Both the position numbers and the translations under genes were made by a program. The notes beneath the pieces are model-generated. The model searched no databases and was not told where the DNA came from. It saw only the letters and a program-made list of their open reading frames with translations. From a virus: a stretch of DNA of 37,933 bases. Positions 1 through 37,933 of the stretch are shown piece after piece (the first letter of the stretch is position 1; each line of letters begins with the position of its first letter). Where the stretch lies: the IMG/VR virus record IMGVR_UViG_3300017598_000360, positions 1 through 37,933 of that record, one strand, 5' to 3'.

Positions 1-34
1 AAAATAGCTCAACGACTTTCTCAGTAGCTAACGA
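1..34. repeat. Left copy of the 34-nt terminal direct repeat, identical to 37900..37933; marks circular closure or assembly overlap
   Basis: aaaatagctcaacgactttctcagtagctaacga occurs at both window ends. A minus-strand ORF reads in frame across the junction. Confidence 0.9.
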
Positions 35-304
35 TACCGCTAACACCTCGCCATTCATCGGACCTAATCCAAAAGATTCAGCGATAAGCAGTAGCATAGT
101 AACCACAATATAGACCGTATATAGCGTAAGGATTCGATCTGATTGGTTTCTGCGCATTAGGCCGTTAGGATCTAAAGTTTTAAGCATTAGCGTTTTAGCC
201 TCTGCCTTTTCTAAATCAGTTTCTATCCACTCGGATGCAATGTTTTCAATTGATTTCACTGTGCCGCCGCTGAATAATGATCCTATCGCGCTAAAAAAAC
301 TCAT
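1..304 (-). CDS. Holin-like membrane protein: 5' part of a 127-aa ORF that wraps the junction and continues at 37899..37820
   Basis: ATG at 304..302 overlaps the M23 peptidase stop by 14 nt. Translation: MSFFSAIGSLFSGGTVKSIENIASEWIETDLEKAEAKTLMLKTLDPNGLMRRNQSDRILTLYTVYIVVTMLLLIAESFGLGPMNGEVLAVSLATEKVVELF... Hydrophobic segments are present. The N-terminal amphipathic region plus TM layout recalls 3-TM GTA-type holins (from memory). The ORF is cut by the window edge and so is absent from the ORF track. Confidence 0.6.
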   Translation of the reverse strand, partial: MSFFSAIGSLFSGGTVKSIENIASEWIETDLEKAEAKTLMLKTLDPNGLMRRNQSDRILTLYTVYIVVTMLLLIAESFGLGPMNGEVLAVSLATEKVVELF

Positions 305-758
305 AGCCAAGCCCCTCTAATACTTCGACCGGATCGCGATAAGCCTTTGATCGTCCTGGCCTCATCACTTCAAAATGAATGTGCTCGGAAATCCCTGGGT
401 ATATATCACTCAATCCCTGGGCATATCCGATAATATCACCTCTTTCCACAAGATCGCCAACACAGAAAAAAGCATCCACATAGAAATACCTGTACCTATC
501 ACCGCTATCAACAGTAACTTCAACATACCTAAGATGGCCCTTTTTAGGATCATCTGGGTCATATGGATAGCCAATTTTAGTGATCTCGCCATCTTCAAAA
601 GCAACTACCGCCTCGTTTTTATGACAGATTATGTCTATTCCTGTGTGCTTCCTTCCTTTTCTCGGCGCTCCGTAGTGACCATAACCATGACGGTCATGAC
701 CTCTGATTTTTATCAAGGTTCTGCGTCCCAGCTTCCCACGACGCTGATCACGTCCCAA
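291..758 (-). CDS. M23 (LytM-type) zinc metallopeptidase, probable endolysin
   Basis: HxxxD motif (HTGID) and HxH motif (EHIHFEV). Lies directly upstream of, and overlaps, the holin-like ORF. The track start at 758 is TTG. A second in-frame TTG at 716 forms a TTGA overlap with the tailspike stop, so the start is uncertain. Confidence 0.8.
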   Translation of the reverse strand: MGRDQRRGKLGRRTLIKIRGHDRHGYGHYGAPRKGRKHTGIDIICHKNEAVVAFEDGEITKIGYPYDPDDPKKGHLRYVEVTVDSGDRYRYFYVDAFFCVGDLVERGDIIGYAQGLSDIYPGISEHIHFEVMRPGRSKAYRDPVEVLEGLGYEFF

Positions 759-2794
759 GTGGTCGTTGACGTTCGCCTAATCGTTATCTTCTCACCAAGC
801 ACATCGCTTTCAAGATATTTCCCGGCACCTGTCCCGAATGGGTTTATAGTGCTCGCCCCATCTGGAATTATACGCATTCTACTGCCTGACTGCTTACATT
901 CAAATGTAATAGTAGGCGCTCCCACCGAGATTGAAGCGTCTAAGGTTACACGTTGAATAGAGTCGCTTTCGTTTTCATTCCCCACTGATGTATAGTAAGC
1001 GCTAGACGATATAGTAAAATCAGCGTCTTGCGCCGATGCGAACAAGCCGTAACTATCGTCAATTTGAATAGCCCCACGAATATCCAACGCGTTAATGGCG
1101 CTAATTCCACCGATTCCGACGGGATTGATAATATACGTTTTTTCTATTTCTTCGTCCGGTACTGCCGTCGTCAAATCGTTGGCGTAAAAAGCAGCGATTG
1201 TTTGTGGTGTACCGTCTGTTGTAATTAACGGATCAATGATTTTAATGTTACCGAGCCTTGTCGATCCGGTGTCGCCTGCTTCTCTGAATATAGAAAATGG
1301 CGAATGAGATTTTGGGGAAGTGCCTGCGCTTGTTGTGCTGTTGTGTGAGTGGGGACGGATTAATTCTAGCAACGGTCCATCGGAACCATAGTTTCTTATG
1401 TTAAATGATCCGTTTACTGAGTCATTTGAGCGGAAGTCCTTAACTGTGATTCTACCGTTGACAGTTCCCGCCGTACCGTCAAACGCTGCGACTGACAATC
1501 CGGTCTCACTGCCGTTATCTGTATGATTCTCAATTGTAATGTCAATAATTTTGTCGGTCACACCCGCTAGGTTTTTAATACCGACCGTAATACCCGCCCC
1601 TTCATTTGCCCCTGTAAAGGAATCGCGTATAACAACATTTTGCAAAAATTCACCGTTGTCGTTTGGCTCGATGTCTATTCCTGCCTCTGGGGAAGCCCCA
1701 TCCGTCAGTGTCCCACCGAATCTATCAGCAACAAAGTTTTTAACAGAATTAATAGTTAATCCTTGCCGTCTATTTGAAGGGGCGATACAGTCAATCAAGG
1801 CGCAATCTTCCGCCCATAATTGATCGCCTGTTCCGCCTGATGAGCCAAAATAAAAGCCATCGCCGCCAGTGCTGTCACTGGATAGCCCGAATATATGCAC
1901 GTTCTGTGATCCTACACAATAAACCCCATGGTTTTGCTCGCCCGTATAATTTCCAGCCCCTAAGCCTTGCAATGTAGCGCCGTAAGCGTTTATTTTTACA
2001 TCAGATACTCTAAATATTCTGAACAGTCTATCGGTTGTACCCTCTAGGGTTCCGTCATCTTCAATGATAACGCCCGGCATAATATCCCAATCTGTATTAG
2101 AGGGGATCACTATTTGCCCAATGTTTATCGTTCCGCCCTGGTTAGGAGTGATAAGCTTTTTCCCTGGCGCCAAGTCTAACATGGTTTGAAAAAATACGGT
2201 TTCACTCGTGCCGTCAGAAAGCAAGCCAGCCTGACTCATGTCCAAAACAGTATCAAACCGAAGAACTAGCGACAGCGTACCAACCCCAGTGCATTGCACG
2301 ATGTTGTAGGTATTTTCGGTCACTGTGGAGCTTAGAACCACATCCCACATAGCCCCACCACCGTTACCAGTTGTGCGCTCTGCTATGTTTAGAGCGTCAC
2401 CGTCTACCAATCCGGTATCAGTCACAGCCGCCGCAAGAGTGGCGAAGTTTTTAACGTTCTCGGCCCCTGTTGCAACGGTAGCAAATGGCTCTATAGCATC
2501 AATGTTGTAAATAGCATTAGCAAAGGTATTGGCGTCTGCGTCTGTGTCATTTGCATAAAGCACAAACTTATATTTCTGATCAATATGAGGGATAAAAACA
2601 GCGCTAGAGCCGTTTATCACTCTACCTTGAGCGTTTATCTCGGCTTTAGCTAATAACGTGCCGCCGGTAGAATCAGTGGCTATGCTGATAGGTGTCGTGG
2701 TTCCACTAGCATAAAGCTTTATGTAATAGCCTGAAGCGGCAACATTGTCTTGTAGATATTGGAGAGTGTCGCCTGATAATGGTGTGTAGCTCAC
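713..2794 (-). CDS. Tailspike / tail fibre with a right-handed beta-helix (pectate-lyase-like) domain, probable depolymerase
   Basis: 693 aa; last large gene of the virion module. Motifs ERTTGNGGGAMWDVV, SSDSTGGDGFYFGSSGG and SNRRQGLTINSVKNF are typical of parallel beta-helix repeats (from memory). GTG start at 2794 forms a GTGA overlap with the upstream stop; AAGGGG Shine-Dalgarno (SD) sequence upstream. Confidence 0.65.
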   Translation of the reverse strand: MSYTPLSGDTLQYLQDNVAASGYYIKLYASGTTTPISIATDSTGGTLLAKAEINAQGRVINGSSAVFIPHIDQKYKFVLYANDTDADANTFANAIYNIDAIEPFATVATGAENVKNFATLAAAVTDTGLVDGDALNIAERTTGNGGGAMWDVVLSSTVTENTYNIVQCTGVGTLSLVLRFDTVLDMSQAGLLSDGTSETVFFQTMLDLAPGKKLITPNQGGTINIGQIVIPSNTDWDIMPGVIIEDDGTLEGTTDRLFRIFRVSDVKINAYGATLQGLGAGNYTGEQNHGVYCVGSQNVHIFGLSSDSTGGDGFYFGSSGGTGDQLWAEDCALIDCIAPSNRRQGLTINSVKNFVADRFGGTLTDGASPEAGIDIEPNDNGEFLQNVVIRDSFTGANEGAGITVGIKNLAGVTDKIIDITIENHTDNGSETGLSVAAFDGTAGTVNGRITVKDFRSNDSVNGSFNIRNYGSDGPLLELIRPHSHNSTTSAGTSPKSHSPFSIFREAGDTGSTRLGNIKIIDPLITTDGTPQTIAAFYANDLTTAVPDEEIEKTYIINPVGIGGISAINALDIRGAIQIDDSYGLFASAQDADFTISSSAYYTSVGNENESDSIQRVTLDASISVGAPTITFECKQSGSRMRIIPDGASTINPFGTGAGKYLESDVLGEKITIRRTSTTTWDVISVVGSWDAEP

Positions 2795-4773
2795 TTTTTA
2801 GCCCCTTCTGTTTTGATTGCTTCTTTAGCGTTTTGGGCTGCCGCATTAAAAAACGGAAGCAATTTATTTAAAACTACCTGCTCTGCCTTGCTGCCTTTTG
2901 GCGCGCTGGCCATTCTAAGTAACAGGCTTCTCATTCCTGCACTCTCATAGGCTCTGGATATCCCAGCTAATGAGCCAGCTATCCCAAACGATATTCCCGC
3001 ATCAAACTGGGCACCCGCTATAGCTGCAACTGGGGCTGCAAGCTGTTGGCCTGTAGCTGTTGAAACTGGTGCTTCCTGCGCTCTTCTTGTTGCTTGCAAA
3101 ACCCTAGTTATCCCTTCAATTTGTTTTTTATCCGCGCCTTTGAAAAATACATTGACAGCCTTTTGTCTTGCTGGCTTCAATAATGCTGTAGCGAATCTAT
3201 CAGGATTGGCACCAGCACCCCAGTACCCGCTTTCTGTTAGTGCATCCCTAATTATCGACAGTTGCGCAGCCTTTTTGCCATCATCCCCAATAACAGAGTT
3301 AAGCCTTTTTAATTCGCTTGGCTTGCCCCCTTTTAATATAGTGGCTATTGTTTCTGGTGTGCCCTCGCCTTTCTGGAGAAGTCTTTTTATTTCTGTGTTT
3401 TTGGCTTTTTTATACCCATCTGCAAATATTCGATTGCTTCTTACCCAATTGGCGGCGGCTTTCCTGTCGTGCAATTTTCCAAATGATAAGAGATCTTTAT
3501 CAATTGCAGACTTAACGGCCTGTAGTGGTGCGCTTGCCTTTGTTGGTAGCGTCTCCCCCTTGTATGCGGCCGTAATATCGTCAATTAAGTTTGATCTAAG
3601 GTCTTTTACTAGCCCAAAATCTGCACCTTGAATAGACTCTCTAAGGCTTCCTAGCCTCTCAATAATTTCTGGGCTTGCATCGGCTCTTAATCGTTCTTGT
3701 GCCGCTATCTGGTCATCAATTGATTTTAGCGCTTTTGATACATCAACATCACCAAACTGGTTGAGCTTTTCTACAGCTTCATTTCTTATGATTGACGCCT
3801 TGTTTAGCTGCTGAGCAACGCCACTCTTTAAACTTTTAAAGATATCCTTTTCTATAGGGGTATCGATTGAAAGCCCCATTTCTTGTGCAAGACCCTCTAC
3901 TACTTCAATCCTGGCCTTTTGCTGTGCCGCTCTTTTGCCGCCAGTGCCTAAAACACCAAGCTTTTCACCTAATTGTTGAACTGTTCTTTTGACAAACGTA
4001 TCAGGTGGCAACACATCAGTTGTTAGTATATCAACGCCCTTTTCTTTGCCTTTCTTTATAAGCTCCTTTATTGGCTCCGATACTTTGCCACCAACTGCCC
4101 TGGCTAATGGAGATAGAACCTTTGAAGCAACGACTTGACCAACTGGAGCCGCAGCAGAAGCGAGAGCAATATCACCCGGATTAACCTCACCACCTCCTAA
4201 TGACTGCACCCACTCTATGCCTGCCTGAGTCGCACCAGAAGCGGCAGCAAGCATTCCCAGCCCTTTTGCGCCACCTGTGGCAAGCCCGGCCATTCCAGAC
4301 GGGAAAAAGGCAGCCGTAAGGCCCAGCCCCTGTATAACGTCCAACCTTGACAATCCTGGCTTATTTAACTCTACTATTGCGCCCGTCTTGTTGTTTACTG
4401 CAATCAACCTACCTTGCGGTGTCTCCACACTGGGAGGTGTCATAGATACACCAACATTGGGAAAATTAGACGTTAAAACTTGCGCCAACTCTTGAGGGTT
4501 GGTTGTCGTCAATAAAACTGGAGCAATAGCGGCAGCCTTTAGCCTATCTTCGCCACTCAACAAGCCACCCTCACCCAGTTCAGGGAGTTCGGATAACTGT
4601 TGCGTTAATCTAGGGTCTTCTTTGGCAATCTGCGTAGTCGGCGACACCGGATCAGGCCTTGATTCAGCTTGGCCTGCCTTAATCCCTGACAGCTCGTCAA
4701 GCAAATCACCACCGGCAGGGGCCGCATTAATGGTTGATTGATTGGATTCCAACTCGTCGAGCAAATCGCCCAT
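2791..4773 (-). CDS. Large internal virion / DNA-ejection protein candidate (position of P22 gp16)
   Basis: 660 aa, Ala/Gly/Lys-rich. ATG start overlaps the upstream stop by 1 nt (TAATG). Third of three consecutive low-complexity proteins ahead of the tailspike. N-terminus carries a duplicated GDLLDEL motif. Confidence 0.45.
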   Translation of the reverse strand: MGDLLDELESNQSTINAAPAGGDLLDELSGIKAGQAESRPDPVSPTTQIAKEDPRLTQQLSELPELGEGGLLSGEDRLKAAAIAPVLLTTTNPQELAQVLTSNFPNVGVSMTPPSVETPQGRLIAVNNKTGAIVELNKPGLSRLDVIQGLGLTAAFFPSGMAGLATGGAKGLGMLAAASGATQAGIEWVQSLGGGEVNPGDIALASAAAPVGQVVASKVLSPLARAVGGKVSEPIKELIKKGKEKGVDILTTDVLPPDTFVKRTVQQLGEKLGVLGTGGKRAAQQKARIEVVEGLAQEMGLSIDTPIEKDIFKSLKSGVAQQLNKASIIRNEAVEKLNQFGDVDVSKALKSIDDQIAAQERLRADASPEIIERLGSLRESIQGADFGLVKDLRSNLIDDITAAYKGETLPTKASAPLQAVKSAIDKDLLSFGKLHDRKAAANWVRSNRIFADGYKKAKNTEIKRLLQKGEGTPETIATILKGGKPSELKRLNSVIGDDGKKAAQLSIIRDALTESGYWGAGANPDRFATALLKPARQKAVNVFFKGADKKQIEGITRVLQATRRAQEAPVSTATGQQLAAPVAAIAGAQFDAGISFGIAGSLAGISRAYESAGMRSLLLRMASAPKGSKAEQVVLNKLLPFFNAAAQNAKEAIKTEGAKK

Positions 4774-5870
4774 TATTCGATCCCCAGCTTTTGTTTCACC
4801 TCTTCAGGAGTAATGCTCTTGTTCTGTGCTGTTTCGTATATTTCAGCCATGCTTACAACCCTATCTATTGCAGGTGCCCTAAGCTCTTGACGCCAAGCCT
4901 TGTTTAGCCCCCTGGTATTAGTGTTATCACTAATAAAATCAGCTTTAAACTGGCTATATGCTGCGTCTAGCCTAGAAAGACGGGCCGCCCCACGCAAAAA
5001 TGATACAACCTGGGCCGCCGGGGCGTTCTCTGGAGGAACACCTTTGAAAGCCTCTATAACATCACGATCAGTTGCCGGACCTGGCGGCAAGTTTTTAAGC
5101 CCCTCACTAAGACGAACCTTGTTGAAACGTCTTCTGAATTCGGTAACATCATCTTGAGTACCCAAAAGCTTTTTAAAAGTCTCTGTTGTTGATGAAGCAA
5201 GACCTCCACCGATATCAAGTTGCTCATACTGGTCAGCCAAAATATTGAATTCATTAGATGCCCTTTGAGAGCTAACAACATTGTCTTGAGCGTCAAGTAG
5301 AGCTTTTTCAGATATAGCGGTAAACTTTCTGTTTTGCCGCTCTTCTGTTCGCGTTTTTAGCGCTAATTCCTTCTCTCTTATGTCAAGGCTGCGAGTTTTA
5401 TCTGGGCTGACTCCGCCACCAGGCTCAAGAAGCCTAGCACTAACAGCCATCTCAATGGCAGTATCGCCTAGAGTCTTGATCCGTTGTATTTGGGTTGCGT
5501 CATCCGATTCAAGAGCGGCAATAGCTTCGTCAGTATCGACAGTTGACTTACCTTCTCGCACCAGTCTGGCGCGTCTCTTGCCTAATACCTGTACAGCCCC
5601 TTGGAAATCACCGGAGTCCACTAAACCCTTAACTTCTTGATAGCCCTGAGCCACTGAAGTTATCACCCTGGCTTTCTCTGCCTGTGCTGCCTTTGCCTGA
5701 TTAGCTGCTAGAACTTGCTGGTTCTGTTGTGCTTTTTGTCGTAGCAGCTCATTCTGTAACGGCATTTGCTGTATTTGTTGGCCGAGCTGTAACCCTGACT
5801 GAATATCACCTAATGGGTCTGACTGTTGAGCCATCAAGGGTATGTTTGGATTTATCTGAAAGTCTGCCAT
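4773..5870 (-). CDS. Internal virion / ejection protein candidate (position of P22 gp20)
   Basis: 365 aa with a Gln-rich N-terminus. TAATG coupling at both ends. Confidence 0.4.
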   Translation of the reverse strand: MADFQINPNIPLMAQQSDPLGDIQSGLQLGQQIQQMPLQNELLRQKAQQNQQVLAANQAKAAQAEKARVITSVAQGYQEVKGLVDSGDFQGAVQVLGKRRARLVREGKSTVDTDEAIAALESDDATQIQRIKTLGDTAIEMAVSARLLEPGGGVSPDKTRSLDIREKELALKTRTEERQNRKFTAISEKALLDAQDNVVSSQRASNEFNILADQYEQLDIGGGLASSTTETFKKLLGTQDDVTEFRRRFNKVRLSEGLKNLPPGPATDRDVIEAFKGVPPENAPAAQVVSFLRGAARLSRLDAAYSQFKADFISDNTNTRGLNKAWRQELRAPAIDRVVSMAEIYETAQNKSITPEEVKQKLGIE

Positions 5871-6697
5871 TAGTAAAAAGCCCCTTGCGCGAAACTGTTA
5901 CCGGCGTTAGCCATAGCAGTTGGGTTGATAACGGCTGTACTAGCGCCACCCCCACCACCAAAGAATGACCCTAGACCGCTAAGCCCGAGACTTGAGCCAC
6001 CTGTAAACGGAGCCGCGATTAGACCGCCTAGCTGCATTAAATTACCAAGCCCACCGGCCTGGGCTTGCTGTTGGCCGATAACTCCAGCCGCTTGAGCGTT
6101 GGCAACGTTGCCCATAATACCGCCGATATTGCCAGCCGTTTGGAGTCCTGAGACTCCAGTCTGTGTCGCCGCATTTTGGCCAATGGTCGAAGCGTTAAAT
6201 TGGTTTTGAATTTGGCCTTGGATATTGCCGATGTTTTGCTGGGCGAATTGGTTGCCGAGTAACAAGAGGTTTCTTTGCAAATCGTCGCCAGTTTCACCTG
6301 AGCCAAATTTGCCCCTAGCTGCCTGAGATGCCATAAGGCGTTGCTCTTGCTGTCCTGCCAAGGCTTGGAAAAATGGGTTATTTAATACCGCTCCGCTAGG
6401 GTCATCAATAGCGCCTTGCAAGCGCTCGAATGAGCCTGGTAACTGTTCAATGCCTTGCTCAATGCCGAACTGCTCAAAAGGCTGTTGGCGTGCTGCCGCT
6501 TCCAGTTGTGCAAGCCTGAGATTTGCCGTTGCATCACGACCAGCCGCCGCCTGAAGTGCTGCCGCCTCCTCTGCCGCCTCTGCCGCTGGCGCTCCGGTAA
6601 CGTAATCAGACACGCTGCTTGCAGTGTTACTAACTACGTCAAATGGGTCAAATAATGCCCCTCCAACACTCGATGCAACATCACTAACAAAACCCAT
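5870..6697 (-). CDS. Gly/Gln/Ala-rich internal virion / ejection protein candidate (position of P22 gp7)
   Basis: 275 aa of low complexity (GNIQGQIQNQ, GGLGNLMQLGG, FFGGGGGAS), typical of podovirus DNA-transfer proteins (from memory). Confidence 0.45.
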   Translation of the reverse strand: MGFVSDVASSVGGALFDPFDVVSNTASSVSDYVTGAPAAEAAEEAAALQAAAGRDATANLRLAQLEAAARQQPFEQFGIEQGIEQLPGSFERLQGAIDDPSGAVLNNPFFQALAGQQEQRLMASQAARGKFGSGETGDDLQRNLLLLGNQFAQQNIGNIQGQIQNQFNASTIGQNAATQTGVSGLQTAGNIGGIMGNVANAQAAGVIGQQQAQAGGLGNLMQLGGLIAAPFTGGSSLGLSGLGSFFGGGGGASTAVINPTAMANAGNSFAQGAFY

Positions 6698-6700
6698 TAT

Positions 6701-7144
6701 TCACCTCTTTATCATCATTAGCCATTTATCGTATAAAAGGCCGTTTTTGACATAACTGTTATCTATTACGCTCTCTTCACTAAAACCCATCAGTTCCGAG
6801 AATGCTTTAACATTGGGGTAAATTTCCGGTATCAGTGCTCGAAGCTTGTTGATTTCGGTATTATTCCAAACCCACTCTAATACTTTGGTGCCAAACTCGT
6901 TGGCGTGTTCTTGTCTATATTCTGGCTTTACTTGTACGTGACAAAACCAATTGTTACCACGTTTATGCACTACAAATAAGCCTATAACTTGACCTTCATT
7001 GTACCCCAAAAGGTATATATGATCATCTTTGGGTACTTCAAACGCTTCTTTGTCGTCAAAGTCGCCGCTAATTGTTTCCCATATCCCAGGATATGTTAGA
7101 ACATCCTTGACCGCTTTTAGGTCGTCGGTTTGTTCTATTATCAA
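6701..7144 (-). CDS. GNAT-fold N-acetyltransferase-like protein inside the virion module
   Basis: 147 aa. The stretch GQVIGLFVVH..WFCHVQVKPEYRQEHANEFGTKVLEWVWNNTEINKLRALIPEIYPNVKAFSELMGFSEESV resembles the GNAT core, though the acetyl-CoA motif is not canonical. TTG start forms a TTGA overlap with the upstream stop, and there is no in-frame ATG near the N-terminus. Confidence 0.5.
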   Translation of the reverse strand: MIIEQTDDLKAVKDVLTYPGIWETISGDFDDKEAFEVPKDDHIYLLGYNEGQVIGLFVVHKRGNNWFCHVQVKPEYRQEHANEFGTKVLEWVWNNTEINKLRALIPEIYPNVKAFSELMGFSEESVIDNSYVKNGLLYDKWLMMIKR

Positions 7145-7479
7145 ACCGTTCTAATCATCAGTGATAAGTGCATATTAAGAGCGGTTGCTGTACTGCACGA
7201 CGTTCGTATATCCGTACCAGCACTAAGCCTCTTCCCCAGCAATTCAGGGAGTAAGTCTGTTTGCCCGGCAAGAATAGTTTTCCCATCAATCACAAGGTTA
7301 GTAGCTCCACCCGCCGCTGTAGGGTTTGGGATATAAACACTGAACGTCACCGCTGAGGCGCTTTCATTGCATATAGTGCCCTGAGTTATCTCGGCATTGG
7401 TTCCGTCCTCGACAACTTTTTGTGATGTGTCGGCTATAGCCATTTGCTCTACTCTTACTTCTTCGTATGAAATTGCCAT
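7141..7479 (-). CDS. Small virion-module protein (112 aa), function unknown
   Basis: ATG start. Tightly packed between structural genes, beta-rich composition. Confidence 0.6.
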   Translation of the reverse strand: MAISYEEVRVEQMAIADTSQKVVEDGTNAEITQGTICNESASAVTFSVYIPNPTAAGGATNLVIDGKTILAGQTDLLPELLGKRLSAGTDIRTSCSTATALNMHLSLMIRTV

Positions 7480-7482
7480 TTT

Positions 7483-7779
7483 CTACCTCGCCAATATATG
7501 CACAGTTATTGTACTTGTTGCGCCTTCAGCCTCGCAAACGCAGGCCCTAACATCTGTTGCTACTATTTCAACCGTGATTGAATTAGCCGTGCCATTAACG
7601 CTATCGCTAACTGCTATCCATGTTGTCCCGCCATCGGGCGAAAACTCAAGGGTTACCCTGTGGTTGCTATGCGAGCCAGTCAAAGGCTCAACATACAGAG
7701 TGACTACAGTTTCAGTCGTAAGCGCCAGTGATGCTGTGGTATCACCAAGAGAGTTTGTATTTAATGTTCCTGTGCTCAT
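7483..7779 (-). CDS. Small virion-module protein (98 aa), function unknown
   Basis: ATG at 7779. The upstream stop abuts it at 7780..7782. Confidence 0.6.
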   Translation of the reverse strand: MSTGTLNTNSLGDTTASLALTTETVVTLYVEPLTGSHSNHRVTLEFSPDGGTTWIAVSDSVNGTANSITVEIVATDVRACVCEAEGATSTITVHILAR

Positions 7780-8124
7780 TTACCACTCCGTTACGTGAAC
7801 AACCATTGTTCCACTATCTGTTATCGCTGAAACCTCACCCGTGTAAAGATTATCTACAGGCATCGCCCAGCTAGGTCTAAATAGGGCATCATTTCCCCCT
7901 GTGCGCCTAGTCAATACTTCGCCCCTGAAAACGTTATCGGTTGCTGCTGAGTAACACCTGATTGCAACATCTTCGTCAGTAGAACCCCTATCAAGACACA
8001 CAGTGAAATACATTCTTTCACTATTCGCCAGCGAAATCACGGTAGCCGTCACGCTATTCAGAGTGTAGGTTGTCACTGTAGCCACGTCATTAGAGTTTGC
8101 GTTCCGCCCTATTATTTGTACCAT
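7780..8124 (-). CDS. Small virion-module protein (114 aa), function unknown
   Basis: The track ORF 7780..8322 was trimmed to ATG 8124..8122 (MVQIIGRNANS...), one nt after the upstream TAA at 8128..8126. The longer version would overlap the preceding gene by about 200 nt. Confidence 0.6.
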   Translation of the reverse strand: MVQIIGRNANSNDVATVTTYTLNSVTATVISLANSERMYFTVCLDRGSTDEDVAIRCYSAATDNVFRGEVLTRRTGGNDALFRPSWAMPVDNLYTGEVSAITDSGTMVVHVTEW

Positions 8125-8125
8125 T

Positions 8126-8986
8126 TTAGTTATCCACCAACATATATTGGAATTGGAATTGGAAGCTTGACCCAGGATTTCCAGCAATAACCCTAAATTC
8201 AAGCTCAGTCTTTTGAGCAAGAGAAAGTCTAGTGTCAAATGCAAGCGTAGCAAACTCTTGATACAGAGGTGAAGGACTTCGGTTGATCCAAGAACCACCA
8301 AAAAGCTTAACTCTACCACCAAAGGTAATATCCGCGTTCTTCTCTACAAAAGTACTTAGAGACAAAGAGTAAAGCGTTTTTCCAGCTGGCACCGTGAGAA
8401 AACCGTTGTGCGTAATATTGTGGCTAGCAAACTCGGTGCCCGAATCAAGACCAGTGAGCGCAATTTGTGATTTGATTTTAGTAGCAGTGTCAGGGACACC
8501 AGCAGTTAATGTGTCTGACTCTGCAATATAAAGGTCACCAACTGGCGAAGTGCTCCCGGCAACAACGGCAACAAATACCCTGAACATTAGCCCACTTAGG
8601 GCCACTTGAGTCTGGCCGTTCACTGTTACCGTTCGCGTAACCTCTAAATAGTCCTCATCTAACCCCGTAACAACAACAAAAACCGCAGTGTCAGACGCGC
8701 TTGTGGACGAGATATACAACTGAGTGTCAGCAGTCAAATAGGTATAAGTATCGCCTAAATCCCAGATAGTTTCAGTTTCTGTAGTTCCGACATCTGGGTT
8801 TAGTGCAATCATCGTGCCCATCTTGTGTCCTGGCACATTACCTTTCGCCACCTCCAGCAGAAAATCTTTATTCATATCATCAATCTCTTTTCGAAGCGCC
8901 CCAACATAAGGTAGATGCCCAGTATCACTCTCCAGCTCCTCAATCCTTTGTAGTAAGGCCGCGTATTGCGCATTTGACACGCTCAT
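8126..8986 (-). CDS. Structural protein (286 aa): N-terminal coiled coil plus beta-rich C-terminal domain; tail needle/plug or fibre candidate
   Basis: ATGA coupling with the upstream gene. The N-terminus SNAQYAALLQRIEELESD looks coiled-coil. Lies downstream of the gp10-like hub, where P22 carries gp26. Confidence 0.55.
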   Translation of the reverse strand: MSVSNAQYAALLQRIEELESDTGHLPYVGALRKEIDDMNKDFLLEVAKGNVPGHKMGTMIALNPDVGTTETETIWDLGDTYTYLTADTQLYISSTSASDTAVFVVVTGLDEDYLEVTRTVTVNGQTQVALSGLMFRVFVAVVAGSTSPVGDLYIAESDTLTAGVPDTATKIKSQIALTGLDSGTEFASHNITHNGFLTVPAGKTLYSLSLSTFVEKNADITFGGRVKLFGGSWINRSPSPLYQEFATLAFDTRLSLAQKTELEFRVIAGNPGSSFQFQFQYMLVDN

Positions 8987-9327
8987 TGCTGTAGCTCCAG
9001 ATCACTAATCCTTTTCTCCAGCATCGCTATTCTTGCCTTGTTATCAGGTCTCATTTCAAGCTCTTCTAAGTGCTTTATAATCCAAGGTATCTGGCTGGCA
9101 AAAGTCATAGCTTCCAGCTCGCCAATTCTCCCGCCTAAAATGGCAGACTTAGATAGCGCGCCATTGTCAACACTGGCTTCTACCTCGATTATCGCATCAT
9201 TGCCGCCGCCAGTCCTAAACCATAAATCATGCAAGAACCTTTCTAAGTCTTCAAAGTATTTTCTAACCTCTGGAGTCTTCTGGAGATCAACAGGTATATT
9301 GTATAAGCGCGGGTCAACTTTAGCCAT
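8983..9327 (-). CDS. Small tail-module protein (114 aa) with a C-terminal coiled coil
   Basis: ATG start; TAATG overlap with the upstream gene. Confidence 0.55.
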   Translation of the reverse strand: MAKVDPRLYNIPVDLQKTPEVRKYFEDLERFLHDLWFRTGGGNDAIIEVEASVDNGALSKSAILGGRIGELEAMTFASQIPWIIKHLEELEMRPDNKARIAMLEKRISDLELQQ

Positions 9328-10736
9328 TAAAAGCCAGCCTCCCTAATCTCAATGGATGCGCCGTGAATCGATATAAAAACAGGGTCACTTATTCTTATCT
9401 TGACCATGATCTCATAGGCGCTATCCATGTGATAAATAGTTACTTTCTCGCGTGCCTCGCCTTGCCTGCCTAGCTCAGCAGTACCGATTGGTTTCCATGA
9501 CTTTCCGCCATCCAAAGACACCTCAAACATTGCCTGCGGCTTTTCGCCTTGCCCGGTAACAATGCCCACGCCTGTTTCCATGATGCAAGTAAATGACGAC
9601 ATCTCTATACGGCCCCCCGAGGGAGACACAATAGGAGGGCTGACACGCTCGTTTATGATCACTTCGCCGTTATCGGTGTATGTGTCGGCATCAAGCTCTA
9701 AGACGTTACCACCATCTGCTATGAGCTTCTTACCGTAGCATTCAGCGTATGACGTGCCTATGTACTGGCCTTCATCTGCACCAGTGGACAGTTGAAACCA
9801 TGCGTTACCATCTTCATTGAATGCCCACGTTTTCTCCTCTGTCGGGAAGGTTAAGATATAAAATGACATACCTTCGATATTAGCCATGAACGCTCTAGCA
9901 TCATTAGAAACGTATTTGGAAAACGTAGCGGCTATGGCTGGAGGGGTAATTGGGTGTAGCTGAGCGGCAGAGAACCTATAAACAGTTCCATCTTTTCCGT
10001 GAAAATAAACAAACTGAGTACTGATGGCTACAGAATAAGGTGAATCTATTCCCATTTGCATGGTTCCACCTTGAACACGATCAACAGGCGGGTTGCCTGT
10101 GCCTGAGTTCCACCAAGTCTCTACGGTGTTAATGTCGCCAAAAAGAAATATTCTCTCATTGAAAGTCGCTACTCTTACCGTGTCATCGGGTGCGCTTTCA
10201 GCAGTAGCGAAGTTGTTTGAAGCAATAGAGCCGGGAACGCCAACATCAGAAACTTGAAACTGCCCTCCACCACTCCCACCTACAGGGTTAGAATCATTAA
10301 TCATCTGCTGATTGAGATACGCGACAGAGTTACCTGGGTTTAGATCTGTGTCACTGAGCACAGAAAGAACTCCGCCAGTCACCAGATAATCCTCACCACC
10401 GCTAGCAATCCGCATTGTCACGCCGTCGTCCGTAAATATACAGGGTGCAGAACCTTGAATTGTTCCAAGTGGGGTTTGATTGCCTAGACTGTCTACGCTG
10501 TAAAGTGTGTTGGTAGTGACTTTATAAAGTACGCCTGAGAAGTTATGAATGCCCCTGTCTAATCCACTGCCGGCGCTCCATGCCTTTGACCCATACCATG
10601 AAGTTAGAGCGCTTTCAGTTTTACCAGTGGGCACAAACTCAGGTATTAAATTCATCGTCACCTGACTAGATAGCGATCTAGACCTATGCGTGTAGGATTG
10701 CCCTACGAAATTTACCGGAACGGGGCGAAAGGTCAT
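9327..10736 (-). CDS. P22 gp10-like tail hub / packaged-DNA stabilisation protein
   Basis: 469 aa (I recall P22 gp10 as about 470 aa). Sits after the adaptor. The N-terminal NLIPEF...G..RG....G.LYKV and the C-terminal VKIRISDPVFISIHGASIEIRE resemble gp10 as I remember it. Confidence 0.55.
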   Translation of the reverse strand: MTFRPVPVNFVGQSYTHRSRSLSSQVTMNLIPEFVPTGKTESALTSWYGSKAWSAGSGLDRGIHNFSGVLYKVTTNTLYSVDSLGNQTPLGTIQGSAPCIFTDDGVTMRIASGGEDYLVTGGVLSVLSDTDLNPGNSVAYLNQQMINDSNPVGGSGGGQFQVSDVGVPGSIASNNFATAESAPDDTVRVATFNERIFLFGDINTVETWWNSGTGNPPVDRVQGGTMQMGIDSPYSVAISTQFVYFHGKDGTVYRFSAAQLHPITPPAIAATFSKYVSNDARAFMANIEGMSFYILTFPTEEKTWAFNEDGNAWFQLSTGADEGQYIGTSYAECYGKKLIADGGNVLELDADTYTDNGEVIINERVSPPIVSPSGGRIEMSSFTCIMETGVGIVTGQGEKPQAMFEVSLDGGKSWKPIGTAELGRQGEAREKVTIYHMDSAYEIMVKIRISDPVFISIHGASIEIREAGF

Positions 10737-11368
10737 ACAACCGGCCTTTCGTTGCGCATAATTGGACCTGGGCCATACCGCCCATCAATGTCTGATTTAT
10801 TCGCGCCACGTATAGCACCTATAAAATCAGTGTAGGCAGAGTTGGCGCTTTCTGGGTCTTTTGCCCACCGATACAATGCCCATAAACACCCGGCCAAATA
10901 GATAGTTGGGTAATTGGTTAAAATATCATTGGTTGTATTTGATGAGCTAAGGGGCGCTATTGTTCCAAAATACTGCATTTCTACGTTGTAAACAGCATCA
11001 GGAACACGATTAAACTCAATCTGACTGGTAACACTGAAACCTCCAGGCATACCCGCATCGCTTGATATTGGTAAGACTTCAGGAGGGTAAAAAGTTAATT
11101 CAAATTGATCTGGAGTGGTTGATTTATCGTCAATTAACAACCTGCGCATTCGCGTAAAACGATCAGGGAGCGGTAAAAATCTTTCCGATGTAGATGTATC
11201 GGCAGTGGCTCTAAATTCTTGCTCGCGAACAATCAACGGCTCAACGCGATTATTGTACATTTCTTGCTCTGCAATCAGAATAAAATCATCTATTCTTGAT
11301 TGAACGTCGCTACGGTGAGACCAATCCTGGACAGTGGCCTTTAAATCTGAATAAGTGGCTAAGGCCAT
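10733..11368 (-). CDS. Head-tail adaptor / head completion protein
   Basis: The track start (GTG 11374) was trimmed to ATG 11368, which has a GAGGTG SD 6 nt upstream. The N-terminus MALATYSDLKATVQDWSHRSDVQSRIDDFILIAEQEMY is typical of phage adaptor proteins (from memory). ATGA overlap with the hub gene. Confidence 0.55.
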   Translation of the reverse strand: MALATYSDLKATVQDWSHRSDVQSRIDDFILIAEQEMYNNRVEPLIVREQEFRATADTSTSERFLPLPDRFTRMRRLLIDDKSTTPDQFELTFYPPEVLPISSDAGMPGGFSVTSQIEFNRVPDAVYNVEMQYFGTIAPLSSSNTTNDILTNYPTIYLAGCLWALYRWAKDPESANSAYTDFIGAIRGANKSDIDGRYGPGPIMRNERPVV

Positions 11369-11383
11369 TGTCACACCTCATAA

Positions 11384-11581
11384 CTAAGATTTGTCTTTTT
11401 TATTCATCAAGCTGGGTATTTCTAAAGGGATGTACTTTGGTTCTGGTAGCGGTTTTGGTTTACCCTTCGTTAGCTTTTCCATCCAATTAGAACTGAAAGC
11501 ATCAGAAGGGCAATCAAACTTGTCCCCAGGGCGGCGATATACGCCACCGAAGAAACCTCGCTTAATTGCCCTAACCCGCAT
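11384..11581 (-). CDS. Small basic protein (65 aa) in the head module
   Basis: ATG overlaps the upstream TGA by 1 nt. The plus-strand ORF 11391..11588 is its antisense shadow. Confidence 0.5.
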   Translation of the reverse strand: MRVRAIKRGFFGGVYRRPGDKFDCPSDAFSSNWMEKLTKGKPKPLPEPKYIPLEIPSLMNKKDKS

Positions 11582-12054
11582 CAGTTAATTGTCACGTTGT
11601 CAGCATGAGAAACATACTGTGAAACGTCACATAGTGGAGCAATCCACGCATCAACTGTTATGGTGGGAGATGTTCCCGCTAAGGTGTAACGCACACCAAG
11701 GAAGTCACCGTCTTCATCATCCATAGTAGGAGGAATTGGAATGGCGAACACGAAGCCAGCCACAAGCAAATCAGCGTCCTGTGCTGGAGCGCCTGGCGTG
11801 CCAGATTCAAAGATTCTACGACCCATCAATTGAACACCTGCGTCCTGAGCGGCGGCAGTAGCGTATTCAACATCAAAAGTGTAGTCCTCGTCACCAGTGG
11901 TTTGATCAGCATCAACACCGACAGAAAAAACAACTGCCATTGGCTCACCGTTACCAACTCCGCGTGCGACTTCGATGTCTACCACGTTAGTTCCGACTGC
12001 CGTAGCGGTTAACGCTTGAGCATCGGATAGCTTTAACAACTTATCAATATACAT
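11581..12054 (-). CDS. Bbp16-like capsid cement / decoration protein
   Basis: 157 aa, immediately after the major capsid gene. The N-terminus MYIDKLLKLSDAQALTATAVGTNVVDIEVARGVGNGEPMAVVFSV matches my memory of the Bbp16 cement family. Confidence 0.6.
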   Translation of the reverse strand: MYIDKLLKLSDAQALTATAVGTNVVDIEVARGVGNGEPMAVVFSVGVDADQTTGDEDYTFDVEYATAAAQDAGVQLMGRRIFESGTPGAPAQDADLLVAGFVFAIPIPPTMDDEDGDFLGVRYTLAGTSPTITVDAWIAPLCDVSQYVSHADNVTIN

Positions 12055-12064
12055 AATATTCTCC

Positions 12065-13081
12065 TTATACCACTCGGGCTTCAGCTACAGTCAAAGTGTC
12101 AACCAGGCGAACCGGGATACCTAAGAAAGTAAGTTGGTGAATGGTTGCGCCGAACTGGTTTATAGCTGGCTCAATCAAAGCGGCTGCGTTACTCGTGTCT
12201 AGCGCCATTACTCGCAAATGCGAAGCGAGCGTTCTATTTACATAGAATACAGGCCTAACATTTGTCAATGATGGCAAGTGATCAATGGCGCGTGACATTA
12301 GCTTGTGAACTGCCGTCGCTGCCGTAATCGCTTGAGTTCCAGACTTAGCCACCAAATCAGAGTTATCAATGTTCGCAATACGAACACCGTAACGCCAATC
12401 AGCAACAACTAGACCGCTTTTCCACTTAAACAGATCTTTATATGCTCTAAATGGATTCCCATCAGAATCATCAACATCATCTATTCCCAAATCCTCATGA
12501 GAAAGTCCAGCGTTTGACCCTTTAGGGAACACTGTGTAGATGGTGTTAGTAGACCAGCCAATTAACCATGCAGACATATTGTCTGTACTGGTTCCGCCTG
12601 CATCAATAATGTTATCAGCATTTTCAGCCGACAAACTATTGTAGCGGTTTGATAGACCGACATACTCTTCAGGATTAGCGGCCGAGCCATACATCAAAGT
12701 AGTAGCTTGCGCCTGAGACATTGATTCCATGTGTGCCTGGGCCATCTGTAAGCGGTATGCGTTAACATCCCCCTCAAGAGAAGCCTGGTCAACATCAACA
12801 TGTGAGCGACTTTCGAGCATTGCTGCGTTCTCGGTCACTTGTGCCGTGGTTGCCTTGCTTGGTGGGGTACCGGCATTAATCATACGATAGTATGAAGTCG
12901 GTAAACCTGTTCGAATTGTGACGCGCTCACCAGTCGGTAGGTTGCCCTCTTTTACAACCGCATCCTCAAGGATAGAGTTGGTTTGTGATAGCATCTCAAC
13001 GATGCGTGCTGTTTTGCCATCTGGATCACGGGTTTTAGCCCAGTCCAGCATAGTTGGCATTGTTACACCTAAAGTAGCCAT
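12065..13081 (-). CDS. Major capsid protein
   Basis: 338 aa, directly after the scaffold gene (TAATG overlap). The N-terminus MLDWAKTRDPDGKTARIVEMLSQTNSILEDAVVKEGNLPTGERVTIRTGLPT is typical of a capsid family seen in epsilon15/BPP-1-like phages (from memory). Confidence 0.85.
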   Translation of the reverse strand: MATLGVTMPTMLDWAKTRDPDGKTARIVEMLSQTNSILEDAVVKEGNLPTGERVTIRTGLPTSYYRMINAGTPPSKATTAQVTENAAMLESRSHVDVDQASLEGDVNAYRLQMAQAHMESMSQAQATTLMYGSAANPEEYVGLSNRYNSLSAENADNIIDAGGTSTDNMSAWLIGWSTNTIYTVFPKGSNAGLSHEDLGIDDVDDSDGNPFRAYKDLFKWKSGLVVADWRYGVRIANIDNSDLVAKSGTQAITAATAVHKLMSRAIDHLPSLTNVRPVFYVNRTLASHLRVMALDTSNAAALIEPAINQFGATIHQLTFLGIPVRLVDTLTVAEARVV

Positions 13082-13911
13082 TATTTAGCTCCGTAGAAAA
13101 GTTCTGAATCACTTTTAGCCTTTGCCTTAGTGACCTTTTTGGCGATGACTTTCTTGCTTGCTTTAGTCTTTCGCTTTGTTTCCGCAGTTCTGGACTGTTT
13201 AAGCTCGCGATACTTGCCAGCGTCGATTAATGCTCTAATAACCTTGTGATCAGAGAGCTTGTTGAGGTCTTCGTTAGAGTAGCCAATTTCACCCGCATAT
13301 TTCAGAGCAGTATCTACGTCTGATTTTTGTGTTGCCTGACCTTTTTTAGGGTCGGCCCACTCAGTCATGACACTGATTAACTTCTGGTTTTCATCGGCTT
13401 GAACTGTTTTTAAAGCGTCCGCTTGTTTGCTCTTAGCGCCTTTAAGCTTCTTCTTTCTGGCATCAATGAGTTCTTTTCTACGCAAATATTCGACGTAGTC
13501 ATCCTCTTTCAGCTCTTTCAGTTCCTCGTCACTTTCCTCGTTCACGATTAAAGATTCAAATTCACTAATAAACGTAGATAAATCAGAACTCAGCGCTTCT
13601 ATCTGCTTTTTCTCGCCTGCTAGTGCTTGTGTCTTCTTCGTGTAATCGGCGTGCATCAACTGTTGATCTTTCATAGTGTCGAATTCTTCGCGGGTCATCT
13701 CAACGCCAAAAACGTCTAGAGATTCCGGTTCGCCTTCGTCTTCTTCTGTATCTTCAGTTTCCTCATCGTCCAACTCTTCGAGATCTTCTTCAATCTCGGA
13801 GCTTTCTACATCTTCTTCGGTTTCGGTTTGGTCCGTAGACTCCTGTTCCGTAGCAGATGGATAAAATACATTTGTTACTTCTTCGCTAGTTTCGCTAAGA
13901 TTTTCTAGCAT
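13081..13911 (-). CDS. Scaffolding protein
   Basis: 276 aa with a very acidic N-terminus, a coiled-coil middle and a Lys-rich C-terminus. Lies between the portal region and the capsid gene. Confidence 0.7.
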   Translation of the reverse strand: MLENLSETSEEVTNVFYPSATEQESTDQTETEEDVESSEIEEDLEELDDEETEDTEEDEGEPESLDVFGVEMTREEFDTMKDQQLMHADYTKKTQALAGEKKQIEALSSDLSTFISEFESLIVNEESDEELKELKEDDYVEYLRRKELIDARKKKLKGAKSKQADALKTVQADENQKLISVMTEWADPKKGQATQKSDVDTALKYAGEIGYSNEDLNKLSDHKVIRALIDAGKYRELKQSRTAETKRKTKASKKVIAKKVTKAKAKSDSELFYGAK

Positions 13912-14213
13912 CGATTATACCTGTTTGGGTTTTTGATTCGATCAAGAAGGTTGTCCTCCGCAAAGGTTCCTTCCTGCATGACCTGCTCCAAAACTTCTTG
14001 GATCTTGTTAACGCTCTGAAGAGAACGCACAAGTTCCACGATAGCCTCATTATCCCCTATTATTGGGGTGTTTGCCAATTCGTCAAAGATCCTGCCTTTT
14101 ATTGACGTAACGGCAAATTCATAAGCTTTGTTTTCTATAACCTTTTTGGCTTCCGCGCCGAATATGTGAGCTGCCTCCAATGTCGTTACCGCCTCGCTTT
14201 TGTCTTCGCTCAT
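13905..14213 (-). CDS. Hypothetical head-module protein (102 aa)
   Basis: ATG start; 7-nt overlap with the scaffold gene. Confidence 0.55.
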   Translation of the reverse strand: MSEDKSEAVTTLEAAHIFGAEAKKVIENKAYEFAVTSIKGRIFDELANTPIIGDNEAIVELVRSLQSVNKIQEVLEQVMQEGTFAEDNLLDRIKNPNRYNRC

Positions 14214-14222
14214 TGTTGCCTC

Positions 14223-15500
14223 TTATATTGGTGAAAATATTTCTGTTAAAGCTCTGGCACCCGCACCAGCTGCAGCCCCAACTTCAGGCGATATATTAGA
14301 ACCGGCTTTATTTGCTGCATCACCTACAGTCTTAGATAGAAATTGATTAACCGCATCTACCGACCCTAGAATTGGCATAAGCTTCTGTATTATTTCTTTA
14401 CCTTCATCTGTGCTTGGTTCGCGTATGAATGCTTTTGATACCGGATCAATAGCGCCAGCATCGCCGGTAACAATGCCAGTAATTCCGCCAACCGACATAC
14501 CGAGCAATCCACTCCCAACTGTAGCAAGGACGTCAAGCGCCCCTTTTGCTTGATCCGCTGTAAATAGTGGCTCGCCTTCTTTGTATGGCTGTTCGTTAGC
14601 TTTGGCTTTAGCTTCTGCGCTTTGTGGCTGTAGTAGACCGCCTAGACCTAGCAAGCCTAGAGCGCCACCCGTTACCGCTCCCTTTGTTGATGGCAGTGAT
14701 TCAAGCATATCTGAGAATTTAAAATCTTTACCGATAATTATTTCTTCATCCCACCCGCCACCATGCCCAATACTCCTGTTATATTCTCTTTGCGCTGTAT
14801 TTGGCAACTCATGGTTTGAAACTCTTATAGTTTTTCCATCCTTTTTAAAATAAAGGCTAGATGCTCGTCCACCTTCTGTTGATTTGTGGGACAACTCCCA
14901 CCCATCTGATTTTAATTTACGATTTACAGCACCTAGATTCGCTTGCACAACCTCAAAACCTGGGCTTCCATCTATATCAATTTGGCTCTCTATTCTTTTT
15001 TTATCGGCATTAGTCCAAAATTTAGAATTATCACTATTTAATAATCGATCCTTTTTATTATCAATTAGCTTGGAATCCTTTAGCCTGCTAAGCCTTGTTT
15101 TTAGTGGCAATTGATTTCTTGGTTTAGCGTGCTTCCTTTCTTCTCTTTTGCCTGCCACATCCTTTCTTAAATCTTTTATATTTTCTGGTAACCGTTTAAC
15201 CTGCTTGCTTGGCAGTTGAGACTTCATGTAATCAGCCTTGGCAGTTTTTCGCAACCCTTTAGATAGCGCCCCCGCCTCTGCATCATCGCTCGCGCCCATA
15301 GCAGCAACACCAGCAACACCAGCAACAAAGCCTAGTCGGTTCGCCCTTTCCATTCTGCTAGCTTTATCCATTGGCAGACCGGTTAAGCTTTCCACCTCAT
15401 TCCAATTGACCTTTATAGAATTCTCAATGTCTGGAAGCTTGGTATTTGTCGGGAACTCAATCACCTTATCTAAGCCTTTTATTAGAACTCTAATTCCCAT
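14223..15500 (-). CDS. Minor head / ejected-protein candidate (425 aa)
   Basis: ATG at 15500 overlaps the portal stop by 11 nt. Gly/Ala-rich hydrophobic stretches (GFVAGVAGVAAMGA, GGALGLLGLGGLL, GSGLLGMSVGGITGIVTG) flank a basic central domain. Confidence 0.5.
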   Translation of the reverse strand: MGIRVLIKGLDKVIEFPTNTKLPDIENSIKVNWNEVESLTGLPMDKASRMERANRLGFVAGVAGVAAMGASDDAEAGALSKGLRKTAKADYMKSQLPSKQVKRLPENIKDLRKDVAGKREERKHAKPRNQLPLKTRLSRLKDSKLIDNKKDRLLNSDNSKFWTNADKKRIESQIDIDGSPGFEVVQANLGAVNRKLKSDGWELSHKSTEGGRASSLYFKKDGKTIRVSNHELPNTAQREYNRSIGHGGGWDEEIIIGKDFKFSDMLESLPSTKGAVTGGALGLLGLGGLLQPQSAEAKAKANEQPYKEGEPLFTADQAKGALDVLATVGSGLLGMSVGGITGIVTGDAGAIDPVSKAFIREPSTDEGKEIIQKLMPILGSVDAVNQFLSKTVGDAANKAGSNISPEVGAAAGAGARALTEIFSPI

Positions 15501-17568
15501 TAGTTATAGCCCCAGTAGAAGGATCGAAAACCATGTCATAATCTTGGCCTTTGCCTTCTATGTCTGTGCTGTATTTAAGTTCCAGCTCGGTATATTTCTG
15601 CTCTAAATCTGCAATAGCTTGATTGGCTTCTGCCATCTCGTTAACGTTAAATTGGCGCTTCTTCTCGTCTAGCTCTGCAATCTTAAGATTTAAGTTACCC
15701 TGAGCTATTGCAATCTTCCCTTGTTGCTCGACCATTGCCGCTTCAGCTAGTGGGTTTTGCTGTGCCTGCTGTTGTAGCTGGAAGTTTTCAATTTGAAGCT
15801 TTTCGATCTGAGCCTGCATCATCTCTTCAGGGACTTCAGGGTCATTAAAGAACTGGCTGGTATCGCCCTCCTCCATGGCCTTGGTCATTCTATCAAGGAT
15901 GTTGTACTGCTTTTTCATGTCCGTTAAAGGCGATCTACCTGCCTGTAATTGCTGGCTAATTTGCAACAATCCAGTCATATTTGTCATTACATTTTCATTA
16001 TCACCAGCCGCCAAACCAACGTTACAAACCATAGGCTGATCAGATAGCCACTTCCGAGGGTCAACAGTGAGTGGTTTGCCGAGAACCATAACCTCAGTAG
16101 CAGTTTTTTGGAAATGTGATACCGTCCAAAGCATTCCACAAAACAATTCTCTGAACCCTGTTTCGGCCATGCATCGAGCTATCAATTCAGTTTTAGAGTT
16201 TGCCGCATCCTGCACGCCTTCGAATCTTGTTGCTGTTTCGTTTCCGAGCTTGTCACTATCCAACGCCTGATTAGCCATTAATGAGCCGGTTCTTTGCGCT
16301 CTAGCTGAATCAGCGTATTGGAGCACCATCAACGATTTATCACCGATAAACGGAACAGGCAACGGGGCCATTGACTGAAGTGGGTTGCCTTCTCCCTTAA
16401 CCCTAACAACGCCACCAAGCCTTTGAGTCAGCAAGTCGTCCATGTTTACGTTTTGATTCGCCGCCATTCTAGCGCTATTAACCTGATACATATTCATCAT
16501 GGTTTGACGAAGCAAGGTGGTTTTGATGTCTTGAGTTTCAACCGTTACTTCTGCTGTGCTTCTTCCGATAGCTTGTCCTGGCATTAGTATCGATGAAAGC
16601 ATGGCATAGGGCGCTATCTCATAGGTATAGTCTTCTAGTAATGTAGCTCCAACCCTTAATACTTTGAGCCTTTCCGCTATTCCATCGCCATCACGGTCAA
16701 CCTTAACATATCTGGTTTCAAGCTTTACCAGTTCCCCGGTCCAATGATAACTATTGCCCTGATCGGTTCCGCCTTGCTCTCTGGTCCGTTCCTGCCGGTT
16801 AACGCTGTCGGTTGAATCAATTGATGCTAGGTCTTGTACAAGCTCCTTGCTGTACCCCATCGCCACCAAATCAGACTTGGTTACTATGCAGTCATGACCT
16901 GTCATTTGGGCATCATCTACACTAGAAGTCCCGCGAGTTATGACAAAATCATCTGGATCAATATATCTAACGAAATACCGCCCAACAGTCTTTTTAACAG
17001 TTACCTTTAGATCATGTAAGTCGTCATTCTCTTCACGTTCTATCTCTTCAAATTCTACTTCCGCGCCTTCCCTTTCTCTTAGTAGATGGAAGGTTATTTT
17101 TATCTCCTCCAGTTCTTTTTCATCTAGCGCGGAATAATCAATAACTTTTACAGTGTCTTCTTCTTCATAGCCAAAAGTAACAGCGCTGTATTTGTAGATT
17201 AACGCGCCTTTGATCCAGTCAAATATAGTCTTGAATGATGATGGTTGATTCCTGACTAAATAATTTATGTACTTGGTTTTTTCTTCTGAAGTAGCGCGTT
17301 CTAAATCCGTAGGCTTGATTGGCTTAAACTTATGGATCTCGTTAACGCCTAAAAAAACCTGAGCTAAGCTGGGCGTGATTGATTCAACAACATCATAAAC
17401 ATCGGTAGATTGAACTTTGGACTCATCGGTTACCTCATTCCAAGGGTTAGCCATATATCTATCGTAATACTCTCGATTGAGCGCGTTTAGCTCATCAGAG
17501 GCGTGAATAGAATTAGCTTCTGCTGAATCCAAGTAACTGAGTAAATCATCATCATTCATCTTAGCCAT
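15490..17568 (-). CDS. Portal protein
   Basis: 692 aa, immediately downstream of TerL (TAATG overlap). The long C-terminal coiled coil (QAQIEKLQIENFQLQQQAQQ...LEQKYTELELKY) resembles the P22-type portal barrel. Confidence 0.85.
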   Translation of the reverse strand: MAKMNDDDLLSYLDSAEANSIHASDELNALNREYYDRYMANPWNEVTDESKVQSTDVYDVVESITPSLAQVFLGVNEIHKFKPIKPTDLERATSEEKTKYINYLVRNQPSSFKTIFDWIKGALIYKYSAVTFGYEEEDTVKVIDYSALDEKELEEIKITFHLLREREGAEVEFEEIEREENDDLHDLKVTVKKTVGRYFVRYIDPDDFVITRGTSSVDDAQMTGHDCIVTKSDLVAMGYSKELVQDLASIDSTDSVNRQERTREQGGTDQGNSYHWTGELVKLETRYVKVDRDGDGIAERLKVLRVGATLLEDYTYEIAPYAMLSSILMPGQAIGRSTAEVTVETQDIKTTLLRQTMMNMYQVNSARMAANQNVNMDDLLTQRLGGVVRVKGEGNPLQSMAPLPVPFIGDKSLMVLQYADSARAQRTGSLMANQALDSDKLGNETATRFEGVQDAANSKTELIARCMAETGFRELFCGMLWTVSHFQKTATEVMVLGKPLTVDPRKWLSDQPMVCNVGLAAGDNENVMTNMTGLLQISQQLQAGRSPLTDMKKQYNILDRMTKAMEEGDTSQFFNDPEVPEEMMQAQIEKLQIENFQLQQQAQQNPLAEAAMVEQQGKIAIAQGNLNLKIAELDEKKRQFNVNEMAEANQAIADLEQKYTELELKYSTDIEGKGQDYDMVFDPSTGAITNGN

Positions 17569-19127
17569 TACACTACGCGCCTTTGCTTATAATCGAGGTC
17601 TTTCTTAAAAGAATTGCTTATTGATACAGGTTCTGCGAATGTTAGCGCCCCAGCGTCCCCGTAATCAGGGCTAAAGCCATATTCTTTCTTAATCCGCTCC
17701 TTTGCCCATAATACCTTAAGATCGTTAGAATCTCTATTGTACGGGCTTGCGCATAGGTCAGCCTGTATCTCGTCATCATCCGGTATCTGTGGCGGCATAT
17801 CCTCATCATTAACCCATATCGCCATTTCTCCCCATATTTCATTGCGTTTGTTTTTGTATTTCACTGGGTTTAGTGGAGTAGAACCAAAATGAACAGCCTT
17901 TACCCTTTCTTCGTAACCTAGCTCATGTAGTCGGTCTACAATGTCAGCGCCAGCGCCATAATCAACAAACATTTTATCAGGAACCTTGCCTGCTATAGGA
18001 TCTGGTGTATCAAGGATTTCCTTACATATGGCAACATTCTTCCCTAACTTGTCGCATTGCTCGCCAATGTATGACTTTTGGCCGTACATCTTGCGCCCTT
18101 GCCTTCTCATAATTGCGAATCTATCACCGCCTCTTGATGGATCAACGCCAACAATAAGCGGCCCATTGCCGTTAACCTCGTTTTTTCTAACCCTCATGCA
18201 TTGATCGGCATTGATTAACGTATCGCCACCGCCTGTAACCTGGAAAGCTTCGGCGGCATTCATTGGATATTCTTGCTTAAACGCCTTCTTCCCATCAACG
18301 CCATCAACGGTAAGTTCTGCAACCTTCATCCGTCGCCAAAATAGCTGCTCATCAGTTAAATTATAGTGTTCTTTTATCTTTTGTTCGTAATCATCAAGAA
18401 CAAGGCCGCTTTCAGGTAGCTTCTTTGAATATTCTTTTTGCCAGAACCAAGGAACAAATATAGGAATGAACTCACTAAGCCCTTTTTCAGCTAACTTCCA
18501 TTGTTCGTGATAGTAGTTACCGACACCATTAGCAGTTGATTCTAAAATGACTTCCGTATCATCGCCATCAGGTACGGCCTGCATTATCCCTTTTGTGTGA
18601 TCCCCTGCATTCATCCAGAATGCCACCTCTGAGCCGTGAAAATACTGTATTGTTTGGCCCCGTCCTACCGCCTTGTTGCCTGCCGTCCCTATCTTGTAAC
18701 CCGAATCAAGTCCATCGAAGTACAATTCCTTAGCATTGGATGCGCCCAAGCTTGGTTTTATGTGTGCTGGTAGATTAGTGTAGTAGCGGTCAGCCATTTC
18801 GAAAAGCGCGTTAGTAGACTCACCATCATGGGTAAGTATGAACGCTCTAACACCTTTGTTGTGGGTAGTCTTCCATGTATAGCGCCCCTCAACATAAGTT
18901 GATATGCCTTGCTGCCTGCCCTTTAGAACTAGCGCCCTGATCTTTCCGGTTTTGCGCTTCTGTTCTTCTATCTGGTTATGGACGTATTGCTGAGCTGAGT
19001 TTAAAGCGAATGGTTGCTTGCCTTCTGTCTTAGTTCTGATCTTTAGACAGTTGCGAGCATAAAAGGAAAAGTCATCTTTAAGCCGTTGGCGTGCTTGTTG
19101 CGGATTCAAATAAGCGACTCCAACCAC
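17568..19127 (-). CDS. terL: Terminase large subunit
   Basis: 519 aa following TerS. ATPase-like LKGRQQGISTY and nuclease-like VGVDPSRGGDRFAIM motifs. The track start 19127 is GTG. An in-frame TTG at 19109 forms a TTGA overlap with the TerS stop, so the start is uncertain by 18 nt. Confidence 0.85.
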   Translation of the reverse strand: MVGVAYLNPQQARQRLKDDFSFYARNCLKIRTKTEGKQPFALNSAQQYVHNQIEEQKRKTGKIRALVLKGRQQGISTYVEGRYTWKTTHNKGVRAFILTHDGESTNALFEMADRYYTNLPAHIKPSLGASNAKELYFDGLDSGYKIGTAGNKAVGRGQTIQYFHGSEVAFWMNAGDHTKGIMQAVPDGDDTEVILESTANGVGNYYHEQWKLAEKGLSEFIPIFVPWFWQKEYSKKLPESGLVLDDYEQKIKEHYNLTDEQLFWRRMKVAELTVDGVDGKKAFKQEYPMNAAEAFQVTGGGDTLINADQCMRVRKNEVNGNGPLIVGVDPSRGGDRFAIMRRQGRKMYGQKSYIGEQCDKLGKNVAICKEILDTPDPIAGKVPDKMFVDYGAGADIVDRLHELGYEERVKAVHFGSTPLNPVKYKNKRNEIWGEMAIWVNDEDMPPQIPDDDEIQADLCASPYNRDSNDLKVLWAKERIKKEYGFSPDYGDAGALTFAEPVSISNSFKKDLDYKQRRVV

Positions 19128-19495
19128 TGTTCATGAGTCATTTCGATATTGACGTTTTCTTGTTTGATCTTGTTCTGGTCAAATCCGCCAGTGTAATCTG
19201 TCAACGCCTTCCATGCTGCTACACGTGCGCTTGTGCTTGTATCTTCACCTAAACCCTGAGCCTCGCACATAAGACCTTTAACAACATCCTCAACGGTTAC
19301 CAGCGCCCTTTCTGTTGCACTCTCTTTAAACTTGGCTATATATTCAGCAATAATAGGTTTGCATAAGTTCTCGCTGCCGATCTCTTGCGCTGAGTTCTCA
19401 CTATATCCGGCTGTGATTGCGGCTTTCGTCCCATTAAAACCATTGGACACATAAGCCTCGCAGAATGCCTGTTGCTTTGCTGTCATTTTAGCCAT
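19106..19495 (-). CDS. terS: Terminase small subunit (Terminase_2 / P27-like)
   Basis: MAKMTAKQQAFCEAYVSNGFNGTKAAITAGYSENSAQEIGSENLCKPIIAEYI is a classic HTH N-terminus of this family. Confidence 0.9.
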   Translation of the reverse strand: MAKMTAKQQAFCEAYVSNGFNGTKAAITAGYSENSAQEIGSENLCKPIIAEYIAKFKESATERALVTVEDVVKGLMCEAQGLGEDTSTSARVAAWKALTDYTGGFDQNKIKQENVNIEMTHEQWLESLI

Positions 19496-19554
19496 TTACA
19501 GAGTCCTCACGGTTATTCTGCCCGATTCCCTAGGGTTGATCGGTTAGTGTTTAC

Positions 19555-19770
19555 TTACATTCCCTGCTGAGGGAATAGATCTAGTCCTGCCACAACGATA
19601 TGCACGCTAGTGCCCGCAAAATGAATATCGTGGCTTTCATCTGATTGTAACTTAATACAGTGCCCACACGTAGTATGGAACTCTAGTACCTTGCCATTCC
19701 TGACAACATGATCAACAGTTCTGCCGGTGAACTCTGTTGTTATATGGCCATTGCTTTCGTCAAATGTCAT
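19555..19770 (-). CDS. Hypothetical protein (71 aa)
   Basis: ATG start; TAATG overlap with the upstream gene. Confidence 0.55.
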   Translation of the reverse strand: MTFDESNGHITTEFTGRTVDHVVRNGKVLEFHTTCGHCIKLQSDESHDIHFAGTSVHIVVAGLDLFPQQGM

Positions 19771-20201
19771 TAAGCTATCCGTATAATTGCGTTTGATGCG
19801 TCAGCAGTCGGGAACGTGATAGTGAAGTCTGCCGCTGTAGAGGTCTTATCACCCCCAAAGTCGTGAACCTGTACGCTCGCATCACCTGAGTCAGTATCAT
19901 TAAAAATTAGACAGCTAGCTGCCGTGATGGTTGAGGTTGACCATGTAGTGTCAGCAAAGTCAGTGAGCGCCGTAGTTCCTGAAGTTGTGGGAGTGACGTT
20001 AGTTAAGGTATTACCCTTCGCAGTGTAGCCAGTACCGGAAACTTCGTTAGTCGCACTATAGGCAGTTGTCGCAGCACCATGCGTAGCCGTTGAGGTATAA
20101 AGCGATATATTGAAAGTATCCCCAGTGGACAAAGTGAAATCATGCCCTTTTACTAGTAATTCTTGTTTGAAGCTTGTGCAAATTGCAGTAGTTGAAGCCA
20201 T
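19770..20201 (-). CDS. Thr/Ser-rich virion-associated protein candidate (143 aa)
   Basis: The track ORF was trimmed to ATG 20201 (MASTTAICTSFKQELL...), which has an AGGTGA SD and lies 8 nt after the upstream TAG at 20212..20210. Confidence 0.55.
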   Translation of the reverse strand: MASTTAICTSFKQELLVKGHDFTLSTGDTFNISLYTSTATHGAATTAYSATNEVSGTGYTAKGNTLTNVTPTTSGTTALTDFADTTWSTSTITAASCLIFNDTDSGDASVQVHDFGGDKTSTAADFTITFPTADASNAIIRIA

Positions 20202-20209
20202 TATTTCAC

Positions 20210-21574
20210 CTATTGAATAGTCCAAGTGGTTGAAGCGTCTATTTTTTCGTCCCAAGTTGCTGAAACGTCTGGTTGAACAGTCCAACCTCCCGCAGAAACA
20301 ACGATAACTCCTTGTTGCACTGAAGACTCTTGACCTGTCAATGTTAATATATTTGCGGTCTGGAAGCCAATTACACCCTGTCCCACCACTGATTGAAGCC
20401 CAGACAAGCCAACAACCGTATCCACTACAACTGACATCGTGCCTTGTGCGGATGACAACCCCTGGCCTGTTAGATCTACACCAACCCCTGCTGATACTGA
20501 TATTGCACCCTGATTAACTGTAGATTCTTGCCCTGAGAGCGCCTCTATTGCCGCGCCAGAGATTGCCAGAGTCCCTTGGCCTACCGTTGAAGATTGCCCA
20601 GTAAGTGGAACAATTGCGACTCCACCGACAGTGACAATTACCGCTCCTTGGCCTACTGTCGAGGCTTGACCTGTTAGCGCTTCAGAAATCCCTATTGATA
20701 CAGCTAAGGCACCCTGCCCGGAAGTAGAAGACTGCCCAGCAAGGGCTGTAGATGCAGCTCCAGAGATCGACAATGTACCCTGACCAGATGTAGACGCCTG
20801 GCCTGTTAGATTTACAGTTGTCCCTGCATCAGCATCCCAATTAGCATCATTACCGGAAGCTAGGGCTGTATGGGCGTCGGATTGCTGCGTGGATGTTAAT
20901 ACACCTGTAAACAGCTCTGCGTAGTAAATCTTTCCATCAATGTTCCGGTTCTGGCTCGGCCTATTGCCTATTGTTGCGTATCGATTAGTATTATTGATGT
21001 TGTCTAGTGTTGAATCTAGTGTCAGCGTTCCACCCGCTGCGGTCTCTAGAGATCCGTCGTAATAAACTTTACATCTATCGGCCCCTGCGGCCTCAGTCGT
21101 ATCTATTGACACGCCGATTGTAGTTATACCGCTTGGTATGCTGTAGCTTACCGTATCATCGACACCGCCGCTTTCTTGGTCCCAGCGAATTCGCAAGACT
21201 GTCGTATCAACTACGATGCTTAGATCTGTGTCACCACTATTTGTACCGATTGCAAAAAGTCTTGAGCCTGAAGCGGCCCCTGCGTCAATAGTGGCCCTTA
21301 GTATAAAAGAAACCTCAGATACAGCATCTAAGCTAGAGCCAATATCACCATTAGTAGCGATATCATCCAGTTCAGCAATAGCTGTATTAGATGATCCTGC
21401 CGTTGCTGTAAAATCTAACCCATTGCCAGCCGCGACACTAGTCCAGGCAGCATCGCCCGAACTATAGTCGATAGTGAGAGTATTGGACCCTTCATCGTCG
21501 GCGCATTCAGTTGGAGTTGTACCGCTTGAGGCTTCATTTAAGAGCCATCTAGCGATTGATGATGCGGCTGCCAT
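20210..21574 (-). CDS. LamG/concanavalin-A-like domain protein with 8 tandem ~22-aa repeats (fibre/adhesin candidate)
   Basis: 454 aa. The N-terminal ~235 aa carry LamG-type features (RLFAIGTNSGD..., IGNRPSQNRNIDGKIYYAELFTGVLT). They are followed by LTGQ(A/S)STxGQGxhxhS repeats and a W/T-rich tail (WTVQPDVSATWDEKIDASTTWTIQ). Confidence 0.7.
   Translation of the reverse strand: MAAASSIARWLLNEASSGTTPTECADDEGSNTLTIDYSSGDAAWTSVAAGNGLDFTATAGSSNTAIAELDDIATNGDIGSSLDAVSEVSFILRATIDAGAASGSRLFAIGTNSGDTDLSIVVDTTVLRIRWDQESGGVDDTVSYSIPSGITTIGVSIDTTEAAGADRCKVYYDGSLETAAGGTLTLDSTLDNINNTNRYATIGNRPSQNRNIDGKIYYAELFTGVLTSTQQSDAHTALASGNDANWDADAGTTVNLTGQASTSGQGTLSISGAASTALAGQSSTSGQGALAVSIGISEALTGQASTVGQGAVIVTVGGVAIVPLTGQSSTVGQGTLAISGAAIEALSGQESTVNQGAISVSAGVGVDLTGQGLSSAQGTMSVVVDTVVGLSGLQSVVGQGVIGFQTANILTLTGQESSVQQGVIVVSAGGWTVQPDVSATWDEKIDASTTWTIQ
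20285..20809 (-). repeat. Coding tandem repeat, about 8 x 63-69 bp (~22-aa units)
   Basis: Protein-level repeats aligned by eye: LTGQASTSGQGTLSISGAASTA / LAGQSSTSGQGALAVSIGISEA / LTGQASTVGQGAVIVTVGGVAIVP / LTGQSSTVGQGTLAISGAAIEA / LSGQESTVNQGAISVSAGVGVD / LTGQGLSSAQGTMSVVVDTVVG / LSGLQSVVGQGVIGFQTANILT / LTGQESSVQQGVIVVSAGG. Confidence 0.85.
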
Positions 21575-21784
21575 TTATGCTAGTATCGTAGCCAATGAAG
21601 CCTTGAATGCTACCCGGAGGGCGAGCAATTCAGCTTTGTCATCAGTATCAACTGTCACTCCATGCAATGCAGTCGCTCTATTCATCCAATCTTGGGTAAC
21701 TTCTTCGACTCTAGTCTGTAAGACTTTTAATTTAGCGTATTCTGCGTCATTTTGGCTTGCTGTGTGCCTATCTGCATAACTCAT
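21575..21784 (-). CDS. Hypothetical protein (69 aa), first gene after the early terminator
   Basis: The track ORF was trimmed to ATG 21784 (MSYADRHTASQ...), with an AGGAG SD 9 nt upstream. Its TAA abuts the next ATG. Confidence 0.6.
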   Translation of the reverse strand: MSYADRHTASQNDAEYAKLKVLQTRVEEVTQDWMNRATALHGVTVDTDDKAELLALRVAFKASLATILA

Positions 21785-21810
21785 CTTAATTGCTCCTTTT
21801 AGCTGTCTAA

Positions 21811-21819
21811 ATGATAACA
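21811..21819 (-). promoter_or_regulatory. Candidate extended -10 element (TGtTATCAT) for the late operon
   Basis: The minus strand reads TGTTATCAT between the terminator U-tract and the SD of the 21784 gene. No good -35 is present. Confidence 0.3.
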
Positions 21820-21826
21820 CGCAGGC

Positions 21827-21861
21827 AAAAAAAAGCCCATTCACTGGGGAGTGAACAGGCT
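21827..21861 (-). terminator. Rho-independent terminator at the end of the leftward early region
   Basis: Minus-strand RNA is agccuguucacu-cccc-agugaaugggcu followed by U8. The 12-bp stem includes two G.U pairs that would be C.A mismatches on the plus strand. Confidence 0.8.
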
Positions 21862-21917
21862 AAAGCTCATACGACCTGATGCGCCGAGCGGACAGTGTGC
21901 GTGCTGTCTATTAAAGA

Positions 21918-22004
21918 TTAGTTGATATTCGTGATATAAACAAGCCAGATAGCGAATATACTGAATGATAACAGGCTTAGCGTCATTTTGGACTTTGGCG
22001 ACAT
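21918..22004 (-). CDS. Possible 28-aa hydrophobic peptide
   Basis: ATG 22004 with a GAGG SD 5 nt upstream. Translation: MSPKSKMTLSLLSFSIFAIWLVYITNIN. Below the ORF-track cutoff. Confidence 0.35.
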   Translation of the reverse strand: MSPKSKMTLSLLSFSIFAIWLVYITNIN

Positions 22005-22036
22005 ATTGACCTCTTTTTAAATCTCTCTAACGACAT

Positions 22037-22240
22037 CTAAACGCGTTGCCAATGCGTTACGCTTGAAGTTCGTGACGTTCTGTCTGAAAACCAGACGTTA
22101 TACCTATCTGAAAATGGAGTCTCTTTGGTGCCAGAATCTTTCATAAATTTCATCTTTCTACCGGCTTCATAGTATGCAGATTTAGTACGATAGTTTCCGT
22201 CTTTTGGCGGCAATTCATCATTAATTTTTACCCATTCCAT
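22037..22240 (-). CDS. DUF551-like phage protein (67 aa)
   Basis: The N-terminus MEWVKINDELPPKDG is the usual DUF551 opening (from memory). Confidence 0.5.
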   Translation of the reverse strand: MEWVKINDELPPKDGNYRTKSAYYEAGRKMKFMKDSGTKETPFSDRYNVWFSDRTSRTSSVTHWQRV

Positions 22241-22258
22241 AACACTCTATCTCCCGAC

Positions 22259-22534
22259 TTATTTAGCGTTAGCCGCATTAAAGTTAAGCCTAACCTCATT
22301 GAGTATTGCGCAATGCGCAAGAACCCATTCGTAAATGTCTTCGTCTTCTCGGTTTTTTAAGATCATTCTGGCCTTGATTTTTAGCATTTCCTGGGTACGC
22401 ATTTCGAGCCAATCCGAGAAAGTCTCTAGATCTTTAATACCAGTATTAATCATGAAGCCGTCAATAGGCTGCCCTTCCATTAGCTCTTTTACTGTGAGCA
22501 TTCCTGATGCTTTTAGCTGCTCATCTAAGGTCAT
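22259..22534 (-). CDS. Hypothetical early protein (91 aa)
   Basis: The track start (TTG 22558) was trimmed to ATG 22534. The AGGAG that the longer ORF would translate serves as its SD. Confidence 0.55.
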   Translation of the reverse strand: MTLDEQLKASGMLTVKELMEGQPIDGFMINTGIKDLETFSDWLEMRTQEMLKIKARMILKNREDEDIYEWVLAHCAILNEVRLNFNAANAK

Positions 22535-22559
22535 TTTAAATTTACTCCTATTCGACAAA

Positions 22560-22826
22560 TTAGCGTCTTATTTCTGAGTGGTCGCAGTTTTCACAGCTCC
22601 AAAAGCCGTTGTGCATATCCGGCAATGGCTGTTCCATTTCATGCTTGTCGTCAGCACAAAAAACCTCGTAGCAATACATGATGCTTGTGGTAAAACCAAA
22701 TTCTTTCCCGCAAGAGCAATGCTGGCTATGCCTTTCGCCTTCATCGTACCCGTAGCCATCATCGTGATTTATCTCTTGTTCTTTCCCGCAATGAGGGCAT
22801 TTAACGTCACTCATTCTCATTATCAT
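22560..22826 (-). CDS. Cys-rich zinc-ribbon protein (88 aa)
   Basis: CPHCG ... CSCG ... CENCDH motifs. Three ATGs lie within the first five codons, so the start is uncertain. Confidence 0.6.
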   Translation of the reverse strand: MIMRMSDVKCPHCGKEQEINHDDGYGYDEGERHSQHCSCGKEFGFTTSIMYCYEVFCADDKHEMEQPLPDMHNGFWSCENCDHSEIRR

Positions 22827-22861
22827 TTTCCTTAGTTGTTAATATCCGACAGCAAAGCGCG

Positions 22862-23107
22862 TTAGTAGTCTGCAACAATGTATTGTTGATCTTTTATGTG
22901 GAAGTATACTGTTCCGTGAAAATCGTCGCCGCTCATTCCTCCGCCACCTTGGTTTACATAACAATGATCGAATGGGGGGCAGTCTTCGCCTTCTTGTCTT
23001 TGCATTTTCTCTTCAGCAATTTCAGAGATATATGCGGTGTCTATGATTGCAAAATACTCACCATCGAAAAAACTTTTTATTCCGGTTATAGCTTCTTGTA
23101 TGTCCAT
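22862..23107 (-). CDS. Small acidic early protein (81 aa)
   Basis: The track start (TTG 23113) was trimmed to ATG 23107, with an AAGGA SD 7 nt upstream. Confidence 0.55.
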   Translation of the reverse strand: MDIQEAITGIKSFFDGEYFAIIDTAYISEIAEEKMQRQEGEDCPPFDHCYVNQGGGGMSGDDFHGTVYFHIKDQQYIVADY

Positions 23108-23143
23108 GTTCAATCCTTAGTTAAATTTGCGTGTTCGGCAGAA

Positions 23144-23356
23144 CTACGCGTTATCTGGCTTTACTATAACTTCGCGGGTGCCGTCATACTTGAATTCTGA
23201 AACCACTTTTTCACTTTCGAGGCGCTCCATTATCCGTGCGGCTCGGTTATACCCAACATAAAATGTTCGCTGGATATTGGATATAGAGGCTCTTTGAATC
23301 TTGATGATATGCGCCTTCGCTTCTTCATAAACCGGATCTTCATCTGACATTTTCAT
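23144..23356 (-). CDS. Stand-alone FtsK gamma-domain (winged-helix, KOPS-binding type) protein
   Basis: [54 protein letters not shown] aligns closely with my memory of E. coli FtsK-gamma ([54 protein letters not shown]). The true start may be the second ATG at 23350, which has better SD spacing. Confidence 0.8.
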   Translation of the reverse strand: [70 protein letters not shown]

Positions 23357-23395
23357 TCTCCAAAATTGTTAAAATTTAAAACTGCGCTAACGACA

Positions 23396-23563
23396 TTACT
23401 TAGCTTTAGCCATACCCGTACACGTTAGCCTTGTGATGTGATTGCCCTCTATAATCTCGAAATTTTCAATCACAAAGCCAGGACATGATTCTCTGAACGC
23501 TGCTACTTGCTCGCGCTCCAAGATTGGGCAAGCTAGAGCGCATATGATTATTAAGCTATTCAT
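23396..23563 (-). CDS. Small Cys-containing protein (55 aa), unannotated in the track
   Basis: ATG 23563 overlaps the upstream stop by 8 nt (ATGAATAG). Translation: MNSLIIICALACPILEREQVAAFRESCPGFVIENFEIIEGNHITRLTCTGMAKAK. It replaces the antisense plus-strand ORF 23442..23675. Confidence 0.45.
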   Translation of the reverse strand: MNSLIIICALACPILEREQVAAFRESCPGFVIENFEIIEGNHITRLTCTGMAKAK

Positions 23564-23702
23564 TGTCTTTCTTCATAGCAATTTTCCAGCAATCACACAC
23601 GATTTCATCACAATCAATGCAAGTCGTTGGTGTTGGATGCTTGAAAACCCAAGTCATGAATTGATTGAATTTTAAAACTAAGTAGTCGTGTAATTTCTTC
23701 AT
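23556..23702 (-). CDS. Small Cys-rich protein (48 aa), unannotated in the track
   Basis: ATG 23702 with a GGAGG SD 8 nt upstream. Translation: MKKLHDYLVLKFNQFMTWVFKHPTPTTCIDCDEIVCDCWKIAMKKDNE. Confidence 0.5.
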   Translation of the reverse strand: MKKLHDYLVLKFNQFMTWVFKHPTPTTCIDCDEIVCDCWKIAMKKDNE

Positions 23703-23771
23703 GATGTTTTCCTCCATTTCTATACTTAAGCGTAGTACACATTGGTGATATTGCTAATACTGTTTAGTTAT

Positions 23772-23791
23772 AGCCCTGTTAACGCAGGGCT
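23772..23791 (-). other. 7-bp GC-rich hairpin just downstream of the SSB-like gene (no U-tract)
   Basis: agccctg-ttaacg-cagggct. It could stabilise an mRNA or act as a weak terminator. Confidence 0.25.
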
Positions 23792-23801
23792 TAATGGTTA
23801 T

Positions 23802-24152
23802 TTAGAAAGGTGGCTCGTTGCTACCTTGATATCCGCCTTGCTGTTGTTGCGGCTGTTGAAAATTCTGGCTTTGATTTTGTTGTGGCTGCTGGTGCTGGTT
23901 TTGTTGCTGGTGCTGGTTTTGTTGCTGCCTCGGCGCCTGGTTATTTTGCTGAGGCTCGAAACACGAAACAATAACACTATCTTTGCACTCTGGATTTGGC
24001 ACGCCAGCCGGGTTAAATGTTCGTTTCAATATCAAGAAATTTCCGTTATCCCCCTGCATCATCGAGCCTACATTTTCATAGCGCCCCTTCATTTCTCCGT
24101 CTTTCTGGTACTCGCCAGTTTTGACTACTAAGTCTGCTACTTTTTGAACCAT
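23802..24152 (-). CDS. Putative short ssDNA-binding protein with a Gln-rich linker and an SSB-like C-terminal tip
   Basis: 116 aa; last gene of an Erf-exonuclease-X module. The C-terminus ...GGYQGSNEPPF resembles the SSB ...DDDIPF tip and follows a QQNQHQ-repeat linker. The N-terminal ~70 aa are shorter than a canonical OB fold. Confidence 0.5.
   Translation of the reverse strand: MVQKVADLVVKTGEYQKDGEMKGRYENVGSMMQGDNGNFLILKRTFNPAGVPNPECKDSVIVSCFEPQQNNQAPRQQQNQHQQQNQHQQPQQNQSQNFQQPQQQQGGYQGSNEPPF
23891..23926 (-). repeat. Perfect 2 x 18-bp tandem repeat, coding (QQNQHQ x2)
   Basis: ggtgctggttttgttgct occurs twice in tandem. Confidence 0.9.
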
Positions 24153-24153
24153 G

Positions 24154-24759
24154 TTACCCTCTCAACTTTTCAAGTATGTGTAATAAATCTTCAATAAATC
24201 GATCAACTTCAATCGATAAGTTTTTGATGTAATCTTCGTCACGCTCGACTCTTATGCAAAAGTAAGAGGCCGCACCGTCAATCCTTGGATCAAAGCTTAC
24301 AAAATCGCACCATTCCCGCCCGGCTACCCATAATTGCCCCTGTACCTGAGCCTTGTACGCCGCTGGAAACTTTCCAGACAAATAACGCTCAATCTGCGTT
24401 GTTGTAGCTGGGCATTTTATTTCTAGTAGCCCATTTTCCCCCACCAACCCATCAGGGCTAACCCCTACCATTTCCGGCCCGTGAATGAACGCAACCTCTT
24501 CGACATCAACATCAGATTCCAATTCATACATTGCCCTGGCTTGCGGCTCGCATTCGTTCCCCCACTCCATAGCTGCGTTTTTGTAAGTCTCAGTTGGCGC
24601 ACCTGTTAAAATGTCAGCGGCAAGCTGATACATGTAAGAGTTTCGCGTTTTTCCTTGGCCCTTAGAAAGAACCTTAGAGAAATTAGATGCTGTTACCTTT
24701 CCCGCTCTCAGAGCTAACCATTCCTCAGACCCTTGCTCTATATCTCTGATAATCTCCAT
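24154..24759 (-). CDS. YqaJ-type (lambda-Exo-like, PD-(D/E)XK) recombination exonuclease
   Basis: The N-terminus QGSEEWLALRAGKVTASNFSKVL is the YqaJ hallmark. TAATG overlap with the Erf-like gene. Confidence 0.85.
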   Translation of the reverse strand: MEIIRDIEQGSEEWLALRAGKVTASNFSKVLSKGQGKTRNSYMYQLAADILTGAPTETYKNAAMEWGNECEPQARAMYELESDVDVEEVAFIHGPEMVGVSPDGLVGENGLLEIKCPATTTQIERYLSGKFPAAYKAQVQGQLWVAGREWCDFVSFDPRIDGAASYFCIRVERDEDYIKNLSIEVDRFIEDLLHILEKLRG

Positions 24760-25376
24760 TATTGCTGCGCCCTTTTAAGAATTGCATCGTATTTCTTCGC
24801 CGGTATTTCTGAGATCATAGTAAACTTATGAACTTTTGCCAGCCGCATACCAAGTTTATTTAGCAATCCTGTACCCTCATCGACCAAAAGCCCGTATAAA
24901 ATTGCAGCCTGTTCTTCAGTGATAAAGTCAGTATTAGCCATATCTGCTCGGCTTTCTTCATCTTCGCCAGTTTCAAGGCATAACACCTTAAGTATGGCCG
25001 CCTTGGTTGCATACGTTAGCGCCTTCCCTGGTGCTTTATCTCCGTTATCATTGGCGTGCGCCTCTACTGTTGCCGTTATCTTGTCCCCTTTGTCCACCCC
25101 CACAAAGTTGATTTCATACTTGCCAGCATAAAGCCCCATTTTTATTGGGTTAGGCGTAGCATTAACATCACGCATCTGAAGAAATCCGCCCTCTATTTGA
25201 TTTGGGTATATCATCACGCCATGATTAACGAGTGCAGCCCTGGCTACTGAAATTACCTGATCATGCGTAACAGCTTTGTAGTTTGCCCCGCCACCGCTGA
25301 TTTGCTTATCCTTCTGCACGTATTGAACCTCTTGCATCACTGCGTTAATGCGCTGGTATATATTTAACTCACTCAT
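24759..25376 (-). CDS. erf: ERF-family single-strand annealing protein
   Basis: 205 aa. NIYQRINAVMQEVQYVQKD...ANYKAVTHDQVISVARAALVNHGV...GKALTYATKAAILKVLCLETGEDEE fits the Erf family as I remember it, and it sits next to the exonuclease. Confidence 0.7.
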   Translation of the reverse strand: MSELNIYQRINAVMQEVQYVQKDKQISGGGANYKAVTHDQVISVARAALVNHGVMIYPNQIEGGFLQMRDVNATPNPIKMGLYAGKYEINFVGVDKGDKITATVEAHANDNGDKAPGKALTYATKAAILKVLCLETGEDEESRADMANTDFITEEQAAILYGLLVDEGTGLLNKLGMRLAKVHKFTMISEIPAKKYDAILKRAQQ

Positions 25377-25731
25377 TGATCCTATCCCCTTCGTGATTTT
25401 CCCGTTCTATCTGTTCCAATATCGGCCCCATTTCCTGCGCTATGTCGTAAATCCTATTCTGAAGAACACTTTCTATCGTCACTTGCGATATAACCGTTGA
25501 ACGGCCCTTTATCGCCATTGCTAAGCCCGCATGTATGTCAGCATCGAATAACACGGCTTCTATCTCGCCCTGATCTGCATCAACAATATACGCGCTTATC
25601 AGTGACTCTCGATCAATAGAATTAAGCTCGCAAATTGCAAACCTATGTAGATTTCCATCGTAGCAATGGACACTGATAACATCGACTAGCACTTTTATTA
25701 GCTCTGGATAATTCGTTATGTCTACACACAT
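25369..25731 (-). CDS. Acidic early protein (120 aa), function unknown
   Basis: ATG start. By my count about 22 D/E against 8 K/R. Confidence 0.6.
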   Translation of the reverse strand: MCVDITNYPELIKVLVDVISVHCYDGNLHRFAICELNSIDRESLISAYIVDADQGEIEAVLFDADIHAGLAMAIKGRSTVISQVTIESVLQNRIYDIAQEMGPILEQIERENHEGDRINE

Positions 25732-25746
25732 CTGCTTTATCTCTTG

Positions 25747-25974
25747 TTATTTGTCAGAATCTGCAACTGATAACGACCCGAGCCTGTCAAACTCATGACC
25801 CATATCAATCTTGGTTTTTATTACCTTAACTTCTGCGTAAAAAGACTCGTTCACCTGAGCCGCTATTTTCGTTATATCTCGCGCCTTTTGCGGGTCCATC
25901 GTGCCGTTTGCAACCAGGTTTATTGATGAACACAAGAACTCTCTTAAGTCGCCTGTAGTTTTAATTTTTGCCAT
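25747..25974 (-). CDS. Hypothetical early protein (75 aa)
   Basis: ATG 25974. Overlaps the upstream gene by 31 nt. Confidence 0.55.
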   Translation of the reverse strand: MAKIKTTGDLREFLCSSINLVANGTMDPQKARDITKIAAQVNESFYAEVKVIKTKIDMGHEFDRLGSLSVADSDK

Positions 25975-26507
25975 TTTAGTCTTTCCTTATTTAGTTTATT
26001 GATTAGTGTTTTGTTTTCTCTATAAGCATAAACATTTTTTACGTAGATTTTTCTTTTGTTCCAACAGCTAGTGCATAAAAATGTTTTGTCGAAATGGAGG
26101 TGTAAATCACCCCTGTCATAGATTCGGCCTTCTGTTGTTTGGCAGCTTTCGCACTGAGAAACCATATGTTGCAAACTAACACCAAAATCTCTAGGATATT
26201 TTTCAACAACCTCCCTCGTTCTAACACAAGAATATGGAACAAGATCCTCTTTGGCTCTGTCATATTCAAATCTAGCCCCATTCCATACAGGGCAATTCCA
26301 TTTGCCGTTATGGTAATGGCCTAAGCCAAAATCAAAGATCGAATTAAAGGTTTGATTCGGGTTAAATGAATACCGCTCACAAACCCTGTAAATTAGATCC
26401 CTATCCTTAATCTGGCAAAGGAACCGATTCCTTGATATGCGCGTAAGCATACATTCAACCCTTTCTTTTGGACTCCAAGCATAACCAGGAATATTCCAAC
26501 GCTTCAT
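25944..26507 (-). CDS. Cys/His-rich protein (187 aa) with a C-terminal zinc-ribbon-like CxxC...CxxC
   Basis: ATG 26507; first gene downstream of the 26.5-kb divergent promoter region. CESC(x22)CTSCW followed by a basic tail. Confidence 0.6.
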   Translation of the reverse strand: MKRWNIPGYAWSPKERVECMLTRISRNRFLCQIKDRDLIYRVCERYSFNPNQTFNSIFDFGLGHYHNGKWNCPVWNGARFEYDRAKEDLVPYSCVRTREVVEKYPRDFGVSLQHMVSQCESCQTTEGRIYDRGDLHLHFDKTFLCTSCWNKRKIYVKNVYAYRENKTLINKLNKERLKWQKLKLQAT

Positions 26508-26538
26508 AACCTTCTCGTTGTTTTGTTTCGATGAGTTA

Positions 26539-26567
26539 AATATAGCACCGCTATAATATGGTGTCTA
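26539..26567 (-). promoter_or_regulatory. Sigma70-like promoter for the 25944..26507 operon (TAGACA-17-TGcTATATT)
   Basis: On the minus strand: -35 TAGACA, a 17-nt spacer, and an extended -10 TGcTATATT. The 14-mer GGTGCTATATTTAA is shared with the rightward promoter at 33619..33632. Confidence 0.45.
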
Positions 26568-26617
26568 GTAGAACTATAATTTATTTTTAGCTATACTATA
26601 AAAAACTTGGAGGAATC

Positions 26618-26824
26618 ATGGATACTAGAAAAGAAAGTACGGTTGTTGGAATTATCATGTATTTGGGCGGTCCTGATCGAATGGCCGGAAAGCTCGGGGT
26701 AACAGTGGGGGCTATCAGTCACTGGAAAACTAAAGGGGTTATTCCTGCTGATAGGGCAATTCAAATTGAAGAAATCACAAAAGGTAAATTGAGAGCCGTT
26801 AGAATGCCAAGGGCGAAGTTATGA
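26618..26824 (+). CDS. Cro/YdaS-like HTH regulator (68 aa)
   Basis: Strong GGAGG SD. GGPDRMAGKLGVTVGAISHWKTKGVIPADRAIQIEEITKGKL matches the YdaS/Cro-type HTH as I remember it. Transcribed opposite to its neighbours. Confidence 0.75.
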   Translation: MDTRKESTVVGIIMYLGGPDRMAGKLGVTVGAISHWKTKGVIPADRAIQIEEITKGKLRAVRMPRAKL

Positions 26825-26970
26825 AAGACCCGCTAGTTCTAGTTGATCGCAAAGAAAGCGAGTACCACATGAAGTTAACCCGAGGGCCGGTAACCGTCGA
26901 AGGTAGCGGCCTTGGTTATTTAGATACTTATTACCGATTACTCAAAGAGCTGGAAGAATTGGAGGGTTAG
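26821..26970 (+). CDS. Small protein (49 aa) translationally coupled to the Cro-like gene
   Basis: ATGA overlap. Translation: MKDPLVLVDRKESEYHMKLTRGPVTVEGSGLGYLDTYYRLLKELEELEG. Below the track cutoff. Confidence 0.45.
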   Translation: MKDPLVLVDRKESEYHMKLTRGPVTVEGSGLGYLDTYYRLLKELEELEG

Positions 26971-27098
26971 TCCTCTTCTTCTAGCCTATCTATTGCGTCC
27001 TGGCGTATCTTCTCTAGATACTTTCTGCGCTGCTCTGGCGGCCATCTCTTACTGATAGCTAAGAATATTTCCAATACATTATCTTTAGTCTCTACCAT
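26967..27098 (-). CDS. Small protein (43 aa) downstream of dnaB
   Basis: ATG 27098 overlaps the dnaB stop by 7 nt. Translation: MVETKDNVLEIFLAISKRWPPEQRRKYLEKIRQDAIDRLEEED. Its stop overlaps the stop of the convergent plus-strand ORF by 4 nt. Confidence 0.4.
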   Translation of the reverse strand: MVETKDNVLEIFLAISKRWPPEQRRKYLEKIRQDAIDRLEEED

Positions 27099-28429
27099 AC
27101 CATACCCTTCCTTTTTGGTTCTTCTTGATGCTCGTATATTTCTTCTTCAGTGTGCCTAAATCTGCAATATTGGAACTCGGTTAATAGTGGAATCGTTCCG
27201 GTTTTACCATGCCTTAGCTTTCTAATGATCAATTCGGCTATATGACTCTGCATGTGGTTTGGTGAATAAACAACTTCCCGATACAAGAAGGCGACGATGT
27301 TAGCATCCTGCTCAATAGAACCAGATTGTCTAAGGTCTGATAGCATAGGCCGCTTATCCTGCCGCTTCTCGCACTCTCTGCTCAATTGAGACAACGCAAC
27401 AACTGGGCAATCCATATCCTTGGCTAGTCGCTTCAATCCTCGGGAAACATTCTCCACAACCTCTGTCGGCGTTCCCCCTGGAGCGTCAACCAATTGCAGA
27501 TAATCAACGATAATCAAATCTAGTCCGTGACGCATTTTGATTTGTCGTGATTTACTCCTAATATCTGAAATACTAGCCCCCGCATCATCATCAACAAATA
27601 TACGTTGCTCTGACATTGTGGCTGTAAAATCATTGTATAATCGCCATTCCTCGTCACCGTGAAAGTTAGCTGATAGAACCTTGTCATATAAAAGACCGGA
27701 TCGAGACGCACACATTCGGCCCATTAGCTCATCGGTGGTCATTTCCAGGCTGAAGAACAGAACAGACTTGCCTTGATTGATAACATTGCTAGCCAAGTTT
27801 AGCGCCATATTTGTTTTACCCATCGCAGGACGGGCCGCGATTACTATCAACTCCCCTCCATGCATCCCTTTGCAGTGATCATCTAAAGCGGGGAACCCCG
27901 TTGATGTTCCAGTCAGCCCACCTTTTGAGCTAAAACAAGCCTCCATATGGTCAGTAAAGCTGCTTAGCATCTGTTTGGCATTTAATGGGTCAGTGTTCTT
28001 GCTTTGCTGTAAATCTAAAATAGCTTGTTGTGATTGGCCTATTTTGTCGTCTAGCAATAAATCTCGATCTAAACATATATCGGTTATATGCTGACCTGCA
28101 CCGTAGAGCGCCCGAAGGTCTTCATATTCCTTGACGTTTTCAGCATACGTTTTTATATTCCTTGAGCTTGGAGTGCTCTTTTGTATGGTTGCCAATTGAG
28201 CCAGCCATTCATCTGTAGGGAACTTCTTCTCTAATTCGTCCGCTATGGTGAATAAATCGACCTCTGAGCCGTTTTTATCCAATTCTAATATGCTGGTATA
28301 GATATGCCTGTTTTCTGGCGTATAGAAGCTTTCAGGCGTTAGCATTCCAATTACTTCATGCAAACATGAACCATCAATACAAATCGCACCTATTACCGCA
28401 TGTTCTGAATCAGTGTTAAACATCTTCAT
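27092..28429 (-). CDS. dnaB: Replicative DNA helicase, DnaB family
   Basis: 445 aa. DnaB N-terminal domain (SEHAVIGAICIDG...HIYTSILEL), Walker A (ARPAMGKTN) and Walker B (LIIVDYLQL). ATGA overlap with the initiator gene. Confidence 0.95.
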   Translation of the reverse strand: MKMFNTDSEHAVIGAICIDGSCLHEVIGMLTPESFYTPENRHIYTSILELDKNGSEVDLFTIADELEKKFPTDEWLAQLATIQKSTPSSRNIKTYAENVKEYEDLRALYGAGQHITDICLDRDLLLDDKIGQSQQAILDLQQSKNTDPLNAKQMLSSFTDHMEACFSSKGGLTGTSTGFPALDDHCKGMHGGELIVIAARPAMGKTNMALNLASNVINQGKSVLFFSLEMTTDELMGRMCASRSGLLYDKVLSANFHGDEEWRLYNDFTATMSEQRIFVDDDAGASISDIRSKSRQIKMRHGLDLIIVDYLQLVDAPGGTPTEVVENVSRGLKRLAKDMDCPVVALSQLSRECEKRQDKRPMLSDLRQSGSIEQDANIVAFLYREVVYSPNHMQSHIAELIIRKLRHGKTGTIPLLTEFQYCRFRHTEEEIYEHQEEPKRKGMVW

Positions 28430-29157
28430 TCGTAAGCGCCCTCAATTATTTTTATCATCTTGTTTTGGTTAATCACGAAATCAAAGTCTGCCATCCAACT
28501 ACTTGTTTTGCCCATTAGAAAATTGGATTGACTTACTACTTCAAAGTAACCCTTCCAAAAATCTAGGCTTTGACATTTTATGTCTGATCGCCAAGCAGCT
28601 CCCAAACTCTTTTTCCGTTTATCAGTAAGCTTAGCCACTCTTGGTAATTCCGGTAGTATTTCCATGTATAATTTTGCTATTTGATCATGTGGGCAATTAT
28701 CAACTTTGTTGATTGAGCCGTTAGGCGACAAGTCTTTATTATTGGTTATTGGTTTATGGTTTATGGTTATTGGTTCTTGGTTAGCTTTCGATCCGGTTTC
28801 TTCTGGGTTAGCTGAATTAACCGACTGGGTTTTATCTGGGTTCTTTGGCCTTCCTCCCTTCTTGCCGTTAGCCCTTGCAGCATCAGCCTTTGAGTGATAT
28901 TTGTTTATTTCTTCGTCAGCCCTCTTATTGATCCAGAACCCGTTATCAAGAGTGAAGAAATCAGACAGAACATTGGTAATTTCGTCTATGTTTTCACGCA
29001 TACTAATCAATCTCGCTATCTGATTAACGTCATCAGGCATAGGTGATTCATTGGTATAATAGAGGTCAATTAATCGACGATAGGCTAGGTCTTCTGCGTT
29101 GGTTAAATGCCTTGTTCGCTTGGCATAGTCACCTATGTTGAATTGGTAGTAATGCAT
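28426..29157 (-). CDS. Replication initiator / helicase-loader candidate (DUF1376/YdaU-like N-domain plus phage replication-protein C-domain)
   Basis: MHYYQFNIGDYAKRTRHLTNAEDLAYRRLIDLYY is the DUF1376 opening (from memory). A basic low-complexity linker separates it from the C-terminal domain. Coupled to dnaB. Confidence 0.7.
   Translation of the reverse strand: MHYYQFNIGDYAKRTRHLTNAEDLAYRRLIDLYYTNESPMPDDVNQIARLISMRENIDEITNVLSDFFTLDNGFWINKRADEEINKYHSKADAARANGKKGGRPKNPDKTQSVNSANPEETGSKANQEPITINHKPITNNKDLSPNGSINKVDNCPHDQIAKLYMEILPELPRVAKLTDKRKKSLGAAWRSDIKCQSLDFWKGYFEVVSQSNFLMGKTSSWMADFDFVINQNKMIKIIEGAYE
28741..28782. repeat. 6 x 7-bp tandem repeat (WWTGGTT) inside the initiator gene linker
   Basis: attggtt attggtt tatggtt tatggtt attggtt cttggtt, read directly. 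It encodes ...EPITINHKPITNNK... on the minus strand. Confidence 0.9.
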
Positions 29158-29171
29158 AAATTTTTCCCATT

Positions 29172-29240
29172 AAAAAACCGCTTAGGTCTACACAGTTTCG
29201 GACGGGGGAGAGAAGACCCCCACTATGCAGACCTAAACGG
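29172..29240 (-). terminator. Long compound hairpin plus U6: intrinsic terminator / attenuator or RNase III-type processing site, 14 nt upstream of the initiator ATG
   Basis: Minus-strand RNA is ccguuuaggucugca-uagu-ggggg-ucuucucu-ccccc-guccgaaacug-uguagaccuaagcgg-uuuuuu. The 15-bp outer stem contains two G.U pairs that form only in the minus-strand transcript. Confidence 0.55.
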
Positions 29241-29311
29241 CCTGTTTCTCACTTATGTTTGTTAACTAGGGTCCGACGCCATATCGCTAACAAAGTAATT
29301 GTATCACTGTT

Positions 29312-29575
29312 TTAAAATAAACGCTCTTCTTTGTAATCGCTCAAACTCATTAGCCTGTGCTCTGGCACCATGAAAAACGTGCTTATCTGACCAGGCTTCT
29401 TGTCTTTTTCCATAGCTACCAACCACTCGCCTGTCTGCTTACTCTTGTATCCGACAAACACCTGATCTATAGAGATAAAGTGTTTTACCCTAGATATCAA
29501 TAGCGCTGAGTGGCCTTTGTCTATCTTCGTGGCTGGCGGGCTGTGCTGGTGTCGGTATGGTGGGTATTCAGTCAT
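29312..29575 (-). CDS. Hypothetical protein (87 aa)
   Basis: ATG 29575. 8-nt overlap (ATGACTGA) with the upstream micro-ORF. Confidence 0.6.
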   Translation of the reverse strand: MTEYPPYRHQHSPPATKIDKGHSALLISRVKHFISIDQVFVGYKSKQTGEWLVAMEKDKKPGQISTFFMVPEHRLMSLSDYKEERLF

Positions 29576-29723
29576 CGCGTTGCGCCTTTATTTTCTTAGC
29601 CTTCGATCGGTAATCACACTCCCCTAATGGGGCTTTCTCGTCTTTAGTTGCTGCTGTCCAGATTCCCATTGTACAGACTTTGTACTTCTTGTTGTTGTGG
29701 CTGCAATTGTCGCACGCTTTCAT
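29568..29723 (-). CDS. Small Cys-containing basic protein (51 aa), unannotated in the track
   Basis: ATG 29723 with a GGGAGAG SD. Translation: MKACDNCSHNNKKYKVCTMGIWTAATKDEKAPLGECDYRSKAKKIKAQRDD. First gene after the 29.75-kb promoter. Confidence 0.55.
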   Translation of the reverse strand: MKACDNCSHNNKKYKVCTMGIWTAATKDEKAPLGECDYRSKAKKIKAQRDD

Positions 29724-29736
29724 AGTCTCTCTCCCG

Positions 29737-29799
29737 TTGTTTAATTAAACAATAGTAGAGAATGTCTAGCTGTCAAATATTTAGACATTTAATGTCTAG
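29737..29799 (-). promoter_or_regulatory. Promoter with operator-like repeats: TTGACA-16-TATTGT, a 16-bp perfect palindrome and three AATGTCTA copies
   Basis: Minus-strand -35 TTGACA is the reverse complement of 29771..29776; -10 TATTGT is the reverse complement of 29749..29754. The palindrome TTGTTTAATTAAACAA at 29737..29752 overlaps the -10 and the start site. AATGTCTAG occurs at 29761..29769 and 29791..29799, with an inverted TAGACATT at 29782..29789. Confidence 0.55.
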
Positions 29800-29800
29800 A

Positions 29801-30034
29801 TCACTCATCACCTTCCCCTATAGCCTTTTCGCGCTTATCAAGTTCATCGAAAAATATGTTGGCTAGCTTTATAGATTCTCTGGCTAGTTCATCTGATTCT
29901 ATAGACACACAATCAGGAGATGTAACGTGGTGAACGTACAGCCTCATGGCTAGATCTTCTAGCTTGGTTAGGCCCATATCATCGGCCATCGTTGGATTTG
30001 TTGCCGGTCGTGCCGTTTTATCTCTGTTTCTCAT
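29801..30034 (-). CDS. Hypothetical protein (77 aa)
   Basis: The track start (TTG 30046) was trimmed to ATG 30034, which forms an ATGA overlap with the upstream stop. Confidence 0.55.
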   Translation of the reverse strand: MRNRDKTARPATNPTMADDMGLTKLEDLAMRLYVHHVTSPDCVSIESDELARESIKLANIFFDELDKREKAIGEGDE

Positions 30035-30255
30035 TTCTTCACCCAATTATTGTTAATGCCTACGCACCACGCATAAGCATAAAAGAAGCATAGTATAAAT
30101 ATTCCCCATTGCTCAGATTGATATGAGGAATAGAACCAAAATGGCTGGCCTATAGCGCCAAATAGACAGGCGTAGCGCTTCCACTCGTCGTTGCTCTGCT
30201 GACTTAGCCAAATTGCTGCCACTCCAGTTAGCGCTATCATTATTTGAGATATCAT
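30031..30255 (-). CDS. Small integral membrane protein (74 aa)
   Basis: Hydrophobic segments: ISQIMIALTGVAAIWL, LFGAIGQPFWFY, GIFILCFFYAYAWCV. Confidence 0.6.
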   Translation of the reverse strand: MISQIMIALTGVAAIWLSQQSNDEWKRYACLFGAIGQPFWFYSSYQSEQWGIFILCFFYAYAWCVGINNNWVKK

Positions 30256-30259
30256 TTCT

Positions 30260-30526
30260 CTAATCCTGTAGGTTGGTTAGCCAAGCCCAATCAAGGGCAG
30301 TCTTGCCCTCGTGTTTAAGTAATTTTTGCTTAACAATATCATCTCTACCCTTGTATCGCTTGGCTGCCAACACAGCAACAACAATTTCCATGTCTGCTGC
30401 GCGCTCATTAGCTCCTGATAGCGCTTTTCTAATGCCAATCTGAACAAAATCAGCTACTTGTGCCGCCGCTTCTGGATCACGAGCTATATATTTTTCTACT
30501 AGTGATAAAAATTGATCTCTATTCAT
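30260..30526 (-). CDS. Hypothetical protein (88 aa)
   Basis: ATG start, tight spacing, consistent strand. Confidence 0.55.
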   Translation of the reverse strand: MNRDQFLSLVEKYIARDPEAAAQVADFVQIGIRKALSGANERAADMEIVVAVLAAKRYKGRDDIVKQKLLKHEGKTALDWAWLTNLQD

Positions 30527-30541
30527 AGTATTGCCCTTTGG

Positions 30542-30730
30542 TTAAAATCTGCTGATCTGATCAAGTAGCTGGAAGTCTTTAACGCCCTTCTCTAGCAGCG
30601 TATTTGTGAGCCTAGCCTTTAGTATGTCAAAGCTCTCATCTATCTCACAGCCCCCGCATTCTCCGTCTTCTAACCTCATTTTGTGTTGGACCTTGATTTC
30701 GTCCATTAATACTTTGATGGTCTTATCCAT
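30542..30730 (-). CDS. Hypothetical protein (62 aa)
   Basis: ATG start, consistent strand. Confidence 0.5.
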   Translation of the reverse strand: MDKTIKVLMDEIKVQHKMRLEDGECGGCEIDESFDILKARLTNTLLEKGVKDFQLLDQISRF

Positions 30731-30758
30731 AATAGTTATCCATGTGTTGGTGGGCTGA

Positions 30759-31034
30759 TTAAACGAAACACGCTAGATACTCCTCATCTTCTAACATCCA
30801 GTTTTGCCTTCGAAGCTCTATTGCATCCTCCTTAGTTAGCCCTGCATTAACAAGCTCTTCGGCGTCACATGCATAAATAACCTCATATCCAGACCCCGAA
30901 ATTCCGCTAAGAGGTAAGTATTTGTGGATAATAAGCAAGCCTTTCATGGTGTTGCAGCCTGGTTCGCTCAACCCTTTGCCGCTGTACTCGTCATCCTCAT
31001 CGCTCATAATCTCTATAAATTGCTGTAGTTCCAT
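30759..31034 (-). CDS. Acidic hypothetical protein (91 aa)
   Basis: ATG start. Contains one perfect DnaA-box 9-mer (TGTGGATAA at 30924..30932), which I judge non-significant on its own. Confidence 0.55.
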   Translation of the reverse strand: MELQQFIEIMSDEDDEYSGKGLSEPGCNTMKGLLIIHKYLPLSGISGSGYEVIYACDAEELVNAGLTKEDAIELRRQNWMLEDEEYLACFV

Positions 31035-31046
31035 ATCGTTTACCTG

Positions 31047-31214
31047 CTATTTGATTAGCTTGTACTTGCTTGCCTTAAAATACTTAGATTCTTCAGTTTC
31101 CAGCCTTTTCTCTAGCTCCTTATCAATTGAGAATTTTAATATCCTTAGTTGCTCTGATGTTGATACTTCAAATAGTTCTTTTTTAAGCCTGAAAAATTCG
31201 TTCTTGTTACCCAT
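31047..31214 (-). CDS. Small coiled-coil protein (55 aa), unannotated in the track
   Basis: ATG 31214 is preceded by an in-frame stop. Translation: MGNKNEFFRLKKELFEVSTSEQLRILKFSIDKELEKRLETEESKYFKASKYKLIK. The plus-strand 126-aa ORF 30922..31302 is its antisense shadow. An 8-codon mini-ORF with a strong SD (31232..31206) overlaps its start. Confidence 0.45.
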   Translation of the reverse strand: MGNKNEFFRLKKELFEVSTSEQLRILKFSIDKELEKRLETEESKYFKASKYKLIK

Positions 31215-31386
31215 TTACTTTACCTTTAGACATAGTTACCCCTTTACTCCCTTCTTGATAACCTCAATAGAACCAGCTTATTTCTCCAAGCCATTCTATT
31301 GATCAAGCATTATAGGATTCAGCTCCACCACCGAAGCGGCTCAAGTTATTGACCAGGTTAGTAAAGGGTAAACAATTGCCTGGATT

Positions 31387-31415
31387 TTGGCTTACCAATT
31401 CCTCTAATTGATAAT
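31387..31415 (+). promoter_or_regulatory. Candidate sigma70-like promoter on the plus strand (TTGGCT-17-GATAAT)
   Basis: -35 at 31387..31392, a 17-nt spacer, and -10 at 31410..31415. A weaker alternative is TTGACC (31349..31354)-16-AACAAT. Confidence 0.35.
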
Positions 31416-31496
31416 GTATGCGTTAATGTTCGTTTGTGAACTGTTCCGATTGTTATTTATACCGGGGAGGAAACCGCTAAATCATTCCGGTGTAAA

Positions 31497-31642
31497 GCAG
31501 CATAGAAGAGAGTGCTGGGCCTTCGAAGCGAGAAAACTAGGCTTACTCCCAGATTTCTACACCAGCGCCTCTGCTGCTCCCGAACTACCTCGCTAAAGGT
31601 AACGTGAAGACAGTTAAGAGGTTTTACTCTCATCTATGCTGC
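31497..31642 (+). ncRNA. Candidate structured RNA domain / long 5' leader (strand not proven)
   Basis: gcagcatagaagagagt (31497..31513) pairs with actctcatctatgctgc (31626..31642): 16 bp plus one A.A mismatch, enclosing 112 nt with further local stems (31515..31522 with 31539..31552; 31568..31572 with 31617..31621). No ORF with an SD covers this stretch on either strand. Confidence 0.35.
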
Positions 31643-31686
31643 CTTTGAAACAGCTTTGAATGTGACGCTAACTCACTGAGGGCAAA

Positions 31687-31821
31687 ATGATATTCAATCA
31701 TCACAGTGTTAAGAAGCTATCAGCGCTTGATAAATTCACGATAACGCCACAATCAAAACTGTCTCATATGGGAAAATCACAAAGATTAGTCCCATGTGGA
31801 ACCGAGGCTTGCGAAATATGA
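31687..31821 (+). CDS. Possible 44-aa ORF in the plus-strand cassette
   Basis: ATG 31687 with a GAGGG SD 4 nt upstream. Translation: MIFNHHSVKKLSALDKFTITPQSKLSHMGKSQRLVPCGTEACEI. Confidence 0.3.
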   Translation: MIFNHHSVKKLSALDKFTITPQSKLSHMGKSQRLVPCGTEACEI

Positions 31822-31835
31822 GCAGATTTAATAGA

Positions 31836-31934
31836 ATGAAGTTGTCGAAACGTGGTGTAGATTTGTTTAACTTCTTCTTCGCTATTTTGTCTGCATCATG
31901 GCTCGCCAAAGCCTCGACACAAATTCAATACTAG
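31836..31934 (+). CDS. Possible 32-aa hydrophobic peptide (type I toxin-like or small membrane protein)
   Basis: Translation: MKLSKRGVDLFNFFFAILSASWLAKASTQIQY. Its stop codon lies inside the first arm of the plus-strand terminator. No obvious SD. Confidence 0.3.
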   Translation: MKLSKRGVDLFNFFFAILSASWLAKASTQIQY

Positions 31935-31966
31935 AGGGTTGTTCAGAAATGTTCAACCCTCTTTTT
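31933..31966 (+). terminator. Rho-independent terminator oriented for plus-strand transcription
   Basis: agagggttg (31933..31941), a 12-nt loop, then caaccctct (31954..31962) followed by TTTT AATTT. On the minus strand the same hairpin is followed by agtattgaattt, which is a poor U-tract. Overlaps the stop of the convergent gene 31943..32128. Confidence 0.55.
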
Positions 31967-32128
31967 AATTTCATGGCAGAAAAACAAGTGATTAACCTCG
32001 TAAGCTGCCTCTATCAGATTAGCCGTTGCTCTATCGAATTCTGACCATTCTTTTTTACAGCAAATCGCTTGATGCGCTCGCCCCAACTCTTCCATGGCAT
32101 CATTGAATTCTTTTGTGTATTCGCTCAA
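31943..32128 (-). CDS. Hypothetical protein (61 aa)
   Basis: TTG start at 32128 forms a TTGA overlap with the upstream stop. The next in-frame ATG would give only about 50 aa. Confidence 0.5.
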   Translation of the reverse strand: MSEYTKEFNDAMEELGRAHQAICCKKEWSEFDRATANLIEAAYEVNHLFFCHEIKKRVEHF

Positions 32129-32496
32129 TGAATCATCCCCTTTATTTCCCTGTCTGCTCGTGCGTTATCTAGCTCTGACATTGGAATGCAACTAAGCACA
32201 AGATCCTCTTCACCAGTGATAATGTCGTCAATTGTTACGAATTCATGGTCTAACATCCTGAAAGTGAAATCAAAATCAAGGCCAAGCAAATACTTAATGG
32301 CATGCTCTGCATCATCCAGCACAACAGGCAGCAAAAATGAATTCTCCTGATATTTGTCAGAAACAGTCATCCCCCATATACCATCTTTCTTGGAAATGGT
32401 AAAAAGCCCCTCCCTTTCTTCTAATATGTATTGCCTTGATTTTGCATCAAACATGTCTTTCATTTTCATTAGCTTTTTCTTATCGCTATTTTTCAT
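32125..32496 (-). CDS. Hypothetical acidic protein (123 aa)
   Basis: ATG 32496, consistent strand. Confidence 0.6.
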   Translation of the reverse strand: MKNSDKKKLMKMKDMFDAKSRQYILEEREGLFTISKKDGIWGMTVSDKYQENSFLLPVVLDDAEHAIKYLLGLDFDFTFRMLDHEFVTIDDIITGEEDLVLSCIPMSELDNARADREIKGMIH

Positions 32497-32520
32497 AATA
32501 ATACCTCTCTATGTCTTGTG

Positions 32521-32694
32521 TTAGTCCTTGATTGAATCAGCTATCATTGGCGCAAGCATTACGTACATGTATGAAAATGCTATCCAGCCCCAGTTTTCAG
32601 GCTCCAGACCCCATCCCCACATCATGCCAGCAACTATTGACACTGGGATTACAGATATCAAAAAAAACAATGCTATCAATAATTTCATATTCAT
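32521..32694 (-). CDS. Small membrane protein (57 aa), unannotated in the track
   Basis: ATG 32694 with a GGAG SD 5 nt upstream. Translation: MNMKLLIALFFLISVIPVSIVAGMMWGWGLEPENWGWIAFSYMYVMLAPMIADSIKD. Preferred over the antisense plus-strand ORF 32532..32714. Confidence 0.55.
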   Translation of the reverse strand: MNMKLLIALFFLISVIPVSIVAGMMWGWGLEPENWGWIAFSYMYVMLAPMIADSIKD

Positions 32695-32710
32695 CTATCT
32701 CCGTTAGTGG

Positions 32711-32914
32711 CTAGTCTAGCTGCTCGAATAATTCAAGAAATCCAACAGACTTCCATCCGAGACAACCTGGCTCAACTTCAACGAGAGCCTTTTTCCCGTC
32801 AATGCGATTTACTGAAACAACAGAACCTTTTGGTAATGTAAACGCATCAAACCCAAACCTGGTTTGAATGTCGTTTTTAGCCTTCCACGATCCAATTAAT
32901 TCACTCATATTCAT
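32711..32914 (-). CDS. Hypothetical protein (67 aa)
   Basis: ATG start, consistent strand. Confidence 0.55.
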   Translation of the reverse strand: MNMSELIGSWKAKNDIQTRFGFDAFTLPKGSVVSVNRIDGKKALVEVEPGCLGWKSVGFLELFEQLD

Positions 32915-32917
32915 ATC

Positions 32918-33130
32918 CTAGTTATTGGTTATATAAACTTTTAGCGTATCACCTGGAAGAATGCATATACCCTCCAAGCTCGTCATGCGTGTGGCTTGCT
33001 CGCCATGCTCAACAGTAGCCATCTTTATGCAAGTCGTGTCGGCAGCCTTATTGATGAGCACTAGCCGCTTTCTTTCTTCAACGATAAACCCGCGCTTATT
33101 TGCTGCCCATTTGATTAGTTTATTGATCAT
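32918..33130 (-). CDS. Hypothetical protein (70 aa)
   Basis: ATG 33130. 11-nt overlap with the upstream gene. Confidence 0.55.
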   Translation of the reverse strand: MINKLIKWAANKRGFIVEERKRLVLINKAADTTCIKMATVEHGEQATRMTSLEGICILPGDTLKVYITNN

Positions 33131-33374
33131 CTTGATTAACCTCCGTCTTGTGCCGCCTAGAGCCTTCTAATTGCTGCTCTAGCTGCTTTATCACCCTGGC
33201 CTTAATCAGCACCTCAACTTCAAGAACTTTGTTGTCAGTGGTTAATTCTGAGACTTCTAGCTCTAGTTCTTCTACCCTTAGCTCTAATGCTGATTTAGCC
33301 CCTTCAAGCTCTGGAATCGTCATTGCTCGCTTAGTGCCTATTCCGCCTGATATCTGCCTTAATAGTTCACTCAT
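33120..33374 (-). CDS. Coiled-coil protein (84 aa)
   Basis: ATG 33374. Heptad-like ELRVEELELEVSELTTDNKVLEVEVLIKARVIKQLEQQLE. Confidence 0.55.
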   Translation of the reverse strand: MSELLRQISGGIGTKRAMTIPELEGAKSALELRVEELELEVSELTTDNKVLEVEVLIKARVIKQLEQQLEGSRRHKTEVNQDDQ

Positions 33375-33517
33375 GACTGATCAACCTTTTCTTGGATAAG
33401 CTCCCTAACAATAACCGTTATAGGCTTCTTAGTTCGCTTGGATTCTCTTACTAGCCACCGCTTTTGCTGCTTGGTGATCTCCTGTAATGCTAGCTGCGTG
33501 TCTTTCTTATGTGCCAT
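33371..33517 (-). CDS. Small basic protein (48 aa), first gene of the leftward early operon, unannotated in the track
   Basis: ATG 33517. ATGA overlap with the next gene. Translation: MAHKKDTQLALQEITKQQKRWLVRESKRTKKPITVIVRELIQEKVDQS. Confidence 0.5.
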   Translation of the reverse strand: MAHKKDTQLALQEITKQQKRWLVRESKRTKKPITVIVRELIQEKVDQS

Positions 33518-33599
33518 GTCAATTCCTGTGTTGTTGTAGTTAACGTAACAATAGATTAATTCTAATATTAAATCAATATAATAATATCAATAAAATATC
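33518..33599 (-). promoter_or_regulatory. AT-rich leftward early promoter region (several candidate -10 boxes, ATCAATA repeats)
   Basis: Minus-strand candidates are the extended -10 TGaTATTAT (reverse complement of 33581..33589) and TTGATT-17-TATTGT. (A/T)ATCAATA(T/A)AA occurs twice on the plus strand, about 15 nt apart (around 33572 and 33587). Confidence 0.35.
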
Positions 33600-33629
33600 T
33601 TGCCCTTTTTCACGGATGGGTGCTATATT
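33600..33629 (+). promoter_or_regulatory. Rightward early promoter (TTGCCC-18-TGcTATATT)
   Basis: -35 at 33600..33605 and an extended -10 at 33621..33629, 28 nt upstream of the 33657 ATG. The 14-mer GGTGCTATATTTAA is also present (minus strand) at 26536..26549. Confidence 0.5.
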
Positions 33630-33656
33630 TAATTCAACGCAACGGGAGATACGGAA

Positions 33657-33842
33657 ATGGAAGCACAACTAAGCACGAACGAAATTCACGCACTTTCTAT
33701 AATTATGGACGACTTGCAAAATCCAGTGCCTTGGCAAACTGAGTACAGACCAAACTATGACTTTTTCTGCCCTAAGTTTGGGTTAACTGAAGCGCGTACT
33801 AATGAACTTTGGCAGGAAGCAAAGAAAAGGATTGCTGCGTGA
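33657..33842 (+). CDS. Hypothetical protein (61 aa), first gene of the rightward operon
   Basis: ATG with a GGGAGA SD. Confidence 0.6.
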   Translation: MEAQLSTNEIHALSIIMDDLQNPVPWQTEYRPNYDFFCPKFGLTEARTNELWQEAKKRIAA

Positions 33843-34252
33843 GCGGCCAGAAATGGATCGTTAACTCAGACCACACGCGTGACGTATTTCTAGCGCACGC
33901 GGCTAAGTTATACGATGAGCATAAATATGTGGAGTTTAGTTTTAAAGTCGGTCAGCAGCGAACTAGCCAGCAGAACAGGGCGTTACACAAGTATTGCGAA
34001 CAGTTATCAAGCGCTTTCAATGATGCAGGGCTAGACGTTCACCACACTTTGAGCCAAGACATAGAGATACCCTGGAATCCTTTATTAGTTAAAGAGCTGA
34101 TTTGGAAAAAAGTGCAGATACCATTGCTGAATATCACGAGCACAACAAAGCTAGATAGAAAGCAATGCAGCGATGTTTACGAAGTAATTAACCGATATAC
34201 GGCAACTACCTTTTGTATTTCTTTGCCGTTCCCATGTAAAAACGATAACTAA
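33839..34252 (+). CDS. ninB: NinB-like recombination protein
   Basis: The track start (TTG 33809) was trimmed to GTG 33839, which forms a GTGA overlap with the upstream stop and has an AAGGA SD. VGQQRTSQQNRALHKYCEQLSSAFNDAGLD ... STTKLDRKQCSDVYEVINRY resembles the NinB/Orf family (from memory). Confidence 0.6.
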   Translation: MSGQKWIVNSDHTRDVFLAHAAKLYDEHKYVEFSFKVGQQRTSQQNRALHKYCEQLSSAFNDAGLDVHHTLSQDIEIPWNPLLVKELIWKKVQIPLLNITSTTKLDRKQCSDVYEVINRYTATTFCISLPFPCKNDN

Positions 34253-34276
34253 CACAGCTTATATGAGGGATAGATA

Positions 34277-34630
34277 ATGAGAGAGATAAAGTTTAGAGCC
34301 TGGGATACTGACAATAGAATTATGTGCATTGCTTCATCAAAGAAATATCAAATAATCGATACATCAACTCCAGTAAGCGAAAGCGCAAACATGGACAGAT
34401 ATGAATTAATGCAATACACCGGCCTCAAAGACAAAAACGGCGTAGAGATTTATGAGGGGGACATTGTTAAGTCTCGCCACTTCTTCCCTTCACCCGTCAA
34501 CTTTAAAGAGGGCTGCTTTTACTTTTGGGATTTGCCAGTAACAGACATGGATTTTTACGCTGACGAAGGCGACGCCGAATGGTCTGTTATCGGCAACATT
34601 TACGAGAACCCTGAACTCTTGGAGAACTAA
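34277..34630 (+). CDS. YopX-family protein
   Basis: MREIKFRAWDTDNRIM ... YELMQYTGLKDKNGVEIYEGDIV ... VIGNIYENPELLE is the classic YopX signature. Confidence 0.85.
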   Translation: MREIKFRAWDTDNRIMCIASSKKYQIIDTSTPVSESANMDRYELMQYTGLKDKNGVEIYEGDIVKSRHFFPSPVNFKEGCFYFWDLPVTDMDFYADEGDAEWSVIGNIYENPELLEN

Positions 34631-34631
34631 C

Positions 34632-34787
34632 ATGCTACGCAACGCTATATCAGCAGAGACTATTAACGCTATTCAACCAGCTTTGGACGCTCAGCCGACA
34701 AATCCAAATGAATTGCTAGAATGGGTTTTTATGGCTGGCGTAGCGTTGATTATTCTTGGAATAACTTGGTCGGAGCGAAACAAATGA
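34632..34787 (+). CDS. Small single-TM protein (51 aa), unannotated in the track
   Basis: ATG lies 1 nt after the YopX stop. ATGA overlap with the next gene. Translation: MLRNAISAETINAIQPALDAQPTNPNELLEWVFMAGVALIILGITWSERNK. Confidence 0.5.
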   Translation: MLRNAISAETINAIQPALDAQPTNPNELLEWVFMAGVALIILGITWSERNK

Positions 34788-35146
34788 ATGATGGGAAAAT
34801 CTGTGCAAATCCTGACTGCCACAAGCCGGGTGAAAGGCAGTCATTAACGAAATTCACCCCCAATACTAACAGGGTAGGACACATTGCTCGATGTAAGCAT
34901 TGTAATAACATAGCTCAGAAATCAATTAGGGCAGATAGAGAGATTTATGATTGCTTGATCAAGTCTATAAATAGAGAACCTTTTGTCCTTTGGCCTGAGA
35001 CCAAGCAACTAGCTATTGATGCTGTTAGCCGTGAACTAGAGGGAATGTTTGAAGATGGCTGGTACTGCAATCGCAGAAGAATACGAGGCTGTTTAGTCAA
35101 TCGATTAACAATCCATAAGGCGCACACTAATGAAAAGATGTTCTAA
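34784..35146 (+). CDS. Zinc-ribbon protein (120 aa)
   Basis: The track ORF was trimmed to ATG 34784 (MNDGKICANPDCHKPGERQSLTKF...CKHCNN), which forms an ATGA overlap with the upstream micro-ORF. Confidence 0.6.
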   Translation: MNDGKICANPDCHKPGERQSLTKFTPNTNRVGHIARCKHCNNIAQKSIRADREIYDCLIKSINREPFVLWPETKQLAIDAVSRELEGMFEDGWYCNRRRIRGCLVNRLTIHKAHTNEKMF

Positions 35147-35471
35147 TAAATACTGTAACTCGATAGGATCACTACAAATATTTGACGCTTTCGAAAAGGA
35201 GGGTAATAAATATTCGGACAAGTGTAAATCATGTATAGAACTGGAAGAACATACAGCACGCAGAAGGGCGGACCCAAAAGACTTTGTTGCCCAGCAAGCA
35301 ACTATTTTGCTGAGTCTTGAAAACGAGCAGGAAAAGCTTCAAAGCGTCAGAAGCGTGATGATTCAAATGGACGGCGGCAACTCGGCAGACAATCGCTGTA
35401 ACAGTTATGCGCGAAACTATCACCGGCATGTGATGGCGACAGTTAAGACATTAAAGGCGCTAGTGATATGA
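35130..35471 (+). CDS. Zinc-ribbon protein (113 aa), apparent paralogue of the preceding gene
   Basis: MKRCSNKYCNSIGSLQIFDAF...KCKSCIE has the same CxxxC...F...CxxC layout. Confidence 0.6.
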   Translation: MKRCSNKYCNSIGSLQIFDAFEKEGNKYSDKCKSCIELEEHTARRRADPKDFVAQQATILLSLENEQEKLQSVRSVMIQMDGGNSADNRCNSYARNYHRHVMATVKTLKALVI

Positions 35472-35773
35472 AACCAACCAGAATAAGAAGTAAAAAGTTA
35501 TTAGATGGCGCAAGGGGCGAAAACTGCACGATGAATGTCGCTGACTTCTGTAATTACGACAACACAACTACGGTAACCATGCATATCAATGTGGCGGGTG
35601 GTTGCATGGGCGGCAAGACAGGCGATACATCAACAGTTTATGGGTGCTCTGATTGCCATAGCTGGCTTGATCAAAATAAGGGTAGCGAGCTTGACCAATT
35701 GTATTACACGCGCCGAGCACTAGTTAGAACGCTAAATAGACGAATAGAACAGGGGTTATTTAAAATTGGCTAG
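35468..35773 (+). CDS. DUF1364 (YbcO-like) protein, putative nuclease
   Basis: LLDGARGENCTMNVADFCNYDNTTTVTMHIN...GGKTGDTSTVYGCSDCHSWLD fits DUF1364 as I remember it. ATGA overlap upstream. Confidence 0.65.
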   Translation: MKPTRIRSKKLLDGARGENCTMNVADFCNYDNTTTVTMHINVAGGCMGGKTGDTSTVYGCSDCHSWLDQNKGSELDQLYYTRRALVRTLNRRIEQGLFKIG

Positions 35774-36206
35774 ACGATTTAGAGTTCCATCGACTGATCA
35801 TAATCAGCTTGAGATAGTTAAGGCTCTTAGGGCTATATCAGGGGTCACCGTTCAAACTGAAATGGATGATTTGCTTGTTGGCTACAAAGGCAAAAACTAT
35901 TGGTTTGAGATTAAGCAAGAACCCAGGAGTACAGTAAAGCAATCTCAATATAAAATCCTGAAAGAATGGAAGGGGCACTACCTCTTTGCATTCTCAGTAG
36001 ACGACATCTTAGAGGATATCGGCATAACGCAAAGAACCATACCTCGTACTATATTTAATTCAGTATGGCACGCTTTGATTGCAGACGGGCAGACGCCAGC
36101 CAAGGCGAACAAGTGGGCTGATAGAACCGTAGTCAGGTATAAACAAAACCAATTTGAATCAGTTGAGCAACTAGTTGTAGACATGATCAGCGAGGGTAAA
36201 CGATGA
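35766..36206 (+). CDS. PD-(D/E)XK nuclease (VRR-NUC / resolvase-like)
   Basis: QLEIVKALRAISGVTVQTEMDDLLVGYKGKNYWFEIKQ contains a D...D-x(n)-E-x-K core. TTG start with an 8-nt overlap; there is no upstream in-frame ATG. Confidence 0.55.
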   Translation: MARRFRVPSTDHNQLEIVKALRAISGVTVQTEMDDLLVGYKGKNYWFEIKQEPRSTVKQSQYKILKEWKGHYLFAFSVDDILEDIGITQRTIPRTIFNSVWHALIADGQTPAKANKWADRTVVRYKQNQFESVEQLVVDMISEGKR

Positions 36207-36442
36207 AAAGATGTCACGTATGTGTAAAAGAAGGGCGGCTAGATACGGCCTGTATGAAGTGTAAGGACTTGAATCAGCTTGATTCTTTGCTGAGCGGCGA
36301 TTGTACCGAGCTACCTAAGATTGATATGGGTCAAGCTGTTACGAAAGAGGAAAAGGACGCGCTATGGCCCATAGATGAAAAGCGAATTGATATCATTGGG
36401 CCAAATGGGAATGATGGGGATCACTATGAAACACTTAATTGA
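36203..36442 (+). CDS. Hypothetical protein (79 aa) with an N-terminal CxxC..CxxC
   Basis: ATGA overlap upstream. Ends with the motif IDIIGPNGNDGDHY. Confidence 0.6.
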   Translation: MKRCHVCVKEGRLDTACMKCKDLNQLDSLLSGDCTELPKIDMGQAVTKEEKDALWPIDEKRIDIIGPNGNDGDHYETLN

Positions 36443-36491
36443 TTTCACGCTACTAATATTCGTCTTGTTCATGTGCGGCCTAGTGCTATGA
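36426..36491 (+). CDS. Possible 21-aa hydrophobic peptide
   Basis: Translation: MKHLIDFTLLIFVLFMCGLVL. Its stop forms an ATGA overlap with the next micro-ORF. Confidence 0.3.
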   Translation: MKHLIDFTLLIFVLFMCGLVL

Positions 36492-36589
36492 CATCGCTAG
36501 GCGAGCTAGTGCGCAAATACCATCTGTCTGACAACCCGGTTACTAGATCGGTTTATCGAACGATAATACAAGAGAGGTTTAACTTATGA
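36488..36589 (+). CDS. Possible 33-aa protein
   Basis: Translation: MTSLGELVRKYHLSDNPVTRSVYRTIIQERFNL. ATGA overlaps at both its start and its stop. Confidence 0.4.
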   Translation: MTSLGELVRKYHLSDNPVTRSVYRTIIQERFNL

Positions 36590-36795
36590 CTAAAGTCGTT
36601 AACTTAGATGATTATAAGCCACACCTAAGTATTGTGGGTGCCCACGGTGTCGCTCATGTCATTCCTCAGCAATGCTTGGTGGATGTGGCCAATGGTAGCC
36701 GAGAGATACACGAAGAGCTTCATGATGTAATAAGAGGCATAGTGAGAGAGCATTTAATAGATTTGGGCGTTGACCCTTCGGAGTTTGGCGAATGA
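36586..36795 (+). CDS. Hypothetical protein (69 aa)
   Basis: ATG with a GAGAGG SD. Confidence 0.6.
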   Translation: MTKVVNLDDYKPHLSIVGAHGVAHVIPQQCLVDVANGSREIHEELHDVIRGIVREHLIDLGVDPSEFGE

Positions 36796-36974
36796 CTGTA
36801 CAAATAATCAGCTATAAGTGTGAGAAGTGCGGCTATACGTATGCTGACATCAAGAGTGCTACAATGTGCGAGGAACAACACGCTAAGCGAAACAAGAAAG
36901 TCTTGTTTTTAGCACCCGATGAATACTACAGGAAGCAAGCCAATGGCAGGAAGACCGACGAAATCAAAAGCTAA
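36792..36974 (+). CDS. Zinc-ribbon protein (60 aa)
   Basis: ATGA overlap upstream. CEKCGYTY...CEEQH. Confidence 0.55.
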   Translation: MTVQIISYKCEKCGYTYADIKSATMCEEQHAKRNKKVLFLAPDEYYRKQANGRKTDEIKS

Positions 36975-37034
36975 ACCGAAAACTACGCAGCGAGCTAAAC
37001 CGAAACCAAAAAAGACACCTAAAAAGGCCTAGAA

Positions 37035-37493
37035 ATGGAACTAATAATCCCGTATTTGATATGTGTTGTAGCTTTTTTTCTGCATAAAGATTCAACAAAT
37101 CTAGCCGTTACGGGGTTGTTTGCCTTCTTTTATTCCGTAAGCCTCGCATTTCACACGCTCTTAGTCGAAGAGGTTCTAATATTCGAGGTTAATCTAGTTT
37201 TAACTGCCCTTTTCTATCTATGCCTCATTCAGTTTTCCAAAATTACTATGATGATGGTCATCTTTTGCGCCACTGATATCATATTGACATCAATAGATGT
37301 AGGGTCTTTATTAGCCTATAATTATTCGTGGAACGGTTTATATGATAACCTATATGACTTAGACAAGCCTTTTATAATAATGCAATATGCAGCTCTATGG
37401 GTGACCGATGGCGAGCGAGTTAACGTTAGGCGATTTTATGGTAATATTGTGGGCAGTATCCGTAATATTGCGATGCGCGTTTTTTATCGCTAA
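37035..37493 (+). CDS. Multi-pass membrane protein (152 aa, about 4 TM)
   Basis: Hydrophobic segments: LIIPYLICVVAFFL, VTGLFAFFYSVSLAF, LVLTALFYLCLIQF, MMMVIFCATDIILT. Confidence 0.6.
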   Translation: MELIIPYLICVVAFFLHKDSTNLAVTGLFAFFYSVSLAFHTLLVEEVLIFEVNLVLTALFYLCLIQFSKITMMMVIFCATDIILTSIDVGSLLAYNYSWNGLYDNLYDLDKPFIIMQYAALWVTDGERVNVRRFYGNIVGSIRNIAMRVFYR

Positions 37494-37556
37494 TCGTTAT
37501 GTTGACCAACAAAAACCCAAATTGCCCGATAGCCAAGGGATAGATCGAAGGAAAAA

Positions 37557-37823
37557 ATGATGCTGCATGATATGAAAGAACATTGGTTGCAAATCGCACA
37601 ATCAATGGTAGATATGAAGACAGGGCCAGCAGCAGCAGTGGCGACAGTATCAGGAGTAACAGCAGTAACAGTCCCAGCAGCAAGCACATTTACAATGAAT
37701 GATATTAGTGTCATGGCCGCTATATTCGCAGCGTCAGCAACGGGCTTTGTGATGGTTTTAAATGCGATTCTTAAAATACTAGAGATTAGGCGCGAATTAA
37801 AGAAAGACGACTCTAAAGACTAA
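37557..37823 (+). CDS. Holin/antiholin-like small membrane protein (88 aa)
   Basis: AGGA SD. Hydrophobic core (AAAVATVSGVTAVTV, VMAAIFAASATGFVMVLNAIL) followed by a highly charged tail (RRELKKDDSKD). Its stop TAA at 37821..37823 overlaps the stop of the convergent holin-like ORF. Confidence 0.5.
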   Translation: MMLHDMKEHWLQIAQSMVDMKTGPAAAVATVSGVTAVTVPAASTFTMNDISVMAAIFAASATGFVMVLNAILKILEIRRELKKDDSKD

Positions 37824-37933
37824 ACCCCATTCTTACTATTCTGATAATTAACCCCGAAACTAGCGCTTATTATCACACCGACCATTCCGGTAATTGGCAA
37901 AAATAGCTCAACGACTTTCTCAGTAGCTAACGA
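37820..37933 (-). CDS. 3' part of the same wrapped holin-like ORF (last 37 codons plus stop; 37900..37933 duplicates 1..34)
   Basis: In frame with 304..1 through the repeat. Translation: SLATEKVVELFLPITGMVGVIISASFGVNYQNSKNGV, stop TAG at 37822..37820. Confidence 0.55.
   Translation of the reverse strand, partial: SLATEKVVELFLPITGMVGVIISASFGVNYQNSKNGV
37900..37933. repeat. Right copy of the 34-nt terminal direct repeat
   Basis: Exact match to 1..34, compared base by base. Confidence 0.9.

Follow-up and report, generated by a model that had tools for sequence, protein, structure and literature searches.

The window, by which we mean the whole stretch of DNA analysed here, consists of 37,933 nucleotides of IMG/VR virus record IMGVR_UViG_3300017598_000360. 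The phage is described as marine. The stretch 31303..32124 is the single case in this 38-kb window where at least 450 nt pass without an ORF of at least 65 aa on either strand, and the JGI gene calls on the source contig likewise leave the gap empty. The ORF-poor gap pointed out by an earlier note on this DNA is thus real. Its G+C content is slightly below that of the genome. From about 31216 to 31916, the gap is a non-coding, structured and functional island within the leftward early operon.

Two small minus-strand genes from the ORF list border this island. Upstream is an early gene of 61 aa (31943..32128), downstream is one of 55 aa (31047..31214), whose product has zero family matches. Further downstream in the same operon are rep and dnaB, at 2-3 kb from the island in the window. 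They are similarly found downstream in the related loci L181/L182.

Four further lineages of the element are available from metagenomic phage contigs: L166/L084 (with L085 grouped with L084 as a homologue), L170, L181-183 and L184. The 61-aa protein has as its sole homologue a 65-aa protein (P0002/P0004); by way of P0002 we arrived at L084, and by way of cluster mates at L166. L170 turned up with the seed CAATTAGAGGAATTGGTA, and L181-184 with cluster mates of the small gene downstream in L170. Small homologous genes lie 3’ of the element in L170, L181-183 and L184, and the 55-aa gene accompanies the RNA element in every lineage that spans that side.

Rfam 15 models, run over the whole window at gathering threshold, gave zero matches, and this includes GOLLD, ROOL, HEARO, OLE, C4/CI, hok/sok, sib and a Y RNA-like family. 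At E ≤10 over 31000-32200 there is eukaryotic lncRNA noise only, and in the relatives the only Rfam matches are to tRNA. The earlier note had recognised no known RNA family, and this holds for the window as a whole. In both near and distant modes, blastn found nothing among INPHARED phages or PLSDB plasmids. Around Rep homologues, 80 loci (L001-L080) have no blastn, nhmmer or single-sequence covariance-model match to the gap. The related-locus search with the flanking 123-aa and 91-aa proteins gave nothing, and a word-indexed search with the 55-aa protein gave no homologue. Seed ACAGTTTTGATTGTGGCG has 0 hits in viral contigs, and 26 in GTDB genomes and 53 in metagenomes, all of them chance matches; seed GCGTCACATTCAAAGCTG has 0 matches, and for AAACGAACATTAACGCA and AAGTCTAGGCAACCGTGG the true match is L170 only.

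The gap does not resemble a former gene. A six-frame concatenated translation has zero matches among 5.8 billion proteins, which is evidence against a decayed gene, and a Pfam search also gave zero matches. The micro-ORFs that can be read in the gap, of 44 aa and 32/46 aa on the plus strand and 19 aa on the minus strand, are not kept in L084, L166, L170 or L181. Of the 44-aa ORF, the first 18 codons fall within an unalignable cargo region (described below), and over the remainder all 4 of the 4 differences from L084 are non-synonymous, next to a 5-nt indel. A counterpart of the 32-aa ORF was sought in L084, where there is none. The 19-aa hydrophobic ORF (31797-31738) was considered as a type I toxin and rejected, since it is lost in L170, L181 and L184.

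What the gap does have is structure. The 756-nt span folds with a z of −8.2 on the plus and −8.5 on the minus strand, and the 530-nt core at 31440-31969 reaches −9.4 and −9.3 on the two strands. As background, 37 windows of the genome have a mean z of −0.3 with a standard deviation of 1.3, and a minimum of −3.6.

The bulk of this structure (modules A, B, C, H and S3, introduced below) is selected on the minus strand, which is the sense strand of the operon. This follows from G.U pairs that exist on the sense strand only, and from the relatives, where the sense strand folds better. Internal G.U pairs number 8 on the minus strand versus 2 on the plus strand, and in B and C alone 6 versus 0. Sense versus antisense z is −7.2 versus −2.2 in L166, −7.3 versus −4.4 in L181 and −4.8 versus −1.8 in L184. 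For domains D and E it is the plus strand that folds slightly better. No promoter or terminator was found on the sense strand that would bound a separate RNA.

Read in the sense direction, from about 31916 to 31216, the minus strand folds as a conserved chain of modules: E, D, a stalk C with its cargo, B, H, S3 and A. The 3’ end of this chain is the ribosome-binding site of the conserved 55-aa gene.

Domain E (31803..31916), with which the sense RNA begins at its 5’ edge, is a long and hypervariable hairpin. In the window it folds with a z of −5.4 on the plus and −4.4 on the minus strand. Its equivalent in L084 is also a long hairpin, even if barely alignable, and the same layout is found in L166, L170 and L181. 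Next is hairpin D (31768..31797), which is kept in L166, L084 and L170, with one two-sided change in L170 and one in L084. In L181 and L184 a different hairpin takes its position.

Domain C (31646..31766) consists of a 24-bp stalk with one 1x1 mismatch, formed by arms 31742-31766 and 31646-31670, that carries a variable cargo (31671-31741). The base of the stalk is GAGAC/GUUUC with an invariant G.U. Both arms are kept in all lineages and the cargo is unalignable. Two-sided changes affect 6 of 23 stalk pairs, the outer 13 bp are never broken, and there are four internal G.U pairs, which only the minus strand can form.

Domain B (31494..31645) has a 19-bp stem, again with one 1x1 mismatch, and a three-way junction. 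The stem arms (31494-31513 and 31626-31645, inverted repeat I1) are complementary at 18 of 20 positions, and the domain folds with a z of −5.7 on the minus versus −4.1 on the plus strand. Its profile also matches L022 (E 2.8e-4), which has a B-like domain. In L166, an unrelated 26-bp hairpin replaces B. What looked like a hammerhead core in B is base-paired sequence, and it has no Rfam match. An integron attC site was likewise rejected, given that no R’/R’’ core sites are visible by eye.

Hairpin H (31461..31491) has the form ACCGG...CCGGU, with UUUCCUCC in its loop. In L166 it shows a compensatory change from C:G to A:U. It comes after B in the window, and before B in L170, L181 and L184.

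Segment S3 (31375..31460) is the most conserved stretch. Blocks of 17 and 27 nt are identical across the window, L166 and L170, and a 9-bp hairpin with an AGAGG loop (31392-31414) is either invariant or retained in each lineage. The loops of H and S3 were considered as kissing partners, which is unsupported by L181 when judged by eye. A candidate sense-strand promoter in S3 is good in L170 only. The chain ends with the multi-helix domain A (31216..31374), which runs up to the ribosome-binding site of the 55-aa gene. No pseudoknots or long-range tertiary pairs were identified anywhere in the island.

The helices are not only predicted, they also covary. Five lineages are known, three of them fairly close, which means that the counts reflect few independent events. 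The hand-registered helices have 13 two-sided changes, 4 one-sided changes that keep the pair, and 2 breaks, both in terminal pairs. The same limit applies to the domain counts that follow, for which the structures were derived from the same alignments. For B, compared across four lineages, pairing is kept in 97.5% of cells and two-sided changes are seen in 8 pairs, a number reached by at most 1 in 500 shuffles, and slid controls are 35-45% paired. For S3 and A together, also in four lineages, 97.1% of cells over 61 pairs are paired and 9 pairs have two-sided changes. There, 0 of 500 shuffles reach 9, and slid controls get to at most 2. Slid-partner controls overall are 35-50% paired. The compensatory changes, the invariant G.U and the identical blocks of 17-27 nt together point to purifying selection on the sense RNA. 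The earlier note had proposed conservation and covariation as a test, and the structured RNA is indeed conserved and covarying in the relatives.

Cargos differ in kind. In L181, positions 2422-2489 score 35.6 bits on the Rfam tRNA model (RF00005, gathering score 29), and in L170 positions 7794-7855 score 22.8 bits. Both elements sit atop stalks. In L170 the element is the cargo of the C stalk itself, and in L181 it is carried by a neighbouring stalk, whose base is likewise GAGAC/GUUUC. Their anticodon loops are shortened and ARAGORN calls neither; these cargos are tRNA-like elements, and not tRNA genes. The window has no ARAGORN call and no RF00005 match, and its cargo consists of plain hairpins that are not tRNA-like.

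Opposite the 5’ edge of the island, the plus strand holds a predicted small RNA gene. The putative promoter (31809..31837, TTGCGA-17 nt-TAGAAT) lies inside the 5’ arm, in plus orientation, of hairpin E. Put differently, one arm of E would encode the body of the sRNA and the other holds its promoter. The pattern TTGNNN-N16/17-TA[G/T]AAT has its sole plus-strand match at this homologous site in each of the window, L166, L084, L170 and L181, with TTGCGA, TTGAAA or TTGCAA as first hexamer and TAGAAT or TATAAT as second. The flanking sequence is only about 50% identical.

The predicted sRNA of about 125 nt (31844..31968) is taken to start 7 nt past the −10 and to end in the T-run of an intrinsic terminator (31933..31972). 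The terminator stem pairs AGAGGGTTG with CAACCCTCT (31933-31941 with 31954-31962), followed by TTTTAATTT, and folds at −16.6 kcal/mol, with a z of −3.9. The same layout of hairpin and T-run is built from four different stems in the window, L166/L084, L170 and L181, and in the aligned stem 5 of 6 pairs change on both sides and stay paired. This bears out the plus-strand terminator of the earlier note, which has equivalents in four lineages. In the window the upstream 61-aa gene overlaps the terminator by some 24-30 nt, its last 8 codons. In L170 and L181 the gene in this position is unrelated, and the terminator is nonetheless present.

Judged by its signals, a convergent plus-strand sRNA gene is conserved: promoter and terminator are there in every lineage that spans this edge, and the RNA in between is hypervariable. 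The predicted sRNA folds with a z of −5.35 versus −3.0 for its complement (−4.1 versus −2.3 for the L084 equivalent), and when four lineages are folded to a consensus, two-sided changes affect 11 of 28 pairs. It is fully complementary to the first 125 nt or so of the island plus the last 8 codons of the upstream gene. This layout, with a convergent promoter and a terminator, and with the upstream ORF overlapped at its 3’ end, is that of lambda OOP and is found in four lineages. A plus-strand unit that ends at this terminator and is antisense to the leftward early transcript, as the earlier note had it, is therefore supported.

From the anatomy shown above we infer how the island may work. At somewhat less than an even chance, we tentatively favour an island whose stalk-mounted RNAs are transcribed together with the operon and processed from the early transcript, with an OOP-like antisense RNA to tune it. 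The early transcript would read through the island. The nearly perfect stalks of 19-24 bp, with their GAGAC/GUUUC base and fixed G.U, would then act as processing stalks, to be cleaved by an enzyme of the RNase III type or, in the case of tRNA-like cargo, by RNase P. For an RNase III stalk, the sequences on both sides of the released RNA pair over two helical turns, some 20 bp or more, and the C stalk (24 bp) and B stem (19 bp) are of this kind. Cleavage by RNase III or RNase P is not reliably predictable from sequence. It would free the stalk-mounted RNAs, and split the upstream from the downstream cistrons. The idea of released RNAs is weakest for this very phage, since the cargo in the window consists of plain hairpins.

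The antisense RNA may pair with the 5’ edge of the island, much like lambda OOP does with cII mRNA. Cleavage of the duplex, or interference by convergent transcription, could determine the amount of transcript that gets to the island, the 55-aa gene and rep/dnaB. A hypervariable E and sRNA body between a kept promoter and terminator fits a specificity-determining antisense pair. There is also a wider version, to which we give an outside chance, where the island represents a new class of phage RNA that is large and modular. This class would display exchangeable cargo on the stalks of a conserved scaffold made up of S3, A, B and the stalk bases. The cargo would include tRNA mimics with disabled anticodon loops, which might serve host tRNA-targeting defence or processing enzymes as decoys or substrates. 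The class would be made early, and be gated by its own hypervariable antisense RNA.

Other explanations have to be weighed. The most conserved part, S3 and A, adjoins the downstream gene, and a cis-acting leader therefore fits at least as well as a processed RNA. The island could then purely be a giant attenuator or translational control of the 55-aa and replication genes, with the antisense RNA as a repressor in the manner of CopA/CopT or RNA I/RNA II, and no stable RNA products would matter. That the element is always directly upstream of the same small gene, with A ending at its ribosome-binding site, speaks for this, as do rep and dnaB in the same operon, and hypervariable antisense pairs with conserved promoter and terminator are typical of specificity-determining control RNAs. 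The antisense pairing however happens 600-700 nt upstream of the regulated start codon, the stalk-borne tRNA-like cargo of relatives has no obvious role in a leader, and changes in the order of B and H, with B replaced in L166, are hard to square with one precise switch. Also, a terminator/antiterminator alternative was not found on the sense strand. We consider such a pure leader unlikely, if still worth serious attention. Less likely again is a stand-alone ornate RNA of the GOLLD/ROOL type, one possibly multimeric particle with tRNA-like passengers, its dose set by operon and antisense RNA. It would explain a phage-encoded RNA of 0.6-0.9 kb with a conserved 3’ region and a variable 5’ part with tRNA-like elements, but not that every Rfam model, GOLLD and ROOL included, fails to match even with E relaxed to 10. 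Modules that are swapped, reordered and replaced between lineages also argue against one fixed tertiary architecture, and no pseudoknots or long-range tertiary pairs were identified.

It is improbable that the island is evolutionary debris, a decayed phage tRNA island plus selfish palindromic (MITE-like) insertions between two operon halves, with only the antisense sRNA functional. The tRNA-like elements without an ARAGORN call in L170 and L181 would suit this, and so would the wholesale replacement of B- and E-type hairpins between near-identical flanks and the varying position of B. Purifying selection on the sense RNA speaks against it. In addition, the element seeds are not multi-copy across 596 Gb of genomes, metagenomes and IMG/VR, and no element repeats elsewhere in the window. 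There is hence no spreading repeat family, and a MITE family was rejected. Very improbable is the model of the earlier note, a plus-strand unit of about 550 nt transcribed from a promoter at 31387-31415, seen as a moron or type I toxin-antitoxin with 44-aa and 32-aa peptides. All its parts are in the window: a consensus-like promoter, a 44-aa ORF behind a GAGGG Shine-Dalgarno, a 32-aa hydrophobic ORF and a terminator, and the −10 hexamer GATAAT is conserved. The promoter however matches 9 of 12 consensus positions, which is at chance level (20 such matches in 9 kb, versus 21.3 ± 5.2 in shuffles), its −35 reads TCGGCT in 4 of 5 lineages, and L181 has a 15-nt spacer. The conservation here stems from the 9-bp sense-strand hairpin, of which this ‘promoter’ is the complement. 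With the conserved promoter at 31809-31837 instead, the plus-strand RNA comes to about 125 nt, not 550. The long-range helix of the supposed leader is real and covaries in relatives, but it belongs to the sense RNA, since the G.U pairs in the helices are minus-only. Neither peptide is conserved or has relatives in Pfam or protein databases, and with that the moron and type I toxin readings fail. A moron needs a coding ORF between promoter and terminator, and here the ATG of the 32-aa ORF (31836) overlaps the conserved −10 and so lies upstream of the predicted transcription start; for a toxin-antitoxin pair, the antisense RNA with promoter and terminator is in place, and the conserved hydrophobic toxin ORF is missing. 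The same note listed alternatives, and one of these, an RNase III processing region of the leftward transcript, comes closest to the explanation favoured here. Its decayed gene and replication origin are disfavoured, and the least probable of all is that DNA hairpins here form an origin or a zone of single-strand initiation. Large inverted repeats, the slightly low G+C and the location in a replication-gene operon could suggest one. The gap however lacks the iterons, and any direct or tandem repeats, of a theta-type (lambda-like) origin. Iteron-like repeats are instead inside the rep gene (28739-28842), as in lambda O, and strand-specific G.U pairs with a conserved promoter and terminator indicate RNA.

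The co-transcribed island of stalk-mounted RNAs, if it is that, opens up several questions: what role phage ‘RNA islands’ have, how early non-coding RNAs are processed and dosed, and if tRNA mimics serve as decoys against defence. The analysis also shows that, given a few fragmentary relatives, an ORF-free gap in a metagenomic phage contig is resolvable down to strands and modules.

Parts of the arrangement have precedents. Lambda OOP RNA is a 77-nt RNA that is cis-antisense to the cII mRNA in the lambdoid early operon. Both there and here (at about 125 nt) a short RNA starts at a promoter between cistrons, runs against an early operon upstream of replication genes, and stops at a terminator overlapping the upstream ORF at its 3’ end. 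There is no sequence similarity, and here the gene is embedded in a long hairpin and fronts a 0.6-kb structured RNA, neither of which is true of lambda.

RNase III processing stalks are found in rRNA operons and T7 early mRNA, and T4 has a tRNA/stable-RNA cluster. These share with the island long leader-trailer helices round an RNA cut from a polycistronic transcript, which here would be a matter of inferred cleavage, as well as tRNA-like processing signals and phage early transcripts. The fixed stalk base GAGAC/GUUUC with its G.U is not a known RNase III determinant, and unlike in T4, the cargo in the window is of no recognisable RNA type.

In CopA/CopT of R1 and RNA I/RNA II of ColE1, too, replication functions are preceded by a long structured sense RNA, and facing it is a convergent antisense RNA that is itself structured and has a promoter and terminator of its own. 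There, as here, the region of pairing is hypervariable between relatives, and the signals are conserved. Here however rep lies downstream of the target by 2-3 kb, with eight small genes in between, and primer formation or leader-peptide coupling is not in evidence. Type I toxin-antitoxin systems (hok/sok, ibs/sib, tisB/istR) likewise combine a structured mRNA with a cis-antisense RNA, and short hydrophobic reading frames are present in the window; unlike in these systems, no small ORF is conserved on either strand.

To our knowledge, large structured RNAs with real covariation that fall in no catalogued family are rare, and GOLLD and ROOL, which belong to the few phage cases known, have no function assigned. 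GOLLD has tRNAs in a linker and a conserved 3’ half, and occurs in phages near tRNA islands (PMC12286853). Like GOLLD and ROOL, the element is phage-borne, several hundred nucleotides long, has a covarying structure with conserved and variable parts, and comes with tRNA or tRNA-like sequences (PMC12286853). It differs in having no Rfam match, in its reordered and swapped modules, in lying on the sense strand of a protein-coding operon, and in its own predicted antisense RNA. What it offers beyond GOLLD and ROOL is a defined regulatory context, in an early operon upstream of rep and dnaB, a probably dedicated antisense RNA, and cassette-like exchange of stalk-mounted RNAs, some of which are tRNA-like. 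Together these make it an experimentally tractable entry to such questions about phage RNA.

The window, a phage sequence about 38 kb long, matches JGI metagenome contig Ga0186781_1153781 exactly. Its genes include those for an SU10-type portal, a GP7-type capsid protein, DnaB and a DUF1376/O-like Rep; among cultured phages it is distantly related to marine Vibrio and Thalassomonas podophages. No integrase was found among the ORFs scanned, a minority of those in the window. Between 33517 and about 700 the minus strand carries almost all genes, and a divergent block on the plus strand begins at 33657. The region studied is a gap within the minus-strand early operon, flanked by a 61-aa gene (31943-32128, minus strand) and a 55-aa gene (31047-31214, minus strand); rep and dnaB follow about 2 kb downstream. 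An earlier note had called this gap poor in ORFs, and it is: 31303-32124 has no ORF of at least 65 aa on either strand, which is true of no other stretch of 450 nt or more in the window, and independent gene calls on the same contig likewise place no gene in the gap.

The gap folds unusually well. The stretch 31215-31970 has a z of −8.2 (plus) and −8.5 (minus), and the 530-nt core at 31440-31969 reaches −9.4 and −9.3. The background of 37 other 530-nt windows has a mean of −0.3, a standard deviation of 1.3 and a minimum of −3.6. Rfam holds no match to the gap, either at gathering thresholds or at E ≤10, so the earlier note rightly matched the RNA to no known family. No tRNA was found in the window. 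Among 200-nt windows elsewhere, good folds occur at 11501-11700 (minus, z −6.4; a short gap after a capsid-region gene ending at 11581), 21201-21400 (plus, −5.5), 23401-23600 (minus, −4.3) and 7001-7200 (plus, −4.2).

No relatives emerged from direct DNA searches, from loci anchored on Rep or from several scans with exact seeds; protein look-ups and a single seed scan did reach them. One homologue is known for the 61-aa protein, P0002 (75% identity), encoded on two 0.6-kb ENA contigs, L084 and L085, that both extend into the gap. P0004, from the same 90% cluster, is encoded on the 974-nt JGI contig L166, which spans the element as far as window position ~31370. The seed CAATTAGAGGAATTGGTA, from a conserved block, led to a more diverged copy on a 42-kb IMG/VR phage contig, L170. 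The small gene downstream of the element in L170 then led, by way of its cluster mates, to L181 (an NCBI MAG contig), L182 and L183 (ENA contigs) and L184; L181, L182 and L183 are mutually identical in the element region. The comparison thus covers five lineages. Homologues of the 55-aa gene are always directly downstream of the element, and in L181 and L182 genes for a 242-aa Rep and for DnaB again lie downstream of it. The window's 62-aa gene (30542-30730) has homologues in other early-region contexts that lack the RNA element, on L165 (ENA, 5.4 kb), where the homologue adjoins DUF551 and RecT, and L167 (JGI, 1.2 kb). This is an example of how these small early genes are exchanged mosaically.

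Conservation of the element is itself a mosaic. Lineages hardly differ in the arms of the 24-bp stalk C (31742-31766 and 31646-31670, minus strand), in segment S3 (31375-31460, minus), in hairpins D and H and in much of domain A. The stalk C cargo (31671-31741, minus), hairpin E and the terminator are unalignable, and all still fold as hairpins. Module order varies too: C-B-H-S3 in the window (31461-31645) and C-H-B-S3 in L170 (7877-8035), L181 and L184. L166 has an unrelated, unalignable 26-bp hairpin in place of domain B. A B-like domain (nhmmer E 2.8e-4) occurs at 3737-3885 (minus) of L022, a more distant phage whose Rep N-terminal region is 54% identical; it has the same orientation as the genes around it, inside an 889-nt ORF-free structured gap (3249-4137). 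The distribution of module B is thus wider than that of the element as a whole.

In all lineages every stalk begins with GAGAC and closes with GUUUC, for example at 31762-31766 and 31646-31650. The resulting set of five pairs, one of them an invariant G.U, recurs at every stalk base and looks like a sequence-specific recognition site. L170 and L181 each have a tandem pair of stalks, and stalks with this base and G.U carry tRNA-like RNAs there, which have D and T arms and an anticodon loop that is shortened. Against the Rfam tRNA model (gathering score 29), L181 2422-2489 scores 35.6 bits and L170 7794-7855 scores 22.8; ARAGORN calls neither a tRNA. The tRNA-like RNAs atop stalks also take in positions 7673-7685 of L170, and the second stalk of L181 has two more T-arm-like motifs.

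The helices covary, as judged from few independent lineages and from structures drawn from the same alignments. Hand-registered helices show 13 two-sided changes, 4 one-sided changes that keep the pair and 2 broken pairs, each of them terminal. In domain B, 97.5% of cells are paired across four lineages (35-45% in slid controls), and 8 pairs have two-sided changes, a number reached in at most 1 of 500 shuffles. Domain B contains the long-range helix of the earlier note, an inverted repeat of 31494-31513 with 31626-31645. S3 and A together have 61 pairs, 97.1% paired, with two-sided changes in 9 (0 of 500 shuffles; at most 2 in slid controls). Covariation in the C stalk involves 6 of its 23 pairs, with no break in any of the outermost 13 bp.

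On sequence evidence, the structured RNA is that of the operon's sense (minus) strand. This follows from the G.U pairs with Watson-Crick neighbours, 8 on the minus versus 2 on the plus strand (6 versus 0 within B and C), the minus-strand ones being invariant between lineages, and from the much better sense folds in relatives: z −7.2 versus −2.2 for L166, −7.3 versus −4.4 for L181 and −4.8 versus −1.8 for L184.

A predicted antisense sRNA converges on this RNA. The plus-strand pattern TTGNNN-N16/17-TA[G/T]AAT has exactly one match each in the window, L166, L084, L170 and L181, at the homologous position in all five: TTGCGA-17-TAGAAT in the window (31809-31837), TTGAAA-17-TAGAAT in L084 and TTGCAA-16-TATAAT in L170. 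A hairpin and T-run follow 105-125 nt later, with a different stem sequence per lineage; the plus-oriented one already noted in the window is present at 31933-31972. Across four predicted sRNAs, 5 of 6 aligned terminator stem pairs changed on both sides with pairing kept. The predicted sRNA folds with z −5.35 versus −3.0 for its complement (−4.1 versus −2.3 in L084). The terminator overlaps the final codons of the upstream gene, whichever gene that is; since L170 and L181 have unrelated genes there, the terminator is part of the element.

The gap had been read as a plus-strand moron or type I toxin-antitoxin cassette, to which we now give very little credence. Its proposed promoter (31387-31415) is a 9/12 match, of which there are 20, versus 21.3 ± 5.2 in shuffles; the −35 is TCGGCT in 4 of 5 lineages, the L181 spacer is only 15 nt, and conservation here is due to the S3 hairpin. 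The 44-aa ORF starts in unalignable cargo, and its alignable part differs from L084 by a 5-nt indel and four substitutions, all non-synonymous. The 32-aa ORF has no L084 counterpart, and the conserved promoter's −10 hexamer overlaps its ATG. A hydrophobic 19-aa minus-strand ORF (31797-31738) looks like a type I toxin against L084, yet is lost in L170, and hairpin D is replaced in L181 and L184. Pfam gave no match, and protein databases no relative in any frame of the gap. Tested as a moron and as a toxin-antitoxin unit, the element behaves as neither. Even less is to be said for a replication origin in the gap: the element fails as one, and it is the middle of rep, not the gap, that has iteron-like direct repeats (28739-28842; two copies of TGGTTATTGGTT... 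spaced by 21 nt and two of GGTTTnnTCTGGGTT), probably the origin by analogy with lambda O. Elsewhere, a lone Cro/YdaS-like HTH gene (26618-26824, plus), convergent with dnaB, adjoins a 187-aa gene without family match (25944-26507, minus); the two may form a regulatory switch.

As the likeliest mechanism, we propose that the early transcript would run on across an island, built like a cassette, of RNAs mounted on stalks. These stalks, 19-24 bp long, would be cleaved for processing by an enzyme of the RNase III type or, under tRNA-like cargo, of the RNase P type. This would free the cargo and uncouple upstream from downstream cistrons. The convergent sRNA, pairing perfectly with the island's 5' edge and the upstream gene's end, might tune the amount of transcript that reaches the island and replication genes intact, like lambda OOP. 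A giant leader acting purely in cis is a rather unlikely alternative, and debris of a tRNA island an improbable one. Tested as a tRNA gene, the element fails.

A stand-alone particle like GOLLD or ROOL is unlikely, if less so than tRNA debris. The likeness is general only, these being phage-borne, large and partly variable with embedded tRNA elements (PMC12286853), and the large RNA fails their covariance models. There is a small chance that the element stands apart as a new class of modular RNA that displays cargo. It is rated as belonging with phage structured-RNA loci under antisense control. In structure, the predicted sRNA qualifies as an OOP-like cis-antisense RNA, and the hypervariable pair that it forms with hairpin E, with its signals conserved, resembles the specificity-determining antisense controls of plasmids.

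What the first reader, a model, noticed from the sequence alone, without database searches (positions are those of the whole stretch)
31497..31642. Long-range 17-nt helix closing a 112-nt domain: candidate novel structured RNA
gcagcatagaagagagt (31497..31513) is complementary to actctcatctatgctgc (31626..31642), giving 16 Watson-Crick pairs and one A.A mismatch. My rough estimate for a match this good arising by chance anywhere in a 700-nt region is below 1e-3.

The enclosed 112 nt can form further stems (ctgggcct/aggc..cccag; cctct/agagg), and a 5-bp accgg/ccggt hairpin lies just upstream (31461..31491). Nothing here matches tRNA, hammerhead, GEMM or CRISPR-repeat patterns that I checked by eye.

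Possible roles are a regulatory leader for the downstream micro-ORFs (analogous to hok-type fold-back control), an RNase III site, or a free-standing ncRNA. The mismatch is symmetric, so the strand cannot be deduced from the helix itself.
Basis: seen in the sequence. Interest (0 to 1): 0.65.

Follow-up and report, generated by a model that had tools for sequence, protein, structure and literature searches.

The report
New three-way-junction small RNA in phages
The flagged inverted repeat is real: it is the closing helix of a conserved, previously uncatalogued structured RNA, read on the minus strand, that sits in the RNA-gene islands of about ten uncultured marine phages, and its function is still unknown.

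Summary
The 17-nt helix is real and extends to 20 pairs (31494-31513 with 31626-31645). It is the only such repeat in the window (p about 0.02 window-wide).

It is not a one-off. I found 11 distinct homologs in about 10 phage or metagenome contigs. Across them the helix has 20 pairs, 98% of cells paired, 9 pairs with compensatory changes, and none of 500 shuffles as good.

There are 14 G.U wobbles and no A.C mismatches when read on the window's minus strand. The element is co-oriented with its flanking genes in 10 of 10 loci. The RNA is therefore minus-sense.

The architecture is a long closing stalk (variable outside; UAGAUGAGAGU/ACUCUCUUCUA with a U.U mismatch inside), an AAAR junction, a variable hairpin P2, and a hairpin P3 closed by GCUG/CAGC and stacked on the stalk.

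It has no Rfam match and no conserved neighbouring protein gene, and the window encodes no reverse transcriptase or Ro60.

It lies in ORF-free gaps that also hold tRNAs, a stalked tRNA-like RNA and a conserved long-stem terminator module. One locus has two tandem copies.

Best reading (inferred): a free-standing stable small RNA cut out through its stalk, with the conserved core as a binding platform.

The plus-strand leader / hok-like idea is not supported.

The parts
31491..31648 (-). Whole element (RNA sense = minus strand), about 158 nt including the outer stalk
   Evidence: Covariance model R1 hit of 93.3 bits on the minus strand against 23.2 bits on the plus strand. Minus-strand fold -67.2 kcal/mol, z -6.07.
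31626..31645 (-). P1 5' strand. The outer part AAAGGCAGCA is variable across homologs. The inner part UAGAUGAGAGU (31626-31636) is conserved and contains the U of the U.U mismatch.
   Evidence: 20 pairs, 98.2% of cells paired, 9 pairs with compensatory changes.
31622..31625 (-). Junction J1/2, AAAA (AAAR in most homologs)
   Evidence: Alignment A4. Unpaired in 11/11 interior folds.
31568..31621 (-). P2, a variable hairpin closed by CCUCU/AGAGG
   Evidence: MFE folds. A hairpin is present at this position in the homologs but its sequence is not conserved.
31514..31566 (-). P3, a hairpin closed by GCUGG/CCAGC, whose 3' strand runs straight into the P1 3' strand
   Evidence: The P3 base is GCUG/CAGC in most homologs, GCAG/CUGC in L092 and GCUC/GAGC in L086 (compensatory changes). 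In L087 it is reduced to GCUG-GAAA-CAGC.
31494..31513 (-). P1 3' strand. The inner part ACUCUCUUCUA (31503-31513) is conserved. The outer part UGCUGCUUU is variable and includes the U of a G.U wobble.
31447..31492 (-). Adjacent module, immediately 3' of the element in RNA sense: the ACCGG...CCGGU hairpin plus CCCCGGTATAAATAACAATCG. Whether it belongs to the same RNA is unknown.
   Evidence: The same 21-nt motif and ACCGGAATG hairpin arm lie just 5' of the element in L089.
31933..31966 (.). Hairpin AGAGGGUUG/CAACCCUCU at the stop codon of the upstream minus-strand gene, about 290 nt 5' of the element. The T-run is on the plus strand. It marks the start of the ORF-free island 31215-31942.
   Evidence: Sequence. 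A related AGGGUU.../...AAGCCC+U6 long-stem terminator module lies 94-330 nt upstream of the element in L025, L086, L087, L093 and L094.

Best explanation
The element is the gene for a small structured non-coding RNA of about 125-160 nt, transcribed from the minus strand in the same direction as the surrounding early genes. It folds into a 20-21-bp closing stalk (P1) topped by a three-way junction. Shown: the stalk exists and is under selection for pairing on the minus strand; its outer 9-10 pairs vary freely while staying paired; its inner 10 pairs (UAGAUGAGAGU/ACUCUCUUCUA with one U.U), the AAAR junction and the first 4-5 pairs of P3 are conserved; P2 and distal P3 are hypervariable. Inferred: the RNA is a free-standing, trans-acting stable RNA that lives in the phage's RNA-gene island alongside tRNAs. 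It is released from the early transcript by cleavage in or at the base of its long double-stranded stalk (RNase III type, as for rRNA precursors). The conserved polypurine.polypyrimidine inner stalk, junction and P3 base form a coaxial platform of about 16 bp that binds a conserved partner. That partner is more likely a host factor than a phage protein, because no phage gene travels with the RNA. What the resulting complex does is not known. The confidence given (0.45) is for the whole statement including the inferred steps. That it is a genuine minus-strand structured RNA family I put at about 0.9.
For: Homologs: 11 distinct copies in about 10 contigs. P1: RNAalifold gives 19 pairs, 0 broken and 7 covarying in 7 sequences. 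Across 11 sequences there are 20 pairs, 98.2% paired, 9 pairs and 37 cells with double changes, and a covariation score of 0.514 against 0.146 in shuffles (0/500); slid controls are 36-52% paired. One of the covarying pairs lies inside the conserved core: A-U in 7 sequences and U-A in 4. Strand: 14 G.U and 0 A.C/C.A cells; the sense MFE is lower than antisense in 10/11; the CM scores 81-104 bits sense against 23-36 antisense; the element is co-oriented with flanking genes in 10/10 loci. Architecture: the interior folds into exactly two branches with P3 flush on P1 in 9/11. Not a leader of one gene: the distance to the next start codon varies from 236 to more than 530 nt, and neighbouring proteins are not conserved. 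Stable-RNA context: two tRNAs lie in the same gap and orientation in L093. A cloverleaf tRNA-like RNA on a 22-25-bp stalk sits next to the element in L086, and its stalk base (CAGCCUG/CAGGUUG) resembles the conserved A-U, G.U base of P1. L085 has tandem copies. In the cultured Vibrio phage 1.242.O, the same upstream long-stem module is followed by tRNA-Arg instead of the element, so the element fills a tRNA slot. RNA-typical details: a GAAA tetraloop caps the minimal P3 of L087, and L089 and L093 have T-loop-like hairpins.
Against: There is no expression data and no mapped ends. No consistent sigma-70 promoter lies directly upstream and no terminator directly downstream. No partner has been identified. 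The invariance of the core is partly circular: all homologs except L025 were collected with exact 10-11-nt core patterns, so diverged members were not sampled, and the CM found none in 978 kb of related phage DNA. tRNAs lie in the same gap in only one locus (L093), plus one stalked tRNA-like RNA (L086); the window's own island has no tRNA. RNase III cleavage of the stalk is an inference from its length only.
Confidence: 0.45

Rival explanations
1. A cis-acting element of the early polycistronic transcript. One version is a processing and stability signal like the RNase III sites between phage T7 early genes. The other is an RNA that modifies RNA polymerase for processive antitermination, like HK022 put, letting transcription run through the roughly 30-kb minus-strand gene array.
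For: The element has sense orientation inside long unidirectional gene arrays in 10/10 loci. It lies downstream of a conserved intrinsic-terminator-like module in 5 loci. No partner protein is needed for put-type action (PMC9378689). The distance to downstream genes is variable. A 20-bp helix is long enough for RNase III (established knowledge).
Against: put RNAs are about 70 nt with two adjacent stem-loops, no closing helix, and come as a pair after PL and PR. This element is a stalk-closed junction with one copy in the window. A closing helix whose 3' strand is made about 110 nt later is poorly suited to co-transcriptional capture of the polymerase. Simple RNase III sites do not need a conserved junction, a conserved P3 base or an 11-bp sequence-conserved helix. 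The element is replaced by a tRNA in a related island and duplicated in tandem in L085, which fits a gene better than a punctuation signal.
Confidence: 0.25
2. A single-stranded DNA structure rather than an RNA. For example, a single-strand initiation / primosome-assembly hairpin or another origin-associated fold formed on the lagging-strand template, which has the same polarity as the mRNA when replication and transcription are co-directional.
For: The strand asymmetry (G.T tolerated, A.C absent) fits any single-stranded form of this strand. The phage encodes its own DnaB helicase and initiator 2.3-4.5 kb away. The core is a polypurine/polypyrimidine tract.
Against: The neighbours in the same gaps are RNA genes (tRNAs, a stalked tRNA-like RNA). 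A GNRA tetraloop and T-loop-like hairpins are RNA motifs. A G.U is conserved at one fixed stalk position in 8/11 sequences. Most phages with the related initiator lack the element. The position relative to the replication genes is not conserved: same operon in the window, divergent operon in L025.
Confidence: 0.07
3. A new self-cleaving ribozyme, as often found in phage DNA, sometimes in tandem and near tRNAs.
For: Phage context, tandem copies in L085, a three-way junction, and no Rfam match to known classes, so it would have to be a new class.
Against: The conserved nucleotides are almost all Watson-Crick paired. The junction has only 2-4 unpaired A's, and 0-3 nt elsewhere. That is far fewer conserved unpaired nucleotides than any known self-cleaving core (established knowledge of hammerhead, twister, hatchet and pistol).
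Confidence: 0.05
4. One reading: a plus-strand leader whose fold-back helix controls the micro-ORFs at 31687-31934 (hok-like).
For: A plus-strand promoter-like site at 31387-31415 and a plus-strand terminator-like hairpin with a T-run at 31933-31966 could bracket a plus-strand transcript of about 550 nt containing the element and both micro-ORFs.
Against: On the plus strand the 14 wobble cells become A.C mismatches. The plus-strand fold is weaker. By inspection, the small antisense ORFs listed at the equivalent position in other loci show no evident similarity to the window's micro-ORFs or to each other, although L025 and L094 do share a strong ribosome-binding-site-like tract followed by ATG. 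The window's micro-ORF peptides do not look like small hydrophobic membrane toxins (by inspection).
Confidence: 0.03
5. A chance inverted repeat with no function.
For: None beyond the prior.
Against: p about 0.02 window-wide. There are 11 homologs with compensatory changes.
Confidence: 0.01

Closest known systems
Other small stable or ornate RNAs of unknown function next to phage tRNA genes (phage T4 RNAs C and D, from my own knowledge; GOLLD and ROOL, PMC12286853 as listed)
   Same: Phage-borne, located in or beside tRNA gene clusters, co-oriented with them, no dedicated protein gene alongside, function unknown.
   Different: No sequence or structural similarity. GOLLD and ROOL are more than 500 nt, while this RNA is about 125-160 nt with a simple stalk plus three-way junction. 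tRNAs share the gap in only some loci here.
Bacterial and phage Y RNAs (YrlA) that bind Ro60/Rsr
   Same: The 5' and 3' ends pair into a long stem carrying a sequence-conserved protein-binding helix. The distal part is a variable or tRNA-like module. They are found in phages. The neighbouring L086 RNA is literally a tRNA-like cloverleaf on a long stem.
   Different: No TROVE/Ro60 gene in the window. No GGUCCGA-like motif. No conserved D/T arms in the element. No Rfam Y RNA hit even at E up to 10. YrlA features taken from PMC4201824.
RNase III processing signals of phage T7 early mRNA and the rRNA precursor stalks
   Same: A double-stranded stalk of about 20 bp formed by sequences flanking the mature part, located between cistrons of an early transcript. 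Cleavage would release the enclosed RNA.
   Different: T7 sites are simple bulged hairpins present many times per genome. Here there is one copy (two in L085), with a conserved junction and sequence-conserved inner helix. Cleavage is untested.
HK022 put antitermination RNA
   Same: A cis-encoded phage RNA in the sense orientation in early operons that needs no phage protein and has sequence-conserved helices.
   Different: put is about 70 nt with two side-by-side stem-loops, no closing stalk, and two copies after PL and PR (PMC9378689).
Retron msr-msd RNA
   Same: A long closing helix formed by inverted repeats (a1/a2) around several hairpins, one of which is hypervariable.
   Different: No reverse transcriptase in the window, and none among the ten L086/L087 proteins scanned. 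No conserved branching G at the end of the 5' arm.
phi29 packaging RNA (pRNA)
   Same: A phage RNA of about 120-170 nt. The 5'/3' helix and two hairpins meet at a three-way junction. Structure is conserved more than sequence in the hairpins.
   Different: This phage has a conventional small and large terminase and an SU10-type portal. The element is in the early region. No loop-loop complementarity was noticed by eye (no dedicated test was run), and I see no resemblance to the pRNA junction sequences I recall (not tested here).
hok/sok-type fold-back mRNA control
   Same: Long-range 5'-3' pairing closing a structured domain.
   Different: No conserved toxin ORF inside or downstream, and the functional strand is the opposite one.

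Membership tests
Any Rfam 15 family (including hammerhead, twister, twister-sister, hatchet, pistol, HDV-like, Y RNA, tRNA, tmRNA, 6S, IMES, GOLLD, ROOL, HEARO) | Covariance-model score at or above the family's gathering threshold | tested here: not met
   0 hits in the window at gathering thresholds. Only 3 spurious eukaryotic lncRNA/snoRNA hits at E 0.8-2.3 in 31200-31960. In 9 homologous loci only the two L093 tRNAs were found.
tRNA / tmRNA | Cloverleaf with anticodon, or a tRNA-like domain plus tag reading frame | tested here: not met
   ARAGORN finds none in the window and none overlapping the element in any locus.
Y RNA (YrlA) | Encoded next to a Ro60/Rsr (TROVE) gene | tested here: not met
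   No TROVE domain among 54+ window proteins. Feature taken from PMC4201824.
Y RNA (YrlA) | Conserved tRNA-like D and T arms, and a GGUCCGA-like Ro-binding motif in the stem | tested here: not met
   The conserved stem is UAGAUGAGAGU/ACUCUCUUCUA. T-loop-like hairpins occur in only 2-3 of 11 members.
HK022 put RNA | About 70 nt, two adjacent stem-loops without a closing helix, a pair of copies downstream of the two early promoters | tested here: not met
   The element is a stalk-closed junction of 111-158 nt with a single copy in the window. Features taken from PMC9378689.
HK022 put RNA | Binds the RNA polymerase beta' zinc-binding domain and suppresses downstream terminators | not testable with these tools
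   Needs transcription assays.
Retron ncRNA | Adjacent reverse transcriptase gene | tested here: not met
   No RT domain in the window, and none among the ten L086/L087 proteins scanned.
RNase III processing site | About two turns (20 bp or more) of mostly uninterrupted double-stranded RNA | tested here: met
   P1 is 20 pairs with one U.U mismatch, plus a coaxial P3.
RNase III processing site | Site-specific staggered cleavage by RNase III | not testable with these tools
   Needs an in vitro cleavage assay or end mapping.
hok/sok-type type I toxin-antitoxin | A conserved small hydrophobic toxin ORF controlled by the fold-back, plus an antisense RNA | tested here: not met
   No conserved ORF. 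Reading frames opened at the conserved AUG run 6-58 codons across members, and by inspection the antisense micro-ORFs are not conserved.
Miniature inverted-repeat transposable element | Terminal inverted repeats most conserved at the tips, near-identical copies, target-site duplication | tested here: not met
   The tips (outer stalk) are the variable part and covary within each copy. The interiors appear unrelated in sequence. No direct repeats flank the copies.
Self-cleaving ribozyme (new class) | Conserved unpaired catalytic core; cleavage in vitro | tested here: inconclusive
   Only 2-4 unpaired junction A's are conserved. Cleavage cannot be tested here.

The most novel reading that the evidence does not exclude
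The RNA is a new class of phage-encoded decoy or scaffold that occupies a tRNA slot in phage RNA islands. Through its conserved polypurine.polypyrimidine helix with a U.U mismatch, it captures a conserved host factor, for example an RNA-processing enzyme or an RNA- or tRNA-targeting immune nuclease. That would make it an RNA-based host-takeover or counter-defence device that needs no phage protein partner.
Probability: 0.15. Interest if true: 0.8.

Novelty: new variant of a known kind. Interest (0 to 1): 0.5.

Why it matters
Phage genomes contain many ORF-free gaps that are usually ignored. Here one such gap holds a covariation-supported RNA family with a clear strand, a defined architecture and a conserved helix that looks like a binding site. 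It sits in the same islands as phage tRNAs. If it is a trans-acting RNA that binds a host factor, it would add to the very short list of phage small RNAs with protein-independent roles. It would also give an entry point to what phage RNA islands do beyond supplying tRNAs. One related island occurs in cultured Vibrio phages (Nahant collection), so experiments on this type of island are feasible. If instead it is only a processing signal, it is a modest addition to known phage mRNA punctuation.

Tried and rejected
1. Direct similarity of the 800-nt gap to 50,697 phage records: no match. The whole-window megablast gave only a 66-nt hit elsewhere.

2. Exact 17-mer search in IMG/VR: one hit, inside a coding region, judged chance.

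3. Relatives through the flanking proteins: none in IMG/VR. Exact-protein look-ups returned only copies of the same contig. The 123-aa neighbour is an ORFan among 5.8 billion proteins.

4. 80 loci with a related replication initiator: only L025 carries the element.

5. Antisense-guide idea: complementarity of the variable interior to its own genome (9-11 nt) is no better than to unrelated genomes (8-13 nt).

6. Conserved neighbouring protein: none within 5 kb either side.

7. Coding potential: the conserved AUG in the stalk opens frames of 6-58 codons with no conservation.

8. Consistent sigma-70 promoter upstream or terminator downstream: not found.

9. L090 (Verrucomicrobia MAG) matched the relaxed pattern but lacks the outer helix and scores 22 bits, so I treat it as chance or degenerate.

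10. My first purine-filter helix scan was mis-designed and missed the known copies. It was replaced.

11. The supplements of the 10,006-candidate phage RNA catalogue (PMC10690425) are not held as text, so I could not check whether this motif is listed there.

Full report
**Setting.** The window is a nearly complete genome of an uncultured tailed phage. It encodes an SU10-type portal and adaptor, a GP7-type capsid protein, small and large terminase, Erf and YqaJ recombination proteins, a DnaB helicase, a DUF1376/O-like initiator, and NinB-like, YopX, YbcO and HNH proteins. Almost all genes up to about 33.5 kb are on the minus strand. The nearest cultured relatives share at most about 32% portal identity. 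The finding lies in a 728-nt ORF-free gap (31215-31942) between two small minus-strand genes. An independent gene call on a near-identical JGI contig leaves the same gap empty.

**Observation.** The inverted repeat is present as described. It extends to 20 nt per arm (31494-31513 / 31626-31645, 112 nt apart). It is the only repeat of this quality in the window. Both strands fold better than shuffled sequence, the minus strand more so (-67.2 kcal/mol, z -6.07, against -56.0, z -4.02).

**Homologs.** BLAST-type searches with the gap and with flanking proteins found nothing. Among 80 loci encoding a related replication initiator, a local blastn found weak hits to both arms in L025. Reading L025 showed a clear homolog that shares TAGAAGAGAGTGC...TTACTCTCATCTA, including the mismatch. 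Using the two arms as a spaced pattern, I recovered further copies from IMG/VR, JGI metagenomes and GTDB contigs: L085 (two tandem copies), L086, L087, L088, L089, L092 (the same contig as L091, binned in a 'Ca. Poribacteria' MAG), L093 and L094. That gives 11 distinct sequences. L090 matched the pattern but lacks the outer helix and is probably chance.

**The helix is selected for pairing.** RNAalifold on 7 sequences gives 19 pairs with no broken cell and 7 covarying pairs. On 11 sequences, the 20-pair stalk has 98.2% of cells paired, 9 pairs and 37 cells changed on both sides, and a covariation score of 0.514 against 0.146 in shuffles (0 of 500 reach it). Sliding the partner strand drops pairing to 36-52%. 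The outer 9-10 pairs differ in nearly every copy: GGCAGCA/UGCUGCU, GCCUGAU/AUCAGGU, GUCUAAU/AUUAGAU, GUCGUUA/UAACGAU and others. The inner helix UAGAUGAGAGU/ACUCUCUUCUA is constant apart from one compensatory swap, UAG.../...CUA in 7 sequences and UUG.../...CAA in 4.

**Caveat on the core.** 10-11 nt of each inner arm were required by my search patterns, so their invariance is partly by construction. Positions outside the patterns are still conserved or covary: the terminal U-A, the swapped pair, an A-U followed by G.U at a fixed outer position, the junction A's and the CA of CAGC.

**Strand.** In the orientation of the window's minus strand there are 14 G.U or U.G cells and no A.C or C.A cell in the stalk. 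On the plus strand these would be 14 mismatches and no wobble. The sense strand has the lower MFE in 10 of 11 copies. The covariance model scores 81-104 bits in sense and 23-36 in antisense. The element points the same way as its flanking genes in 10 of 10 loci. A double-stranded DNA site or cruciform would not show this asymmetry.

**Architecture.** After the stalk come 2-4 unpaired A's (AAAR), then a hairpin P2 of about 25-55 nt with no conserved sequence. Next is a hairpin P3 whose base is GCUG/CAGC (GCAG/CUGC in L092, GCUC/GAGC in L086). The 3' strand of P3 continues without a break into the stalk, giving the continuous strand CAGCACUCUCUUCUA. In 9 of 11 copies the interior folds on its own into exactly these two branches. 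L085a does so within 0.7 kcal of its MFE, L092 has an extra hairpin, and L025 is ambiguous. The smallest member (L087, 61-nt interior) reduces P3 to GCUG-GAAA-CAGC. So the conserved unit is the inner stalk, the junction and the P3 base: a coaxial helix of about 16 bp with a U.U mismatch and a branching hairpin.

**What it is not.**
- There is no Rfam family at gathering thresholds or at E up to 10 and no tRNA or tmRNA call.
- The window has no reverse transcriptase, Ro60/TROVE protein or phage RNA polymerase.
- No protein gene is conserved next to the element.
- The interior shows no antisense match to its own genome above the cross-genome control.
- There is no conserved reading frame.
- The distance to the next start codon varies from 236 to more than 530 nt, so it is not a translational leader.

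**Context.**
- The gaps that hold the element are RNA islands. L093 has two tRNA genes about 430-580 nt downstream, in the same orientation.
- In L086 the element is preceded by a tRNA-like cloverleaf (D arm, variable arm, T arm) mounted on a 22-25-bp stalk (-66 kcal/mol, z -5.4). That stalk's base, CAGCCUG/CAGGUUG, resembles the conserved base of the element's stalk.
- Five loci share, 94-330 nt upstream, a long covarying stem AGGGUU.../...AAGCCC followed by U6.
- The same module occurs in cultured Vibrio breoganii phages. There it is followed by tRNA-Arg and not by the element.
- L085 has two copies in tandem.
- The element therefore behaves like an exchangeable RNA gene that fills the slot tRNAs fill elsewhere.

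**Mechanism.** It is shown that a minus-strand structure with a conserved core is under selection. It is inferred that this is a free-standing stable RNA released through its double-stranded stalk, and that the conserved core binds a partner. The partner is probably a host factor, since no phage gene co-occurs with the RNA. I give this about 0.45. The main rival (0.25) is a cis-acting role in the early transcript, either processing and stability or put-like antitermination. The architecture differs from put, and the tandem and tRNA-slot behaviour fits a gene better. A single-stranded DNA role (0.07), a new ribozyme (0.05) and the plus-strand hok-like leader (0.03) are less likely, for the reasons listed under the rival explanations.

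**Novelty.** The family is absent from Rfam 15. I could not check the 10,006 unnamed candidates of Fremin et al. 2023. It is a new family within a known kind of thing: small structured RNAs of unknown function in phage RNA islands.

Noticed in passing
L086 205-365 (+): A tRNA-like cloverleaf (D arm GCGGAAUUGGUAGACGC, extended anticodon-like arm, variable arm, T arm CCAGGUUCAAAUCCUGG) sits on top of a 22-25-bp stalk formed by its leader and trailer. It folds at -66.1 kcal/mol, z -5.4, and is not called by ARAGORN or Rfam. It has a Y-RNA-like layout, or it may be an unusual stalked tRNA precursor.
   Followed up: partly
L025, L086, L087, L093, L094 (94-330 nt upstream of the element); L095 4001-4121 = Vibrio phage 1.242.O MG592607.1 35216-35336: A second conserved module: a long covarying stem AGGGUU(A)UUAAGU.../...ACUUAAUAGCCC followed by UUUUUUGUG, enclosing about 55-70 nt. 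It is either a very long intrinsic terminator or a small RNA with a terminator. It is also present, unannotated, in two cultured Vibrio breoganii phages, where tRNA-Arg follows it.
   Followed up: partly
window 31447-31492; L089 about 465-515: The ACCGGAAUG...CCCCGGUAUA(A/U)A(A/U)AACAAUCG hairpin motif is conserved between the window (just 3' of the element) and L089 (just 5' of the element). Its role is unknown (promoter-like or a further RNA module).
   Followed up: partly
window 31206-31219, 31235-31248 (+) and 31360-31373 (-): There are three copies of GTTACCC(A/C)TTTACT, two direct and one inverted, and nowhere else in the window (1 of 100 shuffles gives 3). They flank about 110 nt just upstream of the minus-strand gene 31047-31214. 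This is probably an operator/promoter arrangement.
   Followed up: partly
L025, L085, L086 (twice), L094: about 160-205 nt downstream of the element, and 38 nt upstream in L086: A shared 16-mer TAGCA(C/T)CCCTTCATAT (promoter-like?), plus TATGTGGTGGTG 20-60 nt after the element in the same loci.
   Followed up: no
L086 932 and 981; L092 (minus orientation) 1926 and 1974; L085 1566: (G/C)AGGGTGTGGA repeats spaced about 49 nt apart just before the first gene after the island. They look like iterons or operators.
   Followed up: no
L025 and L094, about 20-45 nt upstream of the element (sense); similar tract in L088: A polypyrimidine tract CAUCCCUCCUCCCUCCC. On the opposite strand it reads as a very strong ribosome-binding site plus ATG, but the short ORFs there are not conserved.
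   Followed up: partly
window 31933-31966: A hairpin AGAGGGTTG/CAACCCTCT overlaps the stop codon of the minus-strand gene 31943-32128, with its T-run on the plus strand. It may be a bidirectional terminator or a plus-strand terminator inside a minus-strand gene array.
   Followed up: partly
L091 / L092: A 44,578-bp contig binned in a 'Candidatus Poribacteria' sponge-symbiont MAG (JAAXHO010000194.1) has the same length as an IMG/VR viral contig (IMGVR_UViG_2681813478_000001), and the two carry an identical element sequence. It is probably a phage genome mis-binned into, or associated with, that MAG.
   Followed up: no
window 26508-27091: A second large ORF-free gap (about 585 nt) lies immediately upstream of the DnaB helicase gene. 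I did not examine it. It is a candidate origin or promoter region.
   Followed up: no
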